Source of the DNA: Escherichia phage vB_EcoM_Lutter
Length of the DNA stretch: 64,000 nt
Direction: 5' to 3' (one strand)
Sequence record: NC_054924.1
Shown here: one piece after another, positions 1 through 64,000 of the stretch
Layout of the letters: each line of letters starts with the position of its first letter
Numbering within the stretch: position 1 is the first letter of the stretch
Notes under the pieces: model-generated
The model's input: the letters and a program-made list of their open reading frames with translations, nothing else
Told to the model about the DNA's origin: nothing
Databases searched by the model: none
Position numbers and translations under genes: made by a program

Positions 1-268
1 ATTTGCAGAAATTTTAGCGTAAGCTGAAGTATTAGAAAGAACAATAACTGTTCCGCCATCATACAACCAATTAGCAGCAAAGTTAGTCACAGCAATTGAT
101 TTACCAGATTGACGTCCACCATCTAGTCGAAGTGTGCAATACTGTTTGAGTAAGTCTTCAAATGGTGGGATATAATCGTTTTTACAAATTTCTTCTACTC
201 TAGCATCAGAATGGTGTGTAAAAGCATTCATCAGGGATAGATAAGGACCAGTTAAAAATGTTCTCATT
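1..268 (-). CDS. Hypothetical protein, N-terminal part only (gene runs off the window start); P-loop-like motif GRQSGKS
   Basis: Minus-strand ATG at 268-266, open to position 1; translation MRTFLTGPYLSLMNAF...LDGGRQSGKSIAV contains a Walker-A-like motif. Confidence 0.4.
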
Positions 269-444
269 TTGTTATCTCTAAATTTGGGCCATTCCGTGGC
301 GCGTGAATTGTCCATTTCTGTATTTACCCATTACCGCACTTGGGATCGACCTTATTACAGGTTGGCGGGAATCCCTCACAGAATCATGAGGTCCAGCTTG
401 TTCCCATGTTATTTGAATATAAATAGTCCTAAGTATAGGCCTTA

Positions 445-1023
445 TTAATTACCACGGGCTGCATTAGCAACGGCATAAGCGTACTGAACATTAGCGTCCT
501 TAAACGTACCTTTAGAGGTATCTATTTCTGCCTTAAAGCCGCCTTTAGCCATAACATCGGCAAATTCTTTACGGAAAGCCATTGCATCAAGACCTTTCCA
601 TGATGATTTGTGCTTAGCGAATTCAAGACCAGCGTAGTTGACAGCCTTAGCTAATTTATTATCAATGACCCATTTACCGGCTTTAGGCACAAACTTCGGG
701 CCTTTTTGTTTAGAGAACAGTTTTAAATTCCAGCGACGAAGATCACTGTCGGCTTTAACAAAAGCTGCGTCTAAGTTACTAGCAACAACATCTTCAATAT
801 GAGCAAATTTAAGTCCGTCAACTTCAATATTTAAATCGGTACGCCAGCGAAGTCCTTCCCAAGCGAAAGCTTTAAAGTCAGAAGCCTTTGTAGCTAAGTA
901 TCGTTCAATAGGAGCTGTTTTAGGGTCAAAGCCGTTTCCCGATCGATAGGTCCACTCATCTTTATTAATGCCTTTGGCCTTTTCCACAGAAGCTTCAGCG
1001 ATAAATTCTTTATACGTTTTCAT
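445..1023 (-). CDS. ipIII: Internal protein III (capsid-packaged, injected)
   Basis: 192 aa ORF; N-terminus MKTYKEFIAEA is the T-even capsid-targeting sequence with an I-A-E protease site; size and position match T4 IPIII. Confidence 0.8.
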   Translation of the reverse strand: MKTYKEFIAEASVEKAKGINKDEWTYRSGNGFDPKTAPIERYLATKASDFKAFAWEGLRWRTDLNIEVDGLKFAHIEDVVASNLDAAFVKADSDLRRWNLKLFSKQKGPKFVPKAGKWVIDNKLAKAVNYAGLEFAKHKSSWKGLDAMAFRKEFADVMAKGGFKAEIDTSKGTFKDANVQYAYAVANAARGN

Positions 1024-1087
1024 TTTTGTTTCCTTGTTTGTTTTGATAGAGTAATTATACCATATTAATACTTAAGCGTAAACCGTT

Positions 1088-1348
1088 TAAGCTTCACCGC
1101 CAGAAATAATTCCGAAGTTGTTAAAATCGTATCCAATATCGTCAACATCTACTTTAGGACTTGTAGCAACATAAGCAATTTCACTGCGTTTTGCATAGGT
1201 GTTGATTTCTTTACCATCACCACCTAAGAAAAAAATACCCATTACGTTTTAATGAGCCAAAATCTTCGGCATCACCAACGAAAGCTTTAACTTTAAATTT
1301 GGGGCCTTTGGCATCTGCTTCAGCGATAAATTCTTGATACATTTTCAT
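1088..1348 (-). pseudogene. ipII: Internal protein II-like gene interrupted by a frameshift in an A7/T7 homopolymer
   Basis: ATG at 1348 gives MKMYQEFIAEADAKGPKFKVKAFVGDAEDFGSLKRNGYFF then stop; the +1 frame continues LGGDGKEINTYAKRSEIAYVATSPKVDVDDIGYDFNNFGIISGGEA to the stop at 1088-1090; frames join at the 7-nt run 1229-1235. Confidence 0.55.
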
Positions 1349-1354
1349 TTTTCC

Positions 1355-1768
1355 TTAGTAAATTGATTTACCATAGTATTTGTACCAAGTCGGACGTTGA
1401 GCAATTTTTTCATCTAAGCGTGCTTGACTTATCGCAATGGACGCTTCGGACGGGACATAATTATTACGAAATTCGGCAGGGATGTCGGAAATATCCTGGA
1501 CTGTCGTGTCCTTGATTTTGAAACCACGTTTCAAGCATTCGGCGATTAGCTCGATTTGTCGTAAACGTAAAAATTCAAGTTTGTCGTAAAAGAATGTTAC
1601 GTGACCTGTGCCTAAGATAAATGTTGGAGAGATTTTAAAATCCTTTACACGTTTACCGTTTTGAACATGTTTACGGACTGCACCAAATACGCGTGGTAAT
1701 TCACGATACTCAGCCATAAGATGTTGGTCGGTCAGTTCAGAAACAAGTGTTAAATTGATACGAGTCAT
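1355..1768 (-). CDS. denV: Endonuclease V (pyrimidine-dimer DNA glycosylase)
   Basis: [12 protein letters not shown]...[12 protein letters not shown], 137 aa, near-identical to T4 EndoV by recall; track start 1780 is a TTG extension, ATG at 1768 has a GGAGGA SD. Confidence 0.9.
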
Positions 1769-1780
1769 AATTTCCTCCAA

Positions 1781-1827
1781 GTAGTTGATGAATGTATAGT
1801 ATCAAAACCCTTGGAGGAAGTAAACAA
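1781..1827 (-). promoter_or_regulatory. Early promoter with stem-loop (PeSL-like) upstream of denV
   Basis: Minus strand GTTTAC, ~17 nt, TACTAT; 8-bp inverted repeat cctccaag/cttggagg encloses the -10. Confidence 0.45.
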
Positions 1828-3068
<1,241 letters not shown>

Positions 3069-3087
<19 letters not shown>

Positions 3088-3557
3088 TCAGTGATAAAGC
3101 TATTTAAATTTTGAGCATATTTCTTTTCATCATAAATCTTTTGCTGTCTGCGTAAACGCCATGGCATTTCAATGAACGTGTACCATATCCCAGATAATAT
3201 TGCTGCTGTAAAAATATTAACAAGTATGGTTAAAATAATCCAATCTCCCGTTCTGTCTACTGGACTTTCTCCAAAGAAGCAAAATACAAATGATGTCACA
3301 GGAAAACTAATAATATACCACAGAATCATAATCTTATCTGTGAACCAATCAGTGTTCGTTAATTTAGCGCGACCATTATGAATACACACGAATTTATCAT
3401 CTGTTGCAGTAGATGGCTTAACTGGTTGATATCCCATTCTAAACTCCCTAATCAGCAAATTTTTCATATCTTCGGAACAGCCATTCCAGTCAACTCTATC
3501 AACTGAAATGCCATCATCCCCATCATCTAAATCATACCAGCGAGTTTTTAAAATCAT
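3069..3557 (-). CDS. Small membrane protein, paralog 1 of a tandem family
   Basis: 162 aa; two hydrophobic helices then a basic stretch and C-terminal motif FITECRKLK; ATGA overlap with the upstream gene. Confidence 0.6.
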
Positions 3558-3928
3558 TTGATTTTCCTACAATCATTCACGAATTCTTTCATTGATTCAT
3601 TTTCAATATAAGACATGTAGTTATTATATTCTTTTAATTGTATTTTGTAATCCTTTTTTCTTTGCCAATTTATTTTAAAATTATCATAATGAAAATATAA
3701 AATAATACCAAAGAATGAAAATAATGAAATCGCTATAGTATAATGAAGTTCACTCCAAACTTCTATTATATCTACTATACCGCTGACATTACTGCGGATG
3801 TTTAAAATAATACAGTCAATCATTAATCCAATAAGACTACCCGCAAGAGCTGCAGCCAACGCCACAGCAAAAATTAAAAATGACTCAGAAAACGAATATT
3901 TGACTTTATTTAGTTTTGGCTTTTGCAT
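3554..3928 (-). CDS. Small membrane protein, paralog 2
   Basis: 124 aa; hydrophobic helices; C-terminal FVNDCRKIK. Confidence 0.6.
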   Translation of the reverse strand: MQKPKLNKVKYSFSESFLIFAVALAAALAGSLIGLMIDCIILNIRSNVSGIVDIIEVWSELHYTIAISLFSFFGIILYFHYDNFKINWQRKKDYKIQLKEYNNYMSYIENESMKEFVNDCRKIK

Positions 3929-4302
3929 CGTGATTCCTTAACAAATTTCATAATTTCATCAAATTCATACGCGGCAAGTTTAAGCTGATGTTCCTTTTTA
4001 ATCTTTTTACACTGTGCTTTCCAATCACGTACACGTTTACGATAATGTCTTCCTTGATACCAATATCCTATCCAATTTACAGGTACTAATAAAAGTGGAA
4101 CTATTAATGGAAGAATTAGCATTAACACAAGTATTTCGCCAGAATCAATATCAGTCATAACATCTAAAACACCTCCAATAATCAATAGAATTACAAATGA
4201 TATGAGTATAACAGGACCTATTAACACATCAGTAGAAATTATCTGGCGCTTTAATTCATACTTTAAGGGTTTACTTGGAAGATACATTGATGGCTTTGAC
4301 AT
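3910..4302 (-). CDS. Small membrane protein, paralog 3
   Basis: Track start 4323 is TTG; ATG at 4302 (MSKPSMYL...) has an AAGGAA SD; C-terminal FVKESRCK. Confidence 0.55.
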   Translation of the reverse strand: MSKPSMYLPSKPLKYELKRQIISTDVLIGPVILISFVILLIIGGVLDVMTDIDSGEILVLMLILPLIVPLLLVPVNWIGYWYQGRHYRKRVRDWKAQCKKIKKEHQLKLAAYEFDEIMKFVKESRCKSQN

Positions 4303-4879
4303 ATTCTCTACATTCCTTAACAAATTTTTCTAATAATAAATCGCTTTCAAAATTAGGATTTTCCACGAATTTATCAAAAAGATCATCAACGATAGTTAAG
4401 ATATTCTTTTTATTAAGAATACGCTTATTTTCATATTTTGTTTCAGAGTCAACTATAAGAGTAAAGAAATATTTCTTTCCCTGAAATTTTACCGTAGTAT
4501 CAATATAGAACAAATTTGACTTTTGTAAATTACGTTTAAACCATGCGTCACTTAAACTATAAACGCCAAGATAATCATAATCGTCGTTTAAATAACAAAC
4601 TGTCCATTCAGGAGAAATGAAATCAGTAAATTCAACATCAAAATCACATGTCAATGAATGAATCGATTCAATACTTTTAATAAGTATTCCAGGACGTATT
4701 AAAGACTTTTTACCTCTGGAAAATCTTCCAGAAAGACTTTCATTAGTTTCATATGAAGAACCCCAATAATAATTACGCCCTTCTGCCATACGTTTAAGAG
4801 CATTTAGTAATTGATCTGGAACATCAACCTGTCTTTGGAACTCTTCAAACATTGAATTGAAATCACTTTGCATTTTCAT
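4271..4879 (-). CDS. Hypothetical protein sharing the C-terminal FVKECR motif
   Basis: 202 aa, not hydrophobic; C-terminus EKFVKECREYVKAINVSSK. Confidence 0.6.
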   Translation of the reverse strand: MKMQSDFNSMFEEFQRQVDVPDQLLNALKRMAEGRNYYWGSSYETNESLSGRFSRGKKSLIRPGILIKSIESIHSLTCDFDVEFTDFISPEWTVCYLNDDYDYLGVYSLSDAWFKRNLQKSNLFYIDTTVKFQGKKYFFTLIVDSETKYENKRILNKKNILTIVDDLFDKFVENPNFESDLLLEKFVKECREYVKAINVSSK

Positions 4880-4900
4880 TCCTACTTACTCCAAGTAATA

Positions 4901-4914
4901 GGGGCCGAAGCCCC
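4901..4914 (-). terminator. Stem-loop with UUCG tetraloop after 4921..5514
   Basis: ggggccgaagcccc; minus-strand RNA is GGGGC-UUCG-GCCCC. Confidence 0.5.
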
Positions 4915-4920
4915 TTATCA

Positions 4921-5514
4921 TTATTTCAGAGAATTAATATATTCCTGAACATCGGCAGAGGTAGTTTCAACCCCAGAAATATTACCATTAAAGGTTTCAA
5001 CTCGAGCAAGGGTATCTTCAATATCAACCTTAGTCAGTGCTGCAATTTCAACTACATCATCTGCAGTACTAATTCCAAGGGCATTTGCTGCGCGAGTTTC
5101 ACGGATATATTCCAATTTAACTGCAAGTTCTTGGCGAGCATCATCCAATTCAACTACTTTCTTAGCGATTTCAATTCGCATTTCAGCATAACCATCAGCT
5201 TTAGTAGTCAACTGCTCAGCTGTTCGACGATATAGTAAACCGAGTTTAGCATGCATTGTTACATCTTGACCTTCGGAAAGAAGCTTGCGAATTTCACGCT
5301 CTTTTGATTCGGCTTGCTTATTCTTTTCGACAATAAGTTCACGAATACGCTTTTCTTCATTAATAGATTTAACGGAAGCAGTTTTTAGATCTTTAATCTT
5401 ATCAAGTAGTTTTGCTGCCGCAGCAGTATACTGTTCTTCAACAGATAGATTTTTAGCCATAGCAGAACCAAGTTTAGTGCGAATAAACTCAACAATTTTC
5501 TTCAGTGTGTTCAT
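4921..5514 (-). CDS. Coiled-coil protein with PspA/IM30 (phage-shock protein A)-like sequence pattern
   Basis: 197 aa; [42 protein letters not shown] and [27 protein letters not shown] resemble the [35 protein letters not shown] and TLVDDTLARMKKEI...TRARQQAL segments of E. coli PspA by eye. Confidence 0.5.
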
Positions 5515-5570
5515 AGTATTTCCTTAGGTTGGTATAATTAGATAATATCACGTTTTAATAGATTGTAAAC
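5515..5570 (-). promoter_or_regulatory. Early promoter upstream of 4921..5514
   Basis: Minus strand GTTTACA, ~17 nt, TATTAT. Confidence 0.4.
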
Positions 5571-5906
5571 TTATTCTTCGTCTAGCTCGTCGATAAAGGC
5601 GTCGATGGCCTCGACAACAGCATCATTGATAGCCAATAAAATAAAATCATCGTCAGTACCTTTAGAAGATTCTAAAGCATTGATATATGCTTGATTGGCG
5701 AGTTCCCAAGCCTTTTTAAAATAAGGAGCTTCATCATCGGGGCCAACGAAACGTACGCCTTCAAAGATACGGTTAGCATAATCCAATACCCACTGTACAG
5801 GCATGTTTTGAGAACGTTCGTTAAACTCTTTAAATTCCTTAGATTCAAAAAGCTCTTCAGGATAATCATTTCTATTACAAAAAGCTTTACTAAAGTTACG
5901 TTTCAT
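5571..5906 (-). CDS. Hypothetical protein
   Basis: 111 aa ORF with ATG start; acidic C-terminus. Confidence 0.55.
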   Translation of the reverse strand: MKRNFSKAFCNRNDYPEELFESKEFKEFNERSQNMPVQWVLDYANRIFEGVRFVGPDDEAPYFKKAWELANQAYINALESSKGTDDDFILLAINDAVVEAIDAFIDELDEE

Positions 5907-5950
5907 AATGTTTTCCTTGTGATGATAAGTCTATAGTAACGCCTTCATAC
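5907..5950 (-). promoter_or_regulatory. Early promoter upstream of 5571..5906
   Basis: Minus strand GTTTACA, 17 nt, TACTAT. Confidence 0.4.
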
Positions 5951-6115
5951 TTAGATGTAAACTATTTCAACATCACCTTTTGCTGCTTTATAACCTTCAG
6001 CCCAAGATACAACCGAGTTTTTATCTGAAGATTCAAATTCTGGCATTGGGCTTTCGCCAATGTTCACGCAGTATGTTTCTTCATTTTCGTCGAACCAAAT
6101 AATTAAAGTAGTCAT
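5951..6115 (-). CDS. Small hypothetical protein (54 aa), absent from the ORF track
   Basis: ATG at 6115 preceded by GGAGAAATAA; MTTLIIWFDENEETYCVNIGESPMPEFESSDKNSVVSWAEGYKAAKGDVEIVYI. Confidence 0.4.
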   Translation of the reverse strand: MTTLIIWFDENEETYCVNIGESPMPEFESSDKNSVVSWAEGYKAAKGDVEIVYI

Positions 6116-6183
6116 TTATTTCTCCGTTTCTGTATTTGTTTTGATAAGTCTATAATAACACCGTCCTTGGTGTTTGTACACAA

Positions 6184-6447
6184 TTATTTCATATTATTGA
6201 AATATTCTTCTGCGATTTCGTCGTTATCATGGTAAACTTTAGAAGACAGTTTAACATAACCTTCTGCCGTGAACATATTAATCACAACCTTTACAGTATA
6301 CCACTGACCATCTTCATTACCCATTACTGCGTAAGTTTCAAACATCGGATGATCAGGACCGATAACTTTAATATCATTCACTGTACGACCAAAATCTTCT
6401 GAAACACATTTCATAAAGAAGTTGAACAGTTCGCCGTAATTATCCAT
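6184..6447 (-). CDS. Hypothetical protein
   Basis: Track start 6459 is TTG; ATG at 6447 (MDNYGELF...) with GGAGAAT SD. Confidence 0.55.
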   Translation of the reverse strand: MDNYGELFNFFMKCVSEDFGRTVNDIKVIGPDHPMFETYAVMGNEDGQWYTVKVVINMFTAEGYVKLSSKVYHDNDEIAEEYFNNMK

Positions 6448-6658
6448 TTTATTCTCCAAGTTGTTTTCTGTATCAGTAGTTGATAGTTGTATAGTACCAT
6501 GGAAGAACAGGGATGTAAACAGTTTTGTGAAAAAATTTTTTAAAAAGTTTTGGGGAATTCTGGGGCAGGGAGGGGCAATTAAAGGATAGGATAATATATT
6601 ATAACGGGTAGAAACTAAATGATGTCTGGAGAGGCCCAGAAAGGCCTAGATGCCAAAA

Positions 6659-6682
6659 AGCCCCAATCTTTCGGTCGGGGCT
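6659..6682 (-). terminator. Stem-loop downstream of 6690..7163; near-identical copy at 7214-7237
   Basis: agccccaatctttcggtcggggct. Confidence 0.45.
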
Positions 6683-6689
6683 AAGAATG

Positions 6690-7163
6690 TTATTTGATTT
6701 GTTTAGCAGACCAAATGCGGTCTTTGATAATTTTTTGGATGTCTTCAACATACTCAAGAGAGTGAACATGTGGATTATCTTTGAAACTATGAGCTCGCGC
6801 AAGTTTCTGGCCTTCAGTTTTGATTACTAAAAGCTCTTTAAGGATAGCTTCATATTTGGAGATAATTCCTTTAACAATATTTTTCTCTTGTGCGACTTTA
6901 GGATCTGCTTTAGGAGCAGGTTTACCCGAAGCCTTTGCAAAAGCAGCGCCAGTAGCAACTAAACTTTTCCAGGCCATACTAACTGCATTTCCCGTAAATC
7001 CTTCCGCTTTCATGTCGCGTGCGAACTGGAATCGCGATTCATCAGAAGCATCTTTATAGGAATATTTACCCGCTGCAATGGCTGCTTTTGCGACAGCTTG
7101 AATTTCGGTGCTAGATGCTTCATTTAACACCGCTTCATTTAAAAATTGAGTATATGATTTCAT
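6690..7163 (-). CDS. Candidate internal (capsid-packaged) protein with capsid-targeting-like N-terminus
   Basis: 157 aa; MKSYTQFLNEAVLNEA resembles the MKTYxEFIAEA targeting sequence, with two L-x-E motifs; own late promoter at 7200-7207. Confidence 0.6.
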   Translation of the reverse strand: MKSYTQFLNEAVLNEASSTEIQAVAKAAIAAGKYSYKDASDESRFQFARDMKAEGFTGNAVSMAWKSLVATGAAFAKASGKPAPKADPKVAQEKNIVKGIISKYEAILKELLVIKTEGQKLARAHSFKDNPHVHSLEYVEDIQKIIKDRIWSAKQIK

Positions 7164-7199
7164 CTTATTTCCTGTTTTAATTTGTAGATTTAATATACT

Positions 7200-7207
7200 T
7201 ATTTATA
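7200..7207 (-). promoter_or_regulatory. Late promoter (TATAAATA) for 6690..7163
   Basis: Plus-strand tatttata, ~35 nt upstream of the ATG at 7163. Confidence 0.5.
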
Positions 7208-7213
7208 CTAAAA

Positions 7214-7237
7214 AGCCCCAACCTTTCGGCTGGGGCT
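7214..7237 (-). terminator. Intrinsic terminator (stem-loop plus U-run)
   Basis: agccccaacctttcggctggggct; minus-strand RNA is followed by UUUUU. Confidence 0.55.
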
Positions 7238-7242
7238 AAGCC

Positions 7243-7548
7243 TTGCGGCAACCTTGTCGGGGTTCCACCTGCTAAGGCAAGTGTTTGTACGAAACGCCGG
7301 GATTCGAACCCGGTTATTAAGCAGTTGACGCTACTCAATATTTTTAAAAGGCCATATCTCGACCATATCCGAACGTTCCGTCAAAAACGCTACTCGGCTT
7401 ACGGCAAAGATATTTCCTCGAATCGATAATTCTGTGCGCCGTTTCTGCTGTGATGTAAGGGGATATTAACAAATCGTAAAGATTTATTAAGACCAGTCCT
7501 TACTCAGGGAACATCAGTCCGACGTCTTGCCGGTAGCGACCCGGCTTC
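7243..7548 (-). ncRNA. Candidate small stable RNA(s) at the distal end of the tRNA cluster (tRNA-like T-arm, no canonical tRNA fold)
   Basis: About 300 nt without a credible ORF between the terminator and the next gene; minus strand has ccggguucgaaucccgg (T-arm-like); in T4 this region encodes stable RNAs C and D (recall). Confidence 0.3.
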
Positions 7549-7893
7549 TTATTTTGGCATATCATCAATTTGCTCTCGACGCCGACGCCATAGATTAATC
7601 GCTTCATTGGCACATTCTGCGTTTGGTATATGACGGCAGCAATATAATGATTCGCGTTTCTGGAACCGATGTTGCAACGGAATTTCGTTTAAAAGGTCTT
7701 TACGGTCAAAGTATTCAAAACTAGTTAACCCGGAACGGTTTTTAAGAAACTTCCAATATCCGAATTCATTTTGAAAATAGACATAATCAGCATGCTGATA
7801 CAGCGAATTAATTAACCTATCGGAAATAACAGTGTCATTGTGATTAAAATAGAATGTTAAATCATGAACTACTAAATAAACATTACCTTTCAT
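7549..7893 (-). CDS. Hypothetical protein
   Basis: 114 aa ORF with ATG start, between the tRNAs and the putative stable-RNA region. Confidence 0.5.
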   Translation of the reverse strand: MKGNVYLVVHDLTFYFNHNDTVISDRLINSLYQHADYVYFQNEFGYWKFLKNRSGLTSFEYFDRKDLLNEIPLQHRFQKRESLYCCRHIPNAECANEAINLWRRRREQIDDMPK

Positions 7894-7909
7894 ATTTTCC
7901 TCACTTAAT

Positions 7910-7985
7910 TGGTCGAGGCAGTAGGGATCGAACCTACGACCTAGGACTTAGAAGGTCCTTGCTCTTCCTTCTGAGCTATGCCTCG
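7910..7985 (-). tRNA. tRNA-Arg (anticodon UCU)
   Basis: Manual cloverleaf: acceptor cgaggca/tgcctcg, anticodon stem aggac/gtcct, loop cuUCUaa, T-loop ttcgatc, encoded CCA. Confidence 0.8.
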
Positions 7986-7989
7986 GATT

Positions 7990-8064
7990 TGGCGGACGTG
8001 ATAGGATTCGAACCTATAACCAATCGCTTAACAGGCGATCGCTCTGCCATTGAGCTACACATCC
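7990..8064 (-). tRNA. tRNA-Asn (anticodon GUU)
   Basis: Manual cloverleaf: acceptor ggatgtg/cacgtcc, anticodon stem atcgc/gcgat, loop cuGUUaa, encoded CCA. Confidence 0.7.
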
Positions 8065-8068
8065 AAAT

Positions 8069-8155
8069 TGGTGGGGAGTGATGGAGTCGAACCACCCGAG
8101 TCGCAATGACAATGGATTTACAGTCCACACCGCTACCTCTACGGGATAACTCCCC
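8069..8155 (-). tRNA. tRNA-Tyr (anticodon GUA), type II
   Basis: 87 nt; acceptor ggggagt/actcccc; anticodon loop cuGUAaa; long variable arm; encoded CCA. Confidence 0.65.
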
Positions 8156-8168
8156 TTAATTCTTAATT

Positions 8169-8243
8169 TGGTGGCCCTGGGTGGAATTGAACCACCATCT
8201 GGCGATTATGAGTCGCTTGCTTGAACCTTCCAGCTACAGGGCC
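8169..8243 (-). tRNA. tRNA with anticodon CAU (Met, or Ile if C34 is modified)
   Basis: Acceptor ggccctg/cagggcc; anticodon loop cuCAUaa; T-loop ttcaatt; encoded CCA. Confidence 0.65.
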
Positions 8244-8251
8244 AAATTTTC

Positions 8252-8734
8252 TTATTTTATGTAGTATTTATTTAAAAACTTTCTAGCTTGAGTATGGCTA
8301 ACATTTATAGCGTTTGCATAATTTTTAATAAAACCTCGTTCATCCATATTAAAATTTTCTAATATTTTTAATCGTCTAGTTATCTCATCTTGGCTTAAGG
8401 TACTTGCATTATTTTTAGAAATTTTTTCTAAAGACTGCACTGAGTGTTTTCGACCATTAAAATTAAAATTTTTAGATTTTGGAGGAAATCTATCATTTAG
8501 TCTCGCATCTTTTGTATTTTGATTATTAGTTGCGCAATATATGTTATTTAATGAGTATGGTCCTTTATCACCAAAACGACACATACAGTATTCATGACCC
8601 TTTCTTCCACGCTTATCATAATTTCCCGTTGATTTCCACCAATTCAACCACTCATCAAAAGTTAAATTCCATTCAATGTTTCTACGTATAGCAGAATTCC
8701 GCTGAGAAATATATTTTGCATAATCTTCTTTCAT
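8252..8734 (-). CDS. Hypothetical protein inside the tRNA cluster; possible degenerate homing-endonuclease-like protein with a C-terminal DNA-binding tail
   Basis: 160 aa from the ATG at 8734; RRNIEWNLTFDEW and GHEYCMCRFGDKGPYSLNN resemble HNH-family fragments; C-terminus SHTQARKFLNKYY resembles the C-terminus of the HNH protein at 9130-9738. Confidence 0.4.
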   Translation of the reverse strand: MKEDYAKYISQRNSAIRRNIEWNLTFDEWLNWWKSTGNYDKRGRKGHEYCMCRFGDKGPYSLNNIYCATNNQNTKDARLNDRFPPKSKNFNFNGRKHSVQSLEKISKNNASTLSQDEITRRLKILENFNMDERGFIKNYANAINVSHTQARKFLNKYYIK

Positions 8735-8781
8735 CACAAATTTCTCTACTTATTACATACACTAAGCTAAATCAGCAAAAC

Positions 8782-8871
8782 TGGCGGAGGCGATAGGATT
8801 TGAACCTATGAGTCGCCGGAGCGACTGCCGGTTTTCAAGACCGGTGCATTAAACCACTCTGCCACGCCTCC
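8782..8871 (-). tRNA. tRNA-Ser (anticodon UGA), type II
   Basis: 90 nt; acceptor ggaggcg/cgcctcc; anticodon stem ccggt/accgg, loop cuUGAaa; long variable arm. Confidence 0.8.
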
Positions 8872-8873
8872 AG

Positions 8874-8947
8874 TCTCCGCGGCAGGATTTGAACCTGCGA
8901 CATTCTGCTCCCAAAGCAGACGCTCTACCAAACTGAGCTACACGGAG
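8874..8947 (-). tRNA. tRNA-Pro (anticodon UGG); CCA not encoded
   Basis: Acceptor ctccgtg/cgcggag; anticodon stem tctgc/gcaga, loop uuUGGga; 2-nt spacer to tRNA-Ser (Pro-Ser dimeric precursor as in T4). Confidence 0.8.
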
Positions 8948-8957
8948 TAAATTAAAT

Positions 8958-9031
<74 letters not shown>

Positions 9032-9036
9032 AAATT

Positions 9037-9123
9037 TGGTGCGAGAAGTGGGACTCGAACCCACAAGGAAATCATTCCGCAGCATTTTAAGTGCTGTGCC
9101 TTTACCAATTTGACCATTCTCGC
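9037..9123 (-). tRNA. tRNA-Leu (anticodon UAA), type II
   Basis: 87 nt; acceptor gcgagaa/ttctcgc; anticodon stem cagca/tgctg, loop cuUAAaa; long variable arm. Confidence 0.8.
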
Positions 9124-9129
9124 GCTATA

Positions 9130-9738
9130 TTATTTATTACGTGAAAAAGACTGTTCTATCAATTCTGGACACTTTCGTTCTATCCATTTTCTAGCTTTTT
9201 GTGGGCTTATACCTATTATTTTAGCAGCTTTACTAACCCATCCAAATTTAGAATAATCGATTTTAACTAATTCTTCGTAAATTTCATCAGTTAAAATCTT
9301 TTCATTAATATTTACCAGTAAATGATATAATTTATTATCATTAGCAATTTTAATGAATCTTTTATAGTTTCCGCCTTTACTTAAACCTAATGAAGTAATT
9401 GCAGATGATATAGTAGCCGAATTTAATAGTGCGTTTAAAATTTCTTCATCACTAACATTATAACGCTTTTTATTATTTTTAATATTTTTACCAGCAAAAG
9501 TATCAGTTTGCGAATGGCAGTTTGGACATAATAATCTTAAATTTGATTTAAGATGATTTTTGTTATTTCCATCAATATGGTCTAATTGCAGAACAATATG
9601 CTTATTTTGCCATTTTGAAATTTTACAAATTGCACACTCATATGGAAAAATATTTTCTTTTATTATTTTGTCTTTCAGCTTTCCTGTACTAAAATTTGGA
9701 TGTTTTCCTTCAAAAATTTCAGCTAATTTAGTATCCAT
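9130..9738 (-). mobile_element. HNH-family homing endonuclease, free-standing, abutting tRNA-Leu
   Basis: CAICKISKW...HIVLQLDHIDGNNKNHLKSNLRLLCPNCH is a canonical HNH/zinc-finger motif; basic helix-turn-helix-like C-terminus; track start 9762 is TTG, start uncertain. Confidence 0.7.
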
Positions 9739-9848
9739 AATATGATTCCCAATTATTAACAAAGGCTCTCAAACAAGAACCCTTGATGATAGAGGGTATT
9801 AATCAGTGCGGTATGAGTTAATAATAACAAATAATTCTTAAAGCATAT

Positions 9849-10136
9849 TTACCATTTATGATAATACATATTTACGATGCATTCAAGACCCAAAGGATTC
9901 TTGAAAATATCATATTCAAGAGGACCTTTTTCTGTTTCAATAAAGAAATCAAAATTTACTGTATTAAATTTACGGTCTTCCTTTACTAATTTAACTTGTG
10001 AAGATGAACGGTCAATGTAAACCTTTTCAACTTCAAAATATGTTAAAATGCCATAATCATCAATCAAGGCTTTAGCCGCGTCTTGATCATATTTATATCC
10101 ATTTTCAATGGACGATACTTTCGCATAAAGAATCAT
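9849..10136 (-). CDS. Hypothetical protein
   Basis: ORF; track start 10142 is TTG, first ATG at 10136. Confidence 0.5.
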   Translation of the reverse strand: MILYAKVSSIENGYKYDQDAAKALIDDYGILTYFEVEKVYIDRSSSQVKLVKEDRKFNTVNFDFFIETEKGPLEYDIFKNPLGLECIVNMYYHKW

Positions 10137-10138
10137 TA

Positions 10139-10522
10139 TCAACCTTCATCAACAATAGTATGCGTATTGGCATTTACAATTTGCCACCAATCAAAGCGAT
10201 TAGAACCATAATCTGGTTTGTTTTCATTTTCTTTGATAATGTCACGGAGTTCATCTTCAGTGGCGGCTTTCGCGATTAAATCAGCATATCCACCACGAGG
10301 ATAATAATTATCACCTGCAAAAAGTAAAAAGTTTGGTTTAATGTTATTGAACTCTTCAAGAGTAATAACTGTTCCTGATGGTAGTTGAACAATCTCTACA
10401 TATTTATATCCCAATTTTTGAGCAGCATCTACTGCTTCAAGCAAAGTATCATGAGCCCATCCAATTTGACAACCTGGCTTTTCAGATGGATTAGCCTGAT
10501 AATCCGCATACACTTTATACAT
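10139..10522 (-). CDS. Hypothetical protein
   Basis: ORF; track start 10531 is GTG, first ATG at 10522. Confidence 0.5.
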   Translation of the reverse strand: MYKVYADYQANPSEKPGCQIGWAHDTLLEAVDAAQKLGYKYVEIVQLPSGTVITLEEFNNIKPNFLLFAGDNYYPRGGYADLIAKAATEDELRDIIKENENKPDYGSNRFDWWQIVNANTHTIVDEG

Positions 10523-10523
10523 T

Positions 10524-10709
10524 CTATTCACCTTTAGAAATTTTATCCATAACGATAGCGATTAAACCAATTAAAAATGCTACTACAAGTGAAAAAACGT
10601 TTTCTGCTGTAGTCAATAATCCGCATATAAATCCAACAAACATTGAAAAACTAAAAGCAGAAGCAGAAATTGCAATAGCAACATTTCGAATTAATTCACA
10701 ACGTTTCAT
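10524..10709 (-). CDS. Small hydrophobic (single-pass membrane) protein
   Basis: 61 aa; ATG with GGAG SD immediately downstream of an early promoter. Confidence 0.5.
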   Translation of the reverse strand: MKRCELIRNVAIAISASAFSFSMFVGFICGLLTTAENVFSLVVAFLIGLIAIVMDKISKGE

Positions 10710-10721
10710 TTTATTCTCCTC

Positions 10722-10791
10722 AGTAGTTGATAGGGTAATAGTATCACAACTAAAACCCTATGTAAACAACTTTGTGAAATTATTTTAAATC
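10722..10791 (-). promoter_or_regulatory. Early promoter plus stem-loop cassette (PeSL-like); copy 1 of a direct repeat
   Basis: Minus strand GTTTACA (10761-10767), 17 nt, TACTAT (10738-10743); 30-nt core 10762-10791 is identical to 11092-11121. Confidence 0.55.
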
Positions 10792-11037
10792 TTCTAATCG
10801 TTTCTTCATCTTAGAACCATTTTTAGCAATTTCTCCTGCATCGGAGCATAACGCTAAAAGTGCTTTAACTTTAGTTTGGTCTCCTTTAAAAGACGAAGGA
10901 TCGACCGCAGCAGCAAGTTCTTTAATACGAGAGAAAAGACGCTCAGCTTCAGCTAAAGCCATTCCAAGCTTTACTTCCATACCGTGAGAAGATTCAGTAA
11001 TAGTAGTTTTTGTAGCAAACTCTTTGAAAGTTTTCAT
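10780..11037 (-). CDS. ipI: Internal protein I-like protein (ipI locus, variable allele)
   Basis: 85 aa; MKTFKEFATK... N-terminus; sits immediately downstream of 57B in the transcription direction, as ipI does in T4. Confidence 0.65.
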   Translation of the reverse strand: MKTFKEFATKTTITESSHGMEVKLGMALAEAERLFSRIKELAAAVDPSSFKGDQTKVKALLALCSDAGEIAKNGSKMKKRLEDLK

Positions 11038-11040
11038 TTT

Positions 11041-11806
<766 letters not shown>

Positions 11807-11807
<1 letters not shown>

Positions 11808-12520
11808 TATAGTACCTTTAGTGTATTTTTAATTTTAGAAAAAAGTTCTTCAAGAGAACCATCGTTTGTAATTACTAAATCGCCATTACGAATTGGCAAT
11901 CCAGCTTCTGTAATATGAGTATCATTGGATTTTTGACCAGGACGAACTACATGAATTACTGTAGCACCCATCGCCCTAGCCGCATCCATTTCATGATCTT
12001 GACGAGTATCAGGAACGATATAATAATCATAACCTGAGTTAAATTTATCAAGATAATCTAAAGCAAATAATTTTACCCAATACATGCGGTCGAAGTTATT
12101 AACAATCAAATCCGTACCTAGGGCTTGCATCAGACGACGGACTGACCATTGATCTTCAATATTATTTATAACGTCAGCAATCTTGTTAAATGCTACGAAA
12201 TTAACTGCGTCATCAAAAACAAACACACCTTTAATTGGGCTTTTACTATTAAGATAGCAAAATGCTTGTTCCATAATCGTAATTACTTCTAATTTAGTCA
12301 GATTTAAATTAGTTTCACGATCATAGTCAATTCCTTCAAACTCTTTACGAGTTAAACAAGGATAGTCAGTGTTTGCTGCAAATACACCCCATGCATAAGC
12401 CAATGCATCCTTAATAGGACCAGCAAGTTGATATTTAACTGCAGAATAATTATTCATAATAAAATCTGCAGTAGTATCTTTTCCACTACGCTTTACACCA
12501 CTTAAAAAGATTAGTTTCAT
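11807..12520 (-). CDS. 1: Deoxynucleoside monophosphate kinase
   Basis: 237 aa; P-loop GVKRSGKDT; position between 57A and 3. Confidence 0.85.
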
Positions 12521-12569
12521 ATGTTTCTCCTCAAATTTAGTTAAGATTATAACACATGAAACTGAAGCA

Positions 12570-13100
12570 TTAAACTTCTGCTATAATTTTTCCATCTTTT
12601 TCTACTTGAAAATACGTATAAGGAATCGTTGCTGTGCATACTAAGGCTGGGTCTGAATCTTCTGTGTAGCTAAATTCTACTTCAGACAGGTCAGAAACCC
12701 AGGGCTTATAAAAATTTATTGACATCACGATTTCAGTTTTACTATTATCTAAAATGTAAAGCGTAATGTATTCAGGACCTGTTTTTTGGGCAGTATTTTC
12801 GCCTGTAAGATAGTTACTAGTTCCTAGCATCCATTCATACATTCCTATCCATGACTTAAGCTCTTCATCAACTATAAATCTCACGATGAGTGGGTCGTAC
12901 TCAAATGTAACACCTGGACGTTGTGCTCGGCCTAGTCCAAACGGCCCAGTCACGGTATCAGTAACAGGTATCCTAATTCCCGGAATAGGAACTGACTGAG
13001 CATTTAAAGTAAAAGCAGATGTAGTATTACTATGCGGTATTGATACTACAAAGTTAGTTGTATTTGCTTGGTTAAAAATTTGTTGTAGTGCTTGCGACAT
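12570..13100 (-). CDS. 3: Tail tube terminator / sheath stabiliser gp3
   Basis: 176 aa from the ATG at 13100 (GAGGA SD); the track start is an upstream extension. Confidence 0.8.
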   Translation of the reverse strand: MSQALQQIFNQANTTNFVVSIPHSNTTSAFTLNAQSVPIPGIRIPVTDTVTGPFGLGRAQRPGVTFEYDPLIVRFIVDEELKSWIGMYEWMLGTSNYLTGENTAQKTGPEYITLYILDNSKTEIVMSINFYKPWVSDLSEVEFSYTEDSDPALVCTATIPYTYFQVEKDGKIIAEV

Positions 13101-13206
13101 ATATTCCTCATAATGCTTCATAAATGTTGGTGGTATAATGGGTCTAAGTCCCTTCCATTCAATTCCAATTAGAACAAACAATAGAAAAGAATGGAAGATA
13201 ATAGAA

Positions 13207-14031
13207 TTAGATATTTGACCAGACTTTGTTTGCAGAGAAACGTTTTCCTTTTGAAACGAACTGCTGAAGTGGCATTAATACAACGTTCGCCCAGTCTTTC
13301 GGGGCGATTTCAACAAGGCTACCCATAATATTACCGGGTATATATGCCTTAATCATTTGGTCTGCACCCCTAAATCCTTTCACTTGACTCCAATCAATTT
13401 TTAATTTCGTTTTATTAGTAATAGTAGGTGTATTCGAATATTGCTTTAAAAGCTCTTCTAGAAATTGCTGACGAGCTTTAGGTGGAATATAGTGCAAGTT
13501 TAATCCGTACATTAAATTATGCTTACCTAAACCAAGGTAAATTATCAAAGGAAATTTATCCCAGTAAGGAAGAGTTTCCTTATGTTTAGCATCATAAGCA
13601 AAAGCATATATTCGTCCCGGCTGCGGGCGAACAACTTTATGTCCTTTTACTTGCTTAATAGTTTCAGCAAACCACTTTCTGGTTTTATTATTAATTGCTG
13701 CACCTTCATTACGAATTTTATCACGCAATGTTTGCCTGAATGAATTTATCATAAGCAGTTGTCTTTCTTGCTTATTGAGTTTATTCATTGGTTTTGATTC
13801 AAGCTTTTGAATCTTTTCAGCCGTTTTAATTCCTGAAGCATATTTTGACATTGCCGAAGTAAACGTAGAGTATTTGATTCCTCTTTCTTCAGCAAATTGC
13901 TTTCCTGTCATTCCTTTTGCTTTGGCCTTTTTATATTCAAGACCTATCTGAATCCATTTCTTTTCGTTTAATGATTGCTTAACCTTTGGAACTTGGGGAG
14001 TGCTTTCATTAATTATTTGAAAAATAGCCAT
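13207..14031 (-). CDS. 2: DNA end-protector protein gp2
   Basis: 274 aa; TAATG overlap with the gene 4 stop; T4 order 3-2-4. Confidence 0.85.
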
Positions 14032-14483
14032 TATGCCCCCTTAAAGCCAAGAGCTCGTAATCCATCTTCTGTTAGAATTCTAAATTTTATTCCACGCTTT
14101 TCAGCTAAAGATTGTGCTGCTTTCCATTTGTCGGTATTAACGGAATATGTATAAATTTCATTCATAAATCTTTTCTTCGCTGCAGTTGTTAGATGTGCTG
14201 GTTTAACTGGTGGTTGTGTTTCTTTTTTAGGTTTTATTTCAATAAAAAATTCTTGTCCAGAAGAATCTTTCATCCAAATATCCATGAAGTATCTACGTTT
14301 TTTCCCTTCGGCATTACAAAAATAAGGAATTACTGCTGTTTCACTACCCCATGCAATAATTTCTGGATTTTTATCTAACCATTCAAAAAAGAATTTTTCC
14401 CAATTTGATCTATACGTAATTTTTTTAGGGTCACCTCTATATTTTGATATATTTTTAGGAACCCATTTTCCAGAATATGCCAT
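14031..14483 (-). CDS. 4: Head completion protein gp4
   Basis: 150 aa; synteny. Confidence 0.8.
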
Positions 14484-14494
14484 TGGATTCTCCT

Positions 14495-14502
14495 TATAAA
14501 TA
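14495..14502 (+). promoter_or_regulatory. Late promoter (TATAAATA) for 53
   Basis: Exact TATAAATA about 30 nt upstream of the gene 53 ATG. Confidence 0.6.
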
Positions 14503-14509
14503 GATAATA

Positions 14510-14517
14510 TATTTATA
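14510..14517 (-). promoter_or_regulatory. Late promoter (TATAAATA on minus strand) for 4
   Basis: Plus-strand tatttata about 30 nt upstream of the gene 4 ATG; divergent with the gene 53 promoter. Confidence 0.55.
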
Positions 14518-14530
14518 AACAGGAGGGCCC

Positions 14531-15121
14531 ATGCTCTTTACATTTTTTGATCCGATTGAATATGCGGCCAAAACGGTGAATAAAAACGCGCCGACTATTC
14601 CTATGACAGATATTTTTAGAAACTATAAAGACTATTTCAAACGTGCTCTTGCGGGATACCGCTTACGTACTTATTATATTAAAGGTTCACCACGCCCGGA
14701 AGAATTAGCAAATGCTATATATGGAAATCCACAGCTGTATTGGGTTTTATTGATGTGTAATGATAATTATGACCCGTATTATGGATGGATTACTTCACAA
14801 GAAGCTGCTTATCAAGCATCTATACAAAAATACAAAAACGTAGGTGGAGACCAAATAGTATATCATGTGAATGAGAATGGTGAAAAATTTTATAATTTAA
14901 TATCATACGATGATAATCCATATGTTTGGTATGATAAAGGCGATAAAGCTAGAAAATATCCTCAATATGAAGGAGCACTTGCTGCGGTCGATACGTATGA
15001 AGCGGCTGTTCTTGAAAATGAAAAACTTCGTCAAATAAAAATAATAGCAAAATCAGACATTAATTCATTTATGAACGACCTTATACGTATAATGGAGAAA
15101 TCTTATGGAAATGATAAGTAA
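14531..15121 (+). CDS. 53: Baseplate wedge protein gp53
   Basis: 196 aa; synteny and length. Confidence 0.85.
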   Translation: MLFTFFDPIEYAAKTVNKNAPTIPMTDIFRNYKDYFKRALAGYRLRTYYIKGSPRPEELANAIYGNPQLYWVLLMCNDNYDPYYGWITSQEAAYQASIQKYKNVGGDQIVYHVNENGEKFYNLISYDDNPYVWYDKGDKARKYPQYEGALAAVDTYEAAVLENEKLRQIKIIAKSDINSFMNDLIRIMEKSYGNDK

Positions 15122-16832
15122 TAACCTTAATTGGTTTGTTGGTGTTGTTGAAGATAGAATGGACCCATTAAAATTAGGTCGTGTTCGTGTTCGTGTGGTT
15201 GGTCTACATCCACCTCAAAGAGCACAAGGTGATGTAATGGGTATTCCAACTGAAAAATTACCATGGATGTCAGTTATTCAACCTATAACTTCTGCAGCGA
15301 TGTCAGGAATTGGAGGTTCCGTTACTGGACCAGTAGAAGGAACTAGAGTTTATGGTCATTTTTTAGACAAATGGAAAACTAACGGAATTGTCCTTGGCAC
15401 GTATGGTGGAATAGTTCGCGAAAAACCGAATAGACTTGAAGGATTTTCTGACCCAACTGGACAGTATCCTAGACGTTTAGGAAATGATACGAACGTATTA
15501 AACCAAGGCGGAGAAGTAGGATATGATTCGTCTTCTAACATTATCCAAGATAATAACTTAGACACCGCAATAAATCCCGATGATAGACCACTATCAGAGA
15601 TTCCGACCGATGATAATCCAAATATGTCAATGGCTGACATGCTTCGCCGTGATGAAGGATTAAGACTAAAAGTTTATTGGGATACCGAAGGATATCCTAC
15701 AATTGGTATTGGTCATCTTATCATGAAGCAGCCAGTTCGTGATATGGCTCAAATTAATAAAGTTTTATCGAAACAAGTTGGTCGTGAAATTACTGGAAAC
15801 CCAGGTTCTATTACAATGGAAGAAGCGACGACTTTATTTGAGCGTGATTTGGCTGATATGCAACGTGACATTAAATCACATTCTAAAGTAGGACCAGTCT
15901 GGCAAGCTGTCAACCGTTCTCGTCAAATGGCATTAGAAAATATGGCATTTCAGATGGGTGTTGGCGGTGTAGCTAAATTTAACACAATGTTAACTGCTAT
16001 GTTAGCCGGAGATTGGGAAAAAGCATATAAAGCCGGTCGTGATTCATTGTGGTATCAACAAACAAAAGGCCGTGCATCCCGTGTTACCATGATTATTCTT
16101 ACGGGGAATTTGGAATCATATGGTGTTGAAGTGAAAACTCCAGCTAGGTCTTTATCGGCAATGGCTGCGACTGTAGCTAAATCTTCTGACCCTGCTGACC
16201 CTCCTATTCCAAATGACTCGAGAATTTTATTCAAAGAACCAGTTTCTTCATATAAAGGCGAATATCCTTATGTGCATACAATGGAAACTGAAAGTGGACA
16301 TATTCAGGAATTTGATGATACCCCTGGGCAAGAACGATATAGATTAGTTCATCCAACTGGAACTTATGAAGAAGTATCACCATCAGGAAGAAGAACAAGA
16401 AAAACTGTTGATAATTTGTATGATATAACCAACGCTGATGGTAATTTTTTGGTAGCCGGCGATAAAAAGACTAACGTCGGTGGATCAGAAATTTATTACA
16501 ACATGGATAATCGTCTTCACCAAATAGATGGAAGCAATACAATATTTGTCCGTGGCGATGAAACTAAGACAGTTGAAGGTAATGGAACTATCCTAGTCAA
16601 AGGTAATGTTACTATTGTAGTTGAAGGTAATGCTGACATTACAGTTAAAGGGGATGCTACCACTTTAGTTGAAGGAAATCAAACTAACACAGTAAATGGA
16701 AACCTTTCTTGGAAAGTTGCCGGGACAGTTGATTGGGACGTTGGTGGTGATTGGACAGAAAAAATGGCATCTATGAGTTCTATTTCATCTGGTCAATACA
16801 CAATTGATGGATCGAGGATTGACATTGGCTAA
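15105..16832 (+). CDS. 5: Baseplate hub / cell-puncturing device with lysozyme domain, gp5
   Basis: 575 aa; internal DEGLRLKVYWDTEGYPTIGIGHLI lysozyme domain paralogous to e; C-terminal VEGN beta-helix repeats. Confidence 0.95.
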   Translation: MEMISNNLNWFVGVVEDRMDPLKLGRVRVRVVGLHPPQRAQGDVMGIPTEKLPWMSVIQPITSAAMSGIGGSVTGPVEGTRVYGHFLDKWKTNGIVLGTYGGIVREKPNRLEGFSDPTGQYPRRLGNDTNVLNQGGEVGYDSSSNIIQDNNLDTAINPDDRPLSEIPTDDNPNMSMADMLRRDEGLRLKVYWDTEGYPTIGIGHLIMKQPVRDMAQINKVLSKQVGREITGNPGSITMEEATTLFERDLADMQRDIKSHSKVGPVWQAVNRSRQMALENMAFQMGVGGVAKFNTMLTAMLAGDWEKAYKAGRDSLWYQQTKGRASRVTMIILTGNLESYGVEVKTPARSLSAMAATVAKSSDPADPPIPNDSRILFKEPVSSYKGEYPYVHTMETESGHIQEFDDTPGQERYRLVHPTGTYEEVSPSGRRTRKTVDNLYDITNADGNFLVAGDKKTNVGGSEIYYNMDNRLHQIDGSNTIFVRGDETKTVEGNGTILVKGNVTIVVEGNADITVKGDATTLVEGNQTNTVNGNLSWKVAGTVDWDVGGDWTEKMASMSSISSGQYTIDGSRIDIG

Positions 16833-17361
16833 TATACTTCCAATGAGCGCTGATTTAGGAGAATCCATGGAAGGTTCTTCTATCGACGTCACCTTTACCG
16901 CTCAATTAGAAACAGGTGAAACGTTAGTATCTATAAATATAACTAGTTACGAAGAAACTCCTGGGGTTTTAGTAGAAGAAAATCGCTTATACGGAACATA
17001 TGAATCTGTGTTTGGATTTGGAAATGACGCGTTGAAATATCGTTTAGGCGATGAATTTAAAACTGCTGCTTCATGGGAAGAACTTCCTACTGATTCTGAC
17101 ACTCAGTTGTATTTGTGGAAAGCTCCTCAGAATCTCCAGAAGACATTCACTTACGAAGTAACATTAATATATGACTACCAAGAACAAAGTGAATCTGGAG
17201 GTTCTGGCAGTAATTCTAGGTCATCTTCTGATACTACTGAACCAACGGATCCTCCTGCTCCAATAAGAAAAACTCTCGTTAAAAATTATACTAAAACTAT
17301 AGTTGGAAATTGGAGTCGTTGGGCTAATAAATTGAGAAGCTATGTGTATGAGAGGCCATAA
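16804..17361 (+). CDS. 5.1: gp5.1-like protein
   Basis: 185 aa ORF in the T4 5.1 position; start uncertain. Confidence 0.6.
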
Positions 17362-17655
17362 ATGTCAGGATTAAGTTATGATAAGTGTGTCACTGCTGGC
17401 CATGAAGCGTGGCCTCCAACAGTTGTGAATGCTACACAAAGTAAAGTATTCACTGGAGGAATTGCTGTTCTCGTAGCAGGTGATCCAATTACAGAACATA
17501 CAGAAATTAAAAAGCCATATGAAACACATGGCGGAGTGACACAACCCAGAACTTCTAAGGTATATGTCACTGGAAAGAAAGCTGTTCAAATGGCTGATCC
17601 AATATCATGCGGTGATACTGTGGCTCAGGCATCATCTAAAGTATTCATTAAATAG
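17362..17655 (+). CDS. 5.4: PAAR-repeat spike-tip protein gp5.4
   Basis: 97 aa; position after 5/5.1. Confidence 0.8.
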
Positions 17656-17663
17656 GATTTAAA

Positions 17664-19646
17664 ATGGCAAATACCCCTGTAAATTATCAATTAACAAGAA
17701 CAGCAAATGCTATTCCCGAGATATTCGTCGGGGGTACGTTTGCTGAAATAAAACAAAACCTCATTGAATGGCTTAATGGTCAAAATGAATTTTTGGATTA
17801 TGATTTTGAAGGCTCAAGATTAAACGTTCTGTGTGACCTTTTGGCTTATAATACGCTGTACATTCAACAGTTTGGTAATGCTGCTGTGTATGAAAGCTTT
17901 ATGCGTACTGCTAACTTACGAAGTTCAGTTGTTCAAGCTGCACAAGATAACGGATATTTACCTACTTCAAAATCCGCTGCGCAGACCGAAATTATGTTAA
18001 CATGCACCGACGCATTGAATAGGAATTACATTACTATTCCTCGCGGAACTCGCTTTTTAGCATATGCAAAAGATACTTCTGTTAATCCATATAACTTCGT
18101 TTCTACCGAAGACGTTATTGCTATTCGTGATAAAAATAACCAATATTTTCCACGTTTAAAATTGGCTCAGGGACGTATAGTAAGAACTGAAATCATTTAT
18201 GATAAATTAACACCTATTATCATTTATGATAAAAATATTGATAGAAACCAGGTTAAATTATATGTTGATGGAGCGGAATGGATTAACTGGACGAGAAAGT
18301 CAATGGTTCATGCTGGTTCAACATCAACGATTTACTATATGCGTGAAACTATTGATGGAAACACTGAATTCTATTTTGGCGAAGGTGAAATTTCTGTTAA
18401 TGCTTCTGAAGGAGCTTTGACCGCTAATTATATCGGAGGTCTTAAACCTACCCAGAACTCTACGATTGTTATTGAGTACATCAGTACTAACGGTGCAGAT
18501 GCGAATGGTGCAGTCGGATTTTCATATGCAGATACATTAACAAATATAACTGTCATCAATATTAATGAAAATCCAAACGACGACCCAGATTTTGTCGGAG
18601 CAGATGGCGGCGGTGATCCAGAAGATATTGAACGTATTCGCGAATTGGGTACTATTAAACGCGAAACCCAGCAACGTTGCGTAACTGCGACTGATTATGA
18701 TACATTCGTTTCAGAGAGATTTGGTTCTATTATTCAAACTGTTCAGACTTTCACTGATTCTACTAAACCTGGGTATGCATTTATTGCTGCTAAACCTAAA
18801 TCAGGATTGTATTTAACTACTGTGCAACGTGAAGATATTAAAAATTATCTCAAAGACTATAATTTAGCTCCTATTACGCCATCAATTATTTCTCCTAATT
18901 ATCTTTTTATTAAGACTAATTTAAAAGTCACATATGCTTTAAATAAGCTGCAAGAATCCGAACAGTGGCTCGAAGGTCAAATAATTGATAAAATTGATCG
19001 TTATTATACCGAAGATGTAGAAATTTTCAACTCGTCTTTTGCCAAGTCTAAGATGTTGACATATGTAGATGATGCAGATCATTCTATCATTGGTTCATCA
19101 GCGACAATTCAAATTGTTCGTGAAGTACAAAACTTCTATAAAACGCCTGAAGCAGGTATTAAATACAATAATCAAATAAAAGATCGTTCTATGGAATCTA
19201 ATACGTTTTCATTTAATTCTGGACGAAAGGTTGTAAATCCTGATACTGGTTTAGAAGAAGATGTATTATATGACGTTCGTATAGTATCAACAGACCGAGA
19301 TTCTAAAGGAATTGGTAAAGTTATTATTGGTCCATTTGCTTCTGGCGATGTTACAGAAAATGAAAACATCCAGCCGTATACAGGCAACGATTTTAACAAA
19401 TTAGCAAATTCTGATGGACGCGACAAATACTATGTTATCGGTGAAATAAATTATCCAGCTGACATGATTTATTGGAATATCGCTAAAATTAATTTAACAT
19501 CTGAAAAATTTGAAGTTCAGACTATTGAATTATATTCTGACCCAACCGATGATGTTATCTTTACTCGCGATGGTTCACTGATTGTATTTGAAAATGACTT
19601 ACGTCCACAATACTTAACTATCGATTTGGAGCCTATATCACAATGA
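17664..19646 (+). CDS. 6: Baseplate wedge protein gp6
   Basis: 660 aa; synteny. Confidence 0.9.
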   Translation: MANTPVNYQLTRTANAIPEIFVGGTFAEIKQNLIEWLNGQNEFLDYDFEGSRLNVLCDLLAYNTLYIQQFGNAAVYESFMRTANLRSSVVQAAQDNGYLPTSKSAAQTEIMLTCTDALNRNYITIPRGTRFLAYAKDTSVNPYNFVSTEDVIAIRDKNNQYFPRLKLAQGRIVRTEIIYDKLTPIIIYDKNIDRNQVKLYVDGAEWINWTRKSMVHAGSTSTIYYMRETIDGNTEFYFGEGEISVNASEGALTANYIGGLKPTQNSTIVIEYISTNGADANGAVGFSYADTLTNITVININENPNDDPDFVGADGGGDPEDIERIRELGTIKRETQQRCVTATDYDTFVSERFGSIIQTVQTFTDSTKPGYAFIAAKPKSGLYLTTVQREDIKNYLKDYNLAPITPSIISPNYLFIKTNLKVTYALNKLQESEQWLEGQIIDKIDRYYTEDVEIFNSSFAKSKMLTYVDDADHSIIGSSATIQIVREVQNFYKTPEAGIKYNNQIKDRSMESNTFSFNSGRKVVNPDTGLEEDVLYDVRIVSTDRDSKGIGKVIIGPFASGDVTENENIQPYTGNDFNKLANSDGRDKYYVIGEINYPADMIYWNIAKINLTSEKFEVQTIELYSDPTDDVIFTRDGSLIVFENDLRPQYLTIDLEPISQ

Positions 19647-22600
19647 CAGTAAAAGCACCTTCAGTCACTAGTCTCAGAATTTCCAAGTTATCCGCAAATC
19701 AGGTGCAAGTACGCTGGGATGACGTTGGTGCTAATTTCTACTATTTTGTAGAAATCGCTGAGACAAAAACAAACTCGGGGGAAAATCTCCCGAGTAATCA
19801 ATACAGATGGATTAACTTAGGATATACTGCAAATAACAGCTTCTTTTTTGATGATGCTGATCCATTAACAACATACATTATTAGAGTAGCTACGGCGGCG
19901 CAAGATTTTGAGCAGTCTGATTGGATTTATACCGAAGAGTTTGAAACTTTTGCTACAAATGCTTATACATTTCAAAACATGATTGAAATGCAATTAGCTA
20001 ATAAATTCATTCAGGAAAAATTTACTCTTAATAATTCTGATTATGTTAATTTTAATAATGACACTATAATGGCTGCATTGATGAATGAATCATTTCAATT
20101 CAGCCCATCGTATGTTGATGTTTCATCAATAAGTAATTTTATTATTGGTGAAAATGAGTATCATGAAATACAAGGTTCTATTCAGCAAGTATGTAAGGAT
20201 ATTAACCGAGTTTATTTGATGGAATCAGAAGGAATTCTATATCTTTTTGAGCGCTATCAACCCGTAGTTAAAGTATCTAATGATAAAGGACAAACCTGGA
20301 AAGCTGTAAAGCTCTTCAATGACCGCGTAGGATATCCTTTATCTAAGACTGTATATTACCAATCTGCGAACACAACATACGTTCTAGGATACGACAAGAT
20401 TTTCTACGGCCGTAAATCAACTGATGTTAGATGGTCAGCTGATGATGTCAGATTTAGTTCGCAGGATATAACATTTGCTAAACTTGGTGACCAATTACAT
20501 CTAGGATTTGATGTAGAAATTTTTGCCACTTACGCGACTTTGCCAGCGAATGTATACCGCATTGCAGAAGCTATTACTTGCACTGATGATTACATTTACG
20601 TTGTCGCCAGAGACAAAGTTAGATACATAAAAACGAGTAATGCACCTATAGATTCTGATCCATTATCTCCAACATATTCGGAAAGACTTTTTGAACCTGA
20701 TACCATGACTATAACTGGAAATCCTAAAGCAGTATGTTATAAAATGGATTCTATCGGTGATAAAGTTTTTGCTCTTATTATTGGTGAAGTTGAAACATTA
20801 AATGCCAATCCGAGAACATCAAAAATAATTGATTCCGCTGATAAAGGAATATATGTTTTAAATCATGACGAAAAAACATGGAAAAGAGTTTTTGGTAATA
20901 CCGAAGAAGAAAGAAGACGTATTCAACCCGGATATGCGAATATGTCAACTGACGGTAAATTAGTTTCTCTGTCTTCGAGTAATTTTAAATTTTTAAGCGA
21001 TAATGTTGTTAATGACCCTGAAACTGCAGCAAAATATCAGTTAATTGGTGCCGTCAAATATGAATTTCCTCGTGAATGGCTAGCTGATAAGCACTATCAT
21101 ATGATGGCATTTATAGCGGATGAAAAATCTGATTGGGAGACTTTTACTCCTCAACCAATGAAATACTACGCAGAACCGTTCTTTAACTGGTCTAAAAAAT
21201 CTAACACACGCTGTTGGATAAACAACTCTGATAGAGCTGTAGTAGTTTATGCTGATTTAAAATACACCAAAGTTATAGAAAATATTCCGGAAACATCACC
21301 AGATAGATTAGTTCATGAATACTGGGATGATGGTGATTGCACTATAGTAATGCCAAATGTTAAATTCACTGGATTTAAAAAATACGCATCAGGAATGCTT
21401 TTCTACAAATCTTCTGGCGAAATAATTTCTTATTATGATTTTAACTATCGTGTGAGAGATACAGTAGAAATTATTTGGAAACCAACTGAAGTATTTTTAA
21501 AAGCATTTTTACAAAACCAAGAGCGTGAAACTCCTTGGTCGCCTGAAGAAGAGCGTGGATTGGCTGATCCTGATTTAAGACCATTGATTGGCACAATGAT
21601 GCCTGATTCTTATTTGTTACAGGATTCGAATTTTGAGGCATTTTGCGAAGCATATATTCAGTATCTTTCTGATGGATATGGAACTCAGTATAACAATTTA
21701 CGAAATTTAATTCGTAACAAATATCCACGAGAAGAGCATGCATGGGAATATTTGTGGTCAGAGATATATAAAAGAAACATTTATTTAAATGCTGACAAAC
21801 GCGATGCTGTTGCAAGATTTTTCGAATCACGCAGCTATGATTTTTATTCTACTAAAGGAATTGAAGCATCATACAAATTTCTTTTTAAAGTTCTTTATAA
21901 TGAAGAGGTTGAAATTGAAATTGAATCTGGGGCTGGTACTGAATATGATATAATTGTTCAATCTGATTCTTTGACTGAAGACTTAGTAGGACAAACGATT
22001 TATACAGCTACAGGAAGATGTAATGTTACTTATATAGAAAGAAGTTATTCTAATGGTAAATTGCAATGGACCGTGACTATACATAATCTTTTGGGGCGTT
22101 TAATAGCAGGGCAAGAAGTTAAAGCAGAAAGACTTCCTAGTTTTGAAGGCGAAATTATTCGTGGGGTTAAAGGAAAGGATTTGCTTCAAAATAATATAGA
22201 CTATATTAATAGAAGTCGATCATATTATGTAATGAAAATTAAATCCAATTTACCTTCTTCTCGTTGGAAATCTGACGTTATTCGTTTTGTTCATCCAGTG
22301 GGATTTGGATTTATAGCAATTACCCTTTTAACGATGTTTATTAATGTTGGTTTAACTCTTAAACACACAGAGACTATAATTAATAAATACAAAAACTATA
22401 AATGGGATTCTGGATTGCCTACTGAATATGCTGATAGAGTAGCTAAATTGACTCCAACTGGTGAAATTGAGCATGATTCGGTAACAGGTGAAGCAATTTA
22501 TGAGCCTGGCCCAATGGCTGGTGTAGAATATCCTCTTCCTGATGACTATAATGCTGAAAATAATAATTCAATATTTCAAGGTCAATTGCCGTCTGAACGA

Positions 22601-22741
22601 CGTAAATTAATGAGTCCTTTATTTGATGCATCTGGAACAACATTTGCGCAATTTAGAGATTTAGTTAATAAACGTCTAAAAGATAATATAGGAAATCCAA
22701 GAGACCCTGAAAATCCAACACAGGTTAAAATAGATGAATGA
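19643..22741 (+). CDS. 7: Baseplate wedge protein gp7
   Basis: 1032 aa; synteny. Confidence 0.9.
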   Translation: MTVKAPSVTSLRISKLSANQVQVRWDDVGANFYYFVEIAETKTNSGENLPSNQYRWINLGYTANNSFFFDDADPLTTYIIRVATAAQDFEQSDWIYTEEFETFATNAYTFQNMIEMQLANKFIQEKFTLNNSDYVNFNNDTIMAALMNESFQFSPSYVDVSSISNFIIGENEYHEIQGSIQQVCKDINRVYLMESEGILYLFERYQPVVKVSNDKGQTWKAVKLFNDRVGYPLSKTVYYQSANTTYVLGYDKIFYGRKSTDVRWSADDVRFSSQDITFAKLGDQLHLGFDVEIFATYATLPANVYRIAEAITCTDDYIYVVARDKVRYIKTSNAPIDSDPLSPTYSERLFEPDTMTITGNPKAVCYKMDSIGDKVFALIIGEVETLNANPRTSKIIDSADKGIYVLNHDEKTWKRVFGNTEEERRRIQPGYANMSTDGKLVSLSSSNFKFLSDNVVNDPETAAKYQLIGAVKYEFPREWLADKHYHMMAFIADEKSDWETFTPQPMKYYAEPFFNWSKKSNTRCWINNSDRAVVVYADLKYTKVIENIPETSPDRLVHEYWDDGDCTIVMPNVKFTGFKKYASGMLFYKSSGEIISYYDFNYRVRDTVEIIWKPTEVFLKAFLQNQERETPWSPEEERGLADPDLRPLIGTMMPDSYLLQDSNFEAFCEAYIQYLSDGYGTQYNNLRNLIRNKYPREEHAWEYLWSEIYKRNIYLNADKRDAVARFFESRSYDFYSTKGIEASYKFLFKVLYNEEVEIEIESGAGTEYDIIVQSDSLTEDLVGQTIYTATGRCNVTYIERSYSNGKLQWTVTIHNLLGRLIAGQEVKAERLPSFEGEIIRGVKGKDLLQNNIDYINRSRSYYVMKIKSNLPSSRWKSDVIRFVHPVGFGFIAITLLTMFINVGLTLKHTETIINKYKNYKWDSGLPTEYADRVAKLTPTGEIEHDSVTGEAIYEPGPMAGVEYPLPDDYNAENNNSIFQGQLPSERRKLMSPLFDASGTTFAQFRDLVNKRLKDNIGNPRDPENPTQVKIDE

Positions 22742-23738
22742 TTCAAGTGTTATCTATCGTGCGATAGTTACTTCAAAATTTAGAACAGAAAAAATGTTGA
22801 ATTTTTATAATTCAATTGGAAGTGGTCCGGATAAAAACACTATCTTTATCACATTTGGAAGATCAGAACCGTGGTCATCAAATGAAAATGAGGTGGGCTT
22901 TGCCCCACCTTATCCAACTGATTCTGTATTAGGCGTAACTGACATGTGGACGCATATGATGGGAACCGTAAAGGTTCTTCCATCTATGCTTGATGCAGTT
23001 ATTCCTCGCAGAGATTGGGGAGATACTAGATATCCGGATCCATACACATTTAGAATTAACGATATTGTAGTGTGTAACTCAGCTCCTTACAACGCTACTG
23101 AATCAGGCGCAGGCTGGTTAGTATATCGTTGTTTAGATGTTCCTGATACCGGAATGTGTTCAATCGCATCTTTAACTGATAAGGATGAATGCCTTAAGTT
23201 AGGTGGAAAATGGACTCCTTCTGCTAGGTCAATGACTCCTCCTGAAGGTCGAGGAGATGCTGAAGGAACAATTGAACCTGGGGACGGGTATGTGTGGGAA
23301 TATCTATTTGAGATTCCGCCTGATGTATCTATAAATAGATGCACGAATGAATATATCGTGGTTCCTTGGCCTGAGGAATTAAAAGAAGACCCGACTAGAT
23401 GGGGGTATGAAGATAATCTCACTTGGCAGCAAGATGATTTTGGATTAATTTACCGTGTTAAGGCAAATACTATCCGTTTTAAAGCATATTTAGATTCAGT
23501 TTATTTTCCTGAAGCTGCATTGCCAGGAAATAAAGGATTTAGACAAATATCAATAATCACGAATCCTCTTGAAGCTAAAGCTCATCCAAATGACCCAAAC
23601 GTTAAAGCTGAAAAGGATTATTATGATCCGGAAGATTTAATGAGGCATTCGGGCGAAATGATTTATATGGAAAATAGGCCACCTATTATTATGGCAATGG
23701 ATCAGACAGAAGAAATCAATATTCTGTTTACATTTTAA
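22734..23738 (+). CDS. 8: Baseplate wedge protein gp8
   Basis: 334 aa; synteny. Confidence 0.9.
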   Translation: MNDSSVIYRAIVTSKFRTEKMLNFYNSIGSGPDKNTIFITFGRSEPWSSNENEVGFAPPYPTDSVLGVTDMWTHMMGTVKVLPSMLDAVIPRRDWGDTRYPDPYTFRINDIVVCNSAPYNATESGAGWLVYRCLDVPDTGMCSIASLTDKDECLKLGGKWTPSARSMTPPEGRGDAEGTIEPGDGYVWEYLFEIPPDVSINRCTNEYIVVPWPEELKEDPTRWGYEDNLTWQQDDFGLIYRVKANTIRFKAYLDSVYFPEAALPGNKGFRQISIITNPLEAKAHPNDPNVKAEKDYYDPEDLMRHSGEMIYMENRPPIIMAMDQTEEINILFTF

Positions 23739-23769
23739 CTTAAGGGAGCCCATGGGCTCCCTTTTTCTT

Positions 23770-23777
23770 TATAAATA
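23770..23777 (+). promoter_or_regulatory. Late promoter (TATAAATA) for 9
   Basis: Exact TATAAATA 25 nt upstream of the gene 9 ATG, after palindrome gggagcccatgggctccc. Confidence 0.6.
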
Positions 23778-23801
23778 CTATAAACTCATAAGGAAACCGC
23801 T

Positions 23802-24668
23802 ATGTTCATTCAAGAACCAAAGAAATTGATTGATACCGGCGAAATTGGTAACGCTTCTACTGGTGATATCTTATTCGACGGTGGTAATAAAATTAATAGT
23901 GATTTTAACGCAATTTATAATGCGTTTGGCGATCAACGTAAAATGGCAGTAGCAAATGGCACTGGAGCAGATGGTCAAATTATCCATGCTACTGGATATT
24001 ATCAAAAACACTCTATTACAGAGTACGCAACTCCAGTGAAAGTCGGCACTAGACATGATATTGATACCTCTACTGTAGGTGTTAAAGTTATCATTGAAAG
24101 AGGCGAACTCGGCGACTGCGTTGAATTTATTAACTCAAATGGATCAATATCAGTTACTAATCCTTTGACAATTCAAGCTATTGATTCAATTAAAGGTGTT
24201 TCGGGTAATTTAGTAGTAACTAGCCCATATAGTAAAGTTACTTTACGCTGCATTTCATCTGATAATTCTACGTCGGTTTGGAATTATTCTATTGAAAGCA
24301 TGTTTGGACAAAAGGAATCACCAGCTGAAGGTACATGGAATATTTCTACATCCGGATCAGTTGATATTCCACTATTTCATCGCACTGAATACAATATGGC
24401 TAAATTGCTAGTTACATGCCAATCGGTAGATGGAAGAAAAATTAAAACAGCAGAAATAAATATTCTTGTGGATACTGTTAATTCAGAGGTCATTTCTTCT
24501 GAATATGCTGTCATGCGAGTTGGGAATGAAACCGAAGAAGACGAAATCGCTAATATTGCATTTAGTATTAAAGAAAATTACGTAACGGCGACTATAAGTT
24601 CTTCAACTGTCGGTATGAGAGCAGCAGTTAAAGTTATCGCTACGCAGAAAATCGGGGTGGCTCAATAA
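23802..24668 (+). CDS. 9: Baseplate protein gp9 (long tail fibre socket)
   Basis: 288 aa; synteny. Confidence 0.9.
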   Translation: MFIQEPKKLIDTGEIGNASTGDILFDGGNKINSDFNAIYNAFGDQRKMAVANGTGADGQIIHATGYYQKHSITEYATPVKVGTRHDIDTSTVGVKVIIERGELGDCVEFINSNGSISVTNPLTIQAIDSIKGVSGNLVVTSPYSKVTLRCISSDNSTSVWNYSIESMFGQKESPAEGTWNISTSGSVDIPLFHRTEYNMAKLLVTCQSVDGRKIKTAEINILVDTVNSEVISSEYAVMRVGNETEEDEIANIAFSIKENYVTATISSSTVGMRAAVKVIATQKIGVAQ

Positions 24669-26476
24669 TGAAACAAAATATTAATATCGGTAATGTTGTA
24701 GATGATGGTACCGGTGACTACCTGCGTAAAGGTGGTATAAAAATAAATGAAAACTTTGATGAGCTTTATTATGAACTCGGTGATGGTGATGTTCCATATT
24801 CAGCCGGTGCCTGGAAAACTTATAATGCTTCATCAGGACAAACATTAACAGCAGAATGGGGAAAATCATACGCTATTAATACATCTTCTGGAAGAGTGAC
24901 TATAAATCTTCCAAAGGGCACAGTTAATGATTACAACAAGGTAATTAGAGCTAGAGACGTATTTGCTACATGGAACGTCAACCCAGTTACACTAGTAGCT
25001 GCTTCCGGAGATACGATTAAAGGGTCTGCAGTACCAGTTGAAATTAATGTTCAATTCAGCGATTTAGAACTAGTGTATTGTGCCCCAGGACGTTGGGAAT
25101 ATGTCAAAAATAAACAAATTGACAAAATTACCAGTTCAGACATTAGTAATGTAGCTCGTAAAGAATTTTTAGTCGAAGTCCAAGGACAAACAGACTTTTT
25201 AGATGTTTTCCGTGGAACCAGTTATAATGTAAATAACATCAGAGTAAAACATCGTGGTAACGAATTGTATTACGGCGATGTGTTTAGCGAAAACAGTGAT
25301 TTTGGCTCTCCGGGCGAAAATGAAGGAGAACTAGTTCCTCTTGATGGATTTAATATTCGATTAAGACAGCCTTGTAATATTGGTGACACTGTTCAAATTG
25401 AAACATTTATGGATGGTGTATCGCAGTGGAGAAGTTCATATACAAGACGTCAAATTAGATTGTTAGATTCAAAATTAACGTCAAAAACTTCTTTAGAAGG
25501 AAGCATTTACGTTACTGATTTATCAACAATGAAATCAATTCCATTTTCTGCTTTTGGATTAATTCCAGGAGAACCTATTAATCCTAACTCTCTTGAGGTT
25601 CGTTTTAATGGAATTTTGCAGGAATTAGCTGGCACAGTTGGAATGCCATTATTTCATTGTGTTGGTGCCGATTCAGACGATGAAGTAGAATGCTCTGTTT
25701 TAGGTGGAACTTGGGAACAATCTCATACCGATTATTCAGTTGAAACTGATGAAAACGGCATACCGGAAATTTTACATTTCGATAGAGTATTTGAGCATGG
25801 TGACATTATCAATATCACCTGGTTTAATAATGATTTGGGTACATTATTAACGAAAGATGAGATTATTGATGAAACTGATAATCTCTATGTATCGCAAGGG
25901 CCGGGAGTAGATATTTCTGGTGATGTAAATTTAACAGACTTCGATAAAATTGGTTGGCCAAATGTAGAAGCAGTTCAATCTTATCAACGCGAATTTAATG
26001 CTGTTTCAAATATCTTTGATACGATTTATCCTATTGGAACTATATATGAAAACGCTGTTAATCCAAACAACCCTGTTACATATATGGGATTCGGCTCATG
26101 GAAATTATTTGGGCAAGGAAAAGTTTTAGTTGGATGGAATGAAGATATTTCGGACCCTAACTTTGCTTTAAATAACAATGATTTAGATTCGGGTGGAAAT
26201 CCTTCACATACTGCAGGTGGAACAGGTGGTTCTACTTCTGTTACATTGGAAAATGCTAATCTTCCTGCAACTGAAACAGATGAAGAAGTTCTAATAGTTG
26301 ATGAAAATGGATCAGTCATTGTTGGTGGGTGTCAATACGATCCAGATGAATCCGGTCCAATCTACACTAAATACCGCGAAGCTAAAGCATCTACTAACTC
26401 TACTCACACTCCGCCAACATCAATAACTAACATTCAACCATATATTACAGTTTATCGTTGGATAAGGATTGCATAA
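24668..26476 (+). CDS. 10: Baseplate wedge protein gp10
   Basis: 602 aa; synteny. Confidence 0.9.
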
Positions 26477-27135
26477 TGAGTTTACTTAATAATAAAGCGG
26501 GAGTTATTTCCCGCTTAGCCGATTTTCTTGGTTTTAGACCTAAAGCTGGTAATATAGATGTAATGAATCGTCAATCAGTTGGGTCAGTGACAATTTCTCA
26601 ATTAGCGAAAGGTTTTTATGAACCAAACGTAGAATCAGCTATTAATGATGTTCATAATTTTTCTATAAAAGACATTGGTACAATTATTACTAATAAAACT
26701 GGTGTTTCTCCTGAGGGTGTTTCTCAAACTGATTATTGGGCATTTTCTGGAACTGTAACAGACGATTCTCTTCCTCCGGGTTCTCCTGTTACGGTATTAG
26801 TATTTGGTCTTCCAGTTTCAGCAACAACTGGAATGACGGCAATTGAGTTTGTTGCAAAAGTTCGTGTTGCCCTTCAAGAAGCTATTGCGTCATTTACTGC
26901 TATCAACTCATATAAAGACCATCCAACAGATGGTAGTAAATTAGAAGTTACTTATTTAGATAATCAAAAACATGTATTAAGCACATATTCTACATATGGA
27001 ATAACTATTTCACAGGAAATTATTTCTGAGTCTAAACCTGGCTACGGTACATGGAATTTATTAGGCGCACAAACTGTAACTTTAGATAATCAGCAGACTC
27101 CTACAGTACTTTATCATTTTGAGAGAACAGCATGA
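26476..27135 (+). CDS. 11: Baseplate wedge protein gp11
   Basis: 219 aa from the ATG at 26476 (TAATG overlap with gene 10; track start is TTG); [20 protein letters not shown]. Confidence 0.9.
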
Positions 27136-28715
27136 GTAATAATACATATCAACACGTTTCTAATGAATCTCGTTATGTAAAATTTGATCCAACTGGTACA
27201 AATTTTCCGGAAGAGATTACTGATGTTCAGGCTGCTATAGCAGCCATTTCTCCTGCTGGCGTAAATGGAGTTCCTGATGCATCGTCAACAACAAAGGGAA
27301 TTTTATTTCTTGCCACTGAACAGGAAGTTATAGATGGAACTAATAATACCAAAGCAGTTACACCGGCAACGTTGGCAACAAGATTATCATATCCAAATGC
27401 TACCGAAGAAGTTTATGGACTTACACGTTATTCAACAGACGATGAAGCTGTAGCTGGTGTTAATAATGAATCATCTATAACTCCGGCTAAATTTACTACA
27501 GCAATTAATCACATTTTTGATACACGAATTTCTTCTGAAAGTTCACTTGGCGTTATTAAGTTATCATCTCTACCGCAAGCATTAGCTGGTGCAGATGATA
27601 CTACTGCAATGACTCCATTAAAAACGCAGCAGTTAGCTATTAAATTAATTGCGCAAATTGCTCCTTCTGAAACTACAGCTACAGAGTCTGACCAGGGTGT
27701 TGTTCAATTAGCAACAGTAGCACAGGTTCGTCAGGGAACTTTGAGAGAAGGCTATGCAATTTCTCCTTATACGCTAATGAATTCTACTGCTACTGAAGAA
27801 TATAAAGGCGTAATTAAATTAGGAACACAATCAGAAGTTAACTCGAATAATGCTTCTGTTGCTGTTACTGGTGCAACTCTTAATGGTCGTGGTTCTACAA
27901 CGTCAATGAGAGGCGTAGTTAAATTAACTACAACTGCCGGCTCACAGAGTGGAGGTGATGCTTCATCAGCACTAGCTTGGAATGCTGACGTTATCCATCA
28001 AAGAGGCGGTCAAACTATTAATGGAACACTCCGCATTAATAACACGCTTACAATAGCTTCAGGTGGAGCAAATATTACCGGAACAGTTAACATGACCGGT
28101 GGTTATATTCAAGGTAAGCGTGTCGTAACACAAAATGAAATTGATAGAACTATTCCTGTCGGAGCTATTATGATGTGGGCCGCTGATAGTCTTCCTAGTG
28201 ATGCTTGGCGTTTTTGCCACGGTGGAACTGTTTCAGCATCAGATTGTCCATTATATGCTTCTAGAATTGGAACAAGATACGGCGGAAGTTCATCAAATCC
28301 TGGATTACCTGATATGCGTGGTCTTTTTGTTCGCGGCTCTGGTCGTGGCTCTCACTTAACAAATCCAAATGTTAATGGTAATGACCAGTTTGGTAAGCCT
28401 AGATTAGGTGTAGGTTGTACTGGTGGATATGTTGGTGAAGTACAGAAACAACAGATGTCTTATCATAAACATGCTGGCGGATTTGGTGAGCATGATGATT
28501 CTGGGGCATTCGGTAATACCCGTAGATCAAATTTTGTTGGTACACGTAAAGGACTTGACTGGGATAACCGTTCATACTTCACCAATGATGGATATGAAAT
28601 TGACCCGGCATCGCAGCGAAATTCCAAATATACGTTAAATCGCCCTGAATTAATTGGAAATGAAACACGTCCATGGAACATTTCTTTAAACTACATAATT
28701 AAGGTAAAAGAATGA
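27132..28715 (+). CDS. 12: Short tail fibre protein gp12
   Basis: 527 aa; synteny. Confidence 0.9.
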
Positions 28716-30175
28716 CAGATATTGTACTGAATGACTTACCATTCGTTGACGGCCCTCCTGCAGAGGGCCAGAGCCGCATTTCCTGGATTAAAAACGGCGA
28801 AGAAATATTAGGAGCTGACACACAATATGGAAGTGAAGGCTCAATGAATAGGCCCACAGTTTCTGTATTAAGAAATGTTGAAGTTCTCGATAAAAACATC
28901 GGAATACTTAAAACATCTTTAGAAACCGCAAATAGTGATATTAAAACAATTCAGGGCATCTTAGATGTATCTGGTGATATAGAAGCTTTAGCACAAATAA
29001 GTATCAATAAAAAGGATATTTCTGACCTCAAAACGCTAACCAGTGAACATACAGAAATATTAAATGGAACTAATAGTACAGTTGACAACATTCTTGCTGA
29101 TATTGGTCCATTTAACTCCGAGGCCAACTCTGTATACAGAACGATCAGAAATGATTTATTGTGGATAAAGCGTGAACTTGGACAATACACAGGTCAAGAT
29201 ATTAATGGTCTTCCTGTTGTAGGAAATCCTAGCACAGGAATGAAGCATCGCATCATTAATAATACTGATGTCATCACTTCACAGGGAATACGTTTAAGCG
29301 AATTAGAAACAAAATTCATTGAATCTGATGTAGGTTCTTTAACTATTGAAGTTGGTAATCTTCGCGAAGAGCTTGGACCGAAACCACCGTCATTTTCACA
29401 AAACATCTACAGTCGTTTAAATGAAATTGACACTAAACAGACAACATTCGAATCTGACATTAGTGCTATTAAGACCTCAATAGGATATCCAGGAAATAAT
29501 TCGATTATCACGAGTGTTAATACAAACACTGATAATATTGCATCTATTAATTTAGAGCTAAATCAAAGTGGAGGTATTAAACAGCGTTTAACAGTTATTG
29601 AAACTTCCATTGGTTCAGATGATATTCCTTCGAGTATTAAAGGTCAAATCAAAGATAATACAACTTCAATCGAATCTCTGAATGGAATCGTCGGTGAAAA
29701 CACTTCATCCGGTTTAAGAGCGAATGTTTCGTGGTTAAACCAAATTGTTGGAACTGATTCTAGCGGTGGACAACCTTCTCCTCCTGGGTCTCTTTTAAAC
29801 CGAGTTTCTACAATTGAAACTTCTGTTTCAGGTTTGAATAACGATGTTCAGAACCTACAAGTAGAGATTGGTAATAACAGCACAGGAATTAAAGGGCAAG
29901 TTGTAGCGTTAAATACTTTAGTAAATGGAACTAATCCAAACGGTTCAACTGTTGAAGAGCGCGGATTAACCAATTCAATAAAAGCTAACGAAACCAACAT
30001 TGCATCAGTTACACAAGAAGTGAATACAGCCAAAGGTAGTATATCTTCTCTGCAAGGTGATGTTCAAGCTCTACAAGAAGCAGGTTATATTCCTGAAGCT
30101 CCAAAAGATGGTCAAGCTTACGTTCGTAAAGACGGCGAATGGGTATTACTTTCTACCTTTTTATCACCAGCATAA
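28712..30175 (+). CDS. wac: Fibritin (whisker antigen control)
   Basis: 487 aa coiled-coil protein; C-terminus [27 protein letters not shown] is the foldon trimerisation domain. Confidence 0.95.
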
Positions 30176-30178
30176 CAT

Positions 30179-30194
30179 GGGGCCGCAAGGCCCC
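30179..30194 (+). terminator. Stem-loop (GNRA loop) after wac
   Basis: ggggccgcaaggcccc. Confidence 0.45.
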
Positions 30195-30207
30195 AAAGGA
30201 TTTTTAA

Positions 30208-31909
<1,702 letters not shown>

Positions 31910-31950
31910 TAAATATTATAAACTAATTAAAGCCCAGATTAGGAGAAATC

Positions 31951-35091
<3,141 letters not shown>

Positions 35092-35119
35092 TATTAAAGC
35101 ATATTAAAGAGGATTAAAA

Positions 35120-37099
35120 ATGACTTTATTATCTCCGGGCATTGAGCTCAAAGAAACTACGGTTCAAAGCACCGTGGTTAATAACTCTACTGGTACAGCA
35201 GCTCTGGCCGGTAAATTCCAGTGGGGTCCTGCTTTTCAAATTAAACAGGTTACAAATGAAGTAGATTTAGTTAATACTTTTGGTCAACCTACAGCTGAAA
35301 CTGCTGACTATTTTATGTCTGCAATGAATTTCTTACAATACGGAAATGATTTGCGAGTTGTGCGTGCTGTCGATAGAGATACCGCTAAAAACTCATCTCC
35401 GATTGCCGGTAATATTGAATACACTATTTCTACCCCAGGTAGTAACTACGCGGTTGGAGATAAAATCACGGTTAAGTATGTTTCAGAAGACATTGAAACA
35501 GAATGTAAAGTTACCGAAGTAGATGCTGATGGAAAAATTAAGAAAATTAATATTCCTACTGCAAAAATTATCGCTAAAGCGAAAGAAGTCGGTGAATATC
35601 CAACATTAGGTTCTAACTGGACCGCGGAAATTTCTTCGTCTTCCTCTGGTTTAGCTGCAGTAATAACTCTTGGAAAAATTATTACTGATTCTGGTATTTT
35701 ATTAGCTGAAATTGAAAATGCTGAAGCTGCCATGACAGCTGTTGACTTTCAAGCAAATCTCGAAAAATATGGAATTCCAGGAGTAGTAGCTCTTTATCCA
35801 GGCGAATTAGGCGATAAAATTGAAATTGAAATCGTATCTAAAGCTGACTACGCAAAAGGAGCTTCTGCATTACTCCCAATTTATCCAGGTGGTGGTACTC
35901 GTGCATCTACTGCTAAAGCAGTGTTTGGATATGGACCACAAACTGATTCACAGTATGCTATTATAGTTCGTCGTAATGATGCTATTGTTCAAAGCGTTGT
36001 TCTTTCAACGAAGCGTGGTGAAAAAGATATTTACGATAGTAACATCTATATTGATGACTTTTTCGCAAAAGGTGGTTCAGAATATATTTTCGCAACTGCA
36101 CAAAACTGGCCAGAAGGCTTCTCTGGAATTTTAACTCTGTCTGGTGGTTTATCATCAAATGCTGAAGTAACAGCAGGAGATTTGATGGAAGCTTGGGACT
36201 TCTTTGCTGACCGCGAATCTGTTGATGTTCAGTTGTTTATTGCGGGTTCTTGTGCCGGTGAATCTTTAGAAACAGCATCTACTGTCCAAAAACACGTCGT
36301 TTCAATTGGGGATGCTCGCCAGGATTGCTTAGTACTGTGCTCACCACCGCGTGAAACTGTAGTTGGAATTCCTGTAACTCGTGCAGTAGATAATTTAGTT
36401 AACTGGAGAACTGCGGCAGGTTCATACACTGATAATAACTTTAATATCAGTTCAACCTACGCAGCAATTGATGGTAACTACAAGTATCAGTATGACAAAT
36501 ATAATGATGTGAATCGTTGGGTTCCATTAGCAGCTGATATTGCTGGTTTATGCGCAAGAACCGATAACGTATCTCAGACTTGGATGTCTCCAGCTGGTTA
36601 TAATCGTGGCCAGATTCTTAACGTTATTAAACTGGCTATTGAAACTCGCCAGGCTCAGCGCGACCGTTTATACCAAGAAGCTATCAACCCGGTAACTGGT
36701 ACAGGTGGTGATGGTTACGTATTGTATGGTGATAAAACAGCTACTTCTGTTCCTTCTCCATTTGATCGTATTAACGTTCGTCGTCTGTTTAATATGTTGA
36801 AAACGAACATCGGACGTAGTTCAAAATATCGTTTGTTCGAATTAAACAACGCGTTTACTCGTTCATCATTCCGCACAGAAACTGCCCAGTACTTACAGGG
36901 AATTAAAGCTCTCGGTGGAATTTATGAATATCGTGTAGTTTGCGATACAACAAATAACACTCCGTCAGTAATTGATAGAAATGAGTTTGTTGCAACATTC
37001 TACATCCAACCGGCTAGAAGCATTAACTACATTACCTTAAACTTCGTAGCAACTGCTACTGGTGCAGATTTCGATGAGTTAACTGGTCTTGCAGGTTAA
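35120..37099 (+). CDS. 18: Tail sheath protein
   Basis: 659 aa; synteny and length. Confidence 0.95.
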   Translation: MTLLSPGIELKETTVQSTVVNNSTGTAALAGKFQWGPAFQIKQVTNEVDLVNTFGQPTAETADYFMSAMNFLQYGNDLRVVRAVDRDTAKNSSPIAGNIEYTISTPGSNYAVGDKITVKYVSEDIETECKVTEVDADGKIKKINIPTAKIIAKAKEVGEYPTLGSNWTAEISSSSSGLAAVITLGKIITDSGILLAEIENAEAAMTAVDFQANLEKYGIPGVVALYPGELGDKIEIEIVSKADYAKGASALLPIYPGGGTRASTAKAVFGYGPQTDSQYAIIVRRNDAIVQSVVLSTKRGEKDIYDSNIYIDDFFAKGGSEYIFATAQNWPEGFSGILTLSGGLSSNAEVTAGDLMEAWDFFADRESVDVQLFIAGSCAGESLETASTVQKHVVSIGDARQDCLVLCSPPRETVVGIPVTRAVDNLVNWRTAAGSYTDNNFNISSTYAAIDGNYKYQYDKYNDVNRWVPLAADIAGLCARTDNVSQTWMSPAGYNRGQILNVIKLAIETRQAQRDRLYQEAINPVTGTGGDGYVLYGDKTATSVPSPFDRINVRRLFNMLKTNIGRSSKYRLFELNNAFTRSSFRTETAQYLQGIKALGGIYEYRVVCDTTNNTPSVIDRNEFVATFYIQPARSINYITLNFVATATGADFDELTGLAG

Positions 37100-37134
37100 T
37101 ACGGTGCATTCTAAAGGCCTGTTTCGGCAGGCCA

Positions 37135-37142
37135 TATAAATA
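37135..37142 (+). promoter_or_regulatory. Late promoter (TATAAATA), first of two upstream of 19
   Basis: Exact TATAAATA after hairpin ggcctgtttcggcaggcc. Confidence 0.5.
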
Positions 37143-37193
37143 CACTATATCCTTAATTCTTTAATTCTATATGCCCTAGGTTAAACATAGGGA

Positions 37194-37201
37194 TATAAAT
37201 A
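37194..37201 (+). promoter_or_regulatory. Late promoter (TATAAATA) for 19
   Basis: Exact TATAAATA 15 nt upstream of the gene 19 ATG. Confidence 0.6.
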
Positions 37202-37215
37202 CTACAGAGGCTAAT

Positions 37216-37707
37216 ATGTTTGTAGATGATGTAACACGAGCGTTTGAATCTGGTGATTTTGCTCGACCTAACTTATTCCAAGTAGAAATTTCTTATCTTG
37301 GACAAAATTTTACGTTCCAATGTAAAGCTACTGCTTTACCAGCTGGTATTGTAGAAAAAATTCCAGTCGGATTTATGAACCGTAAAATTAACGTAGCAGG
37401 CGATCGTACATTCGATGACTGGACTGTTACAGTAATGAACGATGAAGCTCATGATGCTCGCCAGAAGTTCGTTGATTGGCAAAGCATTGCTGCGGGACAA
37501 GGAAACGAAATTACTGGTGGAAAACCTGCAGAGTATAAAAAGAGCGCTATCGTTCGTCAATATGCTCGTGACGCTAAAACAGTAACAAAAGAAATTGAAA
37601 TTAAAGGTCTGTGGCCTACTAACGTGGGTGAACTTCAATTAGATTGGGATTCAAACAATGAAATCCAAACCTTTGAAGTAACTCTTGCTCTCGATTATTG
37701 GGAATAA
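37216..37707 (+). CDS. 19: Tail tube protein
   Basis: 163 aa; synteny. Confidence 0.95.
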   Translation: MFVDDVTRAFESGDFARPNLFQVEISYLGQNFTFQCKATALPAGIVEKIPVGFMNRKINVAGDRTFDDWTVTVMNDEAHDARQKFVDWQSIAAGQGNEITGGKPAEYKKSAIVRQYARDAKTVTKEIEIKGLWPTNVGELQLDWDSNNEIQTFEVTLALDYWE

Positions 37708-37739
37708 AATGAATGGGGAGAAATCCCCATCCTGCTTAA

Positions 37740-39364
<1,625 letters not shown>

Positions 39365-39365
<1 letters not shown>

Positions 39366-39622
39366 TGGAAGGTTTAATTGAAGCTATTAAATCAAACGAC
39401 CTCGTAGCCGCTCGTAAATTATTTGCTGAAGCCATGGCTGCAAGAACGATTGATTTAATTAAAGAAGAAAAAATTGCTATCGCTCGTAATTTCTTAATTG
39501 AAGGTGAAGAACCTGATGATGAGGATGATGACGAAGACGAGGATGATGAAGATAGCGATGATAAAGACGACAAAAAAGACAAAGATTCTGACGAAGATGA
39601 CGAAGACGAGGATGATGAATAA
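39365..39622 (+). CDS. 67: Prohead core protein gp67 with polyacidic C-terminus
   Basis: 85 aa; [20 protein letters not shown]..., Asp/Glu-rich tail. Confidence 0.85.
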
Positions 39623-40047
39623 TGCTTCTGATCCCTGAAACTCATGAATTAGTTCTCGAGAATGTCGAAGCACTTATTCCTGAAGCACAGGGTCGCTTTG
39701 ACGAATTGTCTTCTGCTTTAAATAAAGACGATATAAATACAATTGTCGAGAATATGCTTGATGATGAAACTGATTTAGCGATTGCATTAGCTTCTATTAA
39801 TGAAGATATGCCGCTAAATGAATTCATCGTTAAACATGTTTCTGCTCGTGGTGAAATTACACGTACCAAAGACCGCAAGACGCGTGAACGTAATGCATTT
39901 CAAACCACCGGGCTGTCTAAAGCAAAACGTAGACAAATTGCTCGCAAAGCTACCAAAACGAAGATTGCCAATCCAGCAGGTCAATCTCGTGCTCAGCGTA
40001 AGCGTAAAAAAGCTCTTAAACGCCGTAAAGCATTAGGATTAAGCTAA
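39622..40047 (+). CDS. 68: Prohead core protein gp68
   Basis: 141 aa; synteny. Confidence 0.85.
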
Positions 40048-40685
40048 TGAATGAACCCCAATTACTAATTGAAACTTGGGGTCAACCTGGCGAAATTATT
40101 GATGGCGTACCAATGCTTGAATCCCACGATGGAAAAGACTTAGGTTTAAAACCTGGTTTATACATCGAAGGAATATTCATGCAAGCGGAAGTCGTCAATA
40201 GAAATAAACGTCTTTATCCAAAACGCATATTAGAAAAAGCGGTAAAAGACTATATCAATGAGCAAGTTTTAACTAAACAAGCTCTCGGAGAATTAAATCA
40301 TCCTCCACGCGCTAATGTTGACCCGATGCAAGCCGCTATCATTATAGAAGATATGTGGTGGAAAGGAAATGACGTATACGGACGAGCTCGTGTTATTGAA
40401 GGTGACCATGGTCCTGGAGATAAATTAGCAGCTAATATTCGTGCCGGATGGATTCCAGGAGTTTCTTCTCGTGGATTAGGTTCATTGACTGACACAAATA
40501 AAGGTTATCGTATCGTAAACGAAGGATTCAAATTAACTGTAGGTGTTGATGCAGTATGGGGTCCAAGTGCTCCAGATGCATGGGTAACTCCTAAGGAAAT
40601 TACCGAATCACAGACGGCGGAAGCCGATACAAGTGCCGATGACGCCTATATGGCTCTCGCAGAGGCCATGAAAAAAGCGTTATAA
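40047..40685 (+). CDS. 21: Prohead core protease
   Basis: 212 aa; synteny. Confidence 0.9.
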   Translation: MNEPQLLIETWGQPGEIIDGVPMLESHDGKDLGLKPGLYIEGIFMQAEVVNRNKRLYPKRILEKAVKDYINEQVLTKQALGELNHPPRANVDPMQAAIIIEDMWWKGNDVYGRARVIEGDHGPGDKLAANIRAGWIPGVSSRGLGSLTDTNKGYRIVNEGFKLTVGVDAVWGPSAPDAWVTPKEITESQTAEADTSADDAYMALAEAMKKAL

Positions 40686-40688
40686 ATA
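40681..40688 (+). promoter_or_regulatory. Late promoter (TATAAATA) for 22
   Basis: Exact TATAAATA overlapping the gene 21 stop. Confidence 0.55.
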
Positions 40689-40715
40689 TTATTATCTAAA
40701 CAACAGGACTACAAA

Positions 40716-41525
40716 ATGCTTAAAGAACAACTGATTGCCGAAGCGCAGAAAATTGATGCTTCCGTTGCTCTTGATAGTATTTTCGAATCAGTTAATATTT
40801 CTCCGGAAGCAAAAGAAACTTTCGGCACTGTATTCGAAGCTACCGTCAAGCAGCACGCCGTTAAATTAGCTGAATCTCATATCGCTAAAATTGCTGAAAA
40901 AGCAGAAGAAGAAGTAGAAAAAAATAAAGAAGAAGCCGAAGAAAAAGCTGAGAAGAAAATCGCTGAGCAAGCTTCTAAATTCCTTGACCATCTTGCAAAA
41001 GAATGGCTCACTGAAAATAAATTAGCAGTAGATAAAGGTATCAAAGCCGAACTGTTTGAATCCATGCTTGGTGGATTGAAAGAGCTCTTTGTTGAACACA
41101 ACGTTGTTGTTCCAGAAGAATCAGTTGATGTTGTAGCTGAAATGGAAGAAGAGCTGCAAGAACATAAAGAAGAATCAGCTCGTCTGTTCGAAGAACTCAA
41201 TAAGCGTGACGCATATATCAATTATGTGCAGCGTGAAGTGGCATTGAGCGAAAGTACTAAAGATCTGACTGAGTCTCAAAAAGAAAAAGTCTCTGCTCTG
41301 GTCGAAGGTATGGATTATTCAGATGCATTCTCAAGTAAATTGAGTGCAATCGTAGAAATGGTGAAGAAATCTAATAAAGATGAAAGCACTATTACTGAGA
41401 GTATAAATACTCCTGATACTGAAGCAGCCGGACTGAATTTCGTCACTGAAGCTGTAGAAGATAAAGCTGCACAGGGTGCAGAAGATATTGTAAGTGTATA
41501 TGCGAAAGTCGCATCTCGTTTCTAA
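40716..41525 (+). CDS. 22: Prohead scaffolding core protein
   Basis: 269 aa; acidic coiled-coil; synteny. Confidence 0.9.
   Translation: MLKEQLIAEAQKIDASVALDSIFESVNISPEAKETFGTVFEATVKQHAVKLAESHIAKIAEKAEEEVEKNKEEAEEKAEKKIAEQASKFLDHLAKEWLTENKLAVDKGIKAELFESMLGGLKELFVEHNVVVPEESVDVVAEMEEELQEHKEESARLFEELNKRDAYINYVQREVALSESTKDLTESQKEKVSALVEGMDYSDAFSSKLSAIVEMVKKSNKDESTITESINTPDTEAAGLNFVTEAVEDKAAQGAEDIVSVYAKVASRF
41402..41409 (+). promoter_or_regulatory. Late promoter (TATAAATA) for 23, inside the 3' end of gene 22
   Basis: Exact TATAAATA about 135 nt upstream of the gene 23 ATG. Confidence 0.5.
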
Positions 41526-41543
41526 TTTTAAAGGTTAACACAA

Positions 41544-43109
41544 ATGACTATCAAAACTAAAGCTGAACTTTTGAACAAATGGAAGCCATTACTGGAAGGT
41601 GAAGGTTTACCGGAAATTGCTAATAGCAAACAAGCGATTATCGCTAAAATCTTTGAAAACCAGGAAAAAGATTTCCAGACAGCTCCGGAATATAAAGACG
41701 AAAAAATTGCTCAGGCATTCGGTTCTTTCTTAACAGAAGCTGAAATCGGTGGTGACCACGGTTACAACGCTACTAACATCGCTGCTGGTCAGACTTCTGG
41801 CGCAGTAACCCAGATTGGCCCGGCTGTTATGGGTATGGTACGTCGTGCTATTCCTAACCTGATTGCTTTCGATATTTGTGGTGTTCAGCCGATGAACAGC
41901 CCAACCGGTCAGGTATTCGCACTCCGCGCGGTATATGGTAAAGATCCGATCGCTGCCGGTGCTAAAGAAGCATTCCACCCAATGTATGGTCCAGATGCAA
42001 TGTTCTCTGGTCAGGGTGCTGCTAAGAAATTCCCAGCTCTGGCTGCTAATACTACTACAGTTGTAGGTGACATCTATTCTCACTTCTTCCAGGAAACTGG
42101 TACTGTATATCTGCAAGCTTCTGCTATCGTAACACTTGATTCTGGCGCGACTGATGCAACTAAATTAGATGCCGAAGTTAAGAAACAAATGGAAGCTGGT
42201 GTACTGGTAGAAATCGCTGAAGGTATGGCTACTTCTATCGCTGAACTTCAGGAAGGTTTCAACGGTTCTACCGATAACCCATGGAATGAAATGGGCTTCC
42301 GTATCGATAAACAAGTTATCGAAGCTAAATCTCGTCAGCTGAAAGCTGCTTACTCCATCGAATTAGCACAAGACCTCCGCGCTGTTCACGGTATGGATGC
42401 TGATGCTGAACTGTCTGGTATTCTGGCTACCGAAATCATGCTGGAAATCAACCGTGAAGTTGTTGATTGGATTAACTACTCAGCTCAGGTTGGTAAATCT
42501 GGTATGACCCTGACTCCGGGTTCTAAAGCTGGTGTGTTTGACTTCCAGGATCCGATTGATATTCGTGGTGCTCGCTGGGCGGGTGAATCCTTTAAAGCTC
42601 TGTTGTTCCAGATTGACAAAGAAGCAGTTGAAATTGCTCGTCAGACCGGTCGTGGTGAAGGTAACTTCATTATCGCTTCCCGTAACGTAGTTAACGTTCT
42701 GGCTTCAGTTGATACTGGCATTTCTTATGCTGCACAGGGTCTGGCTACCGGCTTTAACACTGATACTACCAAGTCAGTATTTGCTGGTGTTCTGGGTGGT
42801 AAATACCGTGTATATATCGACCAGTATGCTAAACAGGATTATTTCACTGTAGGTTATAAAGGTCCGAACGAAATGGATGCTGGTATTTACTACGCTCCAT
42901 ATGTAGCTCTGACTCCGCTGCGTGGTTCCGATCCGAAGAACTTCCAACCAGTAATGGGATTCAAAACTCGTTACGGTATCGGTATCAACCCATTTGCAGA
43001 ATCCGCTGCTCAGGCTCCGGCTTCTCGCATCCAGAGCGGTATGCCTTCTATTCTGAATAGCCTTGGTAAAAACGCTTACTTCCGCCGTGTATATGTTAAA
43101 GGTATCTAA
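41544..43109 (+). CDS. 23: Major capsid protein
   Basis: 521 aa; MTIKTKAELLNKWKPLLEGEG..., near-identical to T4 gp23 by recall. Confidence 0.97.
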   Translation: MTIKTKAELLNKWKPLLEGEGLPEIANSKQAIIAKIFENQEKDFQTAPEYKDEKIAQAFGSFLTEAEIGGDHGYNATNIAAGQTSGAVTQIGPAVMGMVRRAIPNLIAFDICGVQPMNSPTGQVFALRAVYGKDPIAAGAKEAFHPMYGPDAMFSGQGAAKKFPALAANTTTVVGDIYSHFFQETGTVYLQASAIVTLDSGATDATKLDAEVKKQMEAGVLVEIAEGMATSIAELQEGFNGSTDNPWNEMGFRIDKQVIEAKSRQLKAAYSIELAQDLRAVHGMDADAELSGILATEIMLEINREVVDWINYSAQVGKSGMTLTPGSKAGVFDFQDPIDIRGARWAGESFKALLFQIDKEAVEIARQTGRGEGNFIIASRNVVNVLASVDTGISYAAQGLATGFNTDTTKSVFAGVLGGKYRVYIDQYAKQDYFTVGYKGPNEMDAGIYYAPYVALTPLRGSDPKNFQPVMGFKTRYGIGINPFAESAAQAPASRIQSGMPSILNSLGKNAYFRRVYVKGI

Positions 43110-43124
43110 TCTTTGACGATTTAA

Positions 43125-43144
43125 GGGACCTTCGGGTCCCTTTA
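43125..43144 (+). terminator. Intrinsic terminator with CUUCGG tetraloop after 23
   Basis: gggaccttcgggtccc followed by ttt. Confidence 0.6.
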
Positions 43145-43157
43145 GTTGTTTTTATGG

Positions 43158-43165
43158 TATAAATA
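43158..43165 (+). promoter_or_regulatory. Late promoter (TATAAATA) for 24
   Basis: Exact TATAAATA 28 nt upstream of the gene 24 ATG. Confidence 0.6.
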
Positions 43166-43192
43166 AATCATATAAACCAAAAGGAAAGCGCA

Positions 43193-44476
43193 ATGGCTAA
43201 AATCAACGAACTTCTGCGCGAATCAACCACAACGAATAGCAACTCAATCGGTCGCCCAAATCTCGTTGCTTTGACTCGCGCTACCACTAAATTAATATAT
43301 TCTGACATTGTAGCAACGCAAAGAACTAATCAACCTGTTGCTGCTTTTTATGGTATCAAATACCTTAACCCTGATAACGAATTTACATTTAAAACTGGTG
43401 CTACTTACGCCGGCGAAGCTGGGTATGTAGACCGAGAACAAATCACAGAATTAACAGAAGAGTCTAAATTAACTCTCAATAAAGGCGATTTATTCAAATA
43501 TAATAATATCGTTTATAAAGTATTAGAAGATACACCATTTGCTGATATTGAAGAAAGCGATTTAGAATTAGCTCTTCAGATTGCAATCGTTCTTTTAAAG
43601 GTTCGTCTATTTTCTGATGCTGCAGTAACAAGCAAATTTGAAAGCTCTGATAGTGAAATTGCGGATGCTAGATTCCAGATTAATAAATGGCAAACCGCAG
43701 TTAAATCTCGTAAACTTAAAACTGGCATTACGGTTGAATTAGCACAAGATTTAGAAGCAAATGGATTCGATGCTCCTAATTTCTTGGAAGATTTGCTTGC
43801 AACTGAAATGGCGGATGAAATCAATAAAGATATTCTGCAGTCTTTGATTACAGTATCAAAACGCTATAAAGTCACAGGAATTACTGATACTGGATTCATT
43901 GATTTGAGTTATGCATCTGCACCTGAAGCTGGTCGTTCATTATACCGAATGGTGTGTGAAATGGTTTCGCATATCCAAAAAGAATCAACTTATACAGCAA
44001 CGTTCTGTGTTGCTTCTGCTCGTGCCGCCGCGATTCTTGCTGCATCAGGTTGGTTAAAACATAAACCAGAAGATGATAAATATCTTTCACAAAATGCCTA
44101 CGGGTTCTTAGCTAATGGTTTACCGCTTTATTGCGATACTAACAGCCCATTAGATTATGTAATCGTTGGTGTAGTAGAAAATATCGGTGAAAAAGAAATT
44201 GTTGGATCAATTTTCTATGCTCCGTATACAGAAGGTCTCGACTTAGATGACCCTGAACATGTAGGTGCATTTAAAGTTGTTGTTGACCCAGAAAGTTTGC
44301 AGCCATCTATCGGTTTATTAGTTAGATATGCTTTATCAGCAAATCCTTACACCGTAGCAAAAGATGAAAAAGAAGCAAGAGTAATTGATGGTGGAGACAT
44401 GGATAAAATGGCGGGTCGTTCAGATTTGTCTGTTTTATTAGGTGTTAAGCTACCAAAAATTATCATTGATGAATAA
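43193..44476 (+). CDS. 24: Capsid vertex protein
   Basis: 427 aa; paralogous to gp23; synteny. Confidence 0.95.
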   Translation: MAKINELLRESTTTNSNSIGRPNLVALTRATTKLIYSDIVATQRTNQPVAAFYGIKYLNPDNEFTFKTGATYAGEAGYVDREQITELTEESKLTLNKGDLFKYNNIVYKVLEDTPFADIEESDLELALQIAIVLLKVRLFSDAAVTSKFESSDSEIADARFQINKWQTAVKSRKLKTGITVELAQDLEANGFDAPNFLEDLLATEMADEINKDILQSLITVSKRYKVTGITDTGFIDLSYASAPEAGRSLYRMVCEMVSHIQKESTYTATFCVASARAAAILAASGWLKHKPEDDKYLSQNAYGFLANGLPLYCDTNSPLDYVIVGVVENIGEKEIVGSIFYAPYTEGLDLDDPEHVGAFKVVVDPESLQPSIGLLVRYALSANPYTVAKDEKEARVIDGGDMDKMAGRSDLSVLLGVKLPKIIIDE

Positions 44477-44482
44477 AACAAA

Positions 44483-44504
44483 GGGACCTTTCGGTCCCTT
44501 TTTA
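44483..44504. terminator. Bidirectional intrinsic terminator between convergent 24 and rnlB
   Basis: gggacctttcggtccc flanked by A-run and T-run. Confidence 0.6.
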
Positions 44505-44505
44505 T

Positions 44506-45510
44506 TTAACTTACCAATTCAATCCAAGCCGGACGAAGTACATCTTGTACCATTTTAACTAATTCCTTTTTAATCAAAGAAGGATTATCCGCTTGAGTTA
44601 GAGTAATACCTTCACGAGAAGTTTCTTCCAAAATATCTTGAACAGTTAGTCCCATCACCTTTCCAAAATCTTTTGGACCAATTTCGCCAATTTTAGAAAT
44701 AACGTTATTTACTCGGTTTAGTGTAACGTAACAAGCTAAAATCCCCACCAATTTGTTATCAGCTTCTGACAGTTCAACTTTAGCTTTAATAGGCTTATCA
44801 GACTTTTTCTTTTCACTAAATTTAGAATTCTTGCATTTGATGGCTACACGATTGCGATTAGGCAGCCAAGAAGGATAACAAGGTTTCAATACATATCCTT
44901 CAGCGGTAAATACTTCGCCTTTGGCTTCAGCTTTCCAAACACATTTGTTAGCGTCAATTAAACCTGCATTATCTACGGTAAAATTATAAGACGGAACAAC
45001 AGAATCCAAATCATTTGGAAGTTTAATAAGATCTTCAAATTTACCACGACCCAAAAGTGGAGCGATTTTAAACCCAAATGAATTACAAAACGATTCCATC
45101 ATGTAATCATCAACATAAGTTACATCACCACTTTCGGTAGTGACAATAATGTCAAATACATAAAAATCTTTATCGCCATAATCAACATTCTTCTGAATGC
45201 CAGGTCCAGCGAATTCGCCAAAAACTTGATAAGTCACAACAGCTGAAGTTTCCATAATTTCTTGGACAGCTTTAATAGAATCTTCGTAATTCTTTAAAAT
45301 AATTTCATAACCGAAGAAATCTTCAGCAGGAAGAATTGGTCCAGTACGTTTAGCGCAAGTTACTTTATCACGCTCAATAATCAATGAGAAATTTGTGCCG
45401 TGAATCTTTTCACGAGCTACCCATTCGCCGCCAGTCAATCCCAAGCTATAAAGTTTTTCAATAAATTTAGAGTTGTAATGATTTTCAAGACTGCTATACT
45501 TTTTAAACAT
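44506..45510 (-). CDS. rnlB: RNA ligase 2
   Basis: 334 aa; nucleotidyltransferase motif [10 protein letters not shown]; T4 position after 24. Confidence 0.9.
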
Positions 45511-45519
45511 AATTAATCC

Positions 45520-45798
45520 TCAAAATGTAATTTCTAACCAATCACCATCACGCTGATCACTATTGACTTTAAAGCTGAATCCCTCTTTTCTCAGCCAATC
45601 ACCAATTTCTTCAGTAATCAATTTATCGCGAGCAGTACAATAATAACTAAAATATGTTTTACCTTGTTCAGCTGCTTTATTAGCAAGTTCTGAAAAATCT
45701 TTAATAAAACACTCTAGCTTAAACTGTTTACTTTTTAATGCTTTTTCACGTAATTGATTAGCAAAAGATTCATTTTCATAAAGATCATACTGTTCCAT
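45520..45798 (-). CDS. Hypothetical protein (24.2-like)
   Basis: 92 aa ORF; synteny. Confidence 0.6.
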   Translation of the reverse strand: MEQYDLYENESFANQLREKALKSKQFKLECFIKDFSELANKAAEQGKTYFSYYCTARDKLITEEIGDWLRKEGFSFKVNSDQRDGDWLEITF

Positions 45799-46000
45799 TT
45801 TTCACCTTTTTATTGATATGTCTTTTTCTATAGACAACTTTTTCTCGAGTTTCAAATTTATTCTTAGCAGTCATAGCTCGAGCCCATAATACAGCCACTT
45901 CTTTCGCCTGTAAGTTTAATTCACGAGCAATTTCAATGAATGACTTTCCAGACTCATGAAGAGTAAACACCACAACCTCAGTTCTCATAATCAATCTCAT
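45785..46000 (-). CDS. Hypothetical small basic protein (24.3-like)
   Basis: 71 aa ORF; synteny. Confidence 0.55.
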   Translation of the reverse strand: MRLIMRTEVVVFTLHESGKSFIEIARELNLQAKEVAVLWARAMTAKNKFETREKVVYRKRHINKKVKNGTV

Positions 46001-46069
46001 GTTATCGAGTTGGTGCCATTATATACATCATTTTCTGATTGTGTTTTGTGTGCTTTCAAAATGAAGAAA

Positions 46070-46083
46070 GGGGCCGAAGCCCC
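46070..46083 (-). terminator. Stem-loop with UUCG tetraloop after hoc
   Basis: ggggccgaagcccc, same motif as 4901-4914. Confidence 0.5.
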
Positions 46084-46089
46084 TTATGA

Positions 46090-47220
46090 TTATGGATAGG
46101 TATAGATGATACCAGTTTCTAAAGCAGTTTTATGAATGATGTATCCATTACGTGATTCTTGAACATCAACTTCTGGATAGTCTTTCATCATCTTCTGAAG
46201 GGTGTAACGATGCAGGTAGTATTTACTATCTGGATCTTCAGTTTTCCAATCTTTACCTTCTTCGGTCATTTTTTGGATTTCATCCATAACCCACCAACCG
46301 CACCAGATGTAAGCTGAAGTACGATGTGGAAGAGGATGAACATAAGGTAATTCACCTTCTGGTTCCGGAGCAACTTTATCAGTTACCTGAACTTGACCTT
46401 CTGCTGTAATAGTTTTGCTATCGTAATCAGTTGCAGTAATAGTTGCAGTAACTTCAATAGTTTGACTTCCAATAGATGATGTATCAACAGTGTATACATT
46501 AGTTGACCCTTCTACTGGAGAAGAATCTTTCTTCCATGAATATTCGATTTGTGCTTCTTCTGGAGCATCCGTAACATTAGCAGTAAATGTAGCCGAAGCA
46601 TCTTGCTGAACGTTAATAGAAGGAGGAGTCAATGTAACCCGTGGATTCATTGTTTTCTTATTAACAGTCAATGATACTTCATTAGAAGTAACTTCCTTTT
46701 CATTGTAATTTTCTGCAGTTACTTGCGCTACACACTTAACTGTTTTAGCTCCAACTGTGGTAGGAGTATAGTTAAATGTAGTAGTAGTTTCTCCATCGAC
46801 CAGAGAACCGTCAACATACCACTGATACGTAGCAGATGCTCCTAGCGGCTGCGAAGCTAAGGCAGCAGTAAATTGAACTGGGGTTCCAATTACTCCTGCT
46901 GGAGGACTATCAGGAGTTACTGCCAACGTAGTTGACTGAGTTTTATTTTTAACCGTGATAGTCGTAGTAATTTCTGCTGTTTCGGGACTACTATCGGCAA
47001 CTTGATTTGTTGCAACAACTTTAATTGTTTTTGTTCCAGCAGGTCCTTTTAATACATAATTAAAAGTTGCTTCAGCTCCATCTTGTGGAACATCATCTAC
47101 GCTCCAAGCATATGTAATAGGTCCATCTCCAGTTTGACCACTGGGTGTAGCAGTAAACTGCTGAGTCTGATCTATAACTCCAGTAGGTGTTTTAGGAGTT
47201 ATATCAACTGTAAAAGTCAT
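46090..47220 (-). CDS. hoc: Highly immunogenic outer capsid protein (Ig-like domains)
   Basis: 376 aa, T/V/S-rich beta-type repeats; synteny. Confidence 0.9.
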   Translation of the reverse strand: MTFTVDITPKTPTGVIDQTQQFTATPSGQTGDGPITYAWSVDDVPQDGAEATFNYVLKGPAGTKTIKVVATNQVADSSPETAEITTTITVKNKTQSTTLAVTPDSPPAGVIGTPVQFTAALASQPLGASATYQWYVDGSLVDGETTTTFNYTPTTVGAKTVKCVAQVTAENYNEKEVTSNEVSLTVNKKTMNPRVTLTPPSINVQQDASATFTANVTDAPEEAQIEYSWKKDSSPVEGSTNVYTVDTSSIGSQTIEVTATITATDYDSKTITAEGQVQVTDKVAPEPEGELPYVHPLPHRTSAYIWCGWWVMDEIQKMTEEGKDWKTEDPDSKYYLHRYTLQKMMKDYPEVDVQESRNGYIIHKTALETGIIYTYP

Positions 47221-47229
47221 AAGTTATCC

Positions 47230-47910
47230 TTATTTTAATGTTACGAAAGAAGAATTGCGTGTTTCACGAATTAAAACTGATCCGTCACGGTTAATGTAAT
47301 AAATTAAGCTAAATAAAGTTTGGTGTGCTGACGCATGCTCAAAACTTGTTGGGTGAGATTTCCAATCCGGAGTTTCAGCTATCCATTGATAAATCCACCA
47401 AGGAACAGTGCAGAATCCTGGATTTTTTCCAATCAGCTGAAGATTCGGACTAAAGTTTTCCGGAAGAGTAAATACAGACGGCTTTTCAGATTCAATAATC
47501 TCAGCTACAGCCTGCTCGAATTTTTCTTCAACAAAAGGAGTATCTTCAATCAAAACATCGGTATTTTCAGGAATTTTATCCGTTTCTACTACTTCAATTT
47601 TAATGTCAGATTTAACCGGAGAATCAATCAGAAGTGCTGCTTCTGGATTGACTTCTTCATCGTCATATTTTAACCCCTCTGCAGCATCAGCAGCATCAAT
47701 TAAGTCTTTAATAGATAACCCATCAGTCTCTGGCATAGGTTCACTAGCGAGCTTCTGGAGGGCTTCTTCAATATCAACAACGATATTATCAAAAGATTTA
47801 TTCTTTTTGACTTTTATACCAAACTGTTCAGCATATTCAGCTAATTTAGCTTTAGCTTCTTTATTATCATCAAGAGCCTTCAGCTCTGCAATATAATCTT
47901 TATCTATCAT
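47230..47910 (-). CDS. inh: Inhibitor of prohead protease
   Basis: 226 aa; position between hoc and uvsW. Confidence 0.8.
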   Translation of the reverse strand: MIDKDYIAELKALDDNKEAKAKLAEYAEQFGIKVKKNKSFDNIVVDIEEALQKLASEPMPETDGLSIKDLIDAADAAEGLKYDDEEVNPEAALLIDSPVKSDIKIEVVETDKIPENTDVLIEDTPFVEEKFEQAVAEIIESEKPSVFTLPENFSPNLQLIGKNPGFCTVPWWIYQWIAETPDWKSHPTSFEHASAHQTLFSLIYYINRDGSVLIRETRNSSFVTLK

Positions 47911-47923
47911 AATATTTCCTCAG

Positions 47924-47931
47924 TATAAATA
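47924..47931 (+). promoter_or_regulatory. Late promoter (TATAAATA) for uvsW
   Basis: Exact TATAAATA 30 nt upstream of the uvsW ATG. Confidence 0.55.
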
Positions 47932-47960
47932 TAGATATATTTATTACATGGTATTTAGAC

Positions 47961-49472
47961 ATGACTGACATTAAAGTACATTTTTATGATTTTAGTCACG
48001 TGAGAATTGATTGTGAAGAAAGCACATTTCATGAACTCCGTGATTTCTTTAGCTTTGAAGCTGATGGGTATCGTTTTAATCCGAAGTACAAATATGGTCA
48101 CTGGGATGGACGAATCCGTCTTTTAGATTATAATCGTCTTCTTCCATTCGGTTTAGTCGGGCAAATTAAAAAGTTCTGTGATAACTTTGGCTATAAAGCC
48201 TGGATTGACCCACAGATTAACGAAAAAGAAGAATTATCAAGAAAAGATTTTGATGAATGGCTTTCTAAATTAGAAATCTATTCAGGAAATAAAAGAATTG
48301 AACCACACTGGTATCAAAAAGATGCAGTGTTCGAAGGATTAGTTAATCGTCGTAGAATTCTTAATCTTCCAACATCCGCTGGTAAATCGTTAATTCAAGC
48401 TCTGCTTGCTCGGTATTATTTGGAAAATTATGAAGGTAAAATTCTTATCATTGTTCCAACAACTGCTCTAACAACTCAGATGGCTGATGACTTCGTTGAC
48501 TATCGTTTATTCAGTCATGCAATGATAAAGAAAATTGGTGGCGGAGCATCAAAAGATGATAAATATAAAAATGATGCACCAGTCGTTGTTGGTACATGGC
48601 AAACTGTAGTAAAACAACCGAAAGAATGGTTCTCACAGTTTGGAATGATGATGAATGATGAATGCCATCTTGCTACAGGAAAAAGTATTTCATCTATCAT
48701 ATCAGGTTTAAATAACTGTATGTTTAAATTTGGTTTGTCTGGTTCATTACGTGACGGCAAAGCCAATATCATGCAGTATGTTGGAATGTTTGGTGAAATA
48801 TTTAAGCCAGTAACGACCTCTAAATTAATGGAAGATGGACAAGTAACTGAGTTAAAAATTAATAGTATTTTTCTTCGCTATCCCGATGAGTTCACTACTA
48901 AATTAAAGGGAAAAACTTACCAAGAAGAAATAAAAATTATTACTGGGCTCAGTAAAAGAAATAAATGGATCGCTAAATTAGCTATTAAGCTTGCACAAAA
49001 AGATGAAAACGCTTTTGTCATGTTTAAACATGTATCGCATGGTAAAGCTATTTTCGATTTAATTAAAAATGAATACGATAAAGTTTATTACGTATCAGGG
49101 GAAGTTGATACCGAAACCCGCAATATAATGAAAACCTTAGCTGAAAATGGTAAAGGAATAATTATAGTAGCTAGTTATGGTGTATTTTCTACTGGTATTT
49201 CAGTTAAAAATCTACATCACGTTGTTTTAGCGCACGGTGTTAAATCAAAAATCATTGTATTACAAACAATCGGTCGTGTATTACGTAAGCATGGTTCTAA
49301 GACAATAGCAACAGTCTGGGATCTTATAGATGACGCGGGCGTTAAGCCAAAATCTGCTAATACGAAAAAGAAATATGTTCATTTGAACTATCTTTTAAAA
49401 CACGGCATTGATCGTATTCAGCGCTACGCAGATGAAAAATTTAATTACGTAATGAAAACAGTTAATTTATAA
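47961..49472 (+). CDS. uvsW: UvsW DNA/RNA helicase (SF2)
   Basis: 503 aa; Walker A LPTSAGKS, DECH box MMNDECH. Confidence 0.95.
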   Translation: MTDIKVHFYDFSHVRIDCEESTFHELRDFFSFEADGYRFNPKYKYGHWDGRIRLLDYNRLLPFGLVGQIKKFCDNFGYKAWIDPQINEKEELSRKDFDEWLSKLEIYSGNKRIEPHWYQKDAVFEGLVNRRRILNLPTSAGKSLIQALLARYYLENYEGKILIIVPTTALTTQMADDFVDYRLFSHAMIKKIGGGASKDDKYKNDAPVVVGTWQTVVKQPKEWFSQFGMMMNDECHLATGKSISSIISGLNNCMFKFGLSGSLRDGKANIMQYVGMFGEIFKPVTTSKLMEDGQVTELKINSIFLRYPDEFTTKLKGKTYQEEIKIITGLSKRNKWIAKLAIKLAQKDENAFVMFKHVSHGKAIFDLIKNEYDKVYYVSGEVDTETRNIMKTLAENGKGIIIVASYGVFSTGISVKNLHHVVLAHGVKSKIIVLQTIGRVLRKHGSKTIATVWDLIDDAGVKPKSANTKKKYVHLNYLLKHGIDRIQRYADEKFNYVMKTVNL

Positions 49473-49487
49473 GGGCTTCGGCCCTTT
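49473..49487 (+). terminator. Stem-loop with UUCG loop after uvsW
   Basis: gggcttcggccc followed by ttt. Confidence 0.5.
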
Positions 49488-49497
49488 GGAGAAAAAG

Positions 49498-49728
49498 ATG
49501 TTACTAGGATTTAAACAATTTCTTTATGAAGCTTCTATTGATGAATTTATGGGTAAAATTGCCTCTTGTCAAACATTAGAAGGTTTAGAAGAACTTGAAG
49601 CTTATTATAAGAAAAGAGTCAAAGAAACTGAATTAAAAGATACTGATGACATCTCTGTAAGAGATGCTTTGGCAGGAAAAAGAGCTGAATTAGAAGATTC
49701 AGACGATGAAGTAGAAGAAAGCTTTTAA
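49498..49728 (+). CDS. uvsW.1: UvsW.1 small acidic protein
   Basis: 76 aa from the ATG at 49498 (GGAG SD; track start is TTG). Confidence 0.75.
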   Translation: MLLGFKQFLYEASIDEFMGKIASCQTLEGLEELEAYYKKRVKETELKDTDDISVRDALAGKRAELEDSDDEVEESF

Positions 49729-49783
49729 ATTAAAAAAGGCCCAACCAAAAAGGAAGGGCCAAAACTATAGACTAAAGGTCACA

Positions 49784-49951
49784 CTATAGCAAAAGTTGTG
49801 TTTCATTTAATTGTTCTTCCGAACTTTCTGAAACTGGTAGTTCTTTAATGTAATTATAGCAAGGCCCAGGATGTACAGGACCTTTGTCTGTTTCAACAAC
49901 CAATGCAGAATCGATTGGAGTTTTACAGACAACACAAATCTTATCTGACAT
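49784..49951 (-). CDS. Small Cys-containing protein (uvsY.-2-like), absent from the ORF track
   Basis: ATG at 49951; MSDKICVVCKTPIDSALVVETDKGPVHPGPCYNYIKELPVSESSEEQLNETQLLL (55 aa). Confidence 0.5.
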   Translation of the reverse strand: MSDKICVVCKTPIDSALVVETDKGPVHPGPCYNYIKELPVSESSEEQLNETQLLL

Positions 49952-49979
49952 GATTGTCTCCTCTGAATTATATATCTAT

Positions 49980-50204
49980 TTATACAACTCTCATATGCAT
50001 ATCAATGCCCATATCTTTAGAATAAAAATATTCATCAAGATATCCGGCAAATTTTCCTTTAATATAAAGGACATCTTCACCACACGGGTGGTCGGCCAGG
50101 ATACGAATATCCTGACGCTTAAGATTATGCTTTTTCATTAAGAATTGAATTTCCGTTTCAAATTCTTCTTCATAATTAAAAGCATCATCAATGCTATATC
50201 TCAT
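49980..50204 (-). CDS. Hypothetical protein (uvsY.-1-like)
   Basis: 74 aa ORF; ATGA overlap with the uvsY stop. Confidence 0.65.
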   Translation of the reverse strand: MRYSIDDAFNYEEEFETEIQFLMKKHNLKRQDIRILADHPCGEDVLYIKGKFAGYLDEYFYSKDMGIDMHMRVV

Positions 50205-50617
50205 TATTTTCCAGCCTCAAATGCTCGCATGTCTTGAATATGCTTAATAGCAAATCCGCGTGATTTAATAGCATCAAGAGCTCCGCTACAGAAATCCAAT
50301 AAAATTCCCCAATATTGCAATGAAGTATCAACCTTTAAAACATCCTTATCAGCTGATAGAACTGTCTTCATTTCTGATTTCTCGTAACGATCCATACTAA
50401 ATTCATCACCATCTCCTCGTCCCGAGTAGTAGTCTAATCTAGCTTTAAGAGCAACTTTTTTCTGTGCGTCAATTCTAAGCATTTCCTTTTTAATACTTGA
50501 ATGCTTATTAAGCCATTTACTATATAACATCACATTATTAGCTGCTTCATACTGTAATTTAGTCGAATCTATAAACACATCTTTCTTCAATTCTTCTTGA
50601 AGATCTTCTAATCTCAT
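50204..50617 (-). CDS. uvsY: UvsY recombination mediator
   Basis: 137 aa; MRLEDLQEELKKDVFIDSTKLQYEAANNVMLYSKWLNKH... Confidence 0.95.
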   Translation of the reverse strand: MRLEDLQEELKKDVFIDSTKLQYEAANNVMLYSKWLNKHSSIKKEMLRIDAQKKVALKARLDYYSGRGDGDEFSMDRYEKSEMKTVLSADKDVLKVDTSLQYWGILLDFCSGALDAIKSRGFAIKHIQDMRAFEAGK

Positions 50618-50683
50618 ATTGTTCTCTATTCAATTGTTATTGGATGGACTTAGATTCATTATACCACGTTTTAACGTGAAGCA

Positions 50684-51082
50684 TTATACCCTATTACTCG
50701 AAGCCAGTTGCAGTTTTATCTGCTCAATATCATCAGGGTTATCGATGACCGAAAAGCGTATTTCTACTATCAGAGTATAATCATCATAAACTGGTATCAC
50801 ATTAACTGATAATTTATCAATACGTGGCTCATAGTTTCTTACTGCGCTTTCAATATTGCGCTCAACTGTGTCAGCAGTAAGAGGAGTCATATTTTCAAAA
50901 AGCTGGTCTGATAAATCACATCCAAATTCAGGGTCAAACGGTCTTGAACCTTTTCTTGTTGTAATAATTCCCAAAAGACTGTTTTTAATTGACCTTAATC
51001 CAAGTGATCTGGAAACATCTTTGTTCCAATCCATTTTCATTTCCGGGTCAATATCAGAATAAAGCTTATTAATATTTGCCAT
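50684..51082 (-). CDS. 25: Baseplate wedge protein gp25
   Basis: 132 aa; synteny uvsY-25-26. Confidence 0.9.
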   Translation of the reverse strand: MANINKLYSDIDPEMKMDWNKDVSRSLGLRSIKNSLLGIITTRKGSRPFDPEFGCDLSDQLFENMTPLTADTVERNIESAVRNYEPRIDKLSVNVIPVYDDYTLIVEIRFSVIDNPDDIEQIKLQLASSNRV

Positions 51083-51708
51083 TATAGTAACTCAAAGAAC
51101 TCTTTGAGGCCTCTTATTACGTGAGCATGGGTTTTTCCACACTCTGGACACTTAATTGGAACAGCCAAATAAACGGTAGGTTTTAAAAGCATATCTTTTA
51201 TAGCTACAATATCTGACTCTGTGATGATAGAATATAAATCTTCTAGTTCCTTTTCATTTAAGTCTTCAACTGGAATGCTTTCCCCGTTAGCATGAATCGT
51301 TTCTATGCATGATACTATCATGTGGGCTATATTTTTATCATCAAAAATTTTAGGGTATCGGAATTTAATTTTAATGTCACCCAGTGTATACCAGAGGTCT
51401 TCTGATGCATCTATTTGTGTATGTAATAGATTTATATGGGTTGGTATTTCAGTTCCACAGGTGCACTTCCAGGAGTTTTCGTGATTAACTTCGCCGAGAG
51501 AATGTGCCCATAAATGAATCAGCAGTAGTTCTGATTCTTGGCGGTTTAAATCTTTTGCATTTGTGCAGTCTTTGATTAGCTTTTTAACAATTACTTCTAC
51601 GGAACCATTATTTTTGGCAGTAATAAGTTCTAGATATTCTTTAAGCGTGAATGCGCGACAATTGATTATTTTAGAACCAACTCTCACATCAAATTTGTAT
51701 TCATACAT
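51082..51708 (-). CDS. 26: Baseplate hub protein gp26
   Basis: 208 aa; synteny. Confidence 0.85.
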
Positions 51709-51729
51709 ATTTAGCTCCTTTATTTATCA

Positions 51730-51741
51730 TATTTATAAATA
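51730..51741. promoter_or_regulatory. Overlapping divergent late promoters for 26 and 51
   Basis: Palindrome tatttataaata: TATAAATA reads on plus (51734-51741) toward 51 and on minus (51730-51737) toward 26. Confidence 0.6.
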
Positions 51742-51758
51742 GAATAAAAGGAGCATCT

Positions 51759-52508
51759 ATGGCAAACATTATTCGTTGTAAATTACCAGATGGTGTTCAT
51801 CGTTTTAAACCATTTACGGTAGAAGATTATCGAGATTTTTTGTTAGTTCGAAACGATATAGAACATCGGTCACCACAAGAACAAAAAGAAATAATTACTG
51901 ATTTAATTGATGATTATTTTGGAGACTATCCGAAGACTTGGCAACCATTTATATTTTTGCAGGTATTTGTAGGGTCAATAGGTAAAACAAAAGTACCAGT
52001 CACATTTGTATGTCCAAAATGTAAAAAAGAAAAGACAGTTCCATTTGAAATATATCAAAAAGAATTAAAGGAACCTGTTTTTGATGTAGCTAATGTTAAA
52101 ATTAAATTAAAGTTTCCTTCTGAGTTTTATGAAAATAAAGCAAAGATGATTACTGAAAATATTCATTCTGTTCAAGTAGATGAAATATGGTATGATTGGA
52201 AGGAAATTAGTGAATCAAGCCAAATAGAACTTGTTGACGCCATCGAGATAGAAACATTAGAAAAAATTCTCGATGCAATGAATCCTATTAATTTAACTCT
52301 ACATATGTCATGCTGTAATAAGTACATTAAAAAATACACTGATATAGTAGATGTGTTTAAGCTATTAGTTAACCCAGATGAAATATTTACTTTTTATCAA
52401 ATTAATCACACACTCGTAAAAAGTAATTATAGCTTAAATTCAATAATGAAAATGATTCCTGCCGAGCGCGGATTCGTATTAAAACTGATTGAGAAGGATA
52501 AACAATAA
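51759..52508 (+). CDS. 51: Baseplate hub assembly protein gp51
   Basis: 249 aa; synteny. Confidence 0.85.
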
Positions 52509-53683
52509 TGAGTATGTTGCAACGCCCCGGATATCCAAATCTCAGCGTTAAATTATTTGATAGCTACGACGCTTGGAGTAATAATAGATTTGTTGAATTA
52601 GCTGCTACTATTACCACATTAACTATGCGGGATTCTCTTTATGGCCGAAATGAAGGGATGCTGCAGTTTTATGATTCTAAAAATATCCATACAAAAATGG
52701 ATGGAAATGAAATAATTCAGATTTCTGTAGCTAATGCAAACGATATTAATAATGTTAAAACACGAATTTATGGATGTAAGCATTTTTCCGTGTCAGTAGA
52801 TTCAAAAGGTGATAACATCATTGCTATTGAATTGGGAACTATTCATTCTATAGAAAATCTTAAATTTGGTAGACCATTTTTCCCTGATGCAGGTGAATCT
52901 ATAAAAGAAATGCTTGGCGTCATTTATCAGGATCGCACATTATTAACTCCAGCAATAAATGCTATAAATGCTTATGTTCCTGATATTCCATGGACTAGCA
53001 CATTTGAAAACTATTTGTCATATGTAAGAGAAGTTGCTCTAGCTGTAGGAAGCGACAAATTTGTATTTGTGTGGCAAGACATCATGGGAGTTAACATGAT
53101 GGACTATGATATGATGATAAATCAAGAACCATATCCAATGATTGTCGGTGAGCCATCTTTAATAGGTCAATTCATCCAAGAATTAAAATATCCATTAGCA
53201 TATGATTTCGTTTGGTTGACTAAATCGAATCCTCACAAACGTGACCCAATGAAAAATGCTACTATCTATGCTCATTCATTTTTAGATTCTTCATTGCCAA
53301 TGATTACTACAGGAAAGGGTGAAAACTCTATTGTAGTGTCAAGGTCAGGTGCTTATTCTGAAATGACTTATAGGAATGGATATGAAGAAGCTATTCGTCT
53401 TCAAACTATGGCACAATATGACGGTTATGCTAAATGTTCTACTGTCGGTAATTTTAACTTGACTCCTGGTGTTAAAATTATTTTTAATGATAGTAAAAAT
53501 CAATTTAAAACCGAATTTTACGTTGATGAAGTTATCCACGAATTATCAAATAATAATTCCGTAACTCATCTATATATGTTCACTAATGCAACGAAACTGG
53601 AAACAATAGACCCAGTTAAGGTTAAAAATGAATTTAAATCTGATACTACCACTGAAGAAAGTAGTTCTTCCAATAAGCAATAA
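52508..53683 (+). CDS. 27: Baseplate hub protein gp27
   Basis: 391 aa; synteny. Confidence 0.9.
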
Positions 53684-54161
53684 AGAAGTTTCTATTCCTA
53701 AAATGGGTCTTAAACATTATAACATTTTAAAGGATGTTAAAGGTCCTGATGAAAATTTAAAACTTCTTATTGATTCTATTTGTCCGAATTTATCACCGGC
53801 AGAAGTTGATTTCGTTTCTATTCATTTATTGGAATTTAATGGAAAGATTAAATCTCGTAAAGAAATAGATGGCTATACTTATGACATTAATGATGTCTAT
53901 GTATGCCAAAGATTAGAATTTCAATACCAAGGAAATACATTTTATTTTAGACCTCCTGGAAAATTTGAACAATTTTTAACGGTGAGCGATATGTTATCTA
54001 AATGCTTGCTTAAGGTCAATGATGAAGTTAAAGAAATTAATTTTCTTGAGATGCCAGCATTCGTTTTAAAATGGGCAAATGATATTTTTACAACTTTAGC
54101 AATTCCTGGCCCTAATGGTCCAATAACTGGAATTGGCAATATTATTGGATTATTTGAATGA
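53628..54161 (+). CDS. 28: Baseplate hub distal protein gp28
   Basis: 177 aa; overlaps the 3' end of 27. Confidence 0.85.
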
Positions 54162-55930
54162 AAAAGCCACAAGAAATGCAAACGATGCGTAGAAAAGTTA
54201 TTTCAGATAATAAACCAACACAGGAAGCGGCTAAATCCGCTTCTAATACTTTATCTGGACTTAATGATATATCTACGAAATTGGATGATGCTCAAGCTGC
54301 CTCTGAATTAATAGCTCAAACTGTCGAAGAAAAATCGAATGAAATAATTGGAGCAATTGATAACGTAGAAAGCGCAGTGAGTGATACTACTGCTGGTTCT
54401 GAGTTAATTGCTGAAACTGTCGAAATTGGCAACAATATTAATAAAGAAATCGGTGAATCACTCGGAAGCAAATTAGATAAATTAACAAGTTTACTAGAGC
54501 AAAAAATTCAGACAGCTGGAATTCAACAGACGGGAACTAGTTTAGCCACGGTTGAAAGCGCTATTCCTGTTAAAGTCGTTGAGGATGATACTGCCGAATC
54601 TGTGGGTCCTTTATTACCAGCTCCCGAAGCAGTTAATAATGATCCTGACGCTGATTTTTTCCCTACCCCTCAACCAGTTGAACCCAAACAAGAATCACCA
54701 GAAGAAAAACAGAAAAAAGAAGCATTTAACTTAAAATTATCTCAAGCTTTAGATAAATTAACAAAGACAGTTGATTTTGGATTTAAGAAATCCATTTCAA
54801 TTACTGATAAAATATCAAGCATGCTATTTAAGTACACCGTCAGTGCTGCTATTGAAGCTGCTAAAATGACTGCAATGATATTGGCTGTTGTTGTTGGAAT
54901 AGACCTTTTGATGGTTCACTTTAAATATTGGTCAGATAAATTTTCGCAGGCTTGGGATTTGTTTAGTACAGACTTTACTAAATTCTCTAGCGAAACCGGA
55001 ACATGGGGTCCTTTATTACAGAGCATCTTTAGTTCTATTGATGAAATTAAAAAGTTCTGGGAAGCGGGAGATTGGGGTGGATTAACAGTAGCTATTGTTG
55101 AAGGGCTTGGAAAGGTTCTTTTTAATTTAGGTGAACTTATTCAGCTTGGAATGGCTAAATTATCTGCTGCAATTCTTCGAGTCATTCCTGGCATGAAGGA
55201 TACTGCTGATGAAGTAGAAGGAAGAGCACTAGAAAATTTCCAAAATTCTACTGGAGCATCTCTCAATAAAGAAGACCAGGAAAAAGTTGCAAATTATCAA
55301 GATAAACGAATGAATGGAGACCTTGGTCCGATAGCAAAAGGATTAGATAAAATTGCTAATTGGAAAACTCGTGCATCTAATTGGATTCGTGGGGTTGATA
55401 ATAAAGAAGCACTGACTACCGACGAAGAACGTGCAGCAGAAGAAGAAAAATTAAAGCAACTTTCGCCTGAAGAAAGAAAAAATGCTTTAATGAAGGCTAA
55501 TGAAGCCCGTGCCGCAATGATTCGCTTTGAAAAATATGCTGATTCAGCTGATATGAGTAAAGACTCAACGGTTAAATCAGTTGAATCTGCCTATGAAGAC
55601 CTTAAAAAACGGATGGATGACCCGGATTTAAACAATTCACCGGCAGTTAAAAAAGAACTTGCTGCTAGATTTTCTAAAATTGATGCTACTTATCAAGAGC
55701 TCAAGAAAAATCAGCCTAATGCCAAACCTGAAACTTCTGCTAAATCGCCAGAAGCGAAACAGGTCCAGGTTATTGAAAAGAACAAAGCACAGCAAGCTCC
55801 TGTTCAGCAAGCATCTCCTTCAATCAATAATACTAATAATGTTATTAAGAAAAATACTGTCGTTCATAATATGACACCCGTAACGAGCACGACTGCTCCT
55901 GGTGTATTTGATGCGACTGGAGTTAATTAA
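54158..55930 (+). CDS. 29: Baseplate hub / tail-length tape-measure protein gp29
   Basis: 590 aa; synteny. Confidence 0.9.
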   Translation: MKKPQEMQTMRRKVISDNKPTQEAAKSASNTLSGLNDISTKLDDAQAASELIAQTVEEKSNEIIGAIDNVESAVSDTTAGSELIAETVEIGNNINKEIGESLGSKLDKLTSLLEQKIQTAGIQQTGTSLATVESAIPVKVVEDDTAESVGPLLPAPEAVNNDPDADFFPTPQPVEPKQESPEEKQKKEAFNLKLSQALDKLTKTVDFGFKKSISITDKISSMLFKYTVSAAIEAAKMTAMILAVVVGIDLLMVHFKYWSDKFSQAWDLFSTDFTKFSSETGTWGPLLQSIFSSIDEIKKFWEAGDWGGLTVAIVEGLGKVLFNLGELIQLGMAKLSAAILRVIPGMKDTADEVEGRALENFQNSTGASLNKEDQEKVANYQDKRMNGDLGPIAKGLDKIANWKTRASNWIRGVDNKEALTTDEERAAEEEKLKQLSPEERKNALMKANEARAAMIRFEKYADSADMSKDSTVKSVESAYEDLKKRMDDPDLNNSPAVKKELAARFSKIDATYQELKKNQPNAKPETSAKSPEAKQVQVIEKNKAQQAPVQQASPSINNTNNVIKKNTVVHNMTPVTSTTAPGVFDATGVN

Positions 55931-55938
55931 GGAATAAT

Positions 55939-57033
55939 ATGGCAATTGTTAAAGAAATAACTACTGATTTAATTAAAAAGTCCGGTGAGAAAATTTCAGC
56001 CGGACAGAGCACTAAATCAGAAGTAGTAACTAAAACATACACTGCCCAGTTTCCAACTGGGCGTGCTAGTGGTAATGACACTACAGGGGACTTCCAGGTA
56101 ACAGATCTATATAAGAATGGATTATTATTTACTGCATACAATATGTCATCTAGGGATTCTGGAAGTCTTAGATCGATGAGATCTAACTACTCTTCTTCAT
56201 CTTCGAGTATTTTAAGTACAGCTAGAAACACTATTAGTAGTACAGTATCAAAACTATCAAATGGATTAATATCAAATAATAATTCAGGAACAATAAGTAA
56301 AGCTCCTGTCGCAAACATTCTTTTACCGAGATCTAAATCTGATGTTGACACATCATCACATAGATTTAATGATGTTCAAGAAAGCCTTATCAGTAGAGGC
56401 GGAGGTACTGCTACTGGTGTGCTAAGTAATGTTGCTTCAACTGCAGTATTTGGGGCACTGGAAAGTATAACACAAGGTATAATGGCTGATAATAATGAAC
56501 AGATTTATACGACAGCCAGAAGTATGTATGGTGGTGCTGAAAATAGAACTAAAGTGTTTACATGGGATTTGACTCCACGTTCAACAGAAGATTTAATGGC
56601 TATTATTAATATCTATCAATATTTTAACTATTTTTCTTATGGTGAAACAGGTAAATCTCAATACGCTGCTGAAATAAAGGGGTATTTAGATGATTGGTAT
56701 CGTTCTACGTTAATTGAACCTTTATCTCCGGAAGACGCAGCTAAAAATAAAACACTATTTGAGAAAATGACAGCAAGTTTAACGAACGTTCTTGTAGTTT
56801 CAAACCCGACAGTTTGGATGGTGAAAAACTTTGGTGCAACATCTAAGTTTGATGGAAAAACGGAAATATTTGGTCCATGCCAAATACAGAGCATTAGATT
56901 TGATAAAACACCTAATGGTAACTTTAACGGATTAGCTATTGCTCCAAACCTCCCTAGTACATTTACTCTCGAGATTACTATGAGAGAAATTATCACGTTA
57001 AACCGTGCTTCTTTATATGCGGGGGCTTTTTAA
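55939..57033 (+). CDS. 48: Baseplate tail-tube junction protein gp48
   Basis: 364 aa; synteny. Confidence 0.9.
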   Translation: MAIVKEITTDLIKKSGEKISAGQSTKSEVVTKTYTAQFPTGRASGNDTTGDFQVTDLYKNGLLFTAYNMSSRDSGSLRSMRSNYSSSSSSILSTARNTISSTVSKLSNGLISNNNSGTISKAPVANILLPRSKSDVDTSSHRFNDVQESLISRGGGTATGVLSNVASTAVFGALESITQGIMADNNEQIYTTARSMYGGAENRTKVFTWDLTPRSTEDLMAIINIYQYFNYFSYGETGKSQYAAEIKGYLDDWYRSTLIEPLSPEDAAKNKTLFEKMTASLTNVLVVSNPTVWMVKNFGATSKFDGKTEIFGPCQIQSIRFDKTPNGNFNGLAIAPNLPSTFTLEITMREIITLNRASLYAGAF

Positions 57034-57998
57034 TGTATTCTTTAGAGGAATTTAATAATCAAGCAATAAACGCAGATTTCCAACGTAATAATATGTTTAG
57101 CTGCGTTTTTGCAACAACTCCATCAACTAAAAGCTCTTCGTTGATAAGTTCAATTAGCAACTTTTCTTATAATAACTTGGGCCTAAATTCAAATTGGTTA
57201 GGATTAACTCAAGGTGATATTAATCAGGGAATTACCACGCTAATTACAGCTGGCACACAAAAACTAATAAGAAAATCAGGAGTCAGTAAATATCTTATTG
57301 GTGCCATGAGTCAACGTACTGTCCAGAGTTTATTAGGCTCATTTACAGTCGGTACATATTTAATCGATTTCTTTAATATGGCGTATAATTCATCTGGATT
57401 GATGATATATTCTGTAAAAATGCCAGAGAATAGATTATCTTATGAAACTGACTGGAACTATAATTCTCCTAATATTCGTATAACTGGGAGAGAATTAGAC
57501 CCTTTGGTTATTTCATTTAGAATGGATTCAGAAGCTTGTAACTATCGTGCAATGCAAGACTGGGTTAACTCTGTTCAAGACCCAGTAACTGGACTACGTG
57601 CTTTGCCGCAAGATGTCGAGGCAGATATTCAGGTTAATCTTCATTCTCGTAATGGATTGCCTCATACTGCGGTGATGTTCACCGGATGCATTCCAATATC
57701 AGTGAGCGCTCCTGAGTTATCATATGATGGAGATAACCAAATAACTACATTTGACGTTACTTTTGCGTATAGAGTGATGCAGGCTGGAGCAGTTGATAGG
57801 CAAGCTGCGCTTGAATGGCTTGAATCTGCTGCTATAAATGGTATTCAAAGCGTTCTCGGAAATAGTGGAGGTGTTACTGGACTATCTAATTCGCTTTCAC
57901 GACTCAGTAGATTAGGGGGAACTGCAGGAAGCATTTCAAACATTAATACTATGACAGGAATTGTCAATTCGCAAAGTAAAATATTAGGAGCAATATAA
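57033..57998 (+). CDS. 54: Baseplate tail-tube initiator gp54
   Basis: 321 aa; synteny. Confidence 0.9.
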   Translation: MYSLEEFNNQAINADFQRNNMFSCVFATTPSTKSSSLISSISNFSYNNLGLNSNWLGLTQGDINQGITTLITAGTQKLIRKSGVSKYLIGAMSQRTVQSLLGSFTVGTYLIDFFNMAYNSSGLMIYSVKMPENRLSYETDWNYNSPNIRITGRELDPLVISFRMDSEACNYRAMQDWVNSVQDPVTGLRALPQDVEADIQVNLHSRNGLPHTAVMFTGCIPISVSAPELSYDGDNQITTFDVTFAYRVMQAGAVDRQAALEWLESAAINGIQSVLGNSGGVTGLSNSLSRLSRLGGTAGSISNINTMTGIVNSQSKILGAI

Positions 57999-58002
57999 CA
58001 AC

Positions 58003-58020
58003 GGGGACCTTTCGGTCCCC
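58003..58020. terminator. Bidirectional intrinsic terminator after 54
   Basis: ggggacctttcggtcccc followed by a T-rich run. Confidence 0.6.
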
Positions 58021-58026
58021 ATATTT

Positions 58027-58317
58027 TTATTTGCGGAATGAAATGAAAGCAGAAACTGAAGCAACTAAACTGTCTTCAATATAAACTTCAATTTTTACCG
58101 GAGCTTCTGACTCAAATTTACCTGTTACTACACCCTGAAAAATACTTTCAGTCTGTTCTGGCTTTGAAAAATTTTCAGAAGGAAAAATTCCGAACTTTTT
58201 ATCTGTTCCGAAAATTTTGATAAATTCATCATAAACTGCTTCGTTAAAAGCATTATCAGCAGGAATAACGCCTTCAACTACAAGTTCTTGACCTAAAAAG
58301 CGTAAAGAAGATTTCAT
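58027..58317 (-). CDS. Hypothetical protein (alt.-3 region)
   Basis: 96 aa ORF with ATG start. Confidence 0.55.
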   Translation of the reverse strand: MKSSLRFLGQELVVEGVIPADNAFNEAVYDEFIKIFGTDKKFGIFPSENFSKPEQTESIFQGVVTGKFESEAPVKIEVYIEDSLVASVSAFISFRK

Positions 58318-58349
58318 TTTGTGTTCCTCATGTTATGTCAGTAAGACTA

Positions 58350-58735
58350 CTATAACACAACACGAGGGACTTGTAAACTACATTTTGAACTTTTTAGTAC
58401 GCGTAATAGGCATGCGTCAATTTTATACTGTTTCATTGTTTGAAGAGCAGTATCAAAAACAGCATTAATGACGCCAATTGGATTTCCACCCAAGTTTTTA
58501 AGTTTAACTAATGATAGTTTCTCATTAACACCTATCATTACGATATGCATCATTTTGTCGCCTGGTTTAACGTTTTATCTGTATCACCGCCAGAGGTGTA
58601 TGTACAAAATCTAAATCCAGGAAGCACGCTTTCTTCGCCGGCTTGAATAGCAAAAATTTGTGGTATTTTATGCTTAGGATTTAAGTTAACAACCGGCGCC
58701 GAAGCGCCGTCAAATAATTATGTAATAAGTTCCAT
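58350..58735 (-). pseudogene. Degenerate tandem copy of the alt N-terminal region
   Basis: Begins 3 nt after the alt stop with ATGGAACTTATTACA (MELIT) then in-frame TAA; downstream LNPKHKIPQIF...FCTYTSGGDTDK and, after a frameshift, MMHIVMIGVNEKLSLVKLKNLGGNPIGVINAVFDTALQTMKQYKIDACLLRVLKS parallel alt residues ~1-130. Confidence 0.6.
58694..58709 (-). terminator. GC-rich stem-loop with UUCG tetraloop just downstream of alt
   Basis: cggcgccgaagcgccg; minus-strand RNA is CGGCGC-UUCG-GCGCCG; lies within the alt pseudo-copy at a position with no counterpart in alt. Confidence 0.45.
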
Positions 58736-58738
58736 GAT

Positions 58739-60835
58739 TTATCCTTGAACGAACTTGTAAGGCATGTTTGCAATATCTATGCAAGACGCAATAATTCCAA
58801 GAGATGATTCTACTTTCTGTTTAACATTTGATGAAACAAATGATGCAAAGTCAACTCTGTCTTCTATTTCAATATCACCTGTCATTGCAACCAATTCACC
58901 AGTTTCCATTAAATGGTCTCCATCATAGATTACCGATTCGGTGAGCTCTTCCGTGGTCATAACTTCAGCTTGAATGAGTTTTGTATTATTAGATGTTGTT
59001 CCGTCATTATTAGAAGCATCAGTTATTTTATTAACTTTGACCATCAATCCACGCGGTAGAATAACTTCAGCTTCTGTTGCTATTCCGAGACTTCCTGGAT
59101 ATACAACATTAACTTTATGAGCTCCATCAATTGCCCATCCTATTTGAACTTTAACGTATTCAGGATTTTCTTTATACGCTCTTATTTCGTTTGGATTAAT
59201 AGTTATTCCTTCTTCATTTTTATCAACTGTTAATTCATTGCGAGCTTCTGGTTCTAAAAGACCAATACCAGCATGTGTAATTCCAAAACGTCCAAAAATG
59301 ATAGGAGTTAAAGAAGTAGATACAAAATTTCTGAAATAGAATACTTTATTTTTAACTAGTGCTTCGTATATAGGAGCAGTCATACTTTGAGCACGATAAA
59401 CTGTAATGCCTTCTGGTATACGATCACCATTTTCAAAAGCAGAATCTAAATTAGTTATAGCAGCTTCAATTTCTTTTTCACTCATTACTTCATAACGTTC
59501 TGGATCATAACGACCCAAAAGAAGATTATTGATGTCAGTATATCCTGAACCGCAATACTCTCTAATGCCACGCTTTTGTGATGGAGTATATTTAGAACCA
59601 TCACGGGCAATAGTAATATCAATCATTGGACCTGCACCAATTCCAGAGAAACTATAAATCATTCTTTTGAGGAATTTAGTTTTTGTCGCGTTCCAGGAAT
59701 TTTTAGTTATTTCTTCCCAGACTTCATCTGGCTGTCCTTTACGGGTTTTATTATGTTTATCAAGCCAAGTATCTTTATATTCTTCAAATAATTGATTAAC
59801 AGCTGCTGCGTATTTCTCTAAACATTTTATTGAAGTAGTCGGTTCATTTTTAATCGCATTAAGAATTACATCTTTAATTTTTTCAGAAACTTCATTAACC
59901 TCACTTTTTGAAAAGAATTTATAGTCATAATGAAGTTCATCTGCAGTTCCTTCGGCAATGATTTTTGCTGCCTTAGTTTTAGAAGCTAATGAATTAATTC
60001 CAATTTTCATTTCTTCTGCTTCGGGAATTAAAGGTGCAGTAGCTGGTTTATTAAAATTAGCTGCTGTAGATTCATACTTCTGGAATAATTCACTTTCAAA
60101 TCTAGAAGACTCTAATGATTGACTTTGTGCAATTGCTCTACGGGAAATTTTAACTTTAACGATTACAGCTTGGTCAGAACGTTTATCATTTTCTTGTGCA
60201 ATAGATGCTGCAATTGCCTCATTTTTAGTTACTTGAGCTCCAGTATCTTTATTGATATAAACATCACCGACCTTCGATTCAACTTTAGTAAAGAGCTCAG
60301 TACTAATTTCCGGAACCCCTGGAATGTCTTCTAGTGATACATTTTTGCGATGTATAAGAATATATGCATACTTTTTATCATAATCCCAGAGTTCCTTAAG
60401 AAGGACGTATCTGCCACCTGAACGACTACGGATAAGTCTATCAGCAATAACTTGAATTTGTCGAGCTTGACCAGCAGTTTTAGACTTAAGAATACGGAGC
60501 ATACAGGCATCAATTTTATACTGACGCATTGTTTGCATTGCAACAGTAAAAACCGAATTGATATAATTAATTGGGCTTGGACCAAGACCTTTCAATTTAG
60601 CAATTGAACCTTTAGCGGTTAATGTAAAAGGAACAATATGCATCATTTTATCGCCCATCTTTAAATCGCGATTAGTATCACCTCCAGATGTATAGGTACA
60701 TAAACGAAAACCTGGTTGTTCAATTGCGTCATCAACATGAACTGAAAAAATTTGTGGTATTTTCTTCTTTGGATTTAAGTTTGTAATTGGAAGAGTAGTA
60801 TCTTCGTCAAATAATTCTGTAATTAGTTCCATCAT
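58739..60835 (-). CDS. alt: Alt-type ADP-ribosyltransferase (injected, modifies host RNA polymerase)
   Basis: 698 aa; size and position (between 54 and DNA ligase) as in T4; N-terminus MMELITELFDED. Confidence 0.85.
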   Translation of the reverse strand: MMELITELFDEDTTLPITNLNPKKKIPQIFSVHVDDAIEQPGFRLCTYTSGGDTNRDLKMGDKMMHIVPFTLTAKGSIAKLKGLGPSPINYINSVFTVAMQTMRQYKIDACMLRILKSKTAGQARQIQVIADRLIRSRSGGRYVLLKELWDYDKKYAYILIHRKNVSLEDIPGVPEISTELFTKVESKVGDVYINKDTGAQVTKNEAIAASIAQENDKRSDQAVIVKVKISRRAIAQSQSLESSRFESELFQKYESTAANFNKPATAPLIPEAEEMKIGINSLASKTKAAKIIAEGTADELHYDYKFFSKSEVNEVSEKIKDVILNAIKNEPTTSIKCLEKYAAAVNQLFEEYKDTWLDKHNKTRKGQPDEVWEEITKNSWNATKTKFLKRMIYSFSGIGAGPMIDITIARDGSKYTPSQKRGIREYCGSGYTDINNLLLGRYDPERYEVMSEKEIEAAITNLDSAFENGDRIPEGITVYRAQSMTAPIYEALVKNKVFYFRNFVSTSLTPIIFGRFGITHAGIGLLEPEARNELTVDKNEEGITINPNEIRAYKENPEYVKVQIGWAIDGAHKVNVVYPGSLGIATEAEVILPRGLMVKVNKITDASNNDGTTSNNTKLIQAEVMTTEELTESVIYDGDHLMETGELVAMTGDIEIEDRVDFASFVSSNVKQKVESSLGIIASCIDIANMPYKFVQG

Positions 60836-60868
60836 ATCCTCTCTAGTGTTTATTCTATTTATAAAATT

Positions 60869-60886
60869 AAAGGCCCGAAGGCCTTT
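60869..60886 (-). terminator. Stem-loop with UUCG loop upstream of alt
   Basis: aaaggcccgaaggccttt. Confidence 0.45.
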
Positions 60887-61073
60887 AGTAATCTAGTGGT
60901 AAGAGAGTACGATATATTTCAAACTTTGGTCCTTTTTCATAGGCATCAAATGTTTCTGTAAATTTATTATAAGCGTATGCATCTACAAATTCGAGAATGA
61001 CTTGTGATACAGAAGTAGAAACATCTCCACCTTCTTTTTGAGCAATGACAATTGTTTCTAAGTAAGCTTTCAT
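60885..61073 (-). CDS. Small hypothetical protein
   Basis: 62 aa ORF; ATGA-type overlap with the gene 30 stop. Confidence 0.5.
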   Translation of the reverse strand: MKAYLETIVIAQKEGGDVSTSVSQVILEFVDAYAYNKFTETFDAYEKGPKFEIYRTLLPLDY

Positions 61074-62533
61074 AGACCAGTTACCTCATGAAAATCACCA
61101 AATACATCCTCGAATGTATTAGCTTTAGTTTTATCTTCACGTAAACGAATCGCAATCGGAAGAAATAATTTAACGTAATCAGTGCGGCCATCAGATTTTA
61201 ACCAACCGTTGCATTCGCACTCTAGAATTTTTCCAATATAATAATTTTGGTTTTCCATAATGCGAGTACGGTCAAGTTCATGTGATTTTACACCGGCTTT
61301 ATCTTTTAAGCCTGAACCAGCATTTACCTTAATTTTTCCACACTCTGACTCAAGAATAAATCCACCCGCTTTAGTAGGGTCTTTACGGTGAGGATAAATT
61401 CCTACAATTTTTAAATCAACATCAATTACTTCTTTAAATTTATAGAGATTTTTTGAACGAGCATTTTCCCATAATCCATCGATATTTTTGAGAATAATAC
61501 CTTCAAGACCTTGGTCAATATACTTTTTATAAATTACCTTAGCTTCATCTAGGTTATTTACTACCTGGTTTTCAATTAAAATTACTTTATCATAGCCTGA
61601 TGTCATTTGTTCTAGTTTAGAAAAACGTACATCATATTTTAAACGAAACGCCGGAAGACCGTATATTTCTACCAACGGGACATAATCCCAGACCTGAAAC
61701 TTCATGCATTGAGCTTCTTTTTCGGAAATGGTTCCCTTTAAAGATTTATTAGCGATTCCATTAGAAGTAGTACGTGATTCAGCTACTTCGGCGAATTCTT
61801 TGGCTTTACTAATTTCAGGATAAGCATCAAAAAGAAAATCTAGGCCTTCTGGCTCCTTTTTAACTTGCTCATGGTATACCAATTCGCCATCAATTAACAC
61901 GCCTTCTGGATGAATCTGGCGGGCTTCAGCGGTCATTTTGATTAATTCTTCCTTAAGAAGATCTAATCCTAGATATTCATTACCGGCTCGTGATAAAAGA
62001 CGAACATCATCTAATTCATCACCTCTGACTTCGGCAAAGCACCGAGCCCCATCAGCTTTTAACTGGGCAAAGGCTGGAAATTTGATATTCTTATTAATGC
62101 CTTTTTCATCATAAGAACTTGCCAGCATTTGAGGTTGTTCAGGAATTAAACCTGGCCAAACTTTGTTTGCAATAGATACTGAAGCACCACATTCAAGGTC
62201 TCGCATCATCACTCGACGCAAAACTTCAGCATCATCTTTTTTACCATCGGTGATATATCCAGTTAATTCCTCAATTGCTGCATTTCCAGTCAATTTCCGA
62301 GTAGCTAATGTGAATTCAATGAAGTCAAGCATATCGGTAAGAGTCAACATTCCAAAACCCTGGGTAGCAATACCAGGTTTAGGCCATTTCTTGATATAAT
62401 ACTGCAGCCCACGAGAATAAGTCAGACGATATACTCGTTTAAGCAATTCATTATCTTTATTCTTTTCAAGAATTGCTTGCTTCTGCTTAGTTGAACCAAT
62501 AGATGCTATTTCGTTCAGAATTTTAAGAATCAT
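61070..62533 (-). CDS. 30: ATP-dependent DNA ligase
   Basis: 487 aa; adenylation motif AQLKADGARCFA (KxDG); size as T4 ligase. Confidence 0.95.
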   Translation of the reverse strand: MILKILNEIASIGSTKQKQAILEKNKDNELLKRVYRLTYSRGLQYYIKKWPKPGIATQGFGMLTLTDMLDFIEFTLATRKLTGNAAIEELTGYITDGKKDDAEVLRRVMMRDLECGASVSIANKVWPGLIPEQPQMLASSYDEKGINKNIKFPAFAQLKADGARCFAEVRGDELDDVRLLSRAGNEYLGLDLLKEELIKMTAEARQIHPEGVLIDGELVYHEQVKKEPEGLDFLFDAYPEISKAKEFAEVAESRTTSNGIANKSLKGTISEKEAQCMKFQVWDYVPLVEIYGLPAFRLKYDVRFSKLEQMTSGYDKVILIENQVVNNLDEAKVIYKKYIDQGLEGIILKNIDGLWENARSKNLYKFKEVIDVDLKIVGIYPHRKDPTKAGGFILESECGKIKVNAGSGLKDKAGVKSHELDRTRIMENQNYYIGKILECECNGWLKSDGRTDYVKLFLPIAIRLREDKTKANTFEDVFGDFHEVTGL

Positions 62534-62799
62534 TGTTCATCCTTCAGAGTTTGATTTACAGCTCTATTATAAATCAATTCATCATTAAGCTCAGTTAAAG
62601 ACCTATGATATGTAGTTCTAACTTTATTTCCTTGCATCCAGTGCTTGATATAAATGAAACCTTGCTCTACACATTTTTTAAAAATTCGTTCGTCTTTTTG
62701 AGCTCGGAATTCTGGATTGCATCTAAAAAATTGATTTACGTGACCGTAATCACGTGTAGTATTACCTTCATTTTCATAAATAGTGTGAACAACAAACAT
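62530..62799 (-). CDS. Hypothetical protein (30.1-like)
   Basis: 89 aa ORF; overlapping start/stop with neighbours. Confidence 0.6.
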   Translation of the reverse strand: MFVVHTIYENEGNTTRDYGHVNQFFRCNPEFRAQKDERIFKKCVEQGFIYIKHWMQGNKVRTTYHRSLTELNDELIYNRAVNQTLKDEQ

Positions 62800-63638
62800 T
62801 AGAATGCTCCTTGGAAAATATTATCACCACAAGTAGGTCTATTATACAAATACTCTATACCGCCGGGTTTAATATAGTTCCATGTCTGAAACGGATGTGT
62901 CTGATATGGATGATATAGATGATTATAAGGATTAAATCCAGGAGTTCTCCAGGTAGTGTTCCAACGAAAAGAATCGTTTTTAATCATCTTTTCAATTACA
63001 TCTTTTATAGCTTTTTCACTATCAAAACTTTCTTTATTTTCCTTTGGTGAAAAAAGCTTATTCTCTACATCGTTCCATGTATAAACTCGCTGAGCAGTTT
63101 TTGGAATACTGTCACGTTCCCCTCGAGCCATCCAATAAACAGGAACACTTAATATTTCACTCGCGTGATCGCAGTGGTGAGCGAGATCGTCAATATAACA
63201 AATTACGTTATATTTCTCTTTTGCCTTTTTGAACAACTCTTCTTTTGAAGAATCATGACCACACATCAGTACTTCTGAGAAGGCACCAGGAAAAAGAGCA
63301 TTCAAATTAAATTGACGATTCAGCAGAGCGTCAATAGAATCACCCAGCGCTGTAACAGCTACAAAATTATAATCTTCTTTTAATTTGTTAATTACACACA
63401 GAGCATCTTTATATGGAGACAAGTAACGAATAAAATCTGAACGATTGTATTTTTCAATTAACTTGACACCAAGTTCTTCATCACAATTAAAAAGTTTACC
63501 AGGAGAAATAAATTTTTCATCTTGGATCATTTTTAAAATATGTTCCAACGGAAGATTATATTTCTGAGCAAAATAAGGAAGGCCTGATTGCCAGCTTAAA
63601 CACACTCCATCAATATCAGTTAAAATAGTAGGCTTCAT
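62799..63638 (-). CDS. Hypothetical protein with HAD-like N-terminal motif (30.2-like)
   Basis: 279 aa; N-terminus MKPTILTDIDGVCLSW resembles HAD motif I (DxDG). Confidence 0.6.
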   Translation of the reverse strand: MKPTILTDIDGVCLSWQSGLPYFAQKYNLPLEHILKMIQDEKFISPGKLFNCDEELGVKLIEKYNRSDFIRYLSPYKDALCVINKLKEDYNFVAVTALGDSIDALLNRQFNLNALFPGAFSEVLMCGHDSSKEELFKKAKEKYNVICYIDDLAHHCDHASEILSVPVYWMARGERDSIPKTAQRVYTWNDVENKLFSPKENKESFDSEKAIKDVIEKMIKNDSFRWNTTWRTPGFNPYNHLYHPYQTHPFQTWNYIKPGGIEYLYNRPTCGDNIFQGAF

Positions 63639-63964
63639 AGAGAGTCTCTTAATAGGTTTAACACATCAATAAATTCAGCTTCGGTTAGTATTGTATCATC
63701 TTTTGTTAGACCACTAGCCATGCTGTGCTTCAAAACTTTTCCTTTCGAGGCTTGTAATGCATCACGAAAGCCCTTGTTTTGGATCGCTGCTTCAAAATAT
63801 GCATTTGTGTATAATTCTTTCCACGCCGGGGAGTATCTTGAAAATGGAACTCCAAGCCAGAAGAGGGTTCCACGGTCCTGAGCTCTTGCATAAGACCTTC
63901 CAGCTTGTTGGGCGGCAAGCCCGGATAACCCAAATATACGACGTTGTTGTTCAACGTTTTTCAC
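63635..63964 (-). CDS. Hypothetical protein (30.3-like)
   Basis: 109 aa ORF; true start could lie upstream near the window edge. Confidence 0.5.
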   Translation of the reverse strand: MKNVEQQRRIFGLSGLAAQQAGRSYARAQDRGTLFWLGVPFSRYSPAWKELYTNAYFEAAIQNKGFRDALQASKGKVLKHSMASGLTKDDTILTEAEFIDVLNLLRDSL

Positions 63965-64000
63965 CTTGCATCCTTGGAGGAATCCTTCAAGACCTCCAAA

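Follow-up and report, generated by a model that had tools for sequence, protein, structure and literature searches.

Probable recent loss of an RB69ORF125c-type internal head protein gene in Escherichia phage vB_EcoM_Lutter through a one-nucleotide insertion in a T run

Streisinger-type frameshift hotspots at runs of A or T are classically represented by the rII and lysozyme frameshift mutants of phage T4. The biology of capsid targeting and of cleavage by the prohead protease has also been established in T4 (PMC9391042, PMC3012670). For some of the internal proteins a role against host defence has been described: IPI inhibits GmrS/GmrD, and IpII inhibits the fused GmrSD (10.1101/2023.04.06.535777). 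IPIII is required only on ECOR17 and is readily lost in experimental evolution (PMC9391042). Here, a broken internal protein gene of Escherichia phage vB_EcoM_Lutter is compared with these systems. The DNA analysed, referred to as the window, is a stretch of 64,000 nucleotides (sequence record NC_054924.1), and all the positions given below are those of this stretch. It carries eight tRNA genes, i.e., the same number as reported for Lutter.

The broken gene consists of two overlapping ORFs on the minus strand (1348 to 1217 and 1242 to 1087), which meet at seven consecutive A on the plus strand (1229-1235), read as T7 on the coding strand; the +1 insertion lies in this run. This run is the sole A7 in the region and one of just three runs of at least seven bases in the 64 kb. 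The 5' fragment (1217-1348, minus strand; sequence MKMYQEFIAEADAKGPKFKVKAFVGDAEDFGSLKRNGYFFLRW) has 43 codons followed by a TGA stop. Its codons 1-40 are ancestral and the final three (L-R-W) are out of frame, the premature stop falling three codons past the run. The fragment opens with the capsid-targeting sequence (CTS) MKMYQEFIAEA (1316-1348, minus strand). A Shine-Dalgarno-like AAGGA (1352-1356, minus strand) lies 3 nt upstream of the first ATG and overlaps the stop codon of denV (1355-1357). The 3' fragment (1087-1242, minus strand) has 51 codons starting from an internal ATG and terminates with a TAA stop at 1087-1089; the codons at 1090-1227 (46 aa, LGGDGKEIN...ISGGEA) correspond to the ancestral C-terminal half. 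On direct reading of the sequence, no Shine-Dalgarno-like sequence was seen before the ATG of this fragment. Lacking both a ribosome-binding site and a CTS of its own, the 3' half is not expected to yield a functional packaged protein.

This arrangement bears out a sequence-only reading of the same DNA, which had described a minus-strand ORF of 43 codons followed by a stop, with the rest open in the other frame and the two frames meeting at the A7 at 1229-1235. The same reading had called the CTS perfect; the CTS is indeed present, and it is near-perfect, sharing 10 of its 11 residues with the start of T4 IPII (MKTYQEFIAEA). By analogy with the biology of T4, the protein would be targeted to the capsid and cleaved by the prohead protease after ...IAE.

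The gene is embedded in a cluster of minus-strand genes whose relative order is e - IP93 - denV - broken gene - ipIII. The lysozyme gene e (2106-2594, minus strand) is followed by a gene for an internal protein of 93 aa with a CTS-like start (phrog_3499; 1828-2109, minus strand), by denV (1355-1768, minus strand) and, after the broken gene, by the gene for an IpIII homologue of 192 aa (phrog_5341; 445-1023, minus strand). A strong sigma-70-like promoter (TTTACG, a 17-nt spacer, TATAAT, and an extended -10 TG) is located between the broken gene and ipIII (1054-1082, minus strand), so that the expression of ipIII should be independent of read-through from the broken gene.

Once one T is removed, the repaired protein matches phrog_2667, annotated as 'internal head protein' (E=5e-20). 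This membership, the CTS with its predicted prohead-protease site, and the location in the variable internal-protein cassette identify the gene, at the level of sequence, as one encoding an RB69ORF125c-type internal head protein of T-even phages (phrog_2667; e.g., NP_861815.1 and YP_010066527.1). The name ipII, which had been given to it in the sequence-only reading, has to be abandoned. The comparison with T4 ipII proposed there gave a BLASTP alignment with T4 IPII (100 aa) covering residues 1-11, i.e., the CTS alone. T4 IPII itself matches phrog_7857 (6e-54), a group different from that of the repaired protein. The search of Pfam with the repaired protein gave no match at E<=1, the Phage_T4_IpII model (PF26874) included, and no Pfam match was found for the neighbouring internal proteins either. 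The position also differs, the order in T4 being e - ipIII - ipII - denV. The similarity to T4 IPII ends with the CTS; the function of T4 IPII is not transferable to the protein of the broken gene. An AlphaFold model built on an alignment of seven sequences is poor (pLDDT 63, pTM 0.52) and shows a small alpha/beta domain; Foldseek retrieved nothing from the PDB under E=0.3 with this model, and the search of PDB sequences with the protein gave no match.

A 451-nt query matched 204 phage records. The best match was PTE-Eco15, which has T6 and a single annotated CDS of 84/86 aa. Both halves of the broken gene share 99.6% of their DNA sequence with this intact, annotated gene, which rules out that the two ORFs are a chance pattern. 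The run is T6 also in BGP, moha, and PNJ-6, and it is TTCTTT in RB69, whose gene (RB69ORF125c) is annotated as 'internal head protein'. The 24 phage records matched by an 81-nt query with the run at its centre were all 1-2 nt shorter than the window. The deletion of one T from T7 restores a protein of 86 aa, and exactly this sequence is publicly available with T6 (P0012 and P0027); the earlier expectation that one base fewer would give an intact protein is therefore confirmed, the length being 86 rather than about 88 aa. The protein haplotype of the window is found with T6 on six contigs, and the closest of these (L033) is separated from window 180-1842 by the extra T and a single mismatch, which makes T7 a very recent derived state.

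The repaired protein is one residue off the protein of PTE-Eco15, BGP, and IME340, and eight residues off that of RB69 (about 91% identical). Intact copies reach homologues that are 70-74% identical in other Tevenvirinae (VR7, SP18, and S16); the family is small and was found in T-even-like phages only. The pN/pS of the intact alleles ranges from 0.18 to 0.5 and, together with the existence of distant intact copies, indicates that this is a real and moderately constrained gene wherever it is intact. Exact-pattern scans of IMG/VR with T7 and T6 30-mers gave no match. A length-tolerant pattern applied to IMG/VR, JGI metagenomes, and GTDB genomes retrieved five loci, all five intact, a number too small for allele frequencies.

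In the public annotation of Lutter, the products of 41 aa (from the second Met) and 51 aa are reported as two separate 'internal head protein' CDSs (QLF82380.1/YP_010071870.1 and QLF82375.1/YP_010071869.1); they are identical to the two fragments of the window, and the pseudogene is already implicit in the record in the form of these two small CDSs. It might be argued, as the sequence-only reading had allowed, that the phage truly carries T6 and an intact gene, the extra base being an artefact of sequencing or assembly: homopolymers are the classic place for indel errors, the nearest relatives have T6, and T7 is shared by none of the records of the phage collection, including those matched by the 81-nt query. 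The data speak strongly against such an artefact, which we regard as very improbable. Lutter was sequenced by Illumina MiSeq (2x300) at 97x (PMC7471380), and an isolated consensus error at this coverage is improbable. The comparison of the window with phage BGP (96-98% identity over 64 kb) disclosed a handful of indels, nearly all of them in the variable tRNA/IPI region. Among the homopolymers of at least six bases in the sequence aligned to BGP, 54 of 56 agree in length, which excludes a systematic homopolymer problem; of the two that differ, one is the run of the broken gene and the other is intergenic (6536-6541). Moreover, the Logan assembly of SRR12226697, produced by a different assembler, is 100% identical to window 1-4342 (4,342 bp), T7 included; on the basis of this identity and of the BioProject date, SRR12226697 is probably the read set of Lutter itself. 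Finally, T7 occurs in several unrelated metagenome assemblies, on three haplotypes. The extra T is thus almost certainly genuine, the support provided by assemblies and sequence comparison being indirect but convergent.

The exact pair of 41/43-aa and 51-aa products was retrieved from ten further contigs outside the Lutter project, and T7 was present in all ten of them. Outside Lutter, the T7 allele is found in at least five other metagenome datasets; the contigs come from ERZ28563777 (SAMEA4688887), SRR35661298, ERZ27249817, ERZ27250031, and SRR23387595, and, within PRJEB26961, from ERR2597373 and ERR2597438, each in both ENA and Logan assemblies. Compared with the window, the flanks of the ten contigs (93-98% identity) contain an extra 104-aa gene before ipIII and a denV haplotype of the BGP type; the divergence among the contigs reaches 2%. 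The T7 of the window and that of the ten metagenomic contigs may go back to a single event or to separate ones, given that the SNPs distinguishing them are 49-156 nt away from the run and that recombination is free among T-even phages. In L028 (from ERR11042183), which carries a third T7 haplotype, differences lie at 44 nt on the upstream side of the run and at 10-16 nt on its downstream side, and its T7 would be most simply explained by an independent event. Judging from these haplotypes, T7 is a naturally occurring and recurrent allele. The T7 copies show no substitutions that arose after the insertion, and the downstream half is undecayed in every one of them, which fits a recent event and would also fit some residual function.

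The insertion is not the only lesion of this gene. At least ten distinct disabling lesions were catalogued, some of them double (ECO07P1, SF2-1, and L028). ECO07P1 carries T5 plus a second 1-nt deletion, and SF2-1 harbors the latter deletion together with a different one of 1 nt; since these two phages come from different laboratories and have one deletion in common, this lesion must be real and inherited, and further decay followed it. At the run itself, UFV13 has a 2-nt deletion (annotated as two CDSs), and in 11 metagenome contigs the GGG adjoining the run is reduced to GG. Single-base deletions are located at other positions in 236Ecol005PP and G2133, two bases (+AA) are added in Pu-Krd-SF6, and L028 possesses an extra G besides T7. 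An in-frame internal deletion leaves 38 aa in 172859UKE1, PhAPEC2, and JS09, 5' truncations are present in OLB35 and ECO07P2, and the protein collection contains further truncated or fused forms, with a denV fusion among the larger events. About half of the catalogued lesions fall inside the 12-nt segment GGGTATTTTTTC, a clustering in keeping with a hotspot of slippage in a gene under relaxed selection.

The frequency of frameshifts was estimated on two samples, each of 60 rows taken at even spacing: one for this gene, from its 216 matching records, and an equivalent one for denV, from the same collection. Some of the records are GenBank/RefSeq duplicates. Frameshifted copies accounted for 5 of the 45 near-full-length genes sampled vs. 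none of 54 for the adjacent denV (Fisher's exact p=0.017). In the records with a broken internal-protein gene, denV is intact; together with the absence of frameshifts in the denV sample, this indicates that the excess is specific to the gene and does not reflect sequence quality.

Two observations concern the products of decay. The in-frame deletion found in vB_EcoM-172859UKE1 (L038:407-517), PhAPEC2, and JS09 gives a CTS-bearing mini-protein of 38 aa (MKMYQEFIIEADAKGPKVDVDDIGYDFNNFGIISGGKA); it is common to several isolates and apparently took place between the short repeats …AAAGGTCCTAAA… and …AGTCCTAAAGT…. In a metagenome contig (L023:2433-2736; ENA ERZ27280545, contig k141_1098109) a true T4-type ipII (PF26874) is split into ORFs of 34 and 71 aa, so that frameshift decay affects other internal-protein genes too; the same contig also bears the G-deletion remnant of the RB69-type gene.

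The coexistence of T5, T6, and T7 alleles, the presence of T6 and T7 in near-identical backgrounds, the three haplotypes of T7, which suggest recurrence, and the concentration of the lesions around the run might also be read as the marks of a contingency (phase-variable) locus, in which the T run would act as a reversible on/off switch hedging between hosts in which the protein is of advantage and hosts that sense it. Features of the gene itself make such a function very unlikely: the tract is just 6 nt long, many intact alleles, that of RB69 among them, have it in the interrupted form TTCTTT, and it does not look conserved as a tract. Furthermore, non-repeat lesions, double lesions, and deletions represent irreversible decay, and, to our knowledge, the protein has no known phenotype. 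The related idea that the T6 run and the adjoining GGG form a natural switch of an injected protein, flipped among T5, T6, and T7 according to whether a host defence is blocked by the protein or senses it, has, in our opinion, a very slim chance of being correct; if it were true, the abundance of broken alleles would testify to selection for loss rather than to neutral decay.

The undecayed 3' half of T7 copies in several wild backgrounds is also what would be expected if a useful full-length protein were still produced, either by +1 ribosomal frameshifting on U7 or on CUU-AGG, or by transcriptional slippage on T7. The mRNA around the run reads UAU UUU UUU CUU AGG UGG UGA. Re-pairing from UUU to UUC is open to tRNA-Phe, the anticodon of the phage tRNA-Arg is UCU, and a shift at either position would regenerate exactly the ancestral ...YFFLGGDG. 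CUU AGG resembles the CUU-AGG-C heptamer of Ty1, and AGG is a rare codon in E. coli. Efficient slippage of RNA polymerase usually needs runs of 8-9 or more, a length which a run of seven does not reach. All the features in favor of recoding are by-products of the addition of one T to an in-frame ancestor, and the out-of-frame arrangement is not conserved: the large majority of the orthologues have T6 or TTCTTT and keep the frame, and other lineages have lost it in the opposite direction (T5 or the G deletion) or at unrelated positions, some of them doubly. A Shine-Dalgarno-like AGGUGG is located downstream of the run, whereas the stimulator of the prfB type sits upstream. No frameshift-stimulating RNA fold was found downstream of the run (z=-0.59), and no Rfam element matched the frameshift site. 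Recoding that keeps a useful protein is hence regarded as highly doubtful. The synthesis of some full-length protein through slippage of the ribosome or of RNA polymerase is chemically possible, given the sequence of the run; of the low-level slippage suggested in the sequence-only reading, an incidental leak is conceivable, and a sign of a programmed event is missing, the run being not conserved out of frame and a stimulating structure being not detected.

Overall, we consider it highly probable that the extra T is a genuine and recent loss-of-function frameshift due to slippage in a conditionally dispensable accessory gene, i.e., that the gene is an ordinary pseudogene. Among the three options of the sequence-only reading (pseudogene, assembly artefact, and low-level slippage), the first is the one favored by the evidence. 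The properties expected of a slippage pseudogene are observed: a homopolymer one unit longer than in intact orthologues, with a premature stop, and relaxed selection, seen in the independent disabling lesions of other lineages. According to this reading, strand slippage during replication (Streisinger model) would have added one T to the T6 run. Proteins of the RB69ORF125c type would enter the prohead by means of their N-terminal CTS and be injected together with the DNA; the mutant product would be a stub of 43 aa that retains the CTS and is devoid of the C-terminal 46 residues. The loss would be tolerated if each internal protein serves as an accessory against the defences of particular hosts and can be missing on permissive ones, a conditional dispensability for which the literature on T4 speaks. 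The same gene is decaying independently in many T-even phages. By analogy with the other internal proteins, the protein of the broken gene probably acts against a host defence after injection, and many hosts would lack its target.

In the annotation of Lutter, a single pseudogene, not named ipII, should replace the two small CDSs that are now called 'internal head protein'. More generally, the locus is a small but well-documented case of turnover in the repertoire of injected internal proteins of T-even phages, accessories related to host range and anti-defence, in which the loss occurred by point decay and not by replacement of the cassette. The sole mildly notable point is how often the RB69-type family has been disabled independently across T-even phages; the repeated loss of this one family suggests that the defence it targets is absent from many current hosts.

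The cassette and the neighbouring accessory region are variable in other respects. Around the tRNA genes, in the accessory region, window segments 5917-6152, 8243-8761, 9126-9745, and 10785-11003 did not align to the otherwise 96-98% identical BGP; on this comparison, they are apparently insertions or mosaic replacements. An ORF of 157 aa (6690-7163, minus strand) with the CTS-like start MKSYTQFLNEA adjoins the tRNA cluster, has no Pfam match, and is preceded by the T4 late-promoter motif TATAAATA (7200-7207, minus strand); it probably represents the variable internal protein encoded at the IPI locus. Another ORF, of 161 aa (8252-8737, minus strand), lies within the tRNA cluster, between tRNA-Met (8169-8243) and tRNA-Ser (8782-8871), in a segment without a match in BGP (alignment gap 8243-8761); it has no Pfam match and looks like a mobile, homing-endonuclease-like insertion. 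In the metagenomic lineage L021-L027 (e.g., Logan SRR31937012, SRR25936299, and ERR6748748), denV is absent upstream of the gene disabled by the G deletion, and T4-type ipII and/or ipIII follow in an order that varies, which points to a rapid shuffling of the cassette at this locus. The sister phage Ozark (L034; MT682713, 63570-64377), described in the same study as Lutter and reported to be 97% identical overall, has a different cassette, with neither denV nor this gene and with a wholly different pair of small genes at the locus, and so provides no sequencing control from the same run. In a phage-sized metagenome scaffold of 170,167 bp (ENA ERZ28619812, scaffold_3), LysE and LysR-family genes are located at the end (L029:7366-8712), suggesting a chimeric join with bacterial DNA in the assembly.

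The comparison with known systems can be drawn as follows. With T4 IPII, the broken gene shares an N-terminal CTS, the small size of the product, and the neighbourhood of e, denV, and ipIII within the variable internal-protein cassette; it differs in the lack of similarity past residue 11, in the PHROG and Pfam results, and in gene order. The recoding sites of prfB (CUU-UGA-C) and Ty1 (CUU-AGG-C) resemble UUU-UUU-CUU-AGG in having shift-prone codons followed by a rare one, and a shift by +1 would restore the ancestral protein; in the window, by contrast, the out-of-frame arrangement is not conserved and is accompanied by neither an upstream Shine-Dalgarno stimulator nor a supporting structure. 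The hotspots of T4 rII and lysozyme would have in common with this locus the gain of one unit in a 6-nt homopolymer, recurring at the same run in independent backgrounds, with the difference that here the alleles are natural ones, from wild and isolate genomes, and not selected in the laboratory. The RB69ORF125c-type genes share with the gene of Lutter the length of 86 aa (once the T is removed), the position between denV and ipIII, and the CTS, and differ from it in that the gene in the window is split by T7 into two ORFs of 43 and 51 aa.

Follow-up and report, generated by a model that had tools for sequence, protein, structure and literature searches.

Translationally coupled overlapping genes, with ATGA-type junctions and the Shine-Dalgarno (SD) sequence of the downstream gene lying in the upstream ORF, are familiar from T4 and from bacterial operons. 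In E. coli SSB, the acidic C-terminal tip is a shared docking tail. We know of no function assigned, over decades, to genes e.2–e.5 of T4. Regions of T4-type genomes described as hyperplastic contain PeSLs, mobile regulatory cassettes that consist of a promoter and a stem-loop (Arbiol et al. 2010, PMC2839356; Comeau et al. 2014, PMC4122927).

The e.2–e.5 locus analysed here has points of likeness to each of these systems. Its gene junctions read like those of coupled genes, with 4-nt ATGA and longer overlaps and apparent SD sequences 5–10 nt upstream, within the preceding gene. Whereas the usual coupled genes lack a conserved peptide, the SD at this locus runs through a conserved C-terminal motif and shifts among its free positions from one lineage to another. 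By analogy, the motif recalls the SSB tip as a terminal peptide conserved far above the body of its protein, a pattern compatible with one common binding site. The SSB tip, however, is acidic and sits on one hub protein, whereas the e.2–e.5 motif is amphipathic and basic and sits on several proteins of one phage. As with PeSLs, short repeats bordering small accessory ORFs, SD included, serve as crossover points by which whole ORFs are deleted or shuffled, and loci lacking e.2 or e.4 exemplify ORF loss or gain by crossover of flanking repeats. PeSL elements are intergenic, however; the e.5–nudE array has no intergenic DNA, no intergenic early promoter with a stem-loop is present within it, and its repeat is coding, comprising tail, SD and start codon. 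Also unlike in PeSLs, the peptide of the junction repeat appears to be itself under selection. We consider it probable that the locus combines a shared tail selected as a peptide, SD sequences in the free codons of that tail, recombination at the junctions and a docking function. The shared tail with its embedded SD is a neat feature of how the phage packs its genome, apparently one not previously described, and does not amount to a new kind of system; neither annotations nor the literature searched describe the motif.

A gene block with zero intergenic space

The window, a stretch of 64,000 nucleotides from Escherichia phage vB_EcoM_Lutter (NC_054924.1), belongs to a Tequatrovirus and contains the block e.5-e.4-e.3-e.2-nudE, with all genes on the minus strand and zero intergenic space. 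Locus identity was established by synteny with T4 e.2–e.5 and by PHROGs. The first gene, e.5 (4271–4879; 202 aa; T4 orthologue NP_049741; phrog_2607), encodes a protein with the tail FVKECREY, ending in LEKFVKECREYVKAINVSSK. It is followed by e.4 (3910–4302; 130 aa; phrog_2604), with the tail FVKESRCK and the end MKFVKESRCKSQN, and e.3 (3554–3928; 124 aa; phrog_2330, with a weak match to phrog_2604), whose tail is KEFVNDCRKIK. Gene e.2 (3069–3557; 162 aa; phrog_2203) has ATGA overlaps with both e.3 and nudE (2632–3072), a Nudix hydrolase gene that receives the last junction and lacks the tail motif. We took the start of e.4 to be the ATG at 4302, in keeping with the T4 annotation, rather than the TTG at 4323 returned by the ORF finder. 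For nudE, a second in-frame ATG lies upstream of the one at 3072. The overlaps with the next start then measure 32 nt for e.5, 19 nt for e.4 and 4 nt each for e.3 and e.2. ORFs, translations and junctions all agree with the preliminary description of four minus-strand genes with related C-termini that overlap the start of the next.

The T4 orthologues (NP_049738–NP_049741; PHROGs 2203, 2330, 2604 and 2607) have the same order, strand, overlaps and tails. One difference is that e.2 of the T4 reference carries two indels, −1 and +1, that break the gene at sites separated by 77 nt, and is annotated as 102 aa, whereas e.2 in the window is intact at 162 aa. In eight of eight lineages, the gene next after e.5 encodes a protein with two transmembrane (TM) segments, and e.3, e.4 and e.5 are found in more than 600 public genomes. 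PHROGs matches of the four proteins are to families of "unknown function" only, and database annotation of T4 e.2–e.5 goes no further than hypothetical or predicted membrane proteins. Pfam and NCBIfam returned no family for e.2, e.3, e.4, e.5 or e.6, the last an adjacent, highly conserved coiled-coil protein; PF26876, an entry outside the Pfam copy searched, is recorded for e.5 homologues. Public-record labels such as "sulfurtransferase," "host specificity protein," "DNA primase" or "portal vertex protein" are unsupported for these ORFs and call for caution in annotation.

Relationships and architecture of the four proteins

Single-sequence BLASTP and Smith-Waterman comparisons were too weak to settle paralogy, and we therefore compared profiles. 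The e.3 and e.4 profiles align by hhalign over 114 columns (1–125 versus 1–121) with a probability of 88.9% and an E value of 2.4e-6. With the tail removed, the score is 25–28; reversed profiles score 12–13 and column-shuffled profiles no more than 14.8. On this profile evidence, e.3 and e.4 are genuine full-length paralogues. The match of e.2 to the e.3/e.4 superfamily covers the last 30 columns only (93% probability, E 3e-7); its TM regions do not align with those of e.3/e.4, and the architecture, two TM segments plus tail, is alike. In full, e.2 consists of an acidic extra N-terminal domain, the two TM segments and the common tail of about 30 residues, and homologues at 31–37% identity, with the tail FIEECRK at the very C-terminus, occur in Gaprivervirus and Dhakavirus. 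For e.5, likeness to the other three is limited to 10–11 residues (LxxF[IV]xECRx).

Two TM segments are predicted in each of e.2, e.3 and e.4 (at 31–49 and 57–75 in e.4) and zero in e.5. The predicted picture of e.5 is of a soluble protein that is unrelated to e.2, e.3 and e.4 outside a motif of about 10 residues. The preliminary description of an array of paralogous small membrane proteins is accordingly narrowed on both counts: full-length paralogy applies to e.3 and e.4, with e.2 contributing only its last ~30 residues and e.5 its 10–11, and membrane association to e.2, e.3 and e.4. Likeness confined to the junction, the outcome that would speak against such an array, is essentially what we see for e.5 and e.2, and is not what we see for e.3/e.4.

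The AF2 model of e.3 (pLDDT 77) has helices at 13–49 and 62–123, with TM2 running on as a single helix into the C-terminal motif. Both e.3 and e.4 have a two-TM hairpin followed by a helix of about 45 residues, with both ends predicted to be cytoplasmic by the positive-inside rule. The e.5 model, in which confidence is low (mean pLDDT 57), has the motif (L183–R191) within a helix at 180–196. Foldseek comparison of this model with the PDB gave only matches with E above 0.02 and TM-scores below 0.2, which we treated as meaningless, and PDB sequence searches with e.5 and e.6 gave no match. An exhaustive HMMER search with the e.5 profile found five representatives, all close relatives; putative e.5 homologues past Mosigvirus were recognised by synteny and a local iterative profile.

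A conserved tail motif and the Shine-Dalgarno sequences in its codons

The tail common to the early genes e.5, e.4, e.3 and e.2 is L-x-x-F-I/V-x-x-C-R, with the wider consensus hydrophobic-x-x-F-[I/V]-x-x-[C or hydrophobic]-R. The window has 184 ORFs with a length of 40 aa or more, 25,761 residues in total, and the strict pattern F[IV]..C[RK] matches only three times among them, in the tails of the e.2, e.3 and e.5 proteins. When residues were shuffled, the mean was 0.07 tail matches, and none of 2000 shuffles gave three or more; the tail pattern is beyond chance. When IMG/VR was scanned for F-I-K-E-C-R-K codons, C-terminal matches in real ORFs came only from T-even relatives, and we set the remaining matches aside as chance or as an unrelated 174-aa family with the heptapeptide internal.

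Because the genes overlap, the SD of each next gene has to fall in tail codons. The e.5 motif codons (L-E-K-F-V-K-E-C-R, 4307–4333) include AAGGAA at K-E (4313–4318), 10 nt upstream of the e.4 ATG (4300–4302). Those of e.4 (K-F-V-K-E-S-R, 3928–3948) include the same hexamer at K-E (3934–3939), 5 nt upstream of the e.3 ATG (3926–3928), which itself spans the R-C codons of e.4 (cgATGc). At the other two junctions the hexamer is AGGAAA and lies in R-K. In e.3 (F-V-N-D-C-R-K, 3563–3583) it occupies 3563–3568, 5 nt upstream of the e.2 ATG (3555–3557), and in e.2 (F-I-T-E-C-R-K, 3078–3098) it occupies 3078–3083, 5 nt upstream of the nudE ATG (3070–3072), both with ATGA stop/start overlap. The motif codons had been described as carrying the SD, for example at V-K-E; SD-like hexamers do lie in the tail codons of all four genes, but with K-E used at only two junctions and R-K at two, two codon pairs of the motif serve rather than one.

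The same overlap, with the SD in the upstream ORF, recurs in 42 tails from other phages. SD spellings at x-x are AAG GAA, AAG GAG and GAG GAA; at R-x they are AGG AAA, AGA GGx and CGA GGA, or the SD falls in codons past the motif. SD position follows three regimes set by the distance from F to the ATG. Lysine at x2 is AAG in six of eight lineage/family cases with the ATG at most 23 nt from F, and AAA in all seven where that distance is 25 nt or more (Fisher p = 0.007, indicative only, as the lineages are not fully independent). A codon switch of this kind is seen in e.2, which ends ACT GAA TGC AGG AAA TTA AAA TGA in the window versus GAG GAA TGC CGT AAA TGA in VR25. At the sequence level, the SD is placed at the free positions of the motif through choice of both residue and codon. 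A −1 frameshift at AAATTTG was considered and dropped, as the codon phase is wrong.

These observations raise the question of whether the peptides look alike only because tail codons must spell the SD and initiation region of the next gene. The hexamers at K-E and R-K stand 5–10 nt ahead of each start, lysine is AAG only where it serves as SD, and AGG, a rare codon in T4, is used in 10 of the 42 tails, mostly where R-K is the SD. The SD covers at most two codons, however, and different ones at different junctions, while F, I/V, C and R lie outside it and vary synonymously. Across the 42 distinct tails, F is TTT in 31 and TTC in 10, C is TGT in 18 and TGC in 15, and R takes all six codons (AGA 12, AGG 10, CGT 12, CGC 4, CGA 2, CGG 1). 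The motif is moreover retained where the SD is 27–44 nt beyond F, as in e.5 from Gaprivervirus/Dhakavirus, CIP9-like phages and PM2, or wholly separate, as in a 102-aa protein of KPV15 (FIAKCRAK at the C-terminus), where gene e begins 29 nt downstream and has TAGGAGGT as its own SD. SD constraint as the main cause of peptide likeness is largely refuted, and we regard it as improbable.

Selection on the peptide is the reading that we favour. When e.5 is aligned across eight Tevenvirinae lineages (16–47% identity), no column is invariant except M1, a single N and three motif residues, F, C and R. Across Tevenvirinae, at least four protein families keep the motif through selection on the peptide, and the SD shapes only the free positions (x-x and the residue after R), leaving F, I/V, C and R to vary at synonymous sites. 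The earlier warning that apparent protein conservation is partly nucleotide constraint holds, then, for the variable positions and fails for F, I/V, C and R. We rejected a metal or redox role of the cysteine: the e.4 lineage has S, I, V, M or A in its place, which makes Cys-specific chemistry unlikely.

A conserved C-terminal motif beside overlapping downstream starts is also what one might expect of an arrest peptide that pauses the terminating ribosome in cis and so couples translation of the next gene, although this link is circumstantial. The motif lies a variable 1–15 residues from the stop and its F codon +17 to +56 nt from the ATG, and one motif gene has no overlapping downstream gene. 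As the spacing to stop and start is not fixed, we dropped this reading, to which we give very little credence.

Junction repeats, cassette exchange and a possible role of the tail

A 16-nt module had been described as recurring exactly at two junctions. It does so: AAATTTGTTAAGGAAT has two exact copies in the window, at 3933–3948 and 4312–4327 (minus strand), slightly off the approximate ranges first given and within the e.4 and e.5 motif codons, respectively. In shuffled controls, 5 of 100 had at least two matches at no more than two mismatches. It is the sole exact repeat of at least 16 nt in 2900–5000, and the absence of other long repeats there means that any duplication is ancient. The e.5/e.4 and e.4/e.3 junctions have in common both this tail 16-mer and the next-gene start (ATG-yMAAAGCCA, M-S/Q-K-P), and for that reason a unit of junction plus gene body was probably duplicated. 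The suggestion of cassette duplication in the preliminary description is therefore probably right, and in other phages entire cassettes come and go at such junctions.

Comparison of gene number across T-even phages, which that description had put forward as a check, revealed loci without e.2, loci without e.4 and between one and three two-TM genes in tandem. ZN18 and T2-type phages, about 10% of the Tequatrovirus records sampled, lack e.2; there e.3 runs into the nudE start, which gives the hybrid tail FVIDCRK–LK. JS98-like (Dhakavirus-type) loci lack e.4, and their e.5 has a hybrid tail, EYAKEVQN–GTA, made of the end of the e.4 tail and the e.3 start. Sequence comparison between phages shows that crossover at the repeated junctions of tail, SD and ATG takes out whole cassettes in frame. 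The same junctions may also add or duplicate cassettes.

Such exchange could mean that the junction DNA is kept as a PeSL-like recombination linker for modular shuffling, with the peptide as its passenger. The hybrid tails lie exactly at the deletion endpoints (e.2 in T2/ZN18, e.4 in JS98-like phages). Within Tequatrovirus, junctions of the e.5/e.4 type share the exact 16-mer and the e.3/e.2-type pair shares TGYAGGAAAWTHAAATGA, whereas their orthologues in other genera differ, which suggests concerted evolution; crossovers in SD sequences also have a precedent in PeSLs (PMC2839356). Across genera, however, the motif DNA diverges and the peptide stays, the repeats measure merely 9–16 nt, and neither promoter nor stem-loop lies between the genes. 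A promoter and terminator scan inside the array yielded nothing decisive, and the only strong hairpin, GGGGCTTCGGCCCC, is between e.6 and e.5. We judge it unlikely that the junction is primarily a linker.

For the function of the tail, our best guess is a shared cytoplasmic docking helix. The tail would form an amphipathic helix tip on the cytoplasmic side and act as a common docking or assembly element, either linking soluble e.5 to the membrane-anchored stalks of e.4, e.3 and e.2 or gathering the four proteins at a single partner. In e.5 and e.4, the stretch beyond the motif may be incidental read-through over the conserved N-terminus of the next gene. A more specific proposal, which we hold only tentatively and think less likely to be right than wrong, is that F-[IV]-x-x-C-R is an address tag through which early proteins of T-even phages, otherwise unrelated, are recruited to a single conserved partner. 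The tagged proteins would be soluble e.5, two-TM e.2, e.3 and e.4, and soluble proteins of about 100 aa from Klebsiella and Enterobacter phages; e.6 and a host inner-membrane machine are candidates for that partner.

The motif is nearly the sole invariant part of e.5 and is common to the neighbouring membrane proteins, so that F, C and R offer an experimental handle on this locus. The locus is also a clean natural case of two codes reconciled, in which the residues of a peptide are fixed and the SD migrates among the free codons. For T4-type hyperplastic regions, it indicates that coding junctions, besides intergenic PeSL elements, can be breakpoints for in-frame loss and gain of cassettes. 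Were the address tag to prove true, these genes would constitute a multi-protein early module, so far unrecognised, that changes its members over evolution through cassette exchange at tail-coding junctions.

Organization of the e.5–e.2 gene block

The window phage belongs to Tequatrovirus; a search with a 3-kb segment taken around the locus matched 505 phage records at 90–99% identity, and the gene order (e, nudE, e.2, e.3, e.4, e.5, e.6) is the same as in T4. Four consecutive minus-strand genes, e.5 (4271–4879, 202 aa), e.4 (3910–4302, 130 aa; start taken as the ATG of the T4 annotation, not the ORF finder's TTG), e.3 (3554–3928, 124 aa), and e.2 (3069–3557, 162 aa), overlap the next start by 32, 19, 4, and 4 nt, respectively, the last being that of the adjoining minus-strand nudE at 3072. 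Their products end in a shared motif, L-x-x-F-I/V-x-x-C-R, within the tails ...LEKFVKECREYVKAINVSSK (e.5), ...MKFVKESRCKSQN (e.4), ...KEFVNDCRKIK (e.3), and FITECRKLK (e.2). In its strict form, F[IV]..C[RK], the motif has three matches among the 184 window ORFs of at least 40 aa, all in these tails, and residue shuffling yielded three tail matches in 0 of 2,000 trials. Within the tail codons lie hexamers resembling Shine-Dalgarno (SD) sequences for the next genes: AAGGAA (K-E codons) 10 nt upstream of the e.4 start and 5 nt upstream of the e.3 start, and AGGAAA (R-K codons) 5 nt upstream of both the e.2 and nudE starts. The tails, overlaps, and 16-nt module of the preliminary description are borne out with small coordinate corrections; the module, AAATTTGTTAAGGAAT, occurs exactly at 3933–3948 and 4312–4327 only in the whole window and is the sole exact repeat of at least 16 nt in the region.

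Several features of the block bear on its annotation. In 3070–3087 (minus), the codons GAA TGC for E and C of the e.2 motif contain an ATG in frame with nudE, and the T4 RefSeq record starts nudE there (MQEIKMKTL..., 151 aa); other annotations use the ATGA overlap (MKTL..., 146 aa), the only one of the two starts with an SD. Relative to the window gene, the T4 reference e.2 (NC_000866; locus L001, 3153–3461) lacks one nucleotide and has one extra nucleotide 77 nt away, and is therefore annotated as 102 aa, followed by an unannotated 162-nt "gap" up to nudE. Past these indels T4 keeps the original frame, with the FITECRKLK tail and an intact nudE junction; the difference reflects either pseudogene formation in the lab strain or an error in the old sequence. 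The 41-nt spacer between e.5 and the upstream e.6 contains a perfect GGGGC-UUCG-GCCCC tetraloop hairpin (4901–4914, minus), and a similar G+C-rich hairpin occupies the same place in Mosigvirus and Yersinia phage P8 loci (L006–L008); it may act to stabilise or attenuate the transcript, marking the overlapping block's 5' border. Public labels on these small ORFs (H4, H73, H82, L008, P0013, P0028, P0031), among them "sulfurtransferase", "host specificity protein", "DNA primase", "portal vertex protein", and "major capsid protein", find no support among Pfam, NCBIfam, or PHROGs matches.

Kinship of the proteins and selection on the tail

The four genes had been proposed to be tandem paralogues encoding membrane proteins. 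Hydropathy analysis finds two transmembrane (TM) segments each in e.2, e.3, and e.4 and none in e.5, confining the membrane label to the first three. PHROGs assigns each protein to a different family, all four without known function, with a single weak cross-match from e.3 to the e.4 family, and single-sequence comparisons among them are likewise weak. We compared profiles built from family alignments (T4, Kelasse, Mosigvirus, Gaprivervirus/Dhakavirus, and other loci). Those of e.4 and e.3 can be aligned along their entire length (88.9% probability, E = 2.4e-6) and, with the tail removed, still score 25–28; reversed controls score 12–13 and column-shuffled ones no more than 14.8. The e.2 profile matches the e.3/e.4 superfamily over its last 30 residues only (93%, E = 3e-7), and e.5 matches the others over only 10–11 residues, L-x-x-F-I-x-E-C-R-x. 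Together with the TM counts, these results indicate that e.3 and e.4 are paralogues, that e.2 has its architecture and C-terminal module in common with them, and that e.5 is a different, soluble protein bearing the same short tail; the tandem-paralogue proposal therefore stands for e.3/e.4, partly for e.2, and not for e.5.

Using the conserved neighbour e.6 as an anchor, we gathered 21 IMG/VR loci plus annotated records, covering Mosigvirus, Gaprivervirus (VR25), Dhakavirus-like phages (a JS98-sized contig and CLBP2), Enterobacter CIP9-like phages, Klebsiella phages Marfa and KPV15, and Pectobacterium phage PM2. The motif is present in the e.5 tail of every lineage (FVKECREY, FIMECREY, FIAECREY, FVDQCRAN, FIKHCREA, FVESCRKS, FIKYCRKR). 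It also ends the two-TM proteins of the e.3/e.4 superfamily (one to three tandem copies, plus RB69ORF133c elsewhere), e.2 of VR25 and Dhakavirus (FIEECRK*), and unrelated soluble proteins of ~95–102 aa. When e.5 sequences of eight lineages (16–47% identical to that of the window) are aligned, no columns are invariant except the initiator Met, a single Asn, and the tail F, C, and R. The residues after the motif in e.5 and e.4, which overlap conserved N-termini of the next proteins (M-S-K-P-x-L-Y-L-P-S-K-P; M-Q-K-P), look like incidental read-through because they vary between lineages.

Tail conservation had been ascribed partly to nucleotide-level constraint. Among 42 distinct tail sequences, the conserved motif residues use all their codons: F (TTT 31, TTC 10), C (TGT 18, TGC 15), and R (AGA 12, AGG 10, CGT 12, CGC 4, CGA 2, CGG 1). 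The SD itself moves, lying in the x-x codons when the next ATG is 17–22 nt from the F codon, in the C-R-x codons at 25–32 nt, and wholly past the motif at 40 nt or more, with one weak-SD exception at +23. In KPV15, gene e begins 29 nt after a motif gene (FIAKCRAK*) with its own TAGGAGGT, and the e.2 tail switches from ACT GAA TGC AGG AAA TTA AAA TGA in the window to GAG GAA TGC CGT AAA TGA in VR25. At the free positions, the codons chosen follow SD use; the second-x K is encoded by AAG in 6 of 8 cases with a near ATG and by AAA in all 7 with a far one (Fisher p = 0.007; lineages not fully independent). Codon spread at F, C, and R, the invariance in e.5, and the movable SD thus point to a peptide under its own selection, with the SD threaded through the motif's degenerate positions. 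The tail does house the ribosome-binding site, as the preliminary description held, but through codons that differ and shift, and nucleotide constraint applies to the free positions, not to F, C, and R.

Gene content and recombination at the junctions

In the window, the 16-mer and the downstream gene's first 12 nt are common to the e.5/e.4 and e.4/e.3 junctions, and TGYAGGAAAWTHAAATGA is common to the e.3/e.2 and e.2/nudE junctions, whereas the orthologous junctions of other genera differ from these. This pattern suggests that the junctions evolved in concert, or were duplicated, in the Tequatrovirus lineage. Across phages, whole genes have been lost, or possibly gained, in frame, with endpoints in the junction repeats. 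Two-TM genes number from one (CIP9-like phages and Marfa) to three in tandem (PM2), the variation in gene number that the preliminary description had proposed to examine. ZN18-type loci and phage T2 have no e.2; their e.3 abuts the nudE start with a hybrid tail, FVIDCRK/LK (slash, point of fusion), whose crossover falls in TGCAGGAAA, and among 60 Tequatrovirus records sampled evenly, about 6 have this single-piece arrangement. JS98-like loci lack e.4, and their e.5 tail, ...EYAKEVQN/GTA, closes with the e.4 tail and the e.3 start. One Mosigvirus contig has an internally deleted e.3 with tail and junction spared. Record counts by tblastn (e.4, 647; e.3, 605; e.2, 532) agree with variable gene content.

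Other departures were seen at these loci. In a ZN18-type Yersinia phage contig (L009, 5136–5751), whose genome lacks e.2, e.5 is split into two ORFs (145 and 92 aa) by an apparent frameshift. At the e.3 position of Dhakavirus-like L015 (about 5640–6025) and L017 (5600–5953), a variant N-terminus, M-Y/H-K-P-S-K-T-D-P-G-Y, is closer to the Y-L-P-S-K-P of e.4 than to the usual e.3 start, M-E-R-P-S-L, and may mark a recombinant of the two paralogues. A second tandem array, absent from the window, lies downstream of e.3/e.4 in Mosigvirus, Gaprivervirus, Dhakavirus, and CIP9/Marfa-like phages (L006, 3731–4525; L008, 3984–5005; L014, 6362–7612; L022, 6210–7045). Its three to five small soluble genes all end W-[VI]-S-S-S-x-x-C*, so that here too gene junctions carry a conserved C-terminal motif; where junction DNA was read, in loci of Mosigvirus and Yersinia phage P8, the TAA stop is fused to the next SD (TAAGGAA).

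A possible role for the tail

No match that identifies any of the proteins came from Pfam, NCBIfam, PDB sequences, or Foldseek, and an exhaustive HMMER search with e.5 returned close relatives only. The motif spacing describes one hydrophobic helix face (L −3, F 0, I/V +1, C/hydrophobic +4), with the invariant Arg next. In an AF2 model of e.3 (pLDDT 77), TM2 runs on as a single ~60-residue helix ending in the motif; both termini are predicted to be cytoplasmic by the positive-inside rule. The motif thus tips what is predicted to be a stalk in the cytoplasm. An overlapping two-TM gene directly follows e.5 in 8 of 8 lineages. Because of this spacing, stalk-tip position, and adjacency, we tentatively infer a shared docking or assembly helix, a reading we consider possible rather than probable. 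Such a helix would link soluble e.5 to the membrane stalks or, alternatively, gather all tail-bearing proteins at a common partner. A metal or redox role for the motif Cys is argued against by its replacement with S, I, V, M, or A in the e.4 lineage, and an arrest peptide is unlikely since the spacing to both stop and start varies.

The product of e.6 (4921–5514, minus, 197 aa), a gene that in every case directly precedes e.5, is a candidate for the motif's partner. It looks like a long coiled-coil protein, has no match in Pfam, NCBIfam, or PDB, and retains 60–98% identity across lineages where e.5 falls to 16–20%.

In the promoter and stem-loop (PeSL) cassettes of T4-type phages, crossovers that shuffle genes can occur in SD sequences (PMC2839356). 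Boundary repeats, including the SD, likewise serve as crossover sites in e.5–nudE, although the repeat here is coding and without an intergenic promoter or stem-loop element. Our literature search found no description of the motif, and a peptide-selected tail common to non-homologous neighbours, with a role as a recombination junction, appears to be undescribed. Both the tail and its junction role vary themes already known: overlapping genes with embedded SDs, arrays of paralogues in hyperplastic regions, and the shuffling of modules at their boundaries.

What the first reader, a model, noticed from the sequence alone, without database searches (positions are those of the whole stretch)
4921..5514. 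PspA/IM30-like coiled-coil protein in a phage early region
The 197-aa product has three segments that parallel E. coli PspA by eye (see feature evidence), in a soluble all-helical protein. It sits directly upstream, in the direction of transcription, of four tandem paralogs (4271-4879, 3910-4302, 3554-3928, 3069-3557), three of them small two-helix membrane proteins, and of nudE and lysozyme. It has its own early promoter (GTTTACA/TATTAT at 5515-5570) and a UUCG terminator. PspA-family proteins stabilise stressed membranes; a phage copy expressed early could protect the inner membrane during infection or against membrane-depolarising abortive-infection defences. I do not recall a PspA homolog being described for T4.
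Basis: partly seen in the sequence, partly recalled or inferred. Interest (0 to 1): 0.7.

Follow-up and report, generated by a model that had tools for sequence, protein, structure and literature searches.

The report
T4 e.6: a divergent PspA-like protein
The gene is the T4 early gene e.6, and it really is a distant relative of the bacterial membrane-protecting protein PspA/Vipp1; the same protein family was already proposed as a phage PspA in a 2022 paper, and nobody has yet tested what it does.

Summary
The ORF at 4921-5514 (minus strand, 197 aa) is real. Its product is 100% identical to phage T4 e.6 (msp3, P39224).

The PspA/IM30 reading holds as remote homology:
- The T4-type protein gets no Pfam PF04012 hit.
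- An e.6-family profile finds Vipp1 as the best hits among all PDB sequences (E 1e-4).
- hhalign against a PspA/Vipp1 profile gives 93% probability and P 3e-7. Residue 1 aligns to residue 1. The score is about 15 sd above shuffled and reversed controls.
- Foldseek's eight best PDB matches are all Vipp1.
- Decisively, Ackermannviridae members of the same family (BLASTP 4e-13 to e.6) reach or sit at the PF04012 cut-off (39.0, 35.1 and 33.7 bits against 33.9).

The similarity covers amphipathic helix alpha0 and the alpha1-alpha3 hairpin. The C-terminal 50 residues are family-specific.

The most likely function is membrane binding and stabilisation during infection, possibly together with the small membrane proteins encoded downstream. 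This is inferred, not shown.

It is not new at family level. Gendre et al. 2022 relabelled phrog_1203 as PspA and proposed an anti-abortive-infection role. I rate interest as moderate.

The parts
4921..5514 (-). e.6 coding sequence (197 aa plus stop). A divergent member of the PspA/IM30 (ESCRT-III) superfamily, in phrog_1203.
   Evidence: ORF. 100% identical to T4 e.6/msp3. phrog_1203 at E 8e-88. Homology chain to PF04012.
5449..5511 (-). Residues 2-22: predicted N-terminal cationic amphipathic helix, equivalent to alpha0 of PspA/Vipp1.
   Evidence: AF2 helix 2-22. Conserved hydrophobic positions 3/4, 7/8, 10/11, 15, 18/19 and basic positions 5, 6, 12, 14, 21; muH 0.45 against 0.49 for PspA. 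hhalign of this piece alone scores 19.7 against shuffles 6.6 +/- 1.7.
5080..5442 (-). Residues 25-145: long helical hairpin (alpha1 25-80, tip 81-85, alpha2/3 86-145), matching the PspA hairpin motif (aa 24-142).
   Evidence: AF2 pLDDT 85-98 across this stretch. hhalign of the hairpin scores 26.4 against shuffles 10.4 +/- 1.4; alpha2/3 alone scores 23.0 against 9.1 +/- 1.6. The top Foldseek PDB hits are Vipp1. Hairpin boundaries in PspA/Vipp1 are from PMC8281802.
4924..5079 (-). Residues 146-197: family-specific C-terminal region. It has a conserved LG[IL] hinge (G147), short helices 151-160 and 166-174, a poorly predicted linker, and a terminal helix 186-196 ending Y[IL]xSLK. No detectable similarity to PspA alpha4/alpha5.
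   Evidence: Conservation in A1 and A3. AF2. C-terminal hhalign scores 10.9 against shuffles 8.0 +/- 1.5. This region is conserved between T4 e.6 and Kuttervirus gp132.
5542..5570 (-). Early sigma-70-type promoter: GTTTACA (-35), 16-nt spacer, TG-n-TATTAT (extended -10).
   Evidence: T4 record L13089.1 annotates -35 and -10 signals here. e.6 RNA is classed early in T4 omics (PMC9697503 supplementary tables S2 and S4).
5521..5525 (-). Shine-Dalgarno AAGGA, 6 nt upstream of the ATG.
   Evidence: Sequence read directly.
4901..4914 (-). GGGGC-UUCG-GCCCC tetraloop hairpin just after the stop codon. It is either an intercistronic stabiliser or a weak terminator.
   Evidence: Putative stem-loop in the T4 record. 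The tail TATTACTT does not meet the terminator criterion on the minus strand.
3069..4879 (-). Downstream co-oriented genes e.5 (4271-4879, soluble), e.4 (3910-4302), e.3 (3554-3928) and e.2 (3069-3557). The last three are two-TM proteins. All carry a C-terminal F[VI]x[ED][CS]R motif. They are candidate membrane partners by context only.
   Evidence: The e.5-like gene with this motif stays next to e.6 in Marfavirus VAC36 and in RB43. In Kuttervirus dinky, e.6 is followed by two TM proteins.

Best explanation
The gene is T4 e.6. It is an early-transcribed, soluble, all-helical protein and a highly diverged member of the PspA/IM30/Vipp1 branch of the ESCRT-III superfamily.

It keeps the N-terminal two-thirds of PspA: an amphipathic helix alpha0 and the alpha1-alpha2/3 hairpin, with the same boundaries as PspA 1-144. 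It has replaced alpha4/alpha5 with a shorter, family-specific C-terminus.

Proposed mechanism (inferred). Soon after infection, e.6 binds the anionic inner membrane through its cationic alpha0 and its hairpin. It then self-assembles, as PspA and Vipp1 do, to limit proton leakage and keep the membrane energised. I expect the host cannot mount its own transcription-dependent Psp response once T4 shuts off host transcription; that step is from my own knowledge and was not tested here. Protection would last until holin-triggered lysis. e.6 may be docked by the small membrane proteins encoded just downstream. A consequence could be resistance to membrane-depolarising abortive-infection systems.

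Shown: gene identity, expression signals, homology and predicted fold.
Not shown: membrane binding, oligomerisation, any phenotype.
For: Identity and expression:
- 100% identical to T4 e.6/msp3.
- Promoter and hairpin present.
- In T4, the RNA is classed early and the protein is detected with a 'middle' class.

Homology:
- (a) A 42-sequence family HMM against 177,635 PDB sequences puts Vipp1/PspA in 8 of the top 9 places, E 1.2e-4 to 1.3e-3, aligned 1-146 to 1-147.
- (b) hhalign of A3 against A4 gives probability 93.2, P 2.9e-7, with e.6 1-138 aligned to PspA 1-133. The global alignment spans 193 columns, P 2.8e-8.
- (c) Controls: reversed profiles score 18.9 and 16.7. Sixty column shuffles give 13.0 +/- 2.0. 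Sixty heptad-block shuffles give 15.0 +/- 2.4, against 51.6 for the real alignment. Circular shifts recover the same register.
- (d) Foldseek against PDB: ranks 1-8 are all Vipp1 (E 2e-3 to 1.6e-2, probability 1.0), followed within the next four ranks by the archaeal ESCRT-III protein CdvB2. In BFVD, the non-family hits that follow the five family members include a phage 'PspA/IM30 family protein' (rank 9) and a Snf7 protein (rank 12).
- (e) Full-length family members hit PF04012 directly: P0188 39.0 bits, E 8.9e-10; P0186 35.1 bits; Kuttervirus dinky gp132 33.7 bits (gathering score 33.9). These match the T4-type profile at E about 1e-20. BLASTP of gp132 against e.6 gives 4e-13 over 194 residues.

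Anatomy:
- alpha0 is amphipathic and cationic.
- The hairpin at 25-145 is modelled with pLDDT above 85.
- By inspection of the sequences, dinky gp132 retains 6 of the 9 non-Met invariant alpha0 positions of the PspA alignment: R, A, N, K, D, K.

Context:
- Membrane proteins lie immediately downstream in both Straboviridae and Ackermannviridae.

Independent support:
- A pdb70 comparison in PMC9409062 assigned phrog_1203 to PspA.
Against: - The T4-type protein and its 30 closest relatives give no PF04012 hit.
- A PspA HMM scores e.6 itself at only 7.4 bits.
- E. coli PspA is a weak PDB hit, E 2.4.
- The KAEDP motif is lost in T4-type sequences.
- The C-terminal quarter shows no PspA similarity, so ESCRT-III-type polymerisation through an alpha5 swap cannot be assumed.
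- alpha0's hydrophobic moment is not significant against shuffles of its own residues (fraction 0.11).
- No experimental datum on membrane binding, pmf or phenotype was found.
- RB43 carries a frameshifted copy, so the gene is dispensable in at least one lineage.
Confidence: 0.55

Rival explanations
1. PspA mimic acting on the host Psp system rather than on the lipid bilayer. e.6 retains exactly the PspA 1-144 part. In E. coli this is the part that contacts the activator PspF and the PspB/C sensors (from my memory of the 4WHE work, not checked here). It could therefore silence, titrate or co-polymerise with host Psp components.
For: - Similarity is confined to alpha0-alpha3 and is absent from alpha4/alpha5.
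- The best sequence matches span residues 1-146.
- One GenBank label, 'shock protein A transcription regulator', reflects the same PDB template.
Against: - As far as I know, T4 shuts off host transcription, which would make repression of a sigma-54 operon largely redundant (not tested here).
- E. coli PspA is a much weaker match than cyanobacterial Vipp1, which is not what a host-specific mimic predicts.
- The family occurs in phages of Aeromonas, Klebsiella, Erwinia and Salmonella with deep divergence, which argues for a generic activity.
Confidence: 0.15
2. Dedicated counter-defence protein. e.6 specifically neutralises a host immune system that kills by depolarising the membrane (Rex-like, TM-effector CBASS, AbiZ-like). 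Alternatively it neutralises one that uses host PspA as a regulatory anchor, as a Bacillus CBASS cyclase does. It would not be a general membrane caretaker.
For: - Early expression.
- The gene lies in a variable region of accessory genes next to internal-protein genes.
- The anti-Abi hypothesis is published for this PHROG (PMC9409062).
- Host PspA is the conjugation target of a CBASS cyclase (PMC11153139).
Against: - No hit to any PADLOC defence model, although PADLOC holds defence rather than anti-defence proteins, so this is only weakly informative.
- No experimental link was found.
- The gene is very widely conserved (1105 phage records), unlike most narrow-spectrum anti-defence genes.
- This largely overlaps the main explanation rather than excluding it.
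Confidence: 0.15
3. Generic coiled-coil or scaffold protein whose likeness to PspA is convergent, or a structural 'host specificity protein' as many GenBank records call it.
For: - Single-sequence searches give only scattered coiled-coil noise.
- Prefoldin alpha appears among the top PDB sequence hits.
Against: - Position-specific, collinear similarity starts at residue 1 and survives reversal, shuffle and circular-shift controls.
- Family members exceed the Pfam PF04012 gathering score.
- The alpha0 motif A-N-x-N-x-x-L-x-K...D-x-x-K is retained in the Ackermannviridae branch.
- Early rather than late transcription argues against a virion role.
- The 'host specificity' label traces to an ACLAME family name with no evidence behind it.
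Confidence: 0.05

Closest known systems
Bacterial PspA / cyanobacterial and plastid Vipp1 (IM30), Pfam PF04012, ESCRT-III superfamily
   Same: - N-terminal amphipathic helix alpha0, then an alpha1-alpha2/3 hairpin with nearly identical boundaries (25-145 against 24-142).
- Collinear profile alignment from residue 1.
- Best structural matches.
- Similar size (197 against 222 aa); soluble.
- The gene is followed by small membrane-protein genes, as pspA is followed by pspB and pspC.
   Different: - The T4-type sequences fall below every PF04012 threshold and have lost the KAEDP motif.
- The C-terminal third is shorter and not detectably homologous.
- The gene is phage-encoded and driven by an early sigma-70-type promoter instead of a sigma-54/PspF promoter.
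- No functional data exist.
phrog_1203 members in Ackermannviridae (for example Salmonella phage SeF3a Gp_125 and dinky gp132), proposed as phage PspA by Gendre et al. 2022 (PMC9409062)
   Same: - Same protein family: phrog_1203 at E 8e-88, and BLASTP 4e-13 full length including the C-terminal region.
- Same length.
- Followed by membrane proteins.
- Same functional hypothesis.
   Different: - Only about 24% identical.
- The Ackermannviridae branch keeps the PspA alpha0 signature and reaches the Pfam cut-off; T4 e.6 does not.
- According to that paper the gene is patchy within Kuttervirus (4 of 15 genomes in the PHROG database), whereas it is widespread in T4-like phages.
Canonical PspA/IM30 genes carried by some phages and viral contigs (Acinetobacter phage ME3, Ralstonia phage RsoM2USA ORF54, IMG/VR contigs L083-L090)
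   Same: Phage-borne members of the same superfamily.
   Different: - Those are ordinary PF04012-type sequences with KAEDP and full alpha4/alpha5. They were probably acquired recently from hosts.
- They are rare in GenBank phages: 2 records found with one query.
- e.6 is an old, phage-specific, remodelled lineage. It has only 45 representatives among 1.8 billion cluster representatives, all about 200 aa except for shorter fragments.
Eukaryotic and archaeal ESCRT-III (Snf7, CHMP1B, CdvB)
   Same: Helical hairpin core. These appear as weaker structural matches.
   Different: - No sequence-level signal was tested or found here.
- They lack alpha0 in this form.
- They have different partners (Vps4, MIM motifs).

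Membership tests
Pfam PF04012 PspA_IM30 | The protein scores at or above the family's gathering threshold (33.9 bits). | tested here: not met
   The window protein has no PF04012 hit even at E <= 10. PF04012 is not among the 25 families listed for the 31 close homologues. An in-house PspA HMM gives 7.4 bits.
Pfam PF04012 PspA_IM30 | Full-length homologues of the protein score at or above the threshold (transitive membership). | tested here: met
   P0188 scores 39.0 bits (E 8.9e-10) and P0186 35.1 bits. dinky gp132 scores 33.7 bits, which is 0.2 below the cut-off and is its only hit. P0189 and P0187 score 22 bits. These match the e.6 profile at E 3e-20 to 3e-21 and e.6 itself at 4e-13.
PspA/Vipp1/ESCRT-III superfamily | Profile-level sequence similarity to PspA/Vipp1 that is collinear and exceeds composition controls. 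| tested here: met
   hhalign probability 93.2, P 2.9e-7. Controls score 13-20 against 51.6. The HMM against PDB places Vipp1 on top at E 1.2e-4.
PspA/Vipp1/ESCRT-III superfamily | Hairpin motif formed by alpha1 and conjoined alpha2/alpha3 (the hallmark according to PMC8281802). | tested here: met
   AF2 predicts helices 25-80 and 86-145 with pLDDT 85-98. Foldseek ranks 1-8 are Vipp1. This is a prediction only, not an experimental structure.
PspA/Vipp1/ESCRT-III superfamily | N-terminal amphipathic membrane-binding helix alpha0. | tested here: inconclusive
   A helix at 2-22 is predicted. The conserved hydrophobic/basic periodicity gives muH 0.45 against 0.49 in PspA. The alpha0-only hhalign scores 19.7 against 6.6 +/- 1.7. 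However, muH is not significant against shuffles (0.11), and membrane binding is untested.
PspA/Vipp1/ESCRT-III superfamily | Elbow, alpha4, and an alpha5 that binds a neighbour's hairpin tip (domain-swap polymer). | tested here: inconclusive
   A conserved G147 hinge and a terminal helix 186-196 exist. The C-terminal region shows no significant similarity to PspA alpha4/alpha5. Oligomer modelling was not possible with these tools.
PspA/Vipp1/ESCRT-III superfamily | Forms rings, rods or carpets on membranes and preserves proton-motive force. | not testable with these tools
   This needs biochemistry, cryo-EM and infection physiology.
E. coli Psp regulon component (PspA as a partner of PspF/PspB/PspC) | Sigma-54/PspF-dependent expression and an operon with pspBC. 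| tested here: not met
   The gene has a phage early sigma-70-type promoter. The neighbours e.5 to e.2 have no detected relation to PspB or PspC; all belong to PHROGs with no assigned molecular function, one labelled only 'membrane protein'. The host operon is shown for comparison.

The most novel reading that the evidence does not exclude
e.6 and the genes downstream of it (e.5, e.4, e.3, e.2) form a phage-borne analogue of the Psp system. In this reading, a C-terminally remodelled ESCRT-III-superfamily protein polymerises on the inner membrane. The two-TM proteins and e.5 recruit or regulate it through their shared cytoplasmic C-terminal F[VI]xECR tail. This would give T4-like and Vi1-like phages their own membrane-repair machine. 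That machine would sustain the proton-motive force after host shut-off and blunt membrane-depolarising abortive infection.
Probability: 0.2. Interest if true: 0.7.

Novelty: new member of a known kind. Interest (0 to 1): 0.45.

Why it matters
T4 is the reference lytic phage, yet about half of its early genes have no known function. Recognising e.6 as a PspA/Vipp1-type protein gives one of them a concrete hypothesis that can be tested in a genetically tractable system.

If phages carry their own membrane-stabilising ESCRT-III-like protein, that bears on three questions:
- how infected cells stay energised after host shut-off and during lysis inhibition;
- how phages escape defences that kill by depolarisation;
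- how far the ESCRT-III superfamily extends into viruses.

The practical gain today is an improved annotation for more than 1000 phage genomes. These currently call the gene 'hypothetical' or, without evidence, 'host specificity protein'.

Tried and rejected
- Direct Pfam, NCBIfam and PADLOC scans of e.6 and its close homologues gave only coiled-coil noise.
- phmmer of e.6 against PDB gave nothing.
- hhalign of the family against the single E. coli PspA sequence was uninformative, probability 0.6.
- Attempts to gather a diverse PspA set returned only Enterobacterales sequences at 78-100% identity (search for homologous proteins; genome contigs). Diversity finally came from PDB alignments and IMG/VR contigs.
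- A Vipp1 single-sequence scan of viral contigs found nothing.
- The afdb50 fold library was unavailable.
- A PspA HMM against all window ORFs ranked e.6 second, but at 7.4 bits, which is not significant.
- The contigs around distant metagenomic homologues carried only unannotated small ORFs.
- e.5 against the Kuttervirus downstream membrane protein showed no similarity.
- Literature searches for T4 e.6 by name, or for T4 with PspA and Foldseek, found nothing.
- I considered and rejected the GenBank label 'host specificity protein'. It is an ACLAME family name, the gene has early expression, and there is no supporting evidence.
Full report
**What is there**

The window carries an ATG ORF of 197 codons at 4921-5514 on the minus strand. 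An AAGGA ribosome-binding site lies 6 nt upstream.

The DNA is 95-99% identical to about 500 Tequatrovirus genomes. The protein is 100% identical to phage T4 'msp3', which is e.6 (T4p129, UniProt P39224). In annotated relatives the neighbours are, upstream, e.7 and e.8, and downstream, e.5, e.4, e.3, (e.2), nudE and lysozyme e. The ORFs here match this order.

GTTTACA lies at 5564-5570, then a 16-nt spacer, then TG-n-TATTAT at 5542-5550. This is 10 of 12 consensus positions with an extended -10. The 1990s T4 GenBank record annotates -35 and -10 signals at the same position and a putative stem-loop after the gene.

The stem-loop is GGGGC-UUCG-GCCCC at 4901-4914. Its U-tract is weak and it fails the terminator criterion on the coding strand. 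I therefore describe it as a UUCG hairpin that may stabilise or weakly terminate the transcript.

A T4 time-course study classes e.6 RNA as early and the protein as 'middle', so the gene is expressed (PMC9697503, supplementary tables S2 and S4).

**Is it PspA-like?**

Direct searches say no:
- There is no PF04012 hit for e.6, and PF04012 is not among the 25 most-matched families listed for 30 close homologues.
- phmmer against PDB finds nothing.
- PHROGs places it in phrog_1203, 'unknown function' (E 8e-88).

Profile methods say yes. I built a family alignment in two steps. The first used 31 sequences (A1). The second used 42 sequences reaching 18% identity (A3). The extra sequences came from an exhaustive HMM search of 1.84 billion cluster representatives. 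That search found only 45 family members, the full-length ones about 200 aa.

The A3 HMM searched against all 177,635 distinct PDB sequences puts Synechocystis and Nostoc Vipp1 in 8 of the top 9 places. E-values run from 1.2e-4 to 1.3e-3, aligned 1-146 to 1-147. One coiled-coil intruder, prefoldin alpha, appears at 6.5e-4.

For a profile-profile test I assembled a diverse PspA/Vipp1 alignment (A4). It contains:
- E. coli PspA;
- Synechocystis Vipp1, read from a PDB alignment;
- six PspA-like proteins from IMG/VR viral contigs;
- three Enterobacterales sequences.

hhalign of A3 against A4 gives probability 93.2%, P 2.9e-7 and score 51.6. e.6 residues 1-138 align to PspA residues 1-133. In global mode 193 columns align, with P 2.8e-8.

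**Controls against coiled-coil composition**

| Control | Score |
|---|---|
| Real alignment | 51.6 |
| A3 reversed | 18.9 |
| A4 reversed | 16.7 |
| Both reversed | 50.8 |
| 60 column shuffles | 13.0 +/- 2.0 (max 18.1) |
| 60 heptad-block shuffles | 15.0 +/- 2.4 (max 20.3) |

Every circular permutation re-finds the same register.

Cutting the proteins into pieces shows where the signal lies:

| Piece | Score | Shuffles |
|---|---|---|
| alpha0 (residues 1-24) | 19.7 | 6.6 +/- 1.7 |
| alpha2/3 | 23.0 | 9.1 +/- 1.6 |
| Whole hairpin | 26.4 | 10.4 +/- 1.4 |
| alpha1 alone | 13.0 | 8.0 +/- 1.4 |
| C-terminal 58 residues vs PspA 135-222 | 10.9 | 8.0 +/- 1.5 |

alpha1 alone is at background. The C-terminal 58 residues show no signal.

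**The decisive link**

The more distant family members come from Ackermannviridae-type phages. tblastn places them in Kuttervirus and in Erwinia and Salmonella Vi1-like phages. BFVD structural hits agree. These members hit Pfam PF04012 on their own:

| Protein | Bits | E-value |
|---|---|---|
| P0188 | 39.0 | 8.9e-10 |
| P0186 | 35.1 | 1.4e-8 |
| Salmonella phage dinky gp132 | 33.7 | 3.6e-8 |
| P0189 | 22.3 | 1.1e-4 |
| P0187 | 22.1 | 1.3e-4 |

The gathering score is 33.9. For dinky gp132, PF04012 is the only hit. The three strongest matches align residues 6/7-146 to profile positions 2/3-143.

The same proteins match the T4-type profile over their full length at E 3e-20 to 3e-21. Dinky gp132 aligns to the window's e.6 by plain BLASTP at E 4e-13, with 24% identity over 194 nearly ungapped residues that include the C-terminal region.

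By eye, dinky gp132 residues 7-32 (LNRLFSTVEANLTAGLDKLTDTEKRL) line up with PspA residues 4-29 ([26 protein letters not shown]). They keep six of the nine non-Met invariant alpha0 positions of A4. T4-type sequences have lost most of this motif, which explains why Pfam does not see them.

Homology of e.6 to PspA/IM30 is thus established transitively. Membership of PF04012 in the strict threshold sense is not met by e.6 itself.

**Structure**

AF2 with A1 gave pLDDT 74.7. With A3 it gave pLDDT 82.9 and pTM 0.67. The predicted helices are 2-22, 25-80, 86-145, 151-160, 166-174 and 186-196.

The 25-145 hairpin matches the PspA/Vipp1 hairpin motif (aa 24-142). Liu et al. call that motif the hallmark of the superfamily (PMC8281802).

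The N-terminal helix has conserved large hydrophobic residues at positions 3/4, 7/8, 10/11, 15 and 18/19. It has conserved basic residues at 5, 6, 12, 14 and 21, with net charge +3. Its hydrophobic moment is 0.45 against 0.49 for PspA alpha0. That value is not significant against shuffles of its own residues (0.11).

**Context**

e.4, e.3 and e.2 each have two TM-like segments. e.5 and e.6 have none.

e.3 weakly hits e.4's PHROG (E 0.008). e.2 against e.3 gives E 0.002 in a six-sequence database. All four downstream proteins end in a short motif F[VI]x[ED][CS]R[KC]. The 'four tandem paralogs' are therefore three plausible distant paralogs plus a soluble protein that shares a tail motif.

An e.5-like gene with this motif stays directly downstream of e.6 in Marfavirus VAC36 and in RB43. 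In Kuttervirus dinky, the e.6 homologue is followed by a TM-anchored 191-aa protein and a 55-aa TM protein.

This recurrent adjacency to membrane proteins is the only contextual support for a membrane role. It recalls pspA-pspB-pspC, but no homology to PspB or PspC was detected.

**Mechanism**

Shown: gene identity, expression signals, homology, and predicted alpha0 plus hairpin.

Inferred from what PspA and Vipp1 do (PMC8281802; titles and abstracts of PMC12358876 and PMC12636044, listed): e.6 binds the inner membrane through alpha0 and the hairpin, and self-associates to limit proton leak.

My understanding is that T4 shuts off host transcription, which would prevent the host from inducing its own sigma-54-dependent psp operon. 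This comes from my own knowledge and was not tested here. A phage copy made from an early promoter would fill that gap.

Whether e.6 polymerises like ESCRT-III is open, because its C-terminal quarter is not recognisably alpha4/alpha5.

Rivals:
- a PspA mimic acting on PspF, PspB or PspC;
- a dedicated anti-defence factor;
- a convergent coiled coil.

**Novelty**

The family-level call has been made before. Gendre et al. 2022 compared Kuttervirus SeF3a Gp_125 with pdb70. They concluded that phrog_1203 is PspA, listed 'phrog_1203 ... phage_shock_protein_A' among their new annotations, and proposed an anti-Abi role (PMC9409062). One GenBank record (Klebsiella phage VAC36) labels the orthologue 'shock protein A transcrption regulator'.

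I found no paper naming T4 e.6 as PspA-like and no experiment on any member. Canonical PspA genes also occur sporadically in phages and viral contigs.

**Verdict**

The finding is correct and solidly supported as remote homology. It is a new, and the most tractable, member of an already proposed phage PspA-like family, with a remodelled C-terminus. Interest is moderate, and the function remains to be tested.

Noticed in passing
window 3069-4879 (minus strand): e.2, e.3, e.4, e.5: All four products end in a short shared motif: ...FITECRKLK, ...FVNDCRKIK, ...FVKESRCKSQN, ...FVKECREYV... The three two-TM proteins place it on a basic cytoplasmic tail. e.5-like proteins of VAC36 (EEFIKHCRE) and RB43 (EKFIHSCKK) keep it. 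It may be a common docking or regulatory motif. Its function is unknown.
   Followed up: partly
window 6690-7163 and 1828-2124 (minus strand): Both ORFs start with nearly the same N-terminus (MKSYTQFLNEAVLNEA... and ...[16 protein letters not shown]...). From memory, this looks like the capsid-targeting or cleavage leader of T4 internal head proteins. The 157-aa ORF (phrog_2280, unknown function) sits between e.8 and the tRNA cluster, where PP01 has an unnamed hypothetical gene.
   Followed up: no
L096 (Escherichia phage RB43, NC_007023.1) 3855-4447: The RB43 e.6 gene is broken. An N-terminal piece (MIKKIFSFLNNKVETVIEQNTSPED...) is in one frame and the annotated 97-aa 'e.6' is in another. It is either a pseudogene or the result of sequencing errors.
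   Followed up: partly
GenBank phage records matched: Many Tequatrovirus records name this gene 'host specificity protein' (an ACLAME 1259 label), with no evidence. One Marfavirus record names it 'shock protein A transcrption regulator'. The same HHpred-style record gives tiny neighbouring ORFs implausible names such as 'major capsid protein' and 'naphthalene 1,2-dioxygenase'.
   Followed up: yes
L085-L090 (IMG/VR viral contigs of 77-360 kb): Canonical PspA/IM30 genes, with the KAEDP motif and a longer hairpin tip, sit on very large viral contigs. These are either jumbo-phage-borne PspA or host contamination of the viral bins.
   Followed up: no
window 4900-4915 and 7214-7237: Two GC-rich tetraloop hairpins lie in this early region: the UUCG hairpin after e.6, and AGCCCCAGCC-GAAA-GGTTGGGGCT followed by a TTTTT tail on the minus strand near the tRNA cluster. 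The second is a much better intrinsic-terminator candidate.
   Followed up: no

Follow-up and report, generated by a model that had tools for sequence, protein, structure and literature searches.

In the 64,000-nucleotide window (the whole stretch of DNA analysed here), which is Tequatrovirus sequence, a 157-amino-acid open reading frame on the minus strand lies behind an exact T4-type late promoter and between the two copies of a duplicated terminator. From the features computed on this DNA and its relatives, we consider it probable that this is a one-gene late unit for an internal head protein that is packaged and injected, and that recombination between the terminator repeats accounts for gain and loss of the gene. 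A sequence-only reading of the same DNA had described a self-contained cassette, with its own late promoter and bracketed by terminator-like hairpins, for a candidate capsid-targeted protein; the computed evidence is consistent with that description. The reading had also called the cassette possibly mobile, and this point needs to be narrowed. The unit and its surroundings consist of the following features.

7205–7240, minus strand: upstream copy of a 36-nt direct repeat, CTTAGCCCCAGCCGAAAGGTTGGGGCTTTTTAGTAT, spanning from 3 nt 5' of the hairpin to the third nucleotide of the late promoter
7210–7237, minus strand: intrinsic terminator of the tRNA-rnaD-rnaC operon; its 10-bp stem is perfect and closed by a GAAA loop (7214–7237), and a U-tract follows (7210–7213)
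7200–7207, minus strand: T4-type late promoter TATAAATA, an exact match, 2 nt past the terminator U-tract
7168–7173, minus strand: Shine-Dalgarno sequence AGGAAA, 4 nt 5' of the ATG, read off the sequence
6690–7163, minus strand: coding sequence of 157 aa, stop codon within the coordinates; family phrog_2280 / RB32ORF132c
7163 and 6692–6690, minus strand: the ATG (at 7163) and the TAA that end the 157-codon open reading frame
7119–7163, minus strand: capsid-targeting-like leader MKSYTQFLNE/AVLNE/A ("/" marks a predicted cut), codons 1–15, aligned with T4 IPIII, IPII and IPI
6650–6685, minus strand: downstream copy of the repeat, beginning 5 nt past the stop codon and containing a hairpin (6659–6682) and a U-tract (6655–6658)
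6491–6519, minus strand: sigma70-type early promoter of e.8, TTTACA-17-TACTAT, from a promoter scan; the same sequence is present in T4

Read along minus-strand transcription, the order is the 3' trailer of rnaC, a hairpin, UUUU, AG, TATAAATA, the mRNA leader, the ATG, the open reading frame, CATTCTT, the second hairpin and again UUUU. The open reading frame is where the sequence-only reading had placed it and begins as described there, with MKSYTQFLNEAVLNEA (6690–7163, minus strand); the exact late promoter claimed for 7200–7207 is also present, and between it and the ATG lies an mRNA leader of about 30 nt with the AGGAAA inside it. The genes adjoining the open reading frame have sigma70-type early promoters, again as had been noted. 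That of e.8 (6519–6491) lies about 135 nt beyond the second hairpin and its UUUU, and is the downstream boundary of the insulated unit. A gene of phage teqsoen matches the open reading frame at 100% identity, and the encoded protein is the same as in phage Lutter. In phages RB51, RB68 and e11/2 the phrog_2280 gene likewise sits between rnaC and e.8. Its GenBank record in RB51 describes it as "flanked by 34 bp imperfect direct repeat", while the record of e11/2 annotates both hairpins as terminators.

The near-identical flanking hairpins of the sequence-only reading belong to a direct repeat of 36 nt (6650–6685 and 7205–7240), which a repeat finder reported at 86% identity and a spacing of 555 nt. 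On the minus strand the pattern AGCCCC-N4-GAAA-N4-GGGGCT occurs at 6659–6682 and 7214–7237 only in the 64 kb, and was matched in 0 of 100 shuffles. The arms of the upstream hairpin are AGCCCCAGCC-GAAA-GGTTGGGGCT (7237 down to 7214, minus strand) and those of the downstream hairpin AGCCCCGACC-GAAA-GATTGGGGCT (6682 down to 6659, minus strand), with UUUU next; the U-run, which had been ascribed to the upstream copy only, follows both copies on this strand. In an intrinsic-terminator test the upstream copy is a GC-rich stem-loop with 10 perfect pairs followed by UUUU, and the downstream copy is built alike except for one C.A mismatch. The predicted fold is -25.2 kcal/mol for the upstream hairpin (z = -3.95, 51-nt context) and -13.6 kcal/mol for the downstream one (51-nt context), the latter being weaker because the A at 6667 (minus strand) produces the C.A mismatch; a simple terminator scan called the upstream copy and not the downstream copy. 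Since the mismatch weakens the downstream terminator, insulation at that end may be leaky. The compensatory substitutions proposed earlier are thus present in part: the AG/GA difference between the copies keeps the pairing through G-U wobble, whereas the third difference is the mismatch at 6667. This mismatch is common to phages teqsoen and 101117BS1, and is therefore a lineage polymorphism rather than a sequencing error.

Phage T4 has a single hairpin of the same sequence and at the same position as the upstream hairpin, followed by the TTTTTGGTATCTA... sequence that here trails the downstream copy, and it is annotated "pot. terminator" in the record of the T4 tRNA region (X03016). This identifies the upstream hairpin as the tRNA/rnaD/rnaC operon terminator, and the cassette lies inside a duplication of it. 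We also considered whether the hairpin could be part of mature rnaC and rejected this, as in RB68 and T4 the annotated 3' end of rnaC lies about 50 nt before it. An Rfam search returned tRNAs only, with no family for the hairpins or for rnaC/rnaD.

The late promoter motif lies 36 nt 5' of the ATG. It is commoner in the window than expected by chance (25 observed vs 9.5 expected), so that its significance comes from a position conserved across phages and not from its occurrence as such. That position is conserved in 10 of the 14 loci examined, including the locus of the Jiaodavirus phage phiKp_22; in three Mosigvirus-type loci (L009, L010 and L013) it is replaced by a one-mismatch variant, AATAAATA, and the Tegunavirus copy of the gene has no promoter of its own. 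From 7163 to 7260 the promoter scan gave no minus-strand site of the sigma70 type. We predict from this arrangement that the gene would be transcribed late only, which fits a head component.

The capsid-targeting character of the N-terminus, also proposed in the sequence-only reading, is supported by comparison with T4. The leader reads MKSYTQFLNE, where IPIII and IPII of T4 have MKTYQEFIAE, each then followed by Ala. Amber-suppressor work on IPIII, as summarised in PMC9026906, assigns targeting mainly to residues 4 and 7 and processing to residues 8 and 10, and all four of these functional positions are kept here (Y4, F7, L8 as L/I, and E10). The leader contains two (L)xE sites of the gp21 type, the first being L8-N9-E10 followed by Ala and the second the LNE at 13–15. 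Among the 480 Met starts in the window able to open a protein of at least 50 aa, three carry the leader motif, the other two belonging to ipIII and to a 93-aa CTS-type open reading frame adjoining e. The leader is conserved in all of the approximately 13 clusters of the family (50% identity), and members that are otherwise <30% identical still have the form M[KLI]x[FY]x[EQD]FLxE.

Cleavage at these sites would leave a predicted mature protein of 142–147 aa and 15.5–16.0 kDa, with a pI of 9.5–9.6 compared to 9.0–9.65 for mature IPI–III. Behind the leader the protein has a conserved helical N-domain (approximately residues 17–75) holding an invariant GKYSY, a Lys/Pro/Ala linker and a helical-hairpin C-domain, and across the phrog_2280 family the helical C-domain comes in two alternative types. 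AlphaFold gives a model of moderate confidence (mean pLDDT 74.8); its structural neighbours were uninformative and it matched no solved structure. Pfam and NCBIfam gave no significant match to the protein, and the only match in PHROGs was phrog_2280, which is annotated without a function. A homology search of 5.8 billion proteins and an exhaustive profile search returned only this small family, which forms about 13 clusters when grouped at 50% identity and is confined to T4-like phages; three of the homology matches (P0011–P0013) resemble assembly chimeras. Family members are almost always named hypothetical, and for one homologue, from a Klebsiella phage, the source gives the name "Internal head protein". 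There is a weak hint, from hhalign (probability 33%), of a layout in common with the neighbouring CTS protein of a Tegunavirus. The searchable literature contained no proteomic or transcript data for the candidate, and nothing usable on RB32ORF132c or on the virion proteomics of carrier phages.

Between genera, dS is saturated (1–2) and dN/dS is 0.06–0.12, indicating strong purifying selection on the open reading frame and leading us to reject the idea that it is spurious. Such selection, together with the wide spread of the hosts, is not what is usually seen in an arms-race effector. It is one of two observations that speak for a protein which is expressed late and stays out of the capsid, for example a cytoplasmic one, with an IP-like N-terminus that is a relic of ancestry or of recombination involving leader DNA and has no targeting role; the other is that the body of the protein is unrelated to IPI–III, there being no significant alignment and no structural match to IPI, IPII or IPIII beyond the leader. 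However, we regard this explanation as unlikely. The leader is the best-conserved short feature across members that share so little else, and what it keeps is exactly the residues on which targeting and cleavage by gp21 depend; in its small size and basic charge the predicted mature protein resembles the known IPs; and other CTS-type open reading frames fill the same slot in several genera. We thus continue to favour a packaged internal head protein.

Presence or absence in related phages had been put forward in the sequence-only reading as a check on the cassette, and in the survey the locus is found with 0, 1 or 2 cassettes. The region was matched in 729 phage records, essentially all of them T4-like phages of enterobacteria, and 469 of these carry the gene, always as a single copy (blastn); all loci examined have it directly after the tRNA/rnaC cluster. 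In the Mosigvirus JK36 it is at the same site, after the tRNA cluster and rnaC, and the flanking hairpins (CCCCTTCC...GGTYGGGG) are closer to each other than to those of Tequatrovirus; the junction of terminator and late promoter is conserved there as well. In the Jiaodavirus phage phiKp_22, a Klebsiella phage, identity of the protein falls to about 50%, and the gene is preceded by AGCCCCGTC-TTCG-GACGGGGCT-TTTT-AG-TATAAATA, the same junction of terminator and late promoter; in Jiaodavirus the junction GGGGCTTTTTAGTATAAATA is conserved. In the Tegunavirus fHe-Yen9-01 the gene is the last of three CTS-type open reading frames downstream of the tRNA genes. Since synteny extends to Mosigvirus, Jiaodavirus and Tegunavirus at dS values greater than 1, the gene predates the Tequatrovirus radiation.

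Several of the same observations could be taken to mean that the cassette is truly mobile, like a moron or a PeSL mini-circle, moving between sites or entering illegitimately, with T4 representing an ancestral state that was never invaded. The gene is polymorphic for presence, a single repeat copy stands at empty sites, the unit has its own promoter and terminator, and the topology is that of RB49 ORFan192 relative to phi1 (PMC2839356). We nevertheless consider this very unlikely, as all 469 carriers have one copy per genome and every locus examined has it at one location, the synteny extends across three other genera at saturated dS, and the unit has neither a transposase nor an integrase, the terminator itself being the only target-site duplication. 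A transposing element was rejected on the same evidence (one site, one copy, old synteny). What stands of the earlier suggestion is that close relatives have no cassette, one or two, and that empty sites retain exactly one copy of the repeat; what does not stand is free movement, since one locus, single copy and cross-genus synteny indicate an old resident that is lost and regained by homologous recombination rather than a transposing cassette. The simplest history, as reconstructed from the sequences, would be an ancestral gene at this site that was lost in T4 and some relatives through recombination between the terminator copies.

We measured the spacing at the locus between two markers, a fixed motif of the rnaC 3' trailer and the conserved sequence that precedes e.8. 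It is 57 nt in T4, PST, BYEP01 and ACG-C40, which are empty; approximately 612–616 nt in this window, RB68, e11/2 and one further locus (L006), which have one cassette; and approximately 1301–1303 nt in ZN18 (L005) and one other phage (L007), which have two. The second unit of the two-cassette phages encodes a protein of 187 aa with the start MKTYAEFLTEAAK. In another locus (L031) the same slot holds a different CTS-like open reading frame, MYTVNEFLAETEIITEAG, and in one more (L019) it has no CTS-type gene and the late promoter there feeds the next open reading frame. Our census of empty sites by junction query is of partial use, as the two halves of the query were joined in some occupied genomes. 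The natural absence of the phrog_2280 gene from T4, PST, ACG-C40 and BYEP01 implies that it is dispensable.

In small neighbour-joining trees of either flank, which are short and unbootstrapped, empty and occupied phages are interleaved, suggesting that recurrent gain and loss at the locus is likely. Which of the two copies carries the AGCC and which the GACC variant of the stem differs between phages. Both the interleaved trees and the swapped stem variants are as expected from recombination or gene conversion between the copies, or from exchange between co-infecting phages. Alternatively, the hairpins might be two ordinary terminators that were favoured convergently and have no role in recombination, the loss of the gene in T4 being an unrelated deletion. 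In keeping with this, a near-identical hairpin, AGCCCCTTCCGAAAGGTTGGGGCTTTTT, is present in viral contigs that are unrelated, where its surroundings differ (L022, L023, L027 and L028), and several Mosigvirus-type loci have a different, shorter downstream hairpin. We find it improbable all the same: the repeat does not stop at the stem but goes on with CTT 5' of it and G-N-AT 3' of it, the four empty sites sampled all have no gene, exactly one hairpin copy and the same 57-nt spacing, and stem variants have been exchanged between positions among phages, as recombination or gene conversion predicts. Recombination between the terminator repeats therefore remains our preferred explanation for the states of the locus.

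We propose that the cassette works as follows. Early transcription from the tRNA operon would halt at the strong hairpin at 7214–7237, and the gp55-type late promoter TATAAATA, two bases past the U-tract, would later start an mRNA of about 0.55 kb that would end at the second, weaker copy of the terminator, 5 nt beyond the stop codon. The leader most likely recruits the protein into the scaffolding core of the prohead, where the gp21 prohead protease would cut after Glu10 and possibly also after Glu15; the basic product of about 15.5–16 kDa would be retained in the head and then injected with the DNA. By analogy with Ip1–3 the protein would probably disarm a host defence, which is our best guess for its role; homology points to no specific target, and its strong conservation argues for a conserved one. 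Ip1, Ip2 and Ip3 are injected, each inhibits a different GmrSD Type IV restriction enzyme, and they are mutually unrelated (PMC12373910); because of this last point, the candidate's lack of relatedness to them leaves room for a similar role. Homologous recombination between the 36-bp repeats, or with a co-infecting relative, would delete, restore or stack cassettes to give phages with 0, 1 or 2 internal-protein genes at this site. The gene itself would be an ancient resident just downstream of the tRNA cluster in Tevenvirinae that T4 has lost.

Part of this is already known, the flanking repeat being noted in GenBank and the class of gene being well known. What appears to be unrecorded is the presence of a full CTS on a widespread hypothetical protein, and the behaviour of the rnaC–e.8 slot as a third internal-protein locus. 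A bolder reading, which we put forward tentatively, is that the rnaC-terminator site is an undescribed third Tevenvirinae internal-protein locus run by a composite repeat of terminator and late promoter (a late counterpart of PeSL) that stacks, swaps and loses CTS-type genes, and that phrog_2280, its most widespread occupant, is a new injected effector with the same conserved host target in phages that infect Escherichia, Shigella, Yersinia, Klebsiella and Serratia; this target might be a defence distinct from the GmrSD enzymes of Ip1–3. The family is found in about two thirds of the Tequatrovirus-type records matching the region and in Mosigvirus and Jiaodavirus phages, many of them phages for therapy or biocontrol, and if the protein is packaged and injected it is an obvious candidate for a determinant of host range or anti-defence. 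T4, which naturally lacks the gene, would provide a clean background for knock-in, and the locus is a simple and well-sampled case of duplicated regulatory signals driving the gain and loss of an accessory gene.

The candidate resembles T4 IPI–III in its MKTYQEFIAE-type leader with Tyr4, Phe7, Leu/Ile8 and Glu10, in being small and basic, in being variably present among T-even phages and in lying on the same strand in the e-tRNA-ipI region. It differs from them in its location at a third site, rnaC–e.8, rather than at the ipI or ipII/ipIII locus, two IP loci being spoken of in PMC12373910 and earlier work. It is also much more conserved across genera than IPI–III. Whereas ipIII and the Ip5-like gene of the same window have sigma70-type early promoters, the candidate has a late promoter only.

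The cassettes of T-even IP genes, which Repoila et al. are said to have described in 1994, reportedly have flanking repeats of about 70 nt that carry an early promoter. The window contains one cassette of this classical type.

10727–11125: classical-type IP cassette, an Ip5-like open reading frame (10780–11037) between 69-nt repeats that are 83% identical and each contain TTTACA-17-TACTAT

Like the classical cassettes, the unit described here is a CTS-type open reading frame between direct regulatory repeats, and the number and identity of the open reading frames vary among relatives. It is unlike them in that its 36-nt repeat consists of a terminator and the first 3 nt of a late promoter, and the early promoter is absent. 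PMC4122927 and PMC12373910 cite Repoila et al. for polymorphic CTS-type open reading frames between conserved regulatory repeats at the ipI and ipII/ipIII loci.

Another parallel is the PeSL of RB49 and phi1, in which a promoter/stem-loop pair flanks a non-essential gene while the sister phage has a single motif, and for which recombination between motifs has been proposed (Arbiol et al. 2010, PMC2839356). As in PeSL cassettes, two motifs surround the gene in this window, RB68 and e11/2, and a single motif stands without the gene in T4, PST, BYEP01 and ACG-C40. The motif duplicated here is the tRNA operon terminator found in T4 downstream of species 1 RNA (rnaC; X03016), with a late gene between the copies. 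The defining feature of PeSL, a sigma70-like early promoter, is replaced by a late promoter, the repeat is shorter, and there is one locus compared to dozens spread over hyperplastic regions.

The morons of lambdoid phages are units of promoter, gene and terminator that have been added to a genome. The present cassette is like them an autonomous single-gene transcription unit between two other units, but it is codirectional with its neighbours, has homologous repeats at its edges and has long been fixed at one site, and its predicted expression is that of a lytic late gene rather than of a prophage.

The slot between rnaC and e.8, where the window carries the target gene, has other occupants in related phages. 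In some Tequatrovirus and Mosigvirus-like phages a second cassette encoding a capsid-targeting sequence (CTS) lies between the target gene and e.8 (2100–2663 in the ZN18 locus, L005, and at the same position in L007 and L010); its 187-aa product begins MKTYAEFLTEAAKLPSE..., and in these three loci TAATAAATA stands ahead of the cassette and a different hairpin comes after it. The junction of the rnaC terminator with TATAAATA is also found in L031, where an unrelated 126-aa CTS-like ORF, MYTVNEFLAETEIITEAG, comes after it (after 12391), and in L019 (hairpin 3523–3550, minus strand), where it runs straight into a membrane-protein-like ORF, MKLLKYLSWILLVPLDF..., which sits 3' of the internal protein (IP) gene in L008 and L011.

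The hairpin AGCCCC(TT/TC)CCGAAAGGTTGGGGCTTTTT recurs in four viral contigs (L022, L023, L027 and L028, one of them ~121 kb), in which it flanks neither rnaC nor the target gene; it appears to be a strong terminator of a generically favoured type. A smaller hairpin is also kept in T4, at the empty site:
6633–6646: second small hairpin, reading GGCCCAGAAAGGCC on the plus strand, immediately beyond the downstream terminator copy.

Elsewhere in the window, another CTS gene is bracketed by repeats:
10780–11037, minus strand: Ip5-like CTS ORF, 85 aa, MKTFKEFATK...
10727–10795 and 11057–11125, minus strand: 69-nt direct repeats around the Ip5-like ORF, 83% identical.
Both repeats contain an early promoter, TTTACA-17-TACTAT (minus strand), and both reach into final codons (..DLK*), in one case those of the gene upstream, in the other those of the Ip5-like ORF. 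This unit (10727–11125) is the classical early-promoter IP cassette.

In Yersinia phage fHe-Yen9-01 (L012, 200–2037), tRNA genes have downstream of them three successive ORFs whose leaders are CTS-like:
ORF 1: 52 aa, MKTYIEFINE.
ORF 2: 189 aa, MLQYNEFLKE.
ORF 3: 178 aa, MLEYSEFLKE, the target-family homologue.
The homologue, last of the three, has no promoter of its own, and the layout of the 189-aa protein weakly resembles that of the target family (hhalign probability 33%). In three database proteins (P0011, P0012 and P0013) a target-family fragment is joined to unrelated sequence, such as pieces resembling tRNA.3 or radical-SAM proteins. All three are probably chimeras of assembly or gene calling and should not be taken for domain fusions.

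ARAGORN identified tRNAs for Arg, Asn, Tyr, Met(CAU), Ser, Pro, Gly and Leu in the tRNA cluster of the window (7549–9762, minus strand), which differs from T4's. The region also holds three ORFs:
7549–7893, minus strand: 114-aa ORF between rnaD and tRNA-Arg; the annotation of its RB51 counterpart notes similarity to RB69ORF150c.
8252–8737, minus strand: 161-aa ORF, inserted in or adjoining the cluster.
9130–9762, minus strand: 210-aa ORF, weakly matching HNH, likewise inserted in or adjoining the cluster.

A further CTS leader occurs next to the lysozyme gene e:
1828–2109, minus strand: 93-aa ORF with a CTS leader, overlapping the end of e and a paralogue of the Ip5-like ORF.
1355–1780, minus strand: denV.
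445–1023, minus strand: ipIII.
No ipII was seen within 445–2594. The gene order across this stretch (minus strand) is e, the 93-aa CTS ORF, denV and ipIII, and departs from that of T4, which is e, ipIII, ipII and denV.

Follow-up and report, generated by a model that had tools for sequence, protein, structure and literature searches.

The interval between positions 7243 and 7548 of the window (the whole stretch of 64,000 nucleotides of the T4-like Escherichia phage vB_EcoM_Lutter, sequence record NC_054924.1, that was analysed) is, judging from comparison with phage T4, real non-coding sequence that carries the orthologues of the T4 small RNAs rnaD and rnaC. The explanation that accounts best for all observations, and that is very probably correct as a whole, is an rnaD and rnaC pair in which rnaC folds into a four-way junction with kissing loops and would be matured by RNase P. 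The locus is already known, and the finding is in this respect a rediscovery of plain orthologues. The comparison across genera corrects the fold of rnaC that had been proposed by eye, in that it provides the true acceptor partner, a cloverleaf-like junction, and a pair of kissing loops; the resulting model, supported by covariation, is directly testable and makes an old question more tractable.

The rnaC and rnaD of T4 are small stable RNAs that have been known since the 1970s and were among the first phage non-coding RNAs to be sequenced. In the T4 reference (NC_000866), they are given as misc_RNA features distal to the tRNA cluster, with rnaD ("species 2 RNA") at 71053-71171 and rnaC ("species 1 RNA") at 70908-71046. 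The minus strand of the window from 7560 to 7180 aligns collinearly with this rnaD-rnaC stretch, and the interval is therefore taken as the rnaD-rnaC pair of this phage, composed of the following parts:

7552 to 7433, minus strand: orthologue of rnaD (T4 species 2 RNA), 120 nt, 85.1% identical to T4 rnaD
7426 to 7288, minus strand: orthologue of rnaC (T4 species 1 RNA), 139 nt by the T4 annotation, identical at 137 of 139 positions (98.6%)
7238-7284, minus strand: 3' trailer of approximately 50 nt between rnaC and the terminator, with three small hairpins in the predicted fold, one of them with a GCAA loop
7237 to 7214, minus strand: intrinsic terminator of the tRNA-rnaD-rnaC unit, with a 10-bp stem (7 G-C), a GAAA loop, and a T run

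A sequence-only reading of the same DNA had likened the place of the interval to the one that RNA C and RNA D take up at the far end of the tRNA cluster in T4; the alignment with the T4 region, which it had named as a check, turns this likeness of position into direct homology of both RNAs. It had also treated the interval as one element, which is replaced here by two RNAs and a 3' trailer. The gene order is that of T4, namely, tRNA cluster, rnaD, rnaC, and terminator on a common strand, and the trailer and terminator together share 92.8% identity with their T4 counterparts. The two phages differ in the tRNA set upstream of the rnaD-rnaC pair and in the junction itself: rnaD begins 1 nt past tRNA-Arg in T4, whereas a 114-aa ORF (phrog_3355) separates tRNA-Arg from rnaD here. 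A megablast search with 7150-7950 returned 727 phage records, nearly all of them T4-like phages of Escherichia, Shigella, or Yersinia, and a distant blastn search found the region in 803 phage records, some of which carry rnaC/rnaD annotations. In T4, both RNAs have been detected as late RNAs and confirmed by northern blot (PMC9697503). Their roles were stated to be unknown (PMC3014915), and published work lists the function of both in the same way (PMC3014915, PMC9697503, PMC12685909). A literature search that did not extend to the 2003 T4 genome review or the classic papers turned up no study of function or structure.

The likeness of the interval to tRNA does not extend to a canonical cloverleaf, as had been stated from the letters alone. 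ARAGORN called neither a tRNA nor a tmRNA in 7243-7548. The Rfam scan (4,227 models, region 6500-9800, E<=10) gave nothing credible in the interval, only overlaps at chance level with isrK (16.5 bits, plus strand) and anti-hemB (14.2 bits). The tRNA model RF00005 had no match in the interval at E<=10, while the sole match of the tmRNA-type models fell on the tRNA cluster (E=5.1) and none on rnaC, so that the covariance-model search proposed earlier, with tRNA and tmRNA models, comes out empty for the interval. Likewise, the Rfam models for C4 antisense RNA, Y RNA-like RNA, and hammerhead ribozymes had no match near the gathering score on it.

The structure of rnaC was derived by eye on a first alignment of 17 sequences and then tested. 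A covariance model was then built, to which 34 homologues were aligned (33 distinct, from at least nine genera of Tevenvirinae); the sequence of this phage scores 170.9 bits. Under this model, rnaC is a non-canonical cloverleaf with a four-way junction made up of an acceptor-like stem, a long P2/P3 arm, P4, and a T arm:

7425 to 7419, minus strand: 5' strand of the acceptor-like stem, CGAUUCG, pairing with 7296 to 7290 over 7 bp
7350-7417, minus strand: long arm of P2 plus P3, 68 nt, in the place of the D arm, with covarying helices
7417 to 7403 with 7364 to 7350, minus strand: P2
7397 to 7369, minus strand: P3, with the loop UUGACG at 7379-7384
7340 to 7315, minus strand: hairpin P4 of 10 bp in the place of the anticodon arm, with the 6-nt loop CGUCAA at 7325-7330
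7313 to 7297, minus strand: T arm, CCGGG-UUCGAAU-CCCGG, with a 5-bp stem
7296 to 7290, minus strand: 3' strand of the acceptor-like stem, CGUUUCG, abutting the T arm
7285-7289, minus strand: conserved tail U-N-C-A-A, 3' of the acceptor-like stem

Across the 34 sequences, 93.1% of the pair cells hold standard pairs, a share that falls to 36-45% in controls with the partners shifted by 1-3 columns. Double-sided changes occur in 31 of 49 pairs, and none of 500 shuffles reaches the observed values; the alignment used to count the nested helices was itself fitted to the model and is biased in its favour. The minimum-energy fold of the single sequence from this phage is the same as the comparative model (-50.2 kcal/mol, z = -4.55). 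Double changes are found in 9 of 9 counted pairs of helix 3, 3 of 4 of helix 4, and 5 of 6 of helix 5, all within the P2/P3 arm, and in 9 of 10 pairs of P4. The T-arm-like module that had been noticed on the minus strand is confirmed at its place in the junction: its stem is paired in 99.4% of cells, with compensatory changes at two pairs (CCGGG/CCCGG, CCUGG/CCAGG, and CUUGG/CCAAG). The acceptor-like stem consists of C-G, G-C, R-Y, a tandem UxU, C-G, and G-C, and 72.7% of its cells are paired. Its third pair is GC in 21 sequences and AU in 12, and the fourth and fifth positions form the tandem UxU in 31 of the 33 distinct sequences and become U-A and C-G in Tegunavirus.

The tail 3' of the acceptor-like stem reads UACAA in most homologues including this phage, UUCAA in Tegunavirus, and UCCAA in Marfavirus, with one case of UACAG, and the bases beyond it vary between genera. 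It has the look of a relaxed N-CCA end. In the T4 annotation, rnaC ends at ...CGUA, which is not CCA-like. The Marfavirus-type tail UCCAA corresponds to an encoded U73-CCA. A separate variation is seen in the clade of Enterobacter phage MY742, where the T loop is UGCAUGC, not UUCGAAU, and the GG of the internal loop beside the base of P2 is CG. These two changes may be coupled in a manner reminiscent of the tRNA 18-55 and 19-56 contacts, although they stem from a single lineage.

The most distinctive element of rnaC lies in its two 6-nt loops. Those of P3 and P4 are perfectly complementary in all 34 sequences, with UUGACG/CGUCAA in 26, UUGGCG/CGCCAA in six (the Marfavirus type), and UUGAUG/CAUCAA in two (Tegunavirus). 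This complementarity is not a product of model fitting because both loops are unpaired in the covariance model. Their covariation indicates, as far as aligned sequences can, a kissing-loop contact between P3 and P4, either within one molecule or between two, and it consists of only two independent double substitutions, counted as lineage events. Looser pattern scans of viral and metagenome contigs yielded no fourth variant.

Several known RNAs share parts of this architecture. With canonical tRNA, rnaC has in common a 7-bp acceptor stem formed from the two ends and abutting a 5-bp T stem with a 7-nt UUCGAAU loop, the four-way junction, and a place in tRNA operons; it differs in having no D arm and no 7-nt anticodon loop but a 10-bp "anticodon" hairpin whose 6-nt loop pairs with another loop, and in ending with U-N-C-A-A instead of N-C-C-A. 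Since the 7-nt anticodon loop is missing and the loop at the anticodon position would be sequestered, rnaC is probably unable to decode. The tRNA-like domain of tmRNA is an acceptor/T-arm module made from both ends of the RNA, with a large insertion between them, and is processed by RNase P. The end-made module and the large insertion of rnaC resemble it, and rnaC too would be processed by RNase P; unlike tmRNA, it lacks G3-U70, a tag reading frame, and the series of pseudoknots, and it has a four-way instead of a three-way junction. The C4 RNA of P1/P7 and the CI RNA of P4 are small phage RNAs with an acceptor-like stem, maturation by host RNase P, and functional hairpin loops, which pair with mRNA targets in trans, whereas the loops of rnaC are complementary to each other; rnaC matches these RNAs neither in sequence nor through Rfam. 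YrlA (Rfam RF02553) is similarly non-coding and mimics part of tRNA including the T arm, but its ends form the Ro-binding stem and its acceptor-like helix is closed; the weak matches of RF02553 in the region fall on true tRNAs only and none on rnaC. The prohead RNA of phi29, like rnaC, has a pair of hairpin loops that stay complementary through covariation in related phages; in phi29 the pairing is intermolecular and assembles a ring on the prohead. T4 DNA packaging is not known to need an RNA.

The rnaD is less conserved than rnaC and modular, as its alignments suggest. It is composed of a 5' hairpin of the form RCCGG-GUCGCUA-CCGGY, a long irregular hairpin, and a variable apical domain, and its fold has a z-score of -3.9. 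The first of these is placed in the window as follows:

7529-7545, minus strand: 5' hairpin of rnaD, GCCGG-GUCGCUA-CCGGC, whose closing pair covaries (AU in nine, GC in two)

The 5' hairpin and the basal helix hardly vary, and neither do the 5' and 3' thirds of the RNA, while its apical domain falls into three unrelated types among phages. Covariation is weak (double changes in three pairs), and the divergence is too little for a firm structure. A hammerhead-like reading of rnaD (CUGAUG ... GAAA) was rejected, as the flanks of the two motifs pair together, which is the wrong topology, and the ribozyme models in Rfam gave no match on rnaD. When a T4-like phage was evolved on E. coli ECOR34, an identical SNP in rnaD arose in every line (PMC12685909), a hint of a role in host interaction. 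On the opposite strand, the complement of the rnaD 5' hairpin (7529-7545, plus strand) followed by TTCTTATTTT scores as a terminator-like site, which may be due to chance.

The distribution of the two RNAs differs. The rnaD is confined to T4-, RB69-, VR7-, and JS98-like phages. The rnaC was found apart from the rest of the region in more distant genera, namely, in Karamvirus (Pet-CM3-4, fGh-Ecl01, and Entb_43), Moonvirus (KM16 and NM4.3), Tegunavirus (fHe-Yen9-01), Kanagawavirus (KLB31 and Kosakonia phage 305), Marfavirus (MY02 and Marfa), and Gelderlandvirus (Melville and ABTNLPp2), as well as in Gaprivervirus (VR7), the unclassified Enterobacter phage MY742, and Citrobacter phage Ursula. It comes after tRNA-Trp in Karamvirus, Gelderlandvirus, and Ursula, and a tRNA-Gly comes after it in the first two; since it is preceded by one tRNA and succeeded by another in such genomes, it behaves as one cassette of the tRNA array. 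Pattern scans of IMG/VR and metagenome contigs yielded more copies of rnaC, all from the same phage group; the looser scans of viral and metagenome contigs gave no homologue outside the enterobacterial Tevenvirinae, the extra matches being chance hits or ordinary tRNAs.

In some phages, rnaC is naturally absent. In 30 records, mostly of Dhakavirus (JS98, JS10, IME08, VR5, MX01, and others), rnaD is joined straight to the trailer through the junction sequence ...GGCGCACCGAACACTTGCC..., a precise loss of rnaC in Dhakavirus-type genomes. The trailer hairpins, conserved in T4, are retained in these phages, which offer natural controls without rnaC. A different insert occupies the rnaC spot in VR20, and in AV115 the match to the interval is limited to the trailer, beside a tRNA-Asn. 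From this pattern of presence and absence, rnaC and rnaD are separate modules that are dispensable in some lineages. Deletions of the T4 tRNA region are viable.

The terminator that had been assigned to the interval stands at 7237 to 7214 and, being on the minus strand, lies downstream of both RNAs. The T4 late-promoter motif TATAAATA does not occur on the minus strand between 7208 and 10090, and the simplest interpretation is therefore that rnaD and rnaC are co-transcribed from the promoters of the tRNA cluster. Directly past the terminator, at 7200-7207 on the minus strand, one copy of TATAAATA stands upstream of the gene at 6690-7163 (phrog_2280), and the motif is enriched within the window, with 25 copies against 9.5 expected.

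In the proposed pathway, rnaD and rnaC would be read through from the tRNA-cluster promoters, after which host RNase P would cut at the 5' end of rnaC, in keeping with established knowledge of its substrates. The same cut would also release the 3' end of rnaD, and exonucleases would trim the 3' end of rnaC back to its U-N-C-A tail. A 12-bp stack of acceptor and T stems is sufficient as a substrate of RNase P, and rnaC has this 12-bp stack together with the T loop.

As for function, it is possible, and is put forward tentatively, that rnaC, stable and shaped like a tRNA, acts as a ligand or decoy for a host or phage protein that recognises tRNA, with rnaD as a structured co-product or partner RNA whose apical domain varies by lineage. 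A more specific version, held with the same reserve, is that rnaC may be the founding member of an uncurated RNA family, a tRNA mimic locked by a covarying 6-bp kissing loop and provided with a CCA-like tail, which might act as a decoy or cofactor for a host factor that recognises tRNA (e.g., a tRNA-targeting defence nuclease, RNase P, or the CCA-adding enzyme) and thereby influence host range. The rnaC family could enter Rfam, after which annotators would stop calling hypothetical proteins there.

It is also conceivable, though rather unlikely, that the two RNAs have no function in trans and serve as cis modules for the processing and stability of the tRNA operon, as RNase P punctuation, as protective structured 3' ends, or by defining the ends of neighbouring RNAs. 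The location of rnaC and rnaD within or at the end of tRNA arrays, the position of the Marfavirus rnaC approximately 20 nt upstream of a coding gene, and the tolerance of natural losses would all be in line with such modules. Punctuation, however, needs the acceptor/T module alone, yet P2/P3, P4, and the loop complementarity are kept through compensatory changes across at least nine genera; furthermore, rnaC is found both in the middle of arrays and beside terminators and is thus not tied to one processing context.

Base-pairing regulation of host or phage mRNAs, through the A/U-rich linker of rnaC or through its loops in trans as in the C4 RNA of P1/P7, is improbable as the role of rnaC/rnaD. 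The two have been termed small regulatory RNAs (PMC9697503), and the linker CCUUUUAAAAAU is conserved and unpaired, which would suit such a role; the covariation of the two loops, in contrast, is best explained by their direct pairing with each other.

The acceptor-like pairing of the sequence-only reading can be placed in the same light. The 7-bp match cggaacg/cgtttcg does exist, between 7380 to 7374 and 7296 to 7290, and it forms 7 bp with one G-U in T4-type sequences, although it is not the conserved stem. In the conserved stem, cgtttcg pairs instead with CGAUUCG (7425 to 7419), located at the 5' end of rnaC, and cggaacg covers the 3' half of P3 along with two kissing-loop bases. That the pairing is nonetheless the acceptor stem, with the 46 nt upstream as a leader or separate element, or that it forms as an alternative conformer in T4-type phages, is highly improbable: it has no compensatory change, is broken by an AxC mismatch in 8 of 17 homologues, is precluded by the sequences of the Marfavirus, Kanagawavirus, and Gelderlandvirus versions, lies 13.3 kcal/mol above the minimum-energy fold when forced (+13.3 kcal/mol), and would abolish two covarying elements, P3b and the kissing loop. 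Where a G-to-A change breaks it, P3 has a U-A in place of a U-G (UA in 16 and UG in 14 at column pair 45-52).

The view that there is no convincing ORF between the terminator and the gene at 7549-7893 holds, as only ORFs of 34-53 aa with TTG or GTG starts occur within 7243-7548, overlapping the structured RNA and the terminator hairpin, and they have matches in T4 solely because the DNA is nearly identical. That the interval consists of decayed tRNA genes or of small protein-coding ORFs, as the presence of these frames and the "hypothetical protein" or odd tRNA calls ("tRNA-OTHER") over the region in several genome records might suggest, is scarcely credible when substitutions in the helices are compensatory and without a codon-like pattern, the ORFs run from TTG/GTG across the terminator hairpin and owe their existence to T4-like DNA, and the sequence, unlike that of a pseudogene, is maintained across genera.

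Some features of the neighbouring tRNA cluster were also recorded. The 114-aa ORF (phrog_3355, 7549-7893, minus strand) lies between tRNA-Arg and rnaD, with a stop codon that overlaps the place corresponding to the 5' end of T4 rnaD; in other phages, this junction is occupied by another ORF or by a tRNA, and the site looks like a recombination hot spot. ARAGORN predicted eight tRNAs on the minus strand between 7910 and 9123, namely, Arg-tct, Asn, Tyr, Met, Ser, Pro, Gly, and Leu, compared with Arg, Ile, Thr, Ser, Pro, Gly, Leu, and Gln in T4. Identity to the T4 counterparts is 61% for tRNA-Arg, 98.6% for tRNA-Gly, and 100% for tRNA-Leu. The cluster is split by an ORF at 8252-8737 on the minus strand (phrog_16521, function unknown), and the T4 cluster is likewise interrupted, between tRNA-Arg and tRNA-Ile, by the homing endonuclease segB. 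Just upstream of the tRNA cluster, an ORF at 9130-9762 on the minus strand (phrog_14736) encodes an HNH endonuclease.

Follow-up and report, generated by a model that had tools for sequence, protein, structure and literature searches.

trna.1-type genes of T-even phages as candidate free-standing homing endonucleases with a PacI-type, histidine-free head

Introduction

The tRNA gene cluster of Escherichia phage vB_EcoM_Lutter (NC_054924.1) contains, between tRNA-Ser and tRNA-Met, an open reading frame (ORF) with a product of 160 aa. An earlier note on this DNA, made from the letters alone, placed the ORF within the cluster, where it is indeed present as described, and offered two readings of its product: a homing endonuclease that has been truncated at its N-terminus and retains DNA binding alone, or a member of a divergent family. 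Is the protein a broken nuclease or a complete one of a different kind, and how did its gene come to lie among tRNA genes? Here, we address these questions for the window, i.e., the whole stretch of 64,000 nucleotides that was analysed. The answer that we favor, and which we regard as reasonably likely, is that trna.1-type genes encode free-standing homing endonucleases, in which a PacI-type beta-beta-alpha head devoid of both the catalytic histidine and zinc is joined to a tail of the Seg type.

An intact gene without a curated family

The window is a T2/T4-like genome segment of the genus Tequatrovirus. Its region 7500-10200 has matches in 983 phage records, with Escherichia phage OE5505 at the top (94.6%), and in the latter phage the same gene is annotated as a coding sequence (CDS) of 483 nt. 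The ORF runs on the minus strand from an ATG at 8734 to the stop codon at 8252-8254, giving 160 aa; the product would be 161 aa long if translation began at an alternative in-frame GTG at 8737, from which residues are numbered throughout. Intact copies are present in the window, in OE5505 and in 22 other records, and 24 phage records contain ORF DNA with 96-99% identity. The ORF is the counterpart of trna.1 of phage T2L (AJ880101; 96% DNA identity), which was published as an ORF of unknown function. Among the PHROGs families, it belongs to phrog_16521 (function unknown; E = 5.7e-55), and its frame is conserved in 4 other Straboviridae genera at 38-56% identity; together, the PHROGs match and the conserved frame place the ORF beyond chance. 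Pfam and NCBIfam scans of the ORF returned no HNH and no GIY-YIG model, in keeping with the remark of the earlier note that a complete signature of either kind is missing; the sole match, DotZ, remained under its cut-off. The coordinates of the gene, its parts and its surroundings are collected in Table 1.

Table 1. Location of the trna.1-type gene, its parts and nearby features in the window, and tRNA genes flanking its orthologues.
Feature	Position	Strand	Basis or remark
trna.1-type CDS, intact	8252..8734	(-)	ORF list; 483-nt CDS annotated in OE5505; phrog_16521
N-terminal domain, residues 2-80, putative catalytic head	8498..8734	(-)	two helices, then beta-beta-alpha finger
beta-beta-alpha core, residues 50-79	8501..8590	(-)	strands and helix in AlphaFold model; conserved residues
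Core codon R54	8576-8578	(-)	read from sequence
Core codon D57	8567-8569	(-)	read from sequence
Core codon Y61	8555-8557	(-)	read from sequence
Core codon N65	8543-8545	(-)	read from sequence
Core codon N74	8516-8518	(-)	read from sequence
NUMOD3-like motif GRKHSVQSLEKISKNN, residues 93-108	8414..8461	(-)	pairs with the Pfam NUMOD3 match at residues 134-148 of the RB68 GIY-YIG enzyme
C-terminal helix-turn-helix, residues about 136-158, ending YANAINVSHTQARKFLNKYY	8264..8332	(-)	
tRNA-Ser(UGA)	8782..8871	(-)	ARAGORN and Rfam; neighbour upstream in the direction of transcription
tRNA-Met(CAU)	8169..8243	(-)	ARAGORN and Rfam; downstream neighbour, starts 8 nt past the ORF stop codon
tRNA-Thr 5' remnant	8725..8776	(-)	alignment with ACG-C40; clear at 8761-8776 (15/16 bases), degenerate down to the first ORF codons
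Counterpart of rnaC (T2L small stable RNA)	7286-7425	(-)	137/140 identical
Counterpart of rnaD (T2L small stable RNA)	7434-7551	(-)	94/121; more diverged
Orthologue of CkP1			flanked by tRNA-Leu/tRNA-Thr
Orthologue of KpV477			flanked by tRNA-Tyr/tRNA-Lys
Orthologue of S16			flanked by tRNA-Gln/tRNA-Arg
Orthologue of Aeromonas phage 31			flanked by tRNA-Asn/tRNA-Tyr

The gene has taken the place of most of tRNA-Thr

The cluster of the window comprises 8 tRNA genes, all on the minus strand (ARAGORN, Rfam). The allele without the ORF is seen in phage ACG-C40, in which tRNA-Met, tRNA-Thr and tRNA-Ser follow one another with spacers of 1-5 nt, and this contiguous Met-Thr-Ser arrangement was found in 482 phage records, versus 24 that bear the ORF. 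The search for an upstream ORF remnant that could supply a catalytic histidine, as proposed in the earlier note, led to a remnant of tRNA-Thr instead. Past its first 16 nt, this remnant gives a local alignment score of 23, compared with 14.1 +/- 2.6 in 1,000 shuffles (fraction reaching the score, 0.005). The T-arm and the 3' acceptor strand of tRNA-Thr are gone from the window, the 3' part of the gene being replaced by the ORF.

The same kind of setting recurs in related viruses. Orthologues are found in five genera, namely Tequatrovirus, Karamvirus, Jiaodavirus, Gelderlandvirus and Biquartavirus, and the two tRNA genes that enclose the ORF are a different pair each time; the copy of Aeromonas phage 31 is annotated as 'not conserved in 44RR'. 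Two distant members of the family, by contrast with the strabovirus copies, lie on the opposite strand within capsid/portal modules of uncultured phages, with no tRNA genes called nearby; on one of these contigs, an HNH_3 gene is located one gene away on the same strand.

The location of the strabovirus copies might also be explained by a protein that acts on tRNAs or their precursors, in processing, repair or cleavage. All 5 of the 5 strabovirus orthologues are directly flanked by tRNA genes, with which they are presumably co-transcribed. However, the distant members in capsid/portal modules speak against a biochemical role specific to tRNA across the family, the tail of the protein, with its NUMOD3 motif and helix-turn-helix, is of a DNA-binding type, and the flanking tRNAs differ from genus to genus, with one tRNA gene destroyed in the window. 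Furthermore, the DNA of tRNA genes is the known homing target of SegB (PMC2330249). We thus consider an action on tRNA highly improbable.

By analogy with segB, the ORF is probably read from the transcript of the tRNA cluster. No convincing promoter or terminator of its own was found, promoter-like sites being no commoner than in shuffled sequences, and the start codon revealed no translational hairpin (fold z-score +1.06). In CkP1, KpV477 and S16 (L006 1486-1980, L007 1492-1965 and L008 1411-1992, respectively), the 3' end of the annotated ORF extends 10-18 nt into the 5' end of the following tRNA gene, so that RNase P, in processing this tRNA, would cut the mRNA within its stop codon or immediately ahead of it. 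Control of this kind has been suggested for segB; in the window, 8 nt separate the stop codon from tRNA-Met.

The cluster differs between phages in other respects as well. A tRNA-His gene with a spacer of ~115 nt, in the gap between tRNA-Arg and tRNA-Asn, is present in OE5505 and ACG-C40 and missing from the window and T2L (window 7986-7989 versus 1999-2188 of locus L001), which represents another presence/absence difference in the cluster. Two small stable RNAs of T2L, rnaC and rnaD, also have counterparts in the window, for which no Rfam model reported a match; the short ORFs 7177-7338 and 7344-7472 overlap these counterparts and are probably not genes.

The T2 allele is broken

In T2 isolates, two 2-bp deletions within the first 30 codons of trna.1 break the frame (T2L, AJ880101 460-993, and the complete T2 genome records). 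Consequently, the annotated T2L protein starts internally, and the T2 allele is either a pseudogene or the source of an N-terminally truncated product. This frameshift matters for the reading of the published crosses between T4 and T2L, in which trna.1 of T2L is lost when T4 SegB homes into T2L (PMC2330249). For no member of the family did we find a cleavage, homing or marker-exclusion experiment in the literature, the published data being confined to the frameshifted trna.1 of T2L (PMC2330249).

A large family of N-terminal domains with a predicted beta-beta-alpha finger

Sequence relatives of the protein have in common an N-terminal module of 80 residues, their C-terminal parts being different. 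A profile of this domain matched 7,189 cluster representatives, i.e., representatives of clusters at 50% identity, with E <= 1e-3, and 5,162 with E <= 1e-10; residues 6-83 of the window protein, taken in the stop-to-stop frame, align with positions 2-79 of the 80-position profile (E = 1.8e-36). Further copies of the domain were not found inside the window. Neither Pfam nor NCBIfam has a model for the domain, no HNH model falls within it in the ORF or in 148 relatives, and in the databases and records checked the members are mostly named hypothetical. The second option of the earlier note, a divergent family, has therefore proved apt: the protein belongs to a large and uncurated domain family of its own, with more than 7,000 clusters.

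Conservation was counted in the 148 best-matching proteins out of the 7,189, which together contain 162 copies of the domain. W30, W34, R54 and N65 are invariant in all 162 copies, and N74 is Asn in each of the 153 copies long enough to include that column. D57 is conserved in 155 copies and Y61 in 156, with M52 and G59 nearly invariant. A catalytic His at the end of the first strand is missing from 162/162 copies, and Arg (R54) is found there instead. Position 53 is occupied by Cys, Ala or Ser, and the cysteines of the family are not conserved.

The strings quoted in the earlier note, RRNIEWNLTFDEW (residues 18-30), GHEYCMCRFGDKGPYSLNN (47-65) and SHTQARKFLNKYY (146-158), are all present in the protein, as is SPQKARKWIERK in the neighbouring HNH protein, and the family allows them to be read anew. 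RRNIEWNLTFDEW, which had been likened to the tail of an HNH module, sits in the N-terminal helical part of the domain. As for the cluster of His, Cys and Asn seen in GHEYCMCRFGDKGPYSLNN, its His and Cys are not conserved; the residues conserved there are R54, D57, G59, Y61 and N65.

The structure prediction called for at the outset did detect a similarity to His-Me finger nucleases. AlphaFold2 yielded a pLDDT of 87 for the whole protein and of 94 for the N-terminal domain (pTM 0.81), the latter being modelled as helix 2-18, helix 27-37, strand 50-54, a loop, strand 66-70 and helix 71-79. In this model, strand 1 is predicted to end with R54, N65 marks the beginning of strand 2, Y61 falls in the loop that separates the two strands, and N74 belongs to the final helix. 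The modelled domain has the beta-beta-alpha finger that characterizes the His-Me finger superfamily, and the sequence offers candidates for both asparagines expected of such a finger, namely the structural Asn near strand 2 (N65) and a helix Asn at the putative metal-ligand position (N74). In a Foldseek search, the top match was PacI (probability 0.80, query TM-score 0.68, E = 0.68), and 10 of the 17 matches listed are HNH nucleases, among them Gme HNH, colicins E7 and E9, and Cas9. The suggested relationship to His-Me fingers thus stands with respect to the fold and the best structural matches, PacI and HNH enzymes, but not with respect to the catalytic His, which is replaced by an invariant Arg.

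The family shares the exceptional active-site pattern of PacI

PacI (PDB 3ldy/3m7k; His-Me finger group 20, Jablonska et al. 2017) is a His-Me finger enzyme without the catalytic His, the role of which is taken over by a loop Tyr, and it coordinates its metal through one Asp and one Asn (PMC5714182, PMC4081073). For comparison of the 2 families, the PacI sequence was confirmed against the PDB and 8 PacI relatives were collected for a PacI-family profile. Aligned with this profile by hhalign, the family profile scored 28-29 (P = 1e-4 to 2e-4, probability 47-58%, 67 columns), the alignment spanning family residues 8-74 and PacI residues 29-113 with 13-15% identity; the best of 200 column-shuffle controls reached 23.1. 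Against the single PacI sequence, the right register is recovered with a nonsignificant E = 0.19, and the comparison is informative only with the PacI-family profile. An hmmsearch of PDB sequences with two family profiles gave chance matches alone and did not recover PacI. Each of the structural scores is modest, and it is the agreement of two methods on PacI that lends them weight.

The hhalign register pairs R43-G44 with R82-G83 of PacI, R54 with R93, Y61 with Y100, N65 with N104 and N74 with N113, and all of these PacI residues are invariant in the PacI family. Judging by the aligned sequences, the family thus shares the PacI exception, an invariant Arg in place of the general-base His. The likeness extends to the conserved loop Tyr, to the Asn at the start of strand 2 and the helix Asn nine residues on, which is a metal ligand in PacI, and to the helical N-terminal part, where PacI 29-58 corresponds to family residues 8-37.

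At the same time, the two differ in several ways. The two Cys4 zinc sites per PacI subunit have no counterpart in the family: the family lacks the 18-residue insert of PacI in which C63 and C66 are found, and their partners C109 and C112 align with T70 and Q73, from which we conclude that the family has no zinc site. In PacI, the metal ligand D92 directly precedes R93, whereas the conserved Asp of the family, D57, comes 3 residues after the Arg; D57 may replace D92 as the metal ligand. Invariant H42 of PacI aligns with a hydrophobic residue of the family. Finally, PacI is a stand-alone dimeric restriction enzyme, whereas the window protein combines its head with a long DNA-binding tail and is encoded in a mobile-gene setting.

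A PacI connection among phage genes has precedent. Free-standing genes of Skunavirus, i.e., lactococcal phages, have been classified as 'PacI-like' HNH endonucleases with PacI as the closest match in HHpred (PMC12724721), and PacI-like homing endonucleases have thereby been named once before (PMC12724721). This set comprises 2 of 268 genes, classed by the best HHpred match only (PMC12724721).

A tail in common with neighbouring homing endonucleases

Residues about 90-157 of the window protein match the tail of RB68_140 (E = 1e-15), which comprises a Pfam NUMOD3 motif and a helix-turn-helix. Like the free-standing GIY-YIG enzymes SegB and RB68_140, the ORF is wedged among tRNA genes and replaces one of them, and it has a homologous NUMOD3 and helix-turn-helix tail in common with RB68_140, the GIY-YIG head of which is, by contrast, unrelated to the beta-beta-alpha finger of the window protein. 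SegB recognises conserved tRNA-gene sequence and excludes the corresponding region of T2L (PMC2330249), and by analogy the same homing logic would be expected for the window gene. In phage RB68 (NC_027979), the gene of this homing endonuclease RB68_140 (1252-1860; 202 aa) is located between tRNA-Gly and tRNA-Ser, in the place that tRNA-Pro takes in other phages.

The neighbouring HNH protein, in which SPQKARKWIERK is located, is encoded at 9130-9762 on the minus strand of the window (phrog_14736, E = 6e-124). The resemblance noticed earlier between its C-terminus and that of the window protein is borne out by a match of its residues 84-196 to phrog_16521 (E = 2.2e-4). BLASTP between the window protein and the HNH protein gave nothing significant, and hhalign of the family against the HNH protein indicated no relationship in the head; the C-terminal resemblance is attributed to a common type of helix-turn-helix DNA-binding tail. 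Together with the tail of RB68_140, this means that in this gene cluster one tail type is carried by three different heads. HNH homing endonucleases such as I-HmuI and F-TflIV resemble the window protein in their beta-beta-alpha-metal fold, modular DNA-binding tail and free-standing insertion into tRNA clusters, but rely on a D-H catalytic pair that is missing from the window protein, which has no HNH match in Pfam.

The neighbouring HNH gene itself takes the exact slot of tRNA-Gln in T2L and RB68, and its counterpart in ACG-C40 is annotated as similar to T5 F-TflIV. Bases 1-43 of T2L match the window at 9794-9752, and tRNA-Leu resumes at 9123; a tRNA-Gln remnant is not detectable beside the gene.

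Two known classes were tried as homes for the window protein and rejected. A Hef-like homing endonuclease received an hhalign probability of 0.3%, and F-LimIII of LIMEstone1 carries DUF7487 and Vsr/DUF559-type domains. Membership in the GIY-YIG (Seg) class fails for lack of a GIY-YIG match, the tail alone being common with RB68_140.

The tail also bears on the first option of the earlier note, that of a homing endonuclease of the HNH or GIY-YIG type in decay, its catalytic N-terminus being gone. Such a remnant would account for the lack of HNH and GIY-YIG model matches and for a tail homologous to those of the nearby GIY-YIG and HNH enzymes, and the T2 allele is truly broken. Truncation, however, holds for T2 and not for the window. 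In the comparison with homologs from related phages, the window ORF is full length relative to the orthologues of the 4 genera; its first 80 residues are complete, cover the whole 80-position profile, retain the invariant residues of the family and fold confidently; and the upstream DNA holds the tRNA-Thr remnant and no ORF fragment. For the window, the truncated remnant is thereby refuted, and as a general account of the gene we regard it as barely credible.

Domain architecture and the DNA-binding alternative

In the 148 members analysed, the family domain is accompanied by NUMOD3 (12 proteins), the I-TevI DNA-binding domain (6), NUMOD1 (3), an I-HmuI NUMOD-like module (1), AP2 (1) and various helix-turn-helix modules. 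A second nuclease domain occurs in 1 of the 148 only. Given that the partners are DNA-binding modules of homing endonucleases and that another nuclease is present in a single member, the family domain takes the slot that GIY-YIG or HNH heads usually fill. The exception, P0111, is a metagenomic protein of 319 aa in which the family domain is combined with an HNH-type Endonuclease VII domain and a NUMOD-like tail; no other single case hints as strongly that the family domain might at times serve as a binding module.

Among the best 148 matches, 14 proteins contain the domain twice (P0016-P0026, P0028, P0031 and P0034). The R-D-Y-N-N set (R54, D57, Y61, N65 and N74) is kept in all single-domain proteins of this sample, as well as in all orthologues of the 4 other Straboviridae genera. 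Departures from it are restricted to 10 copies, all in two-domain proteins, and in each case the partner copy keeps the set; 5 of these copies lose D57, Y61 and N74 together, and the other 5 lose one or two of the three. Such a pattern would be expected of an active and a structural copy joined in a pseudo-dimer and, along with the choice of partner domains, speaks for a functional site; the 10 two-copy proteins with one departing copy suggest that the domain might generally work as a dimer.

The main rival to an active enzyme holds that the domain is a catalytically dead His-Me finger, retained as a sequence-specific DNA binder in the manner of the SMAD MH1 domain and serving to regulate genes or to shield the tRNA region, with the loss of the His signifying the loss of activity. 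Indeed, the general base is absent from every copy counted, and His-Me groups that have neither His nor Tyr are considered inactive binders of DNA or substrate (PMC5714182); moreover, some proteins carry the domain in tandem, one combines it with a true Endonuclease VII domain, and one database names a member simply 'NUMOD3 domain-containing DNA-binding protein'. Nevertheless, the loop Tyr that rescues catalysis in PacI is kept in 156/162 copies, along with D57 and N74, and 5 tandem second copies lose all three at once; a metal-ligand Asn would be needless in a pure binding module. The domain is joined to another nuclease domain in just one protein, yet many members carry the modules that usually accompany a catalytic head, and the sporadic, insertion-like distribution suits a selfish gene better than a regulator. 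We therefore consider a dead DNA-binding derivative unlikely.

Conclusions

The fold, the family, the conserved residues, the common tail, the presence/absence pattern and the tRNA-Thr remnant support the reading of the trna.1-type gene as a free-standing homing endonuclease, in which cleavage, metal binding, the role of the Tyr, the target site and homing itself are inferred. According to this reading, the gene would have invaded the T-even tRNA cluster, replacing the 3' part of tRNA-Thr. The NUMOD3 and helix-turn-helix tail would anchor the protein on the DNA of the ORF-less allele, probably at conserved tRNA-gene sequence, and the head (residues 1-80) would act as a zinc-free and histidine-free beta-beta-alpha-metal nuclease domain of the PacI type. 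A single divalent metal ion may be bound by N74 and D57 where the scissile phosphate lies, with Y61 of the inter-strand loop serving as the general base or nucleophile and R54 presumably standing where other HNH enzymes carry the catalytic His. The enzyme would then cut the genome of a co-infecting phage with an intact tRNA-Thr, and repair off the ORF-bearing genome would copy the gene with its flanks into the cut genome. Several points count against the proposal: D92 and the Cys4 zinc sites of PacI are without counterpart, the tandem copies and the P0111 fusion would also fit a DNA-binding module, and the ORF has no promoter or translational hairpin of its own that we could find.

A broader proposition, on which we are evenly divided, is that the N-terminal domain constitutes a further catalytic class, a zinc-free and His-free 'R-D-Y-N-N' nuclease that cuts DNA by means of a loop Tyr as PacI does and is spread over thousands of phage and bacterial clusters with NUMOD or helix-turn-helix tails, the strabovirus branch homing into tRNA genes.

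Collectively, the T-even tRNA cluster appears to be a contested homing site, with at least 4 endonuclease genes (SegB, the RB68-type GIY-YIG gene, the F-TflIV-like HNH gene and trna.1), each displacing one tRNA gene. The trna.1 gene of T2, which has figured since 2008 as an ORF of unknown function, now has a testable one. If the domain is active, the tyrosine-based mechanism of PacI would extend past a rare restriction enzyme to widespread mobile nucleases, and the class could supply a compact new nuclease scaffold.
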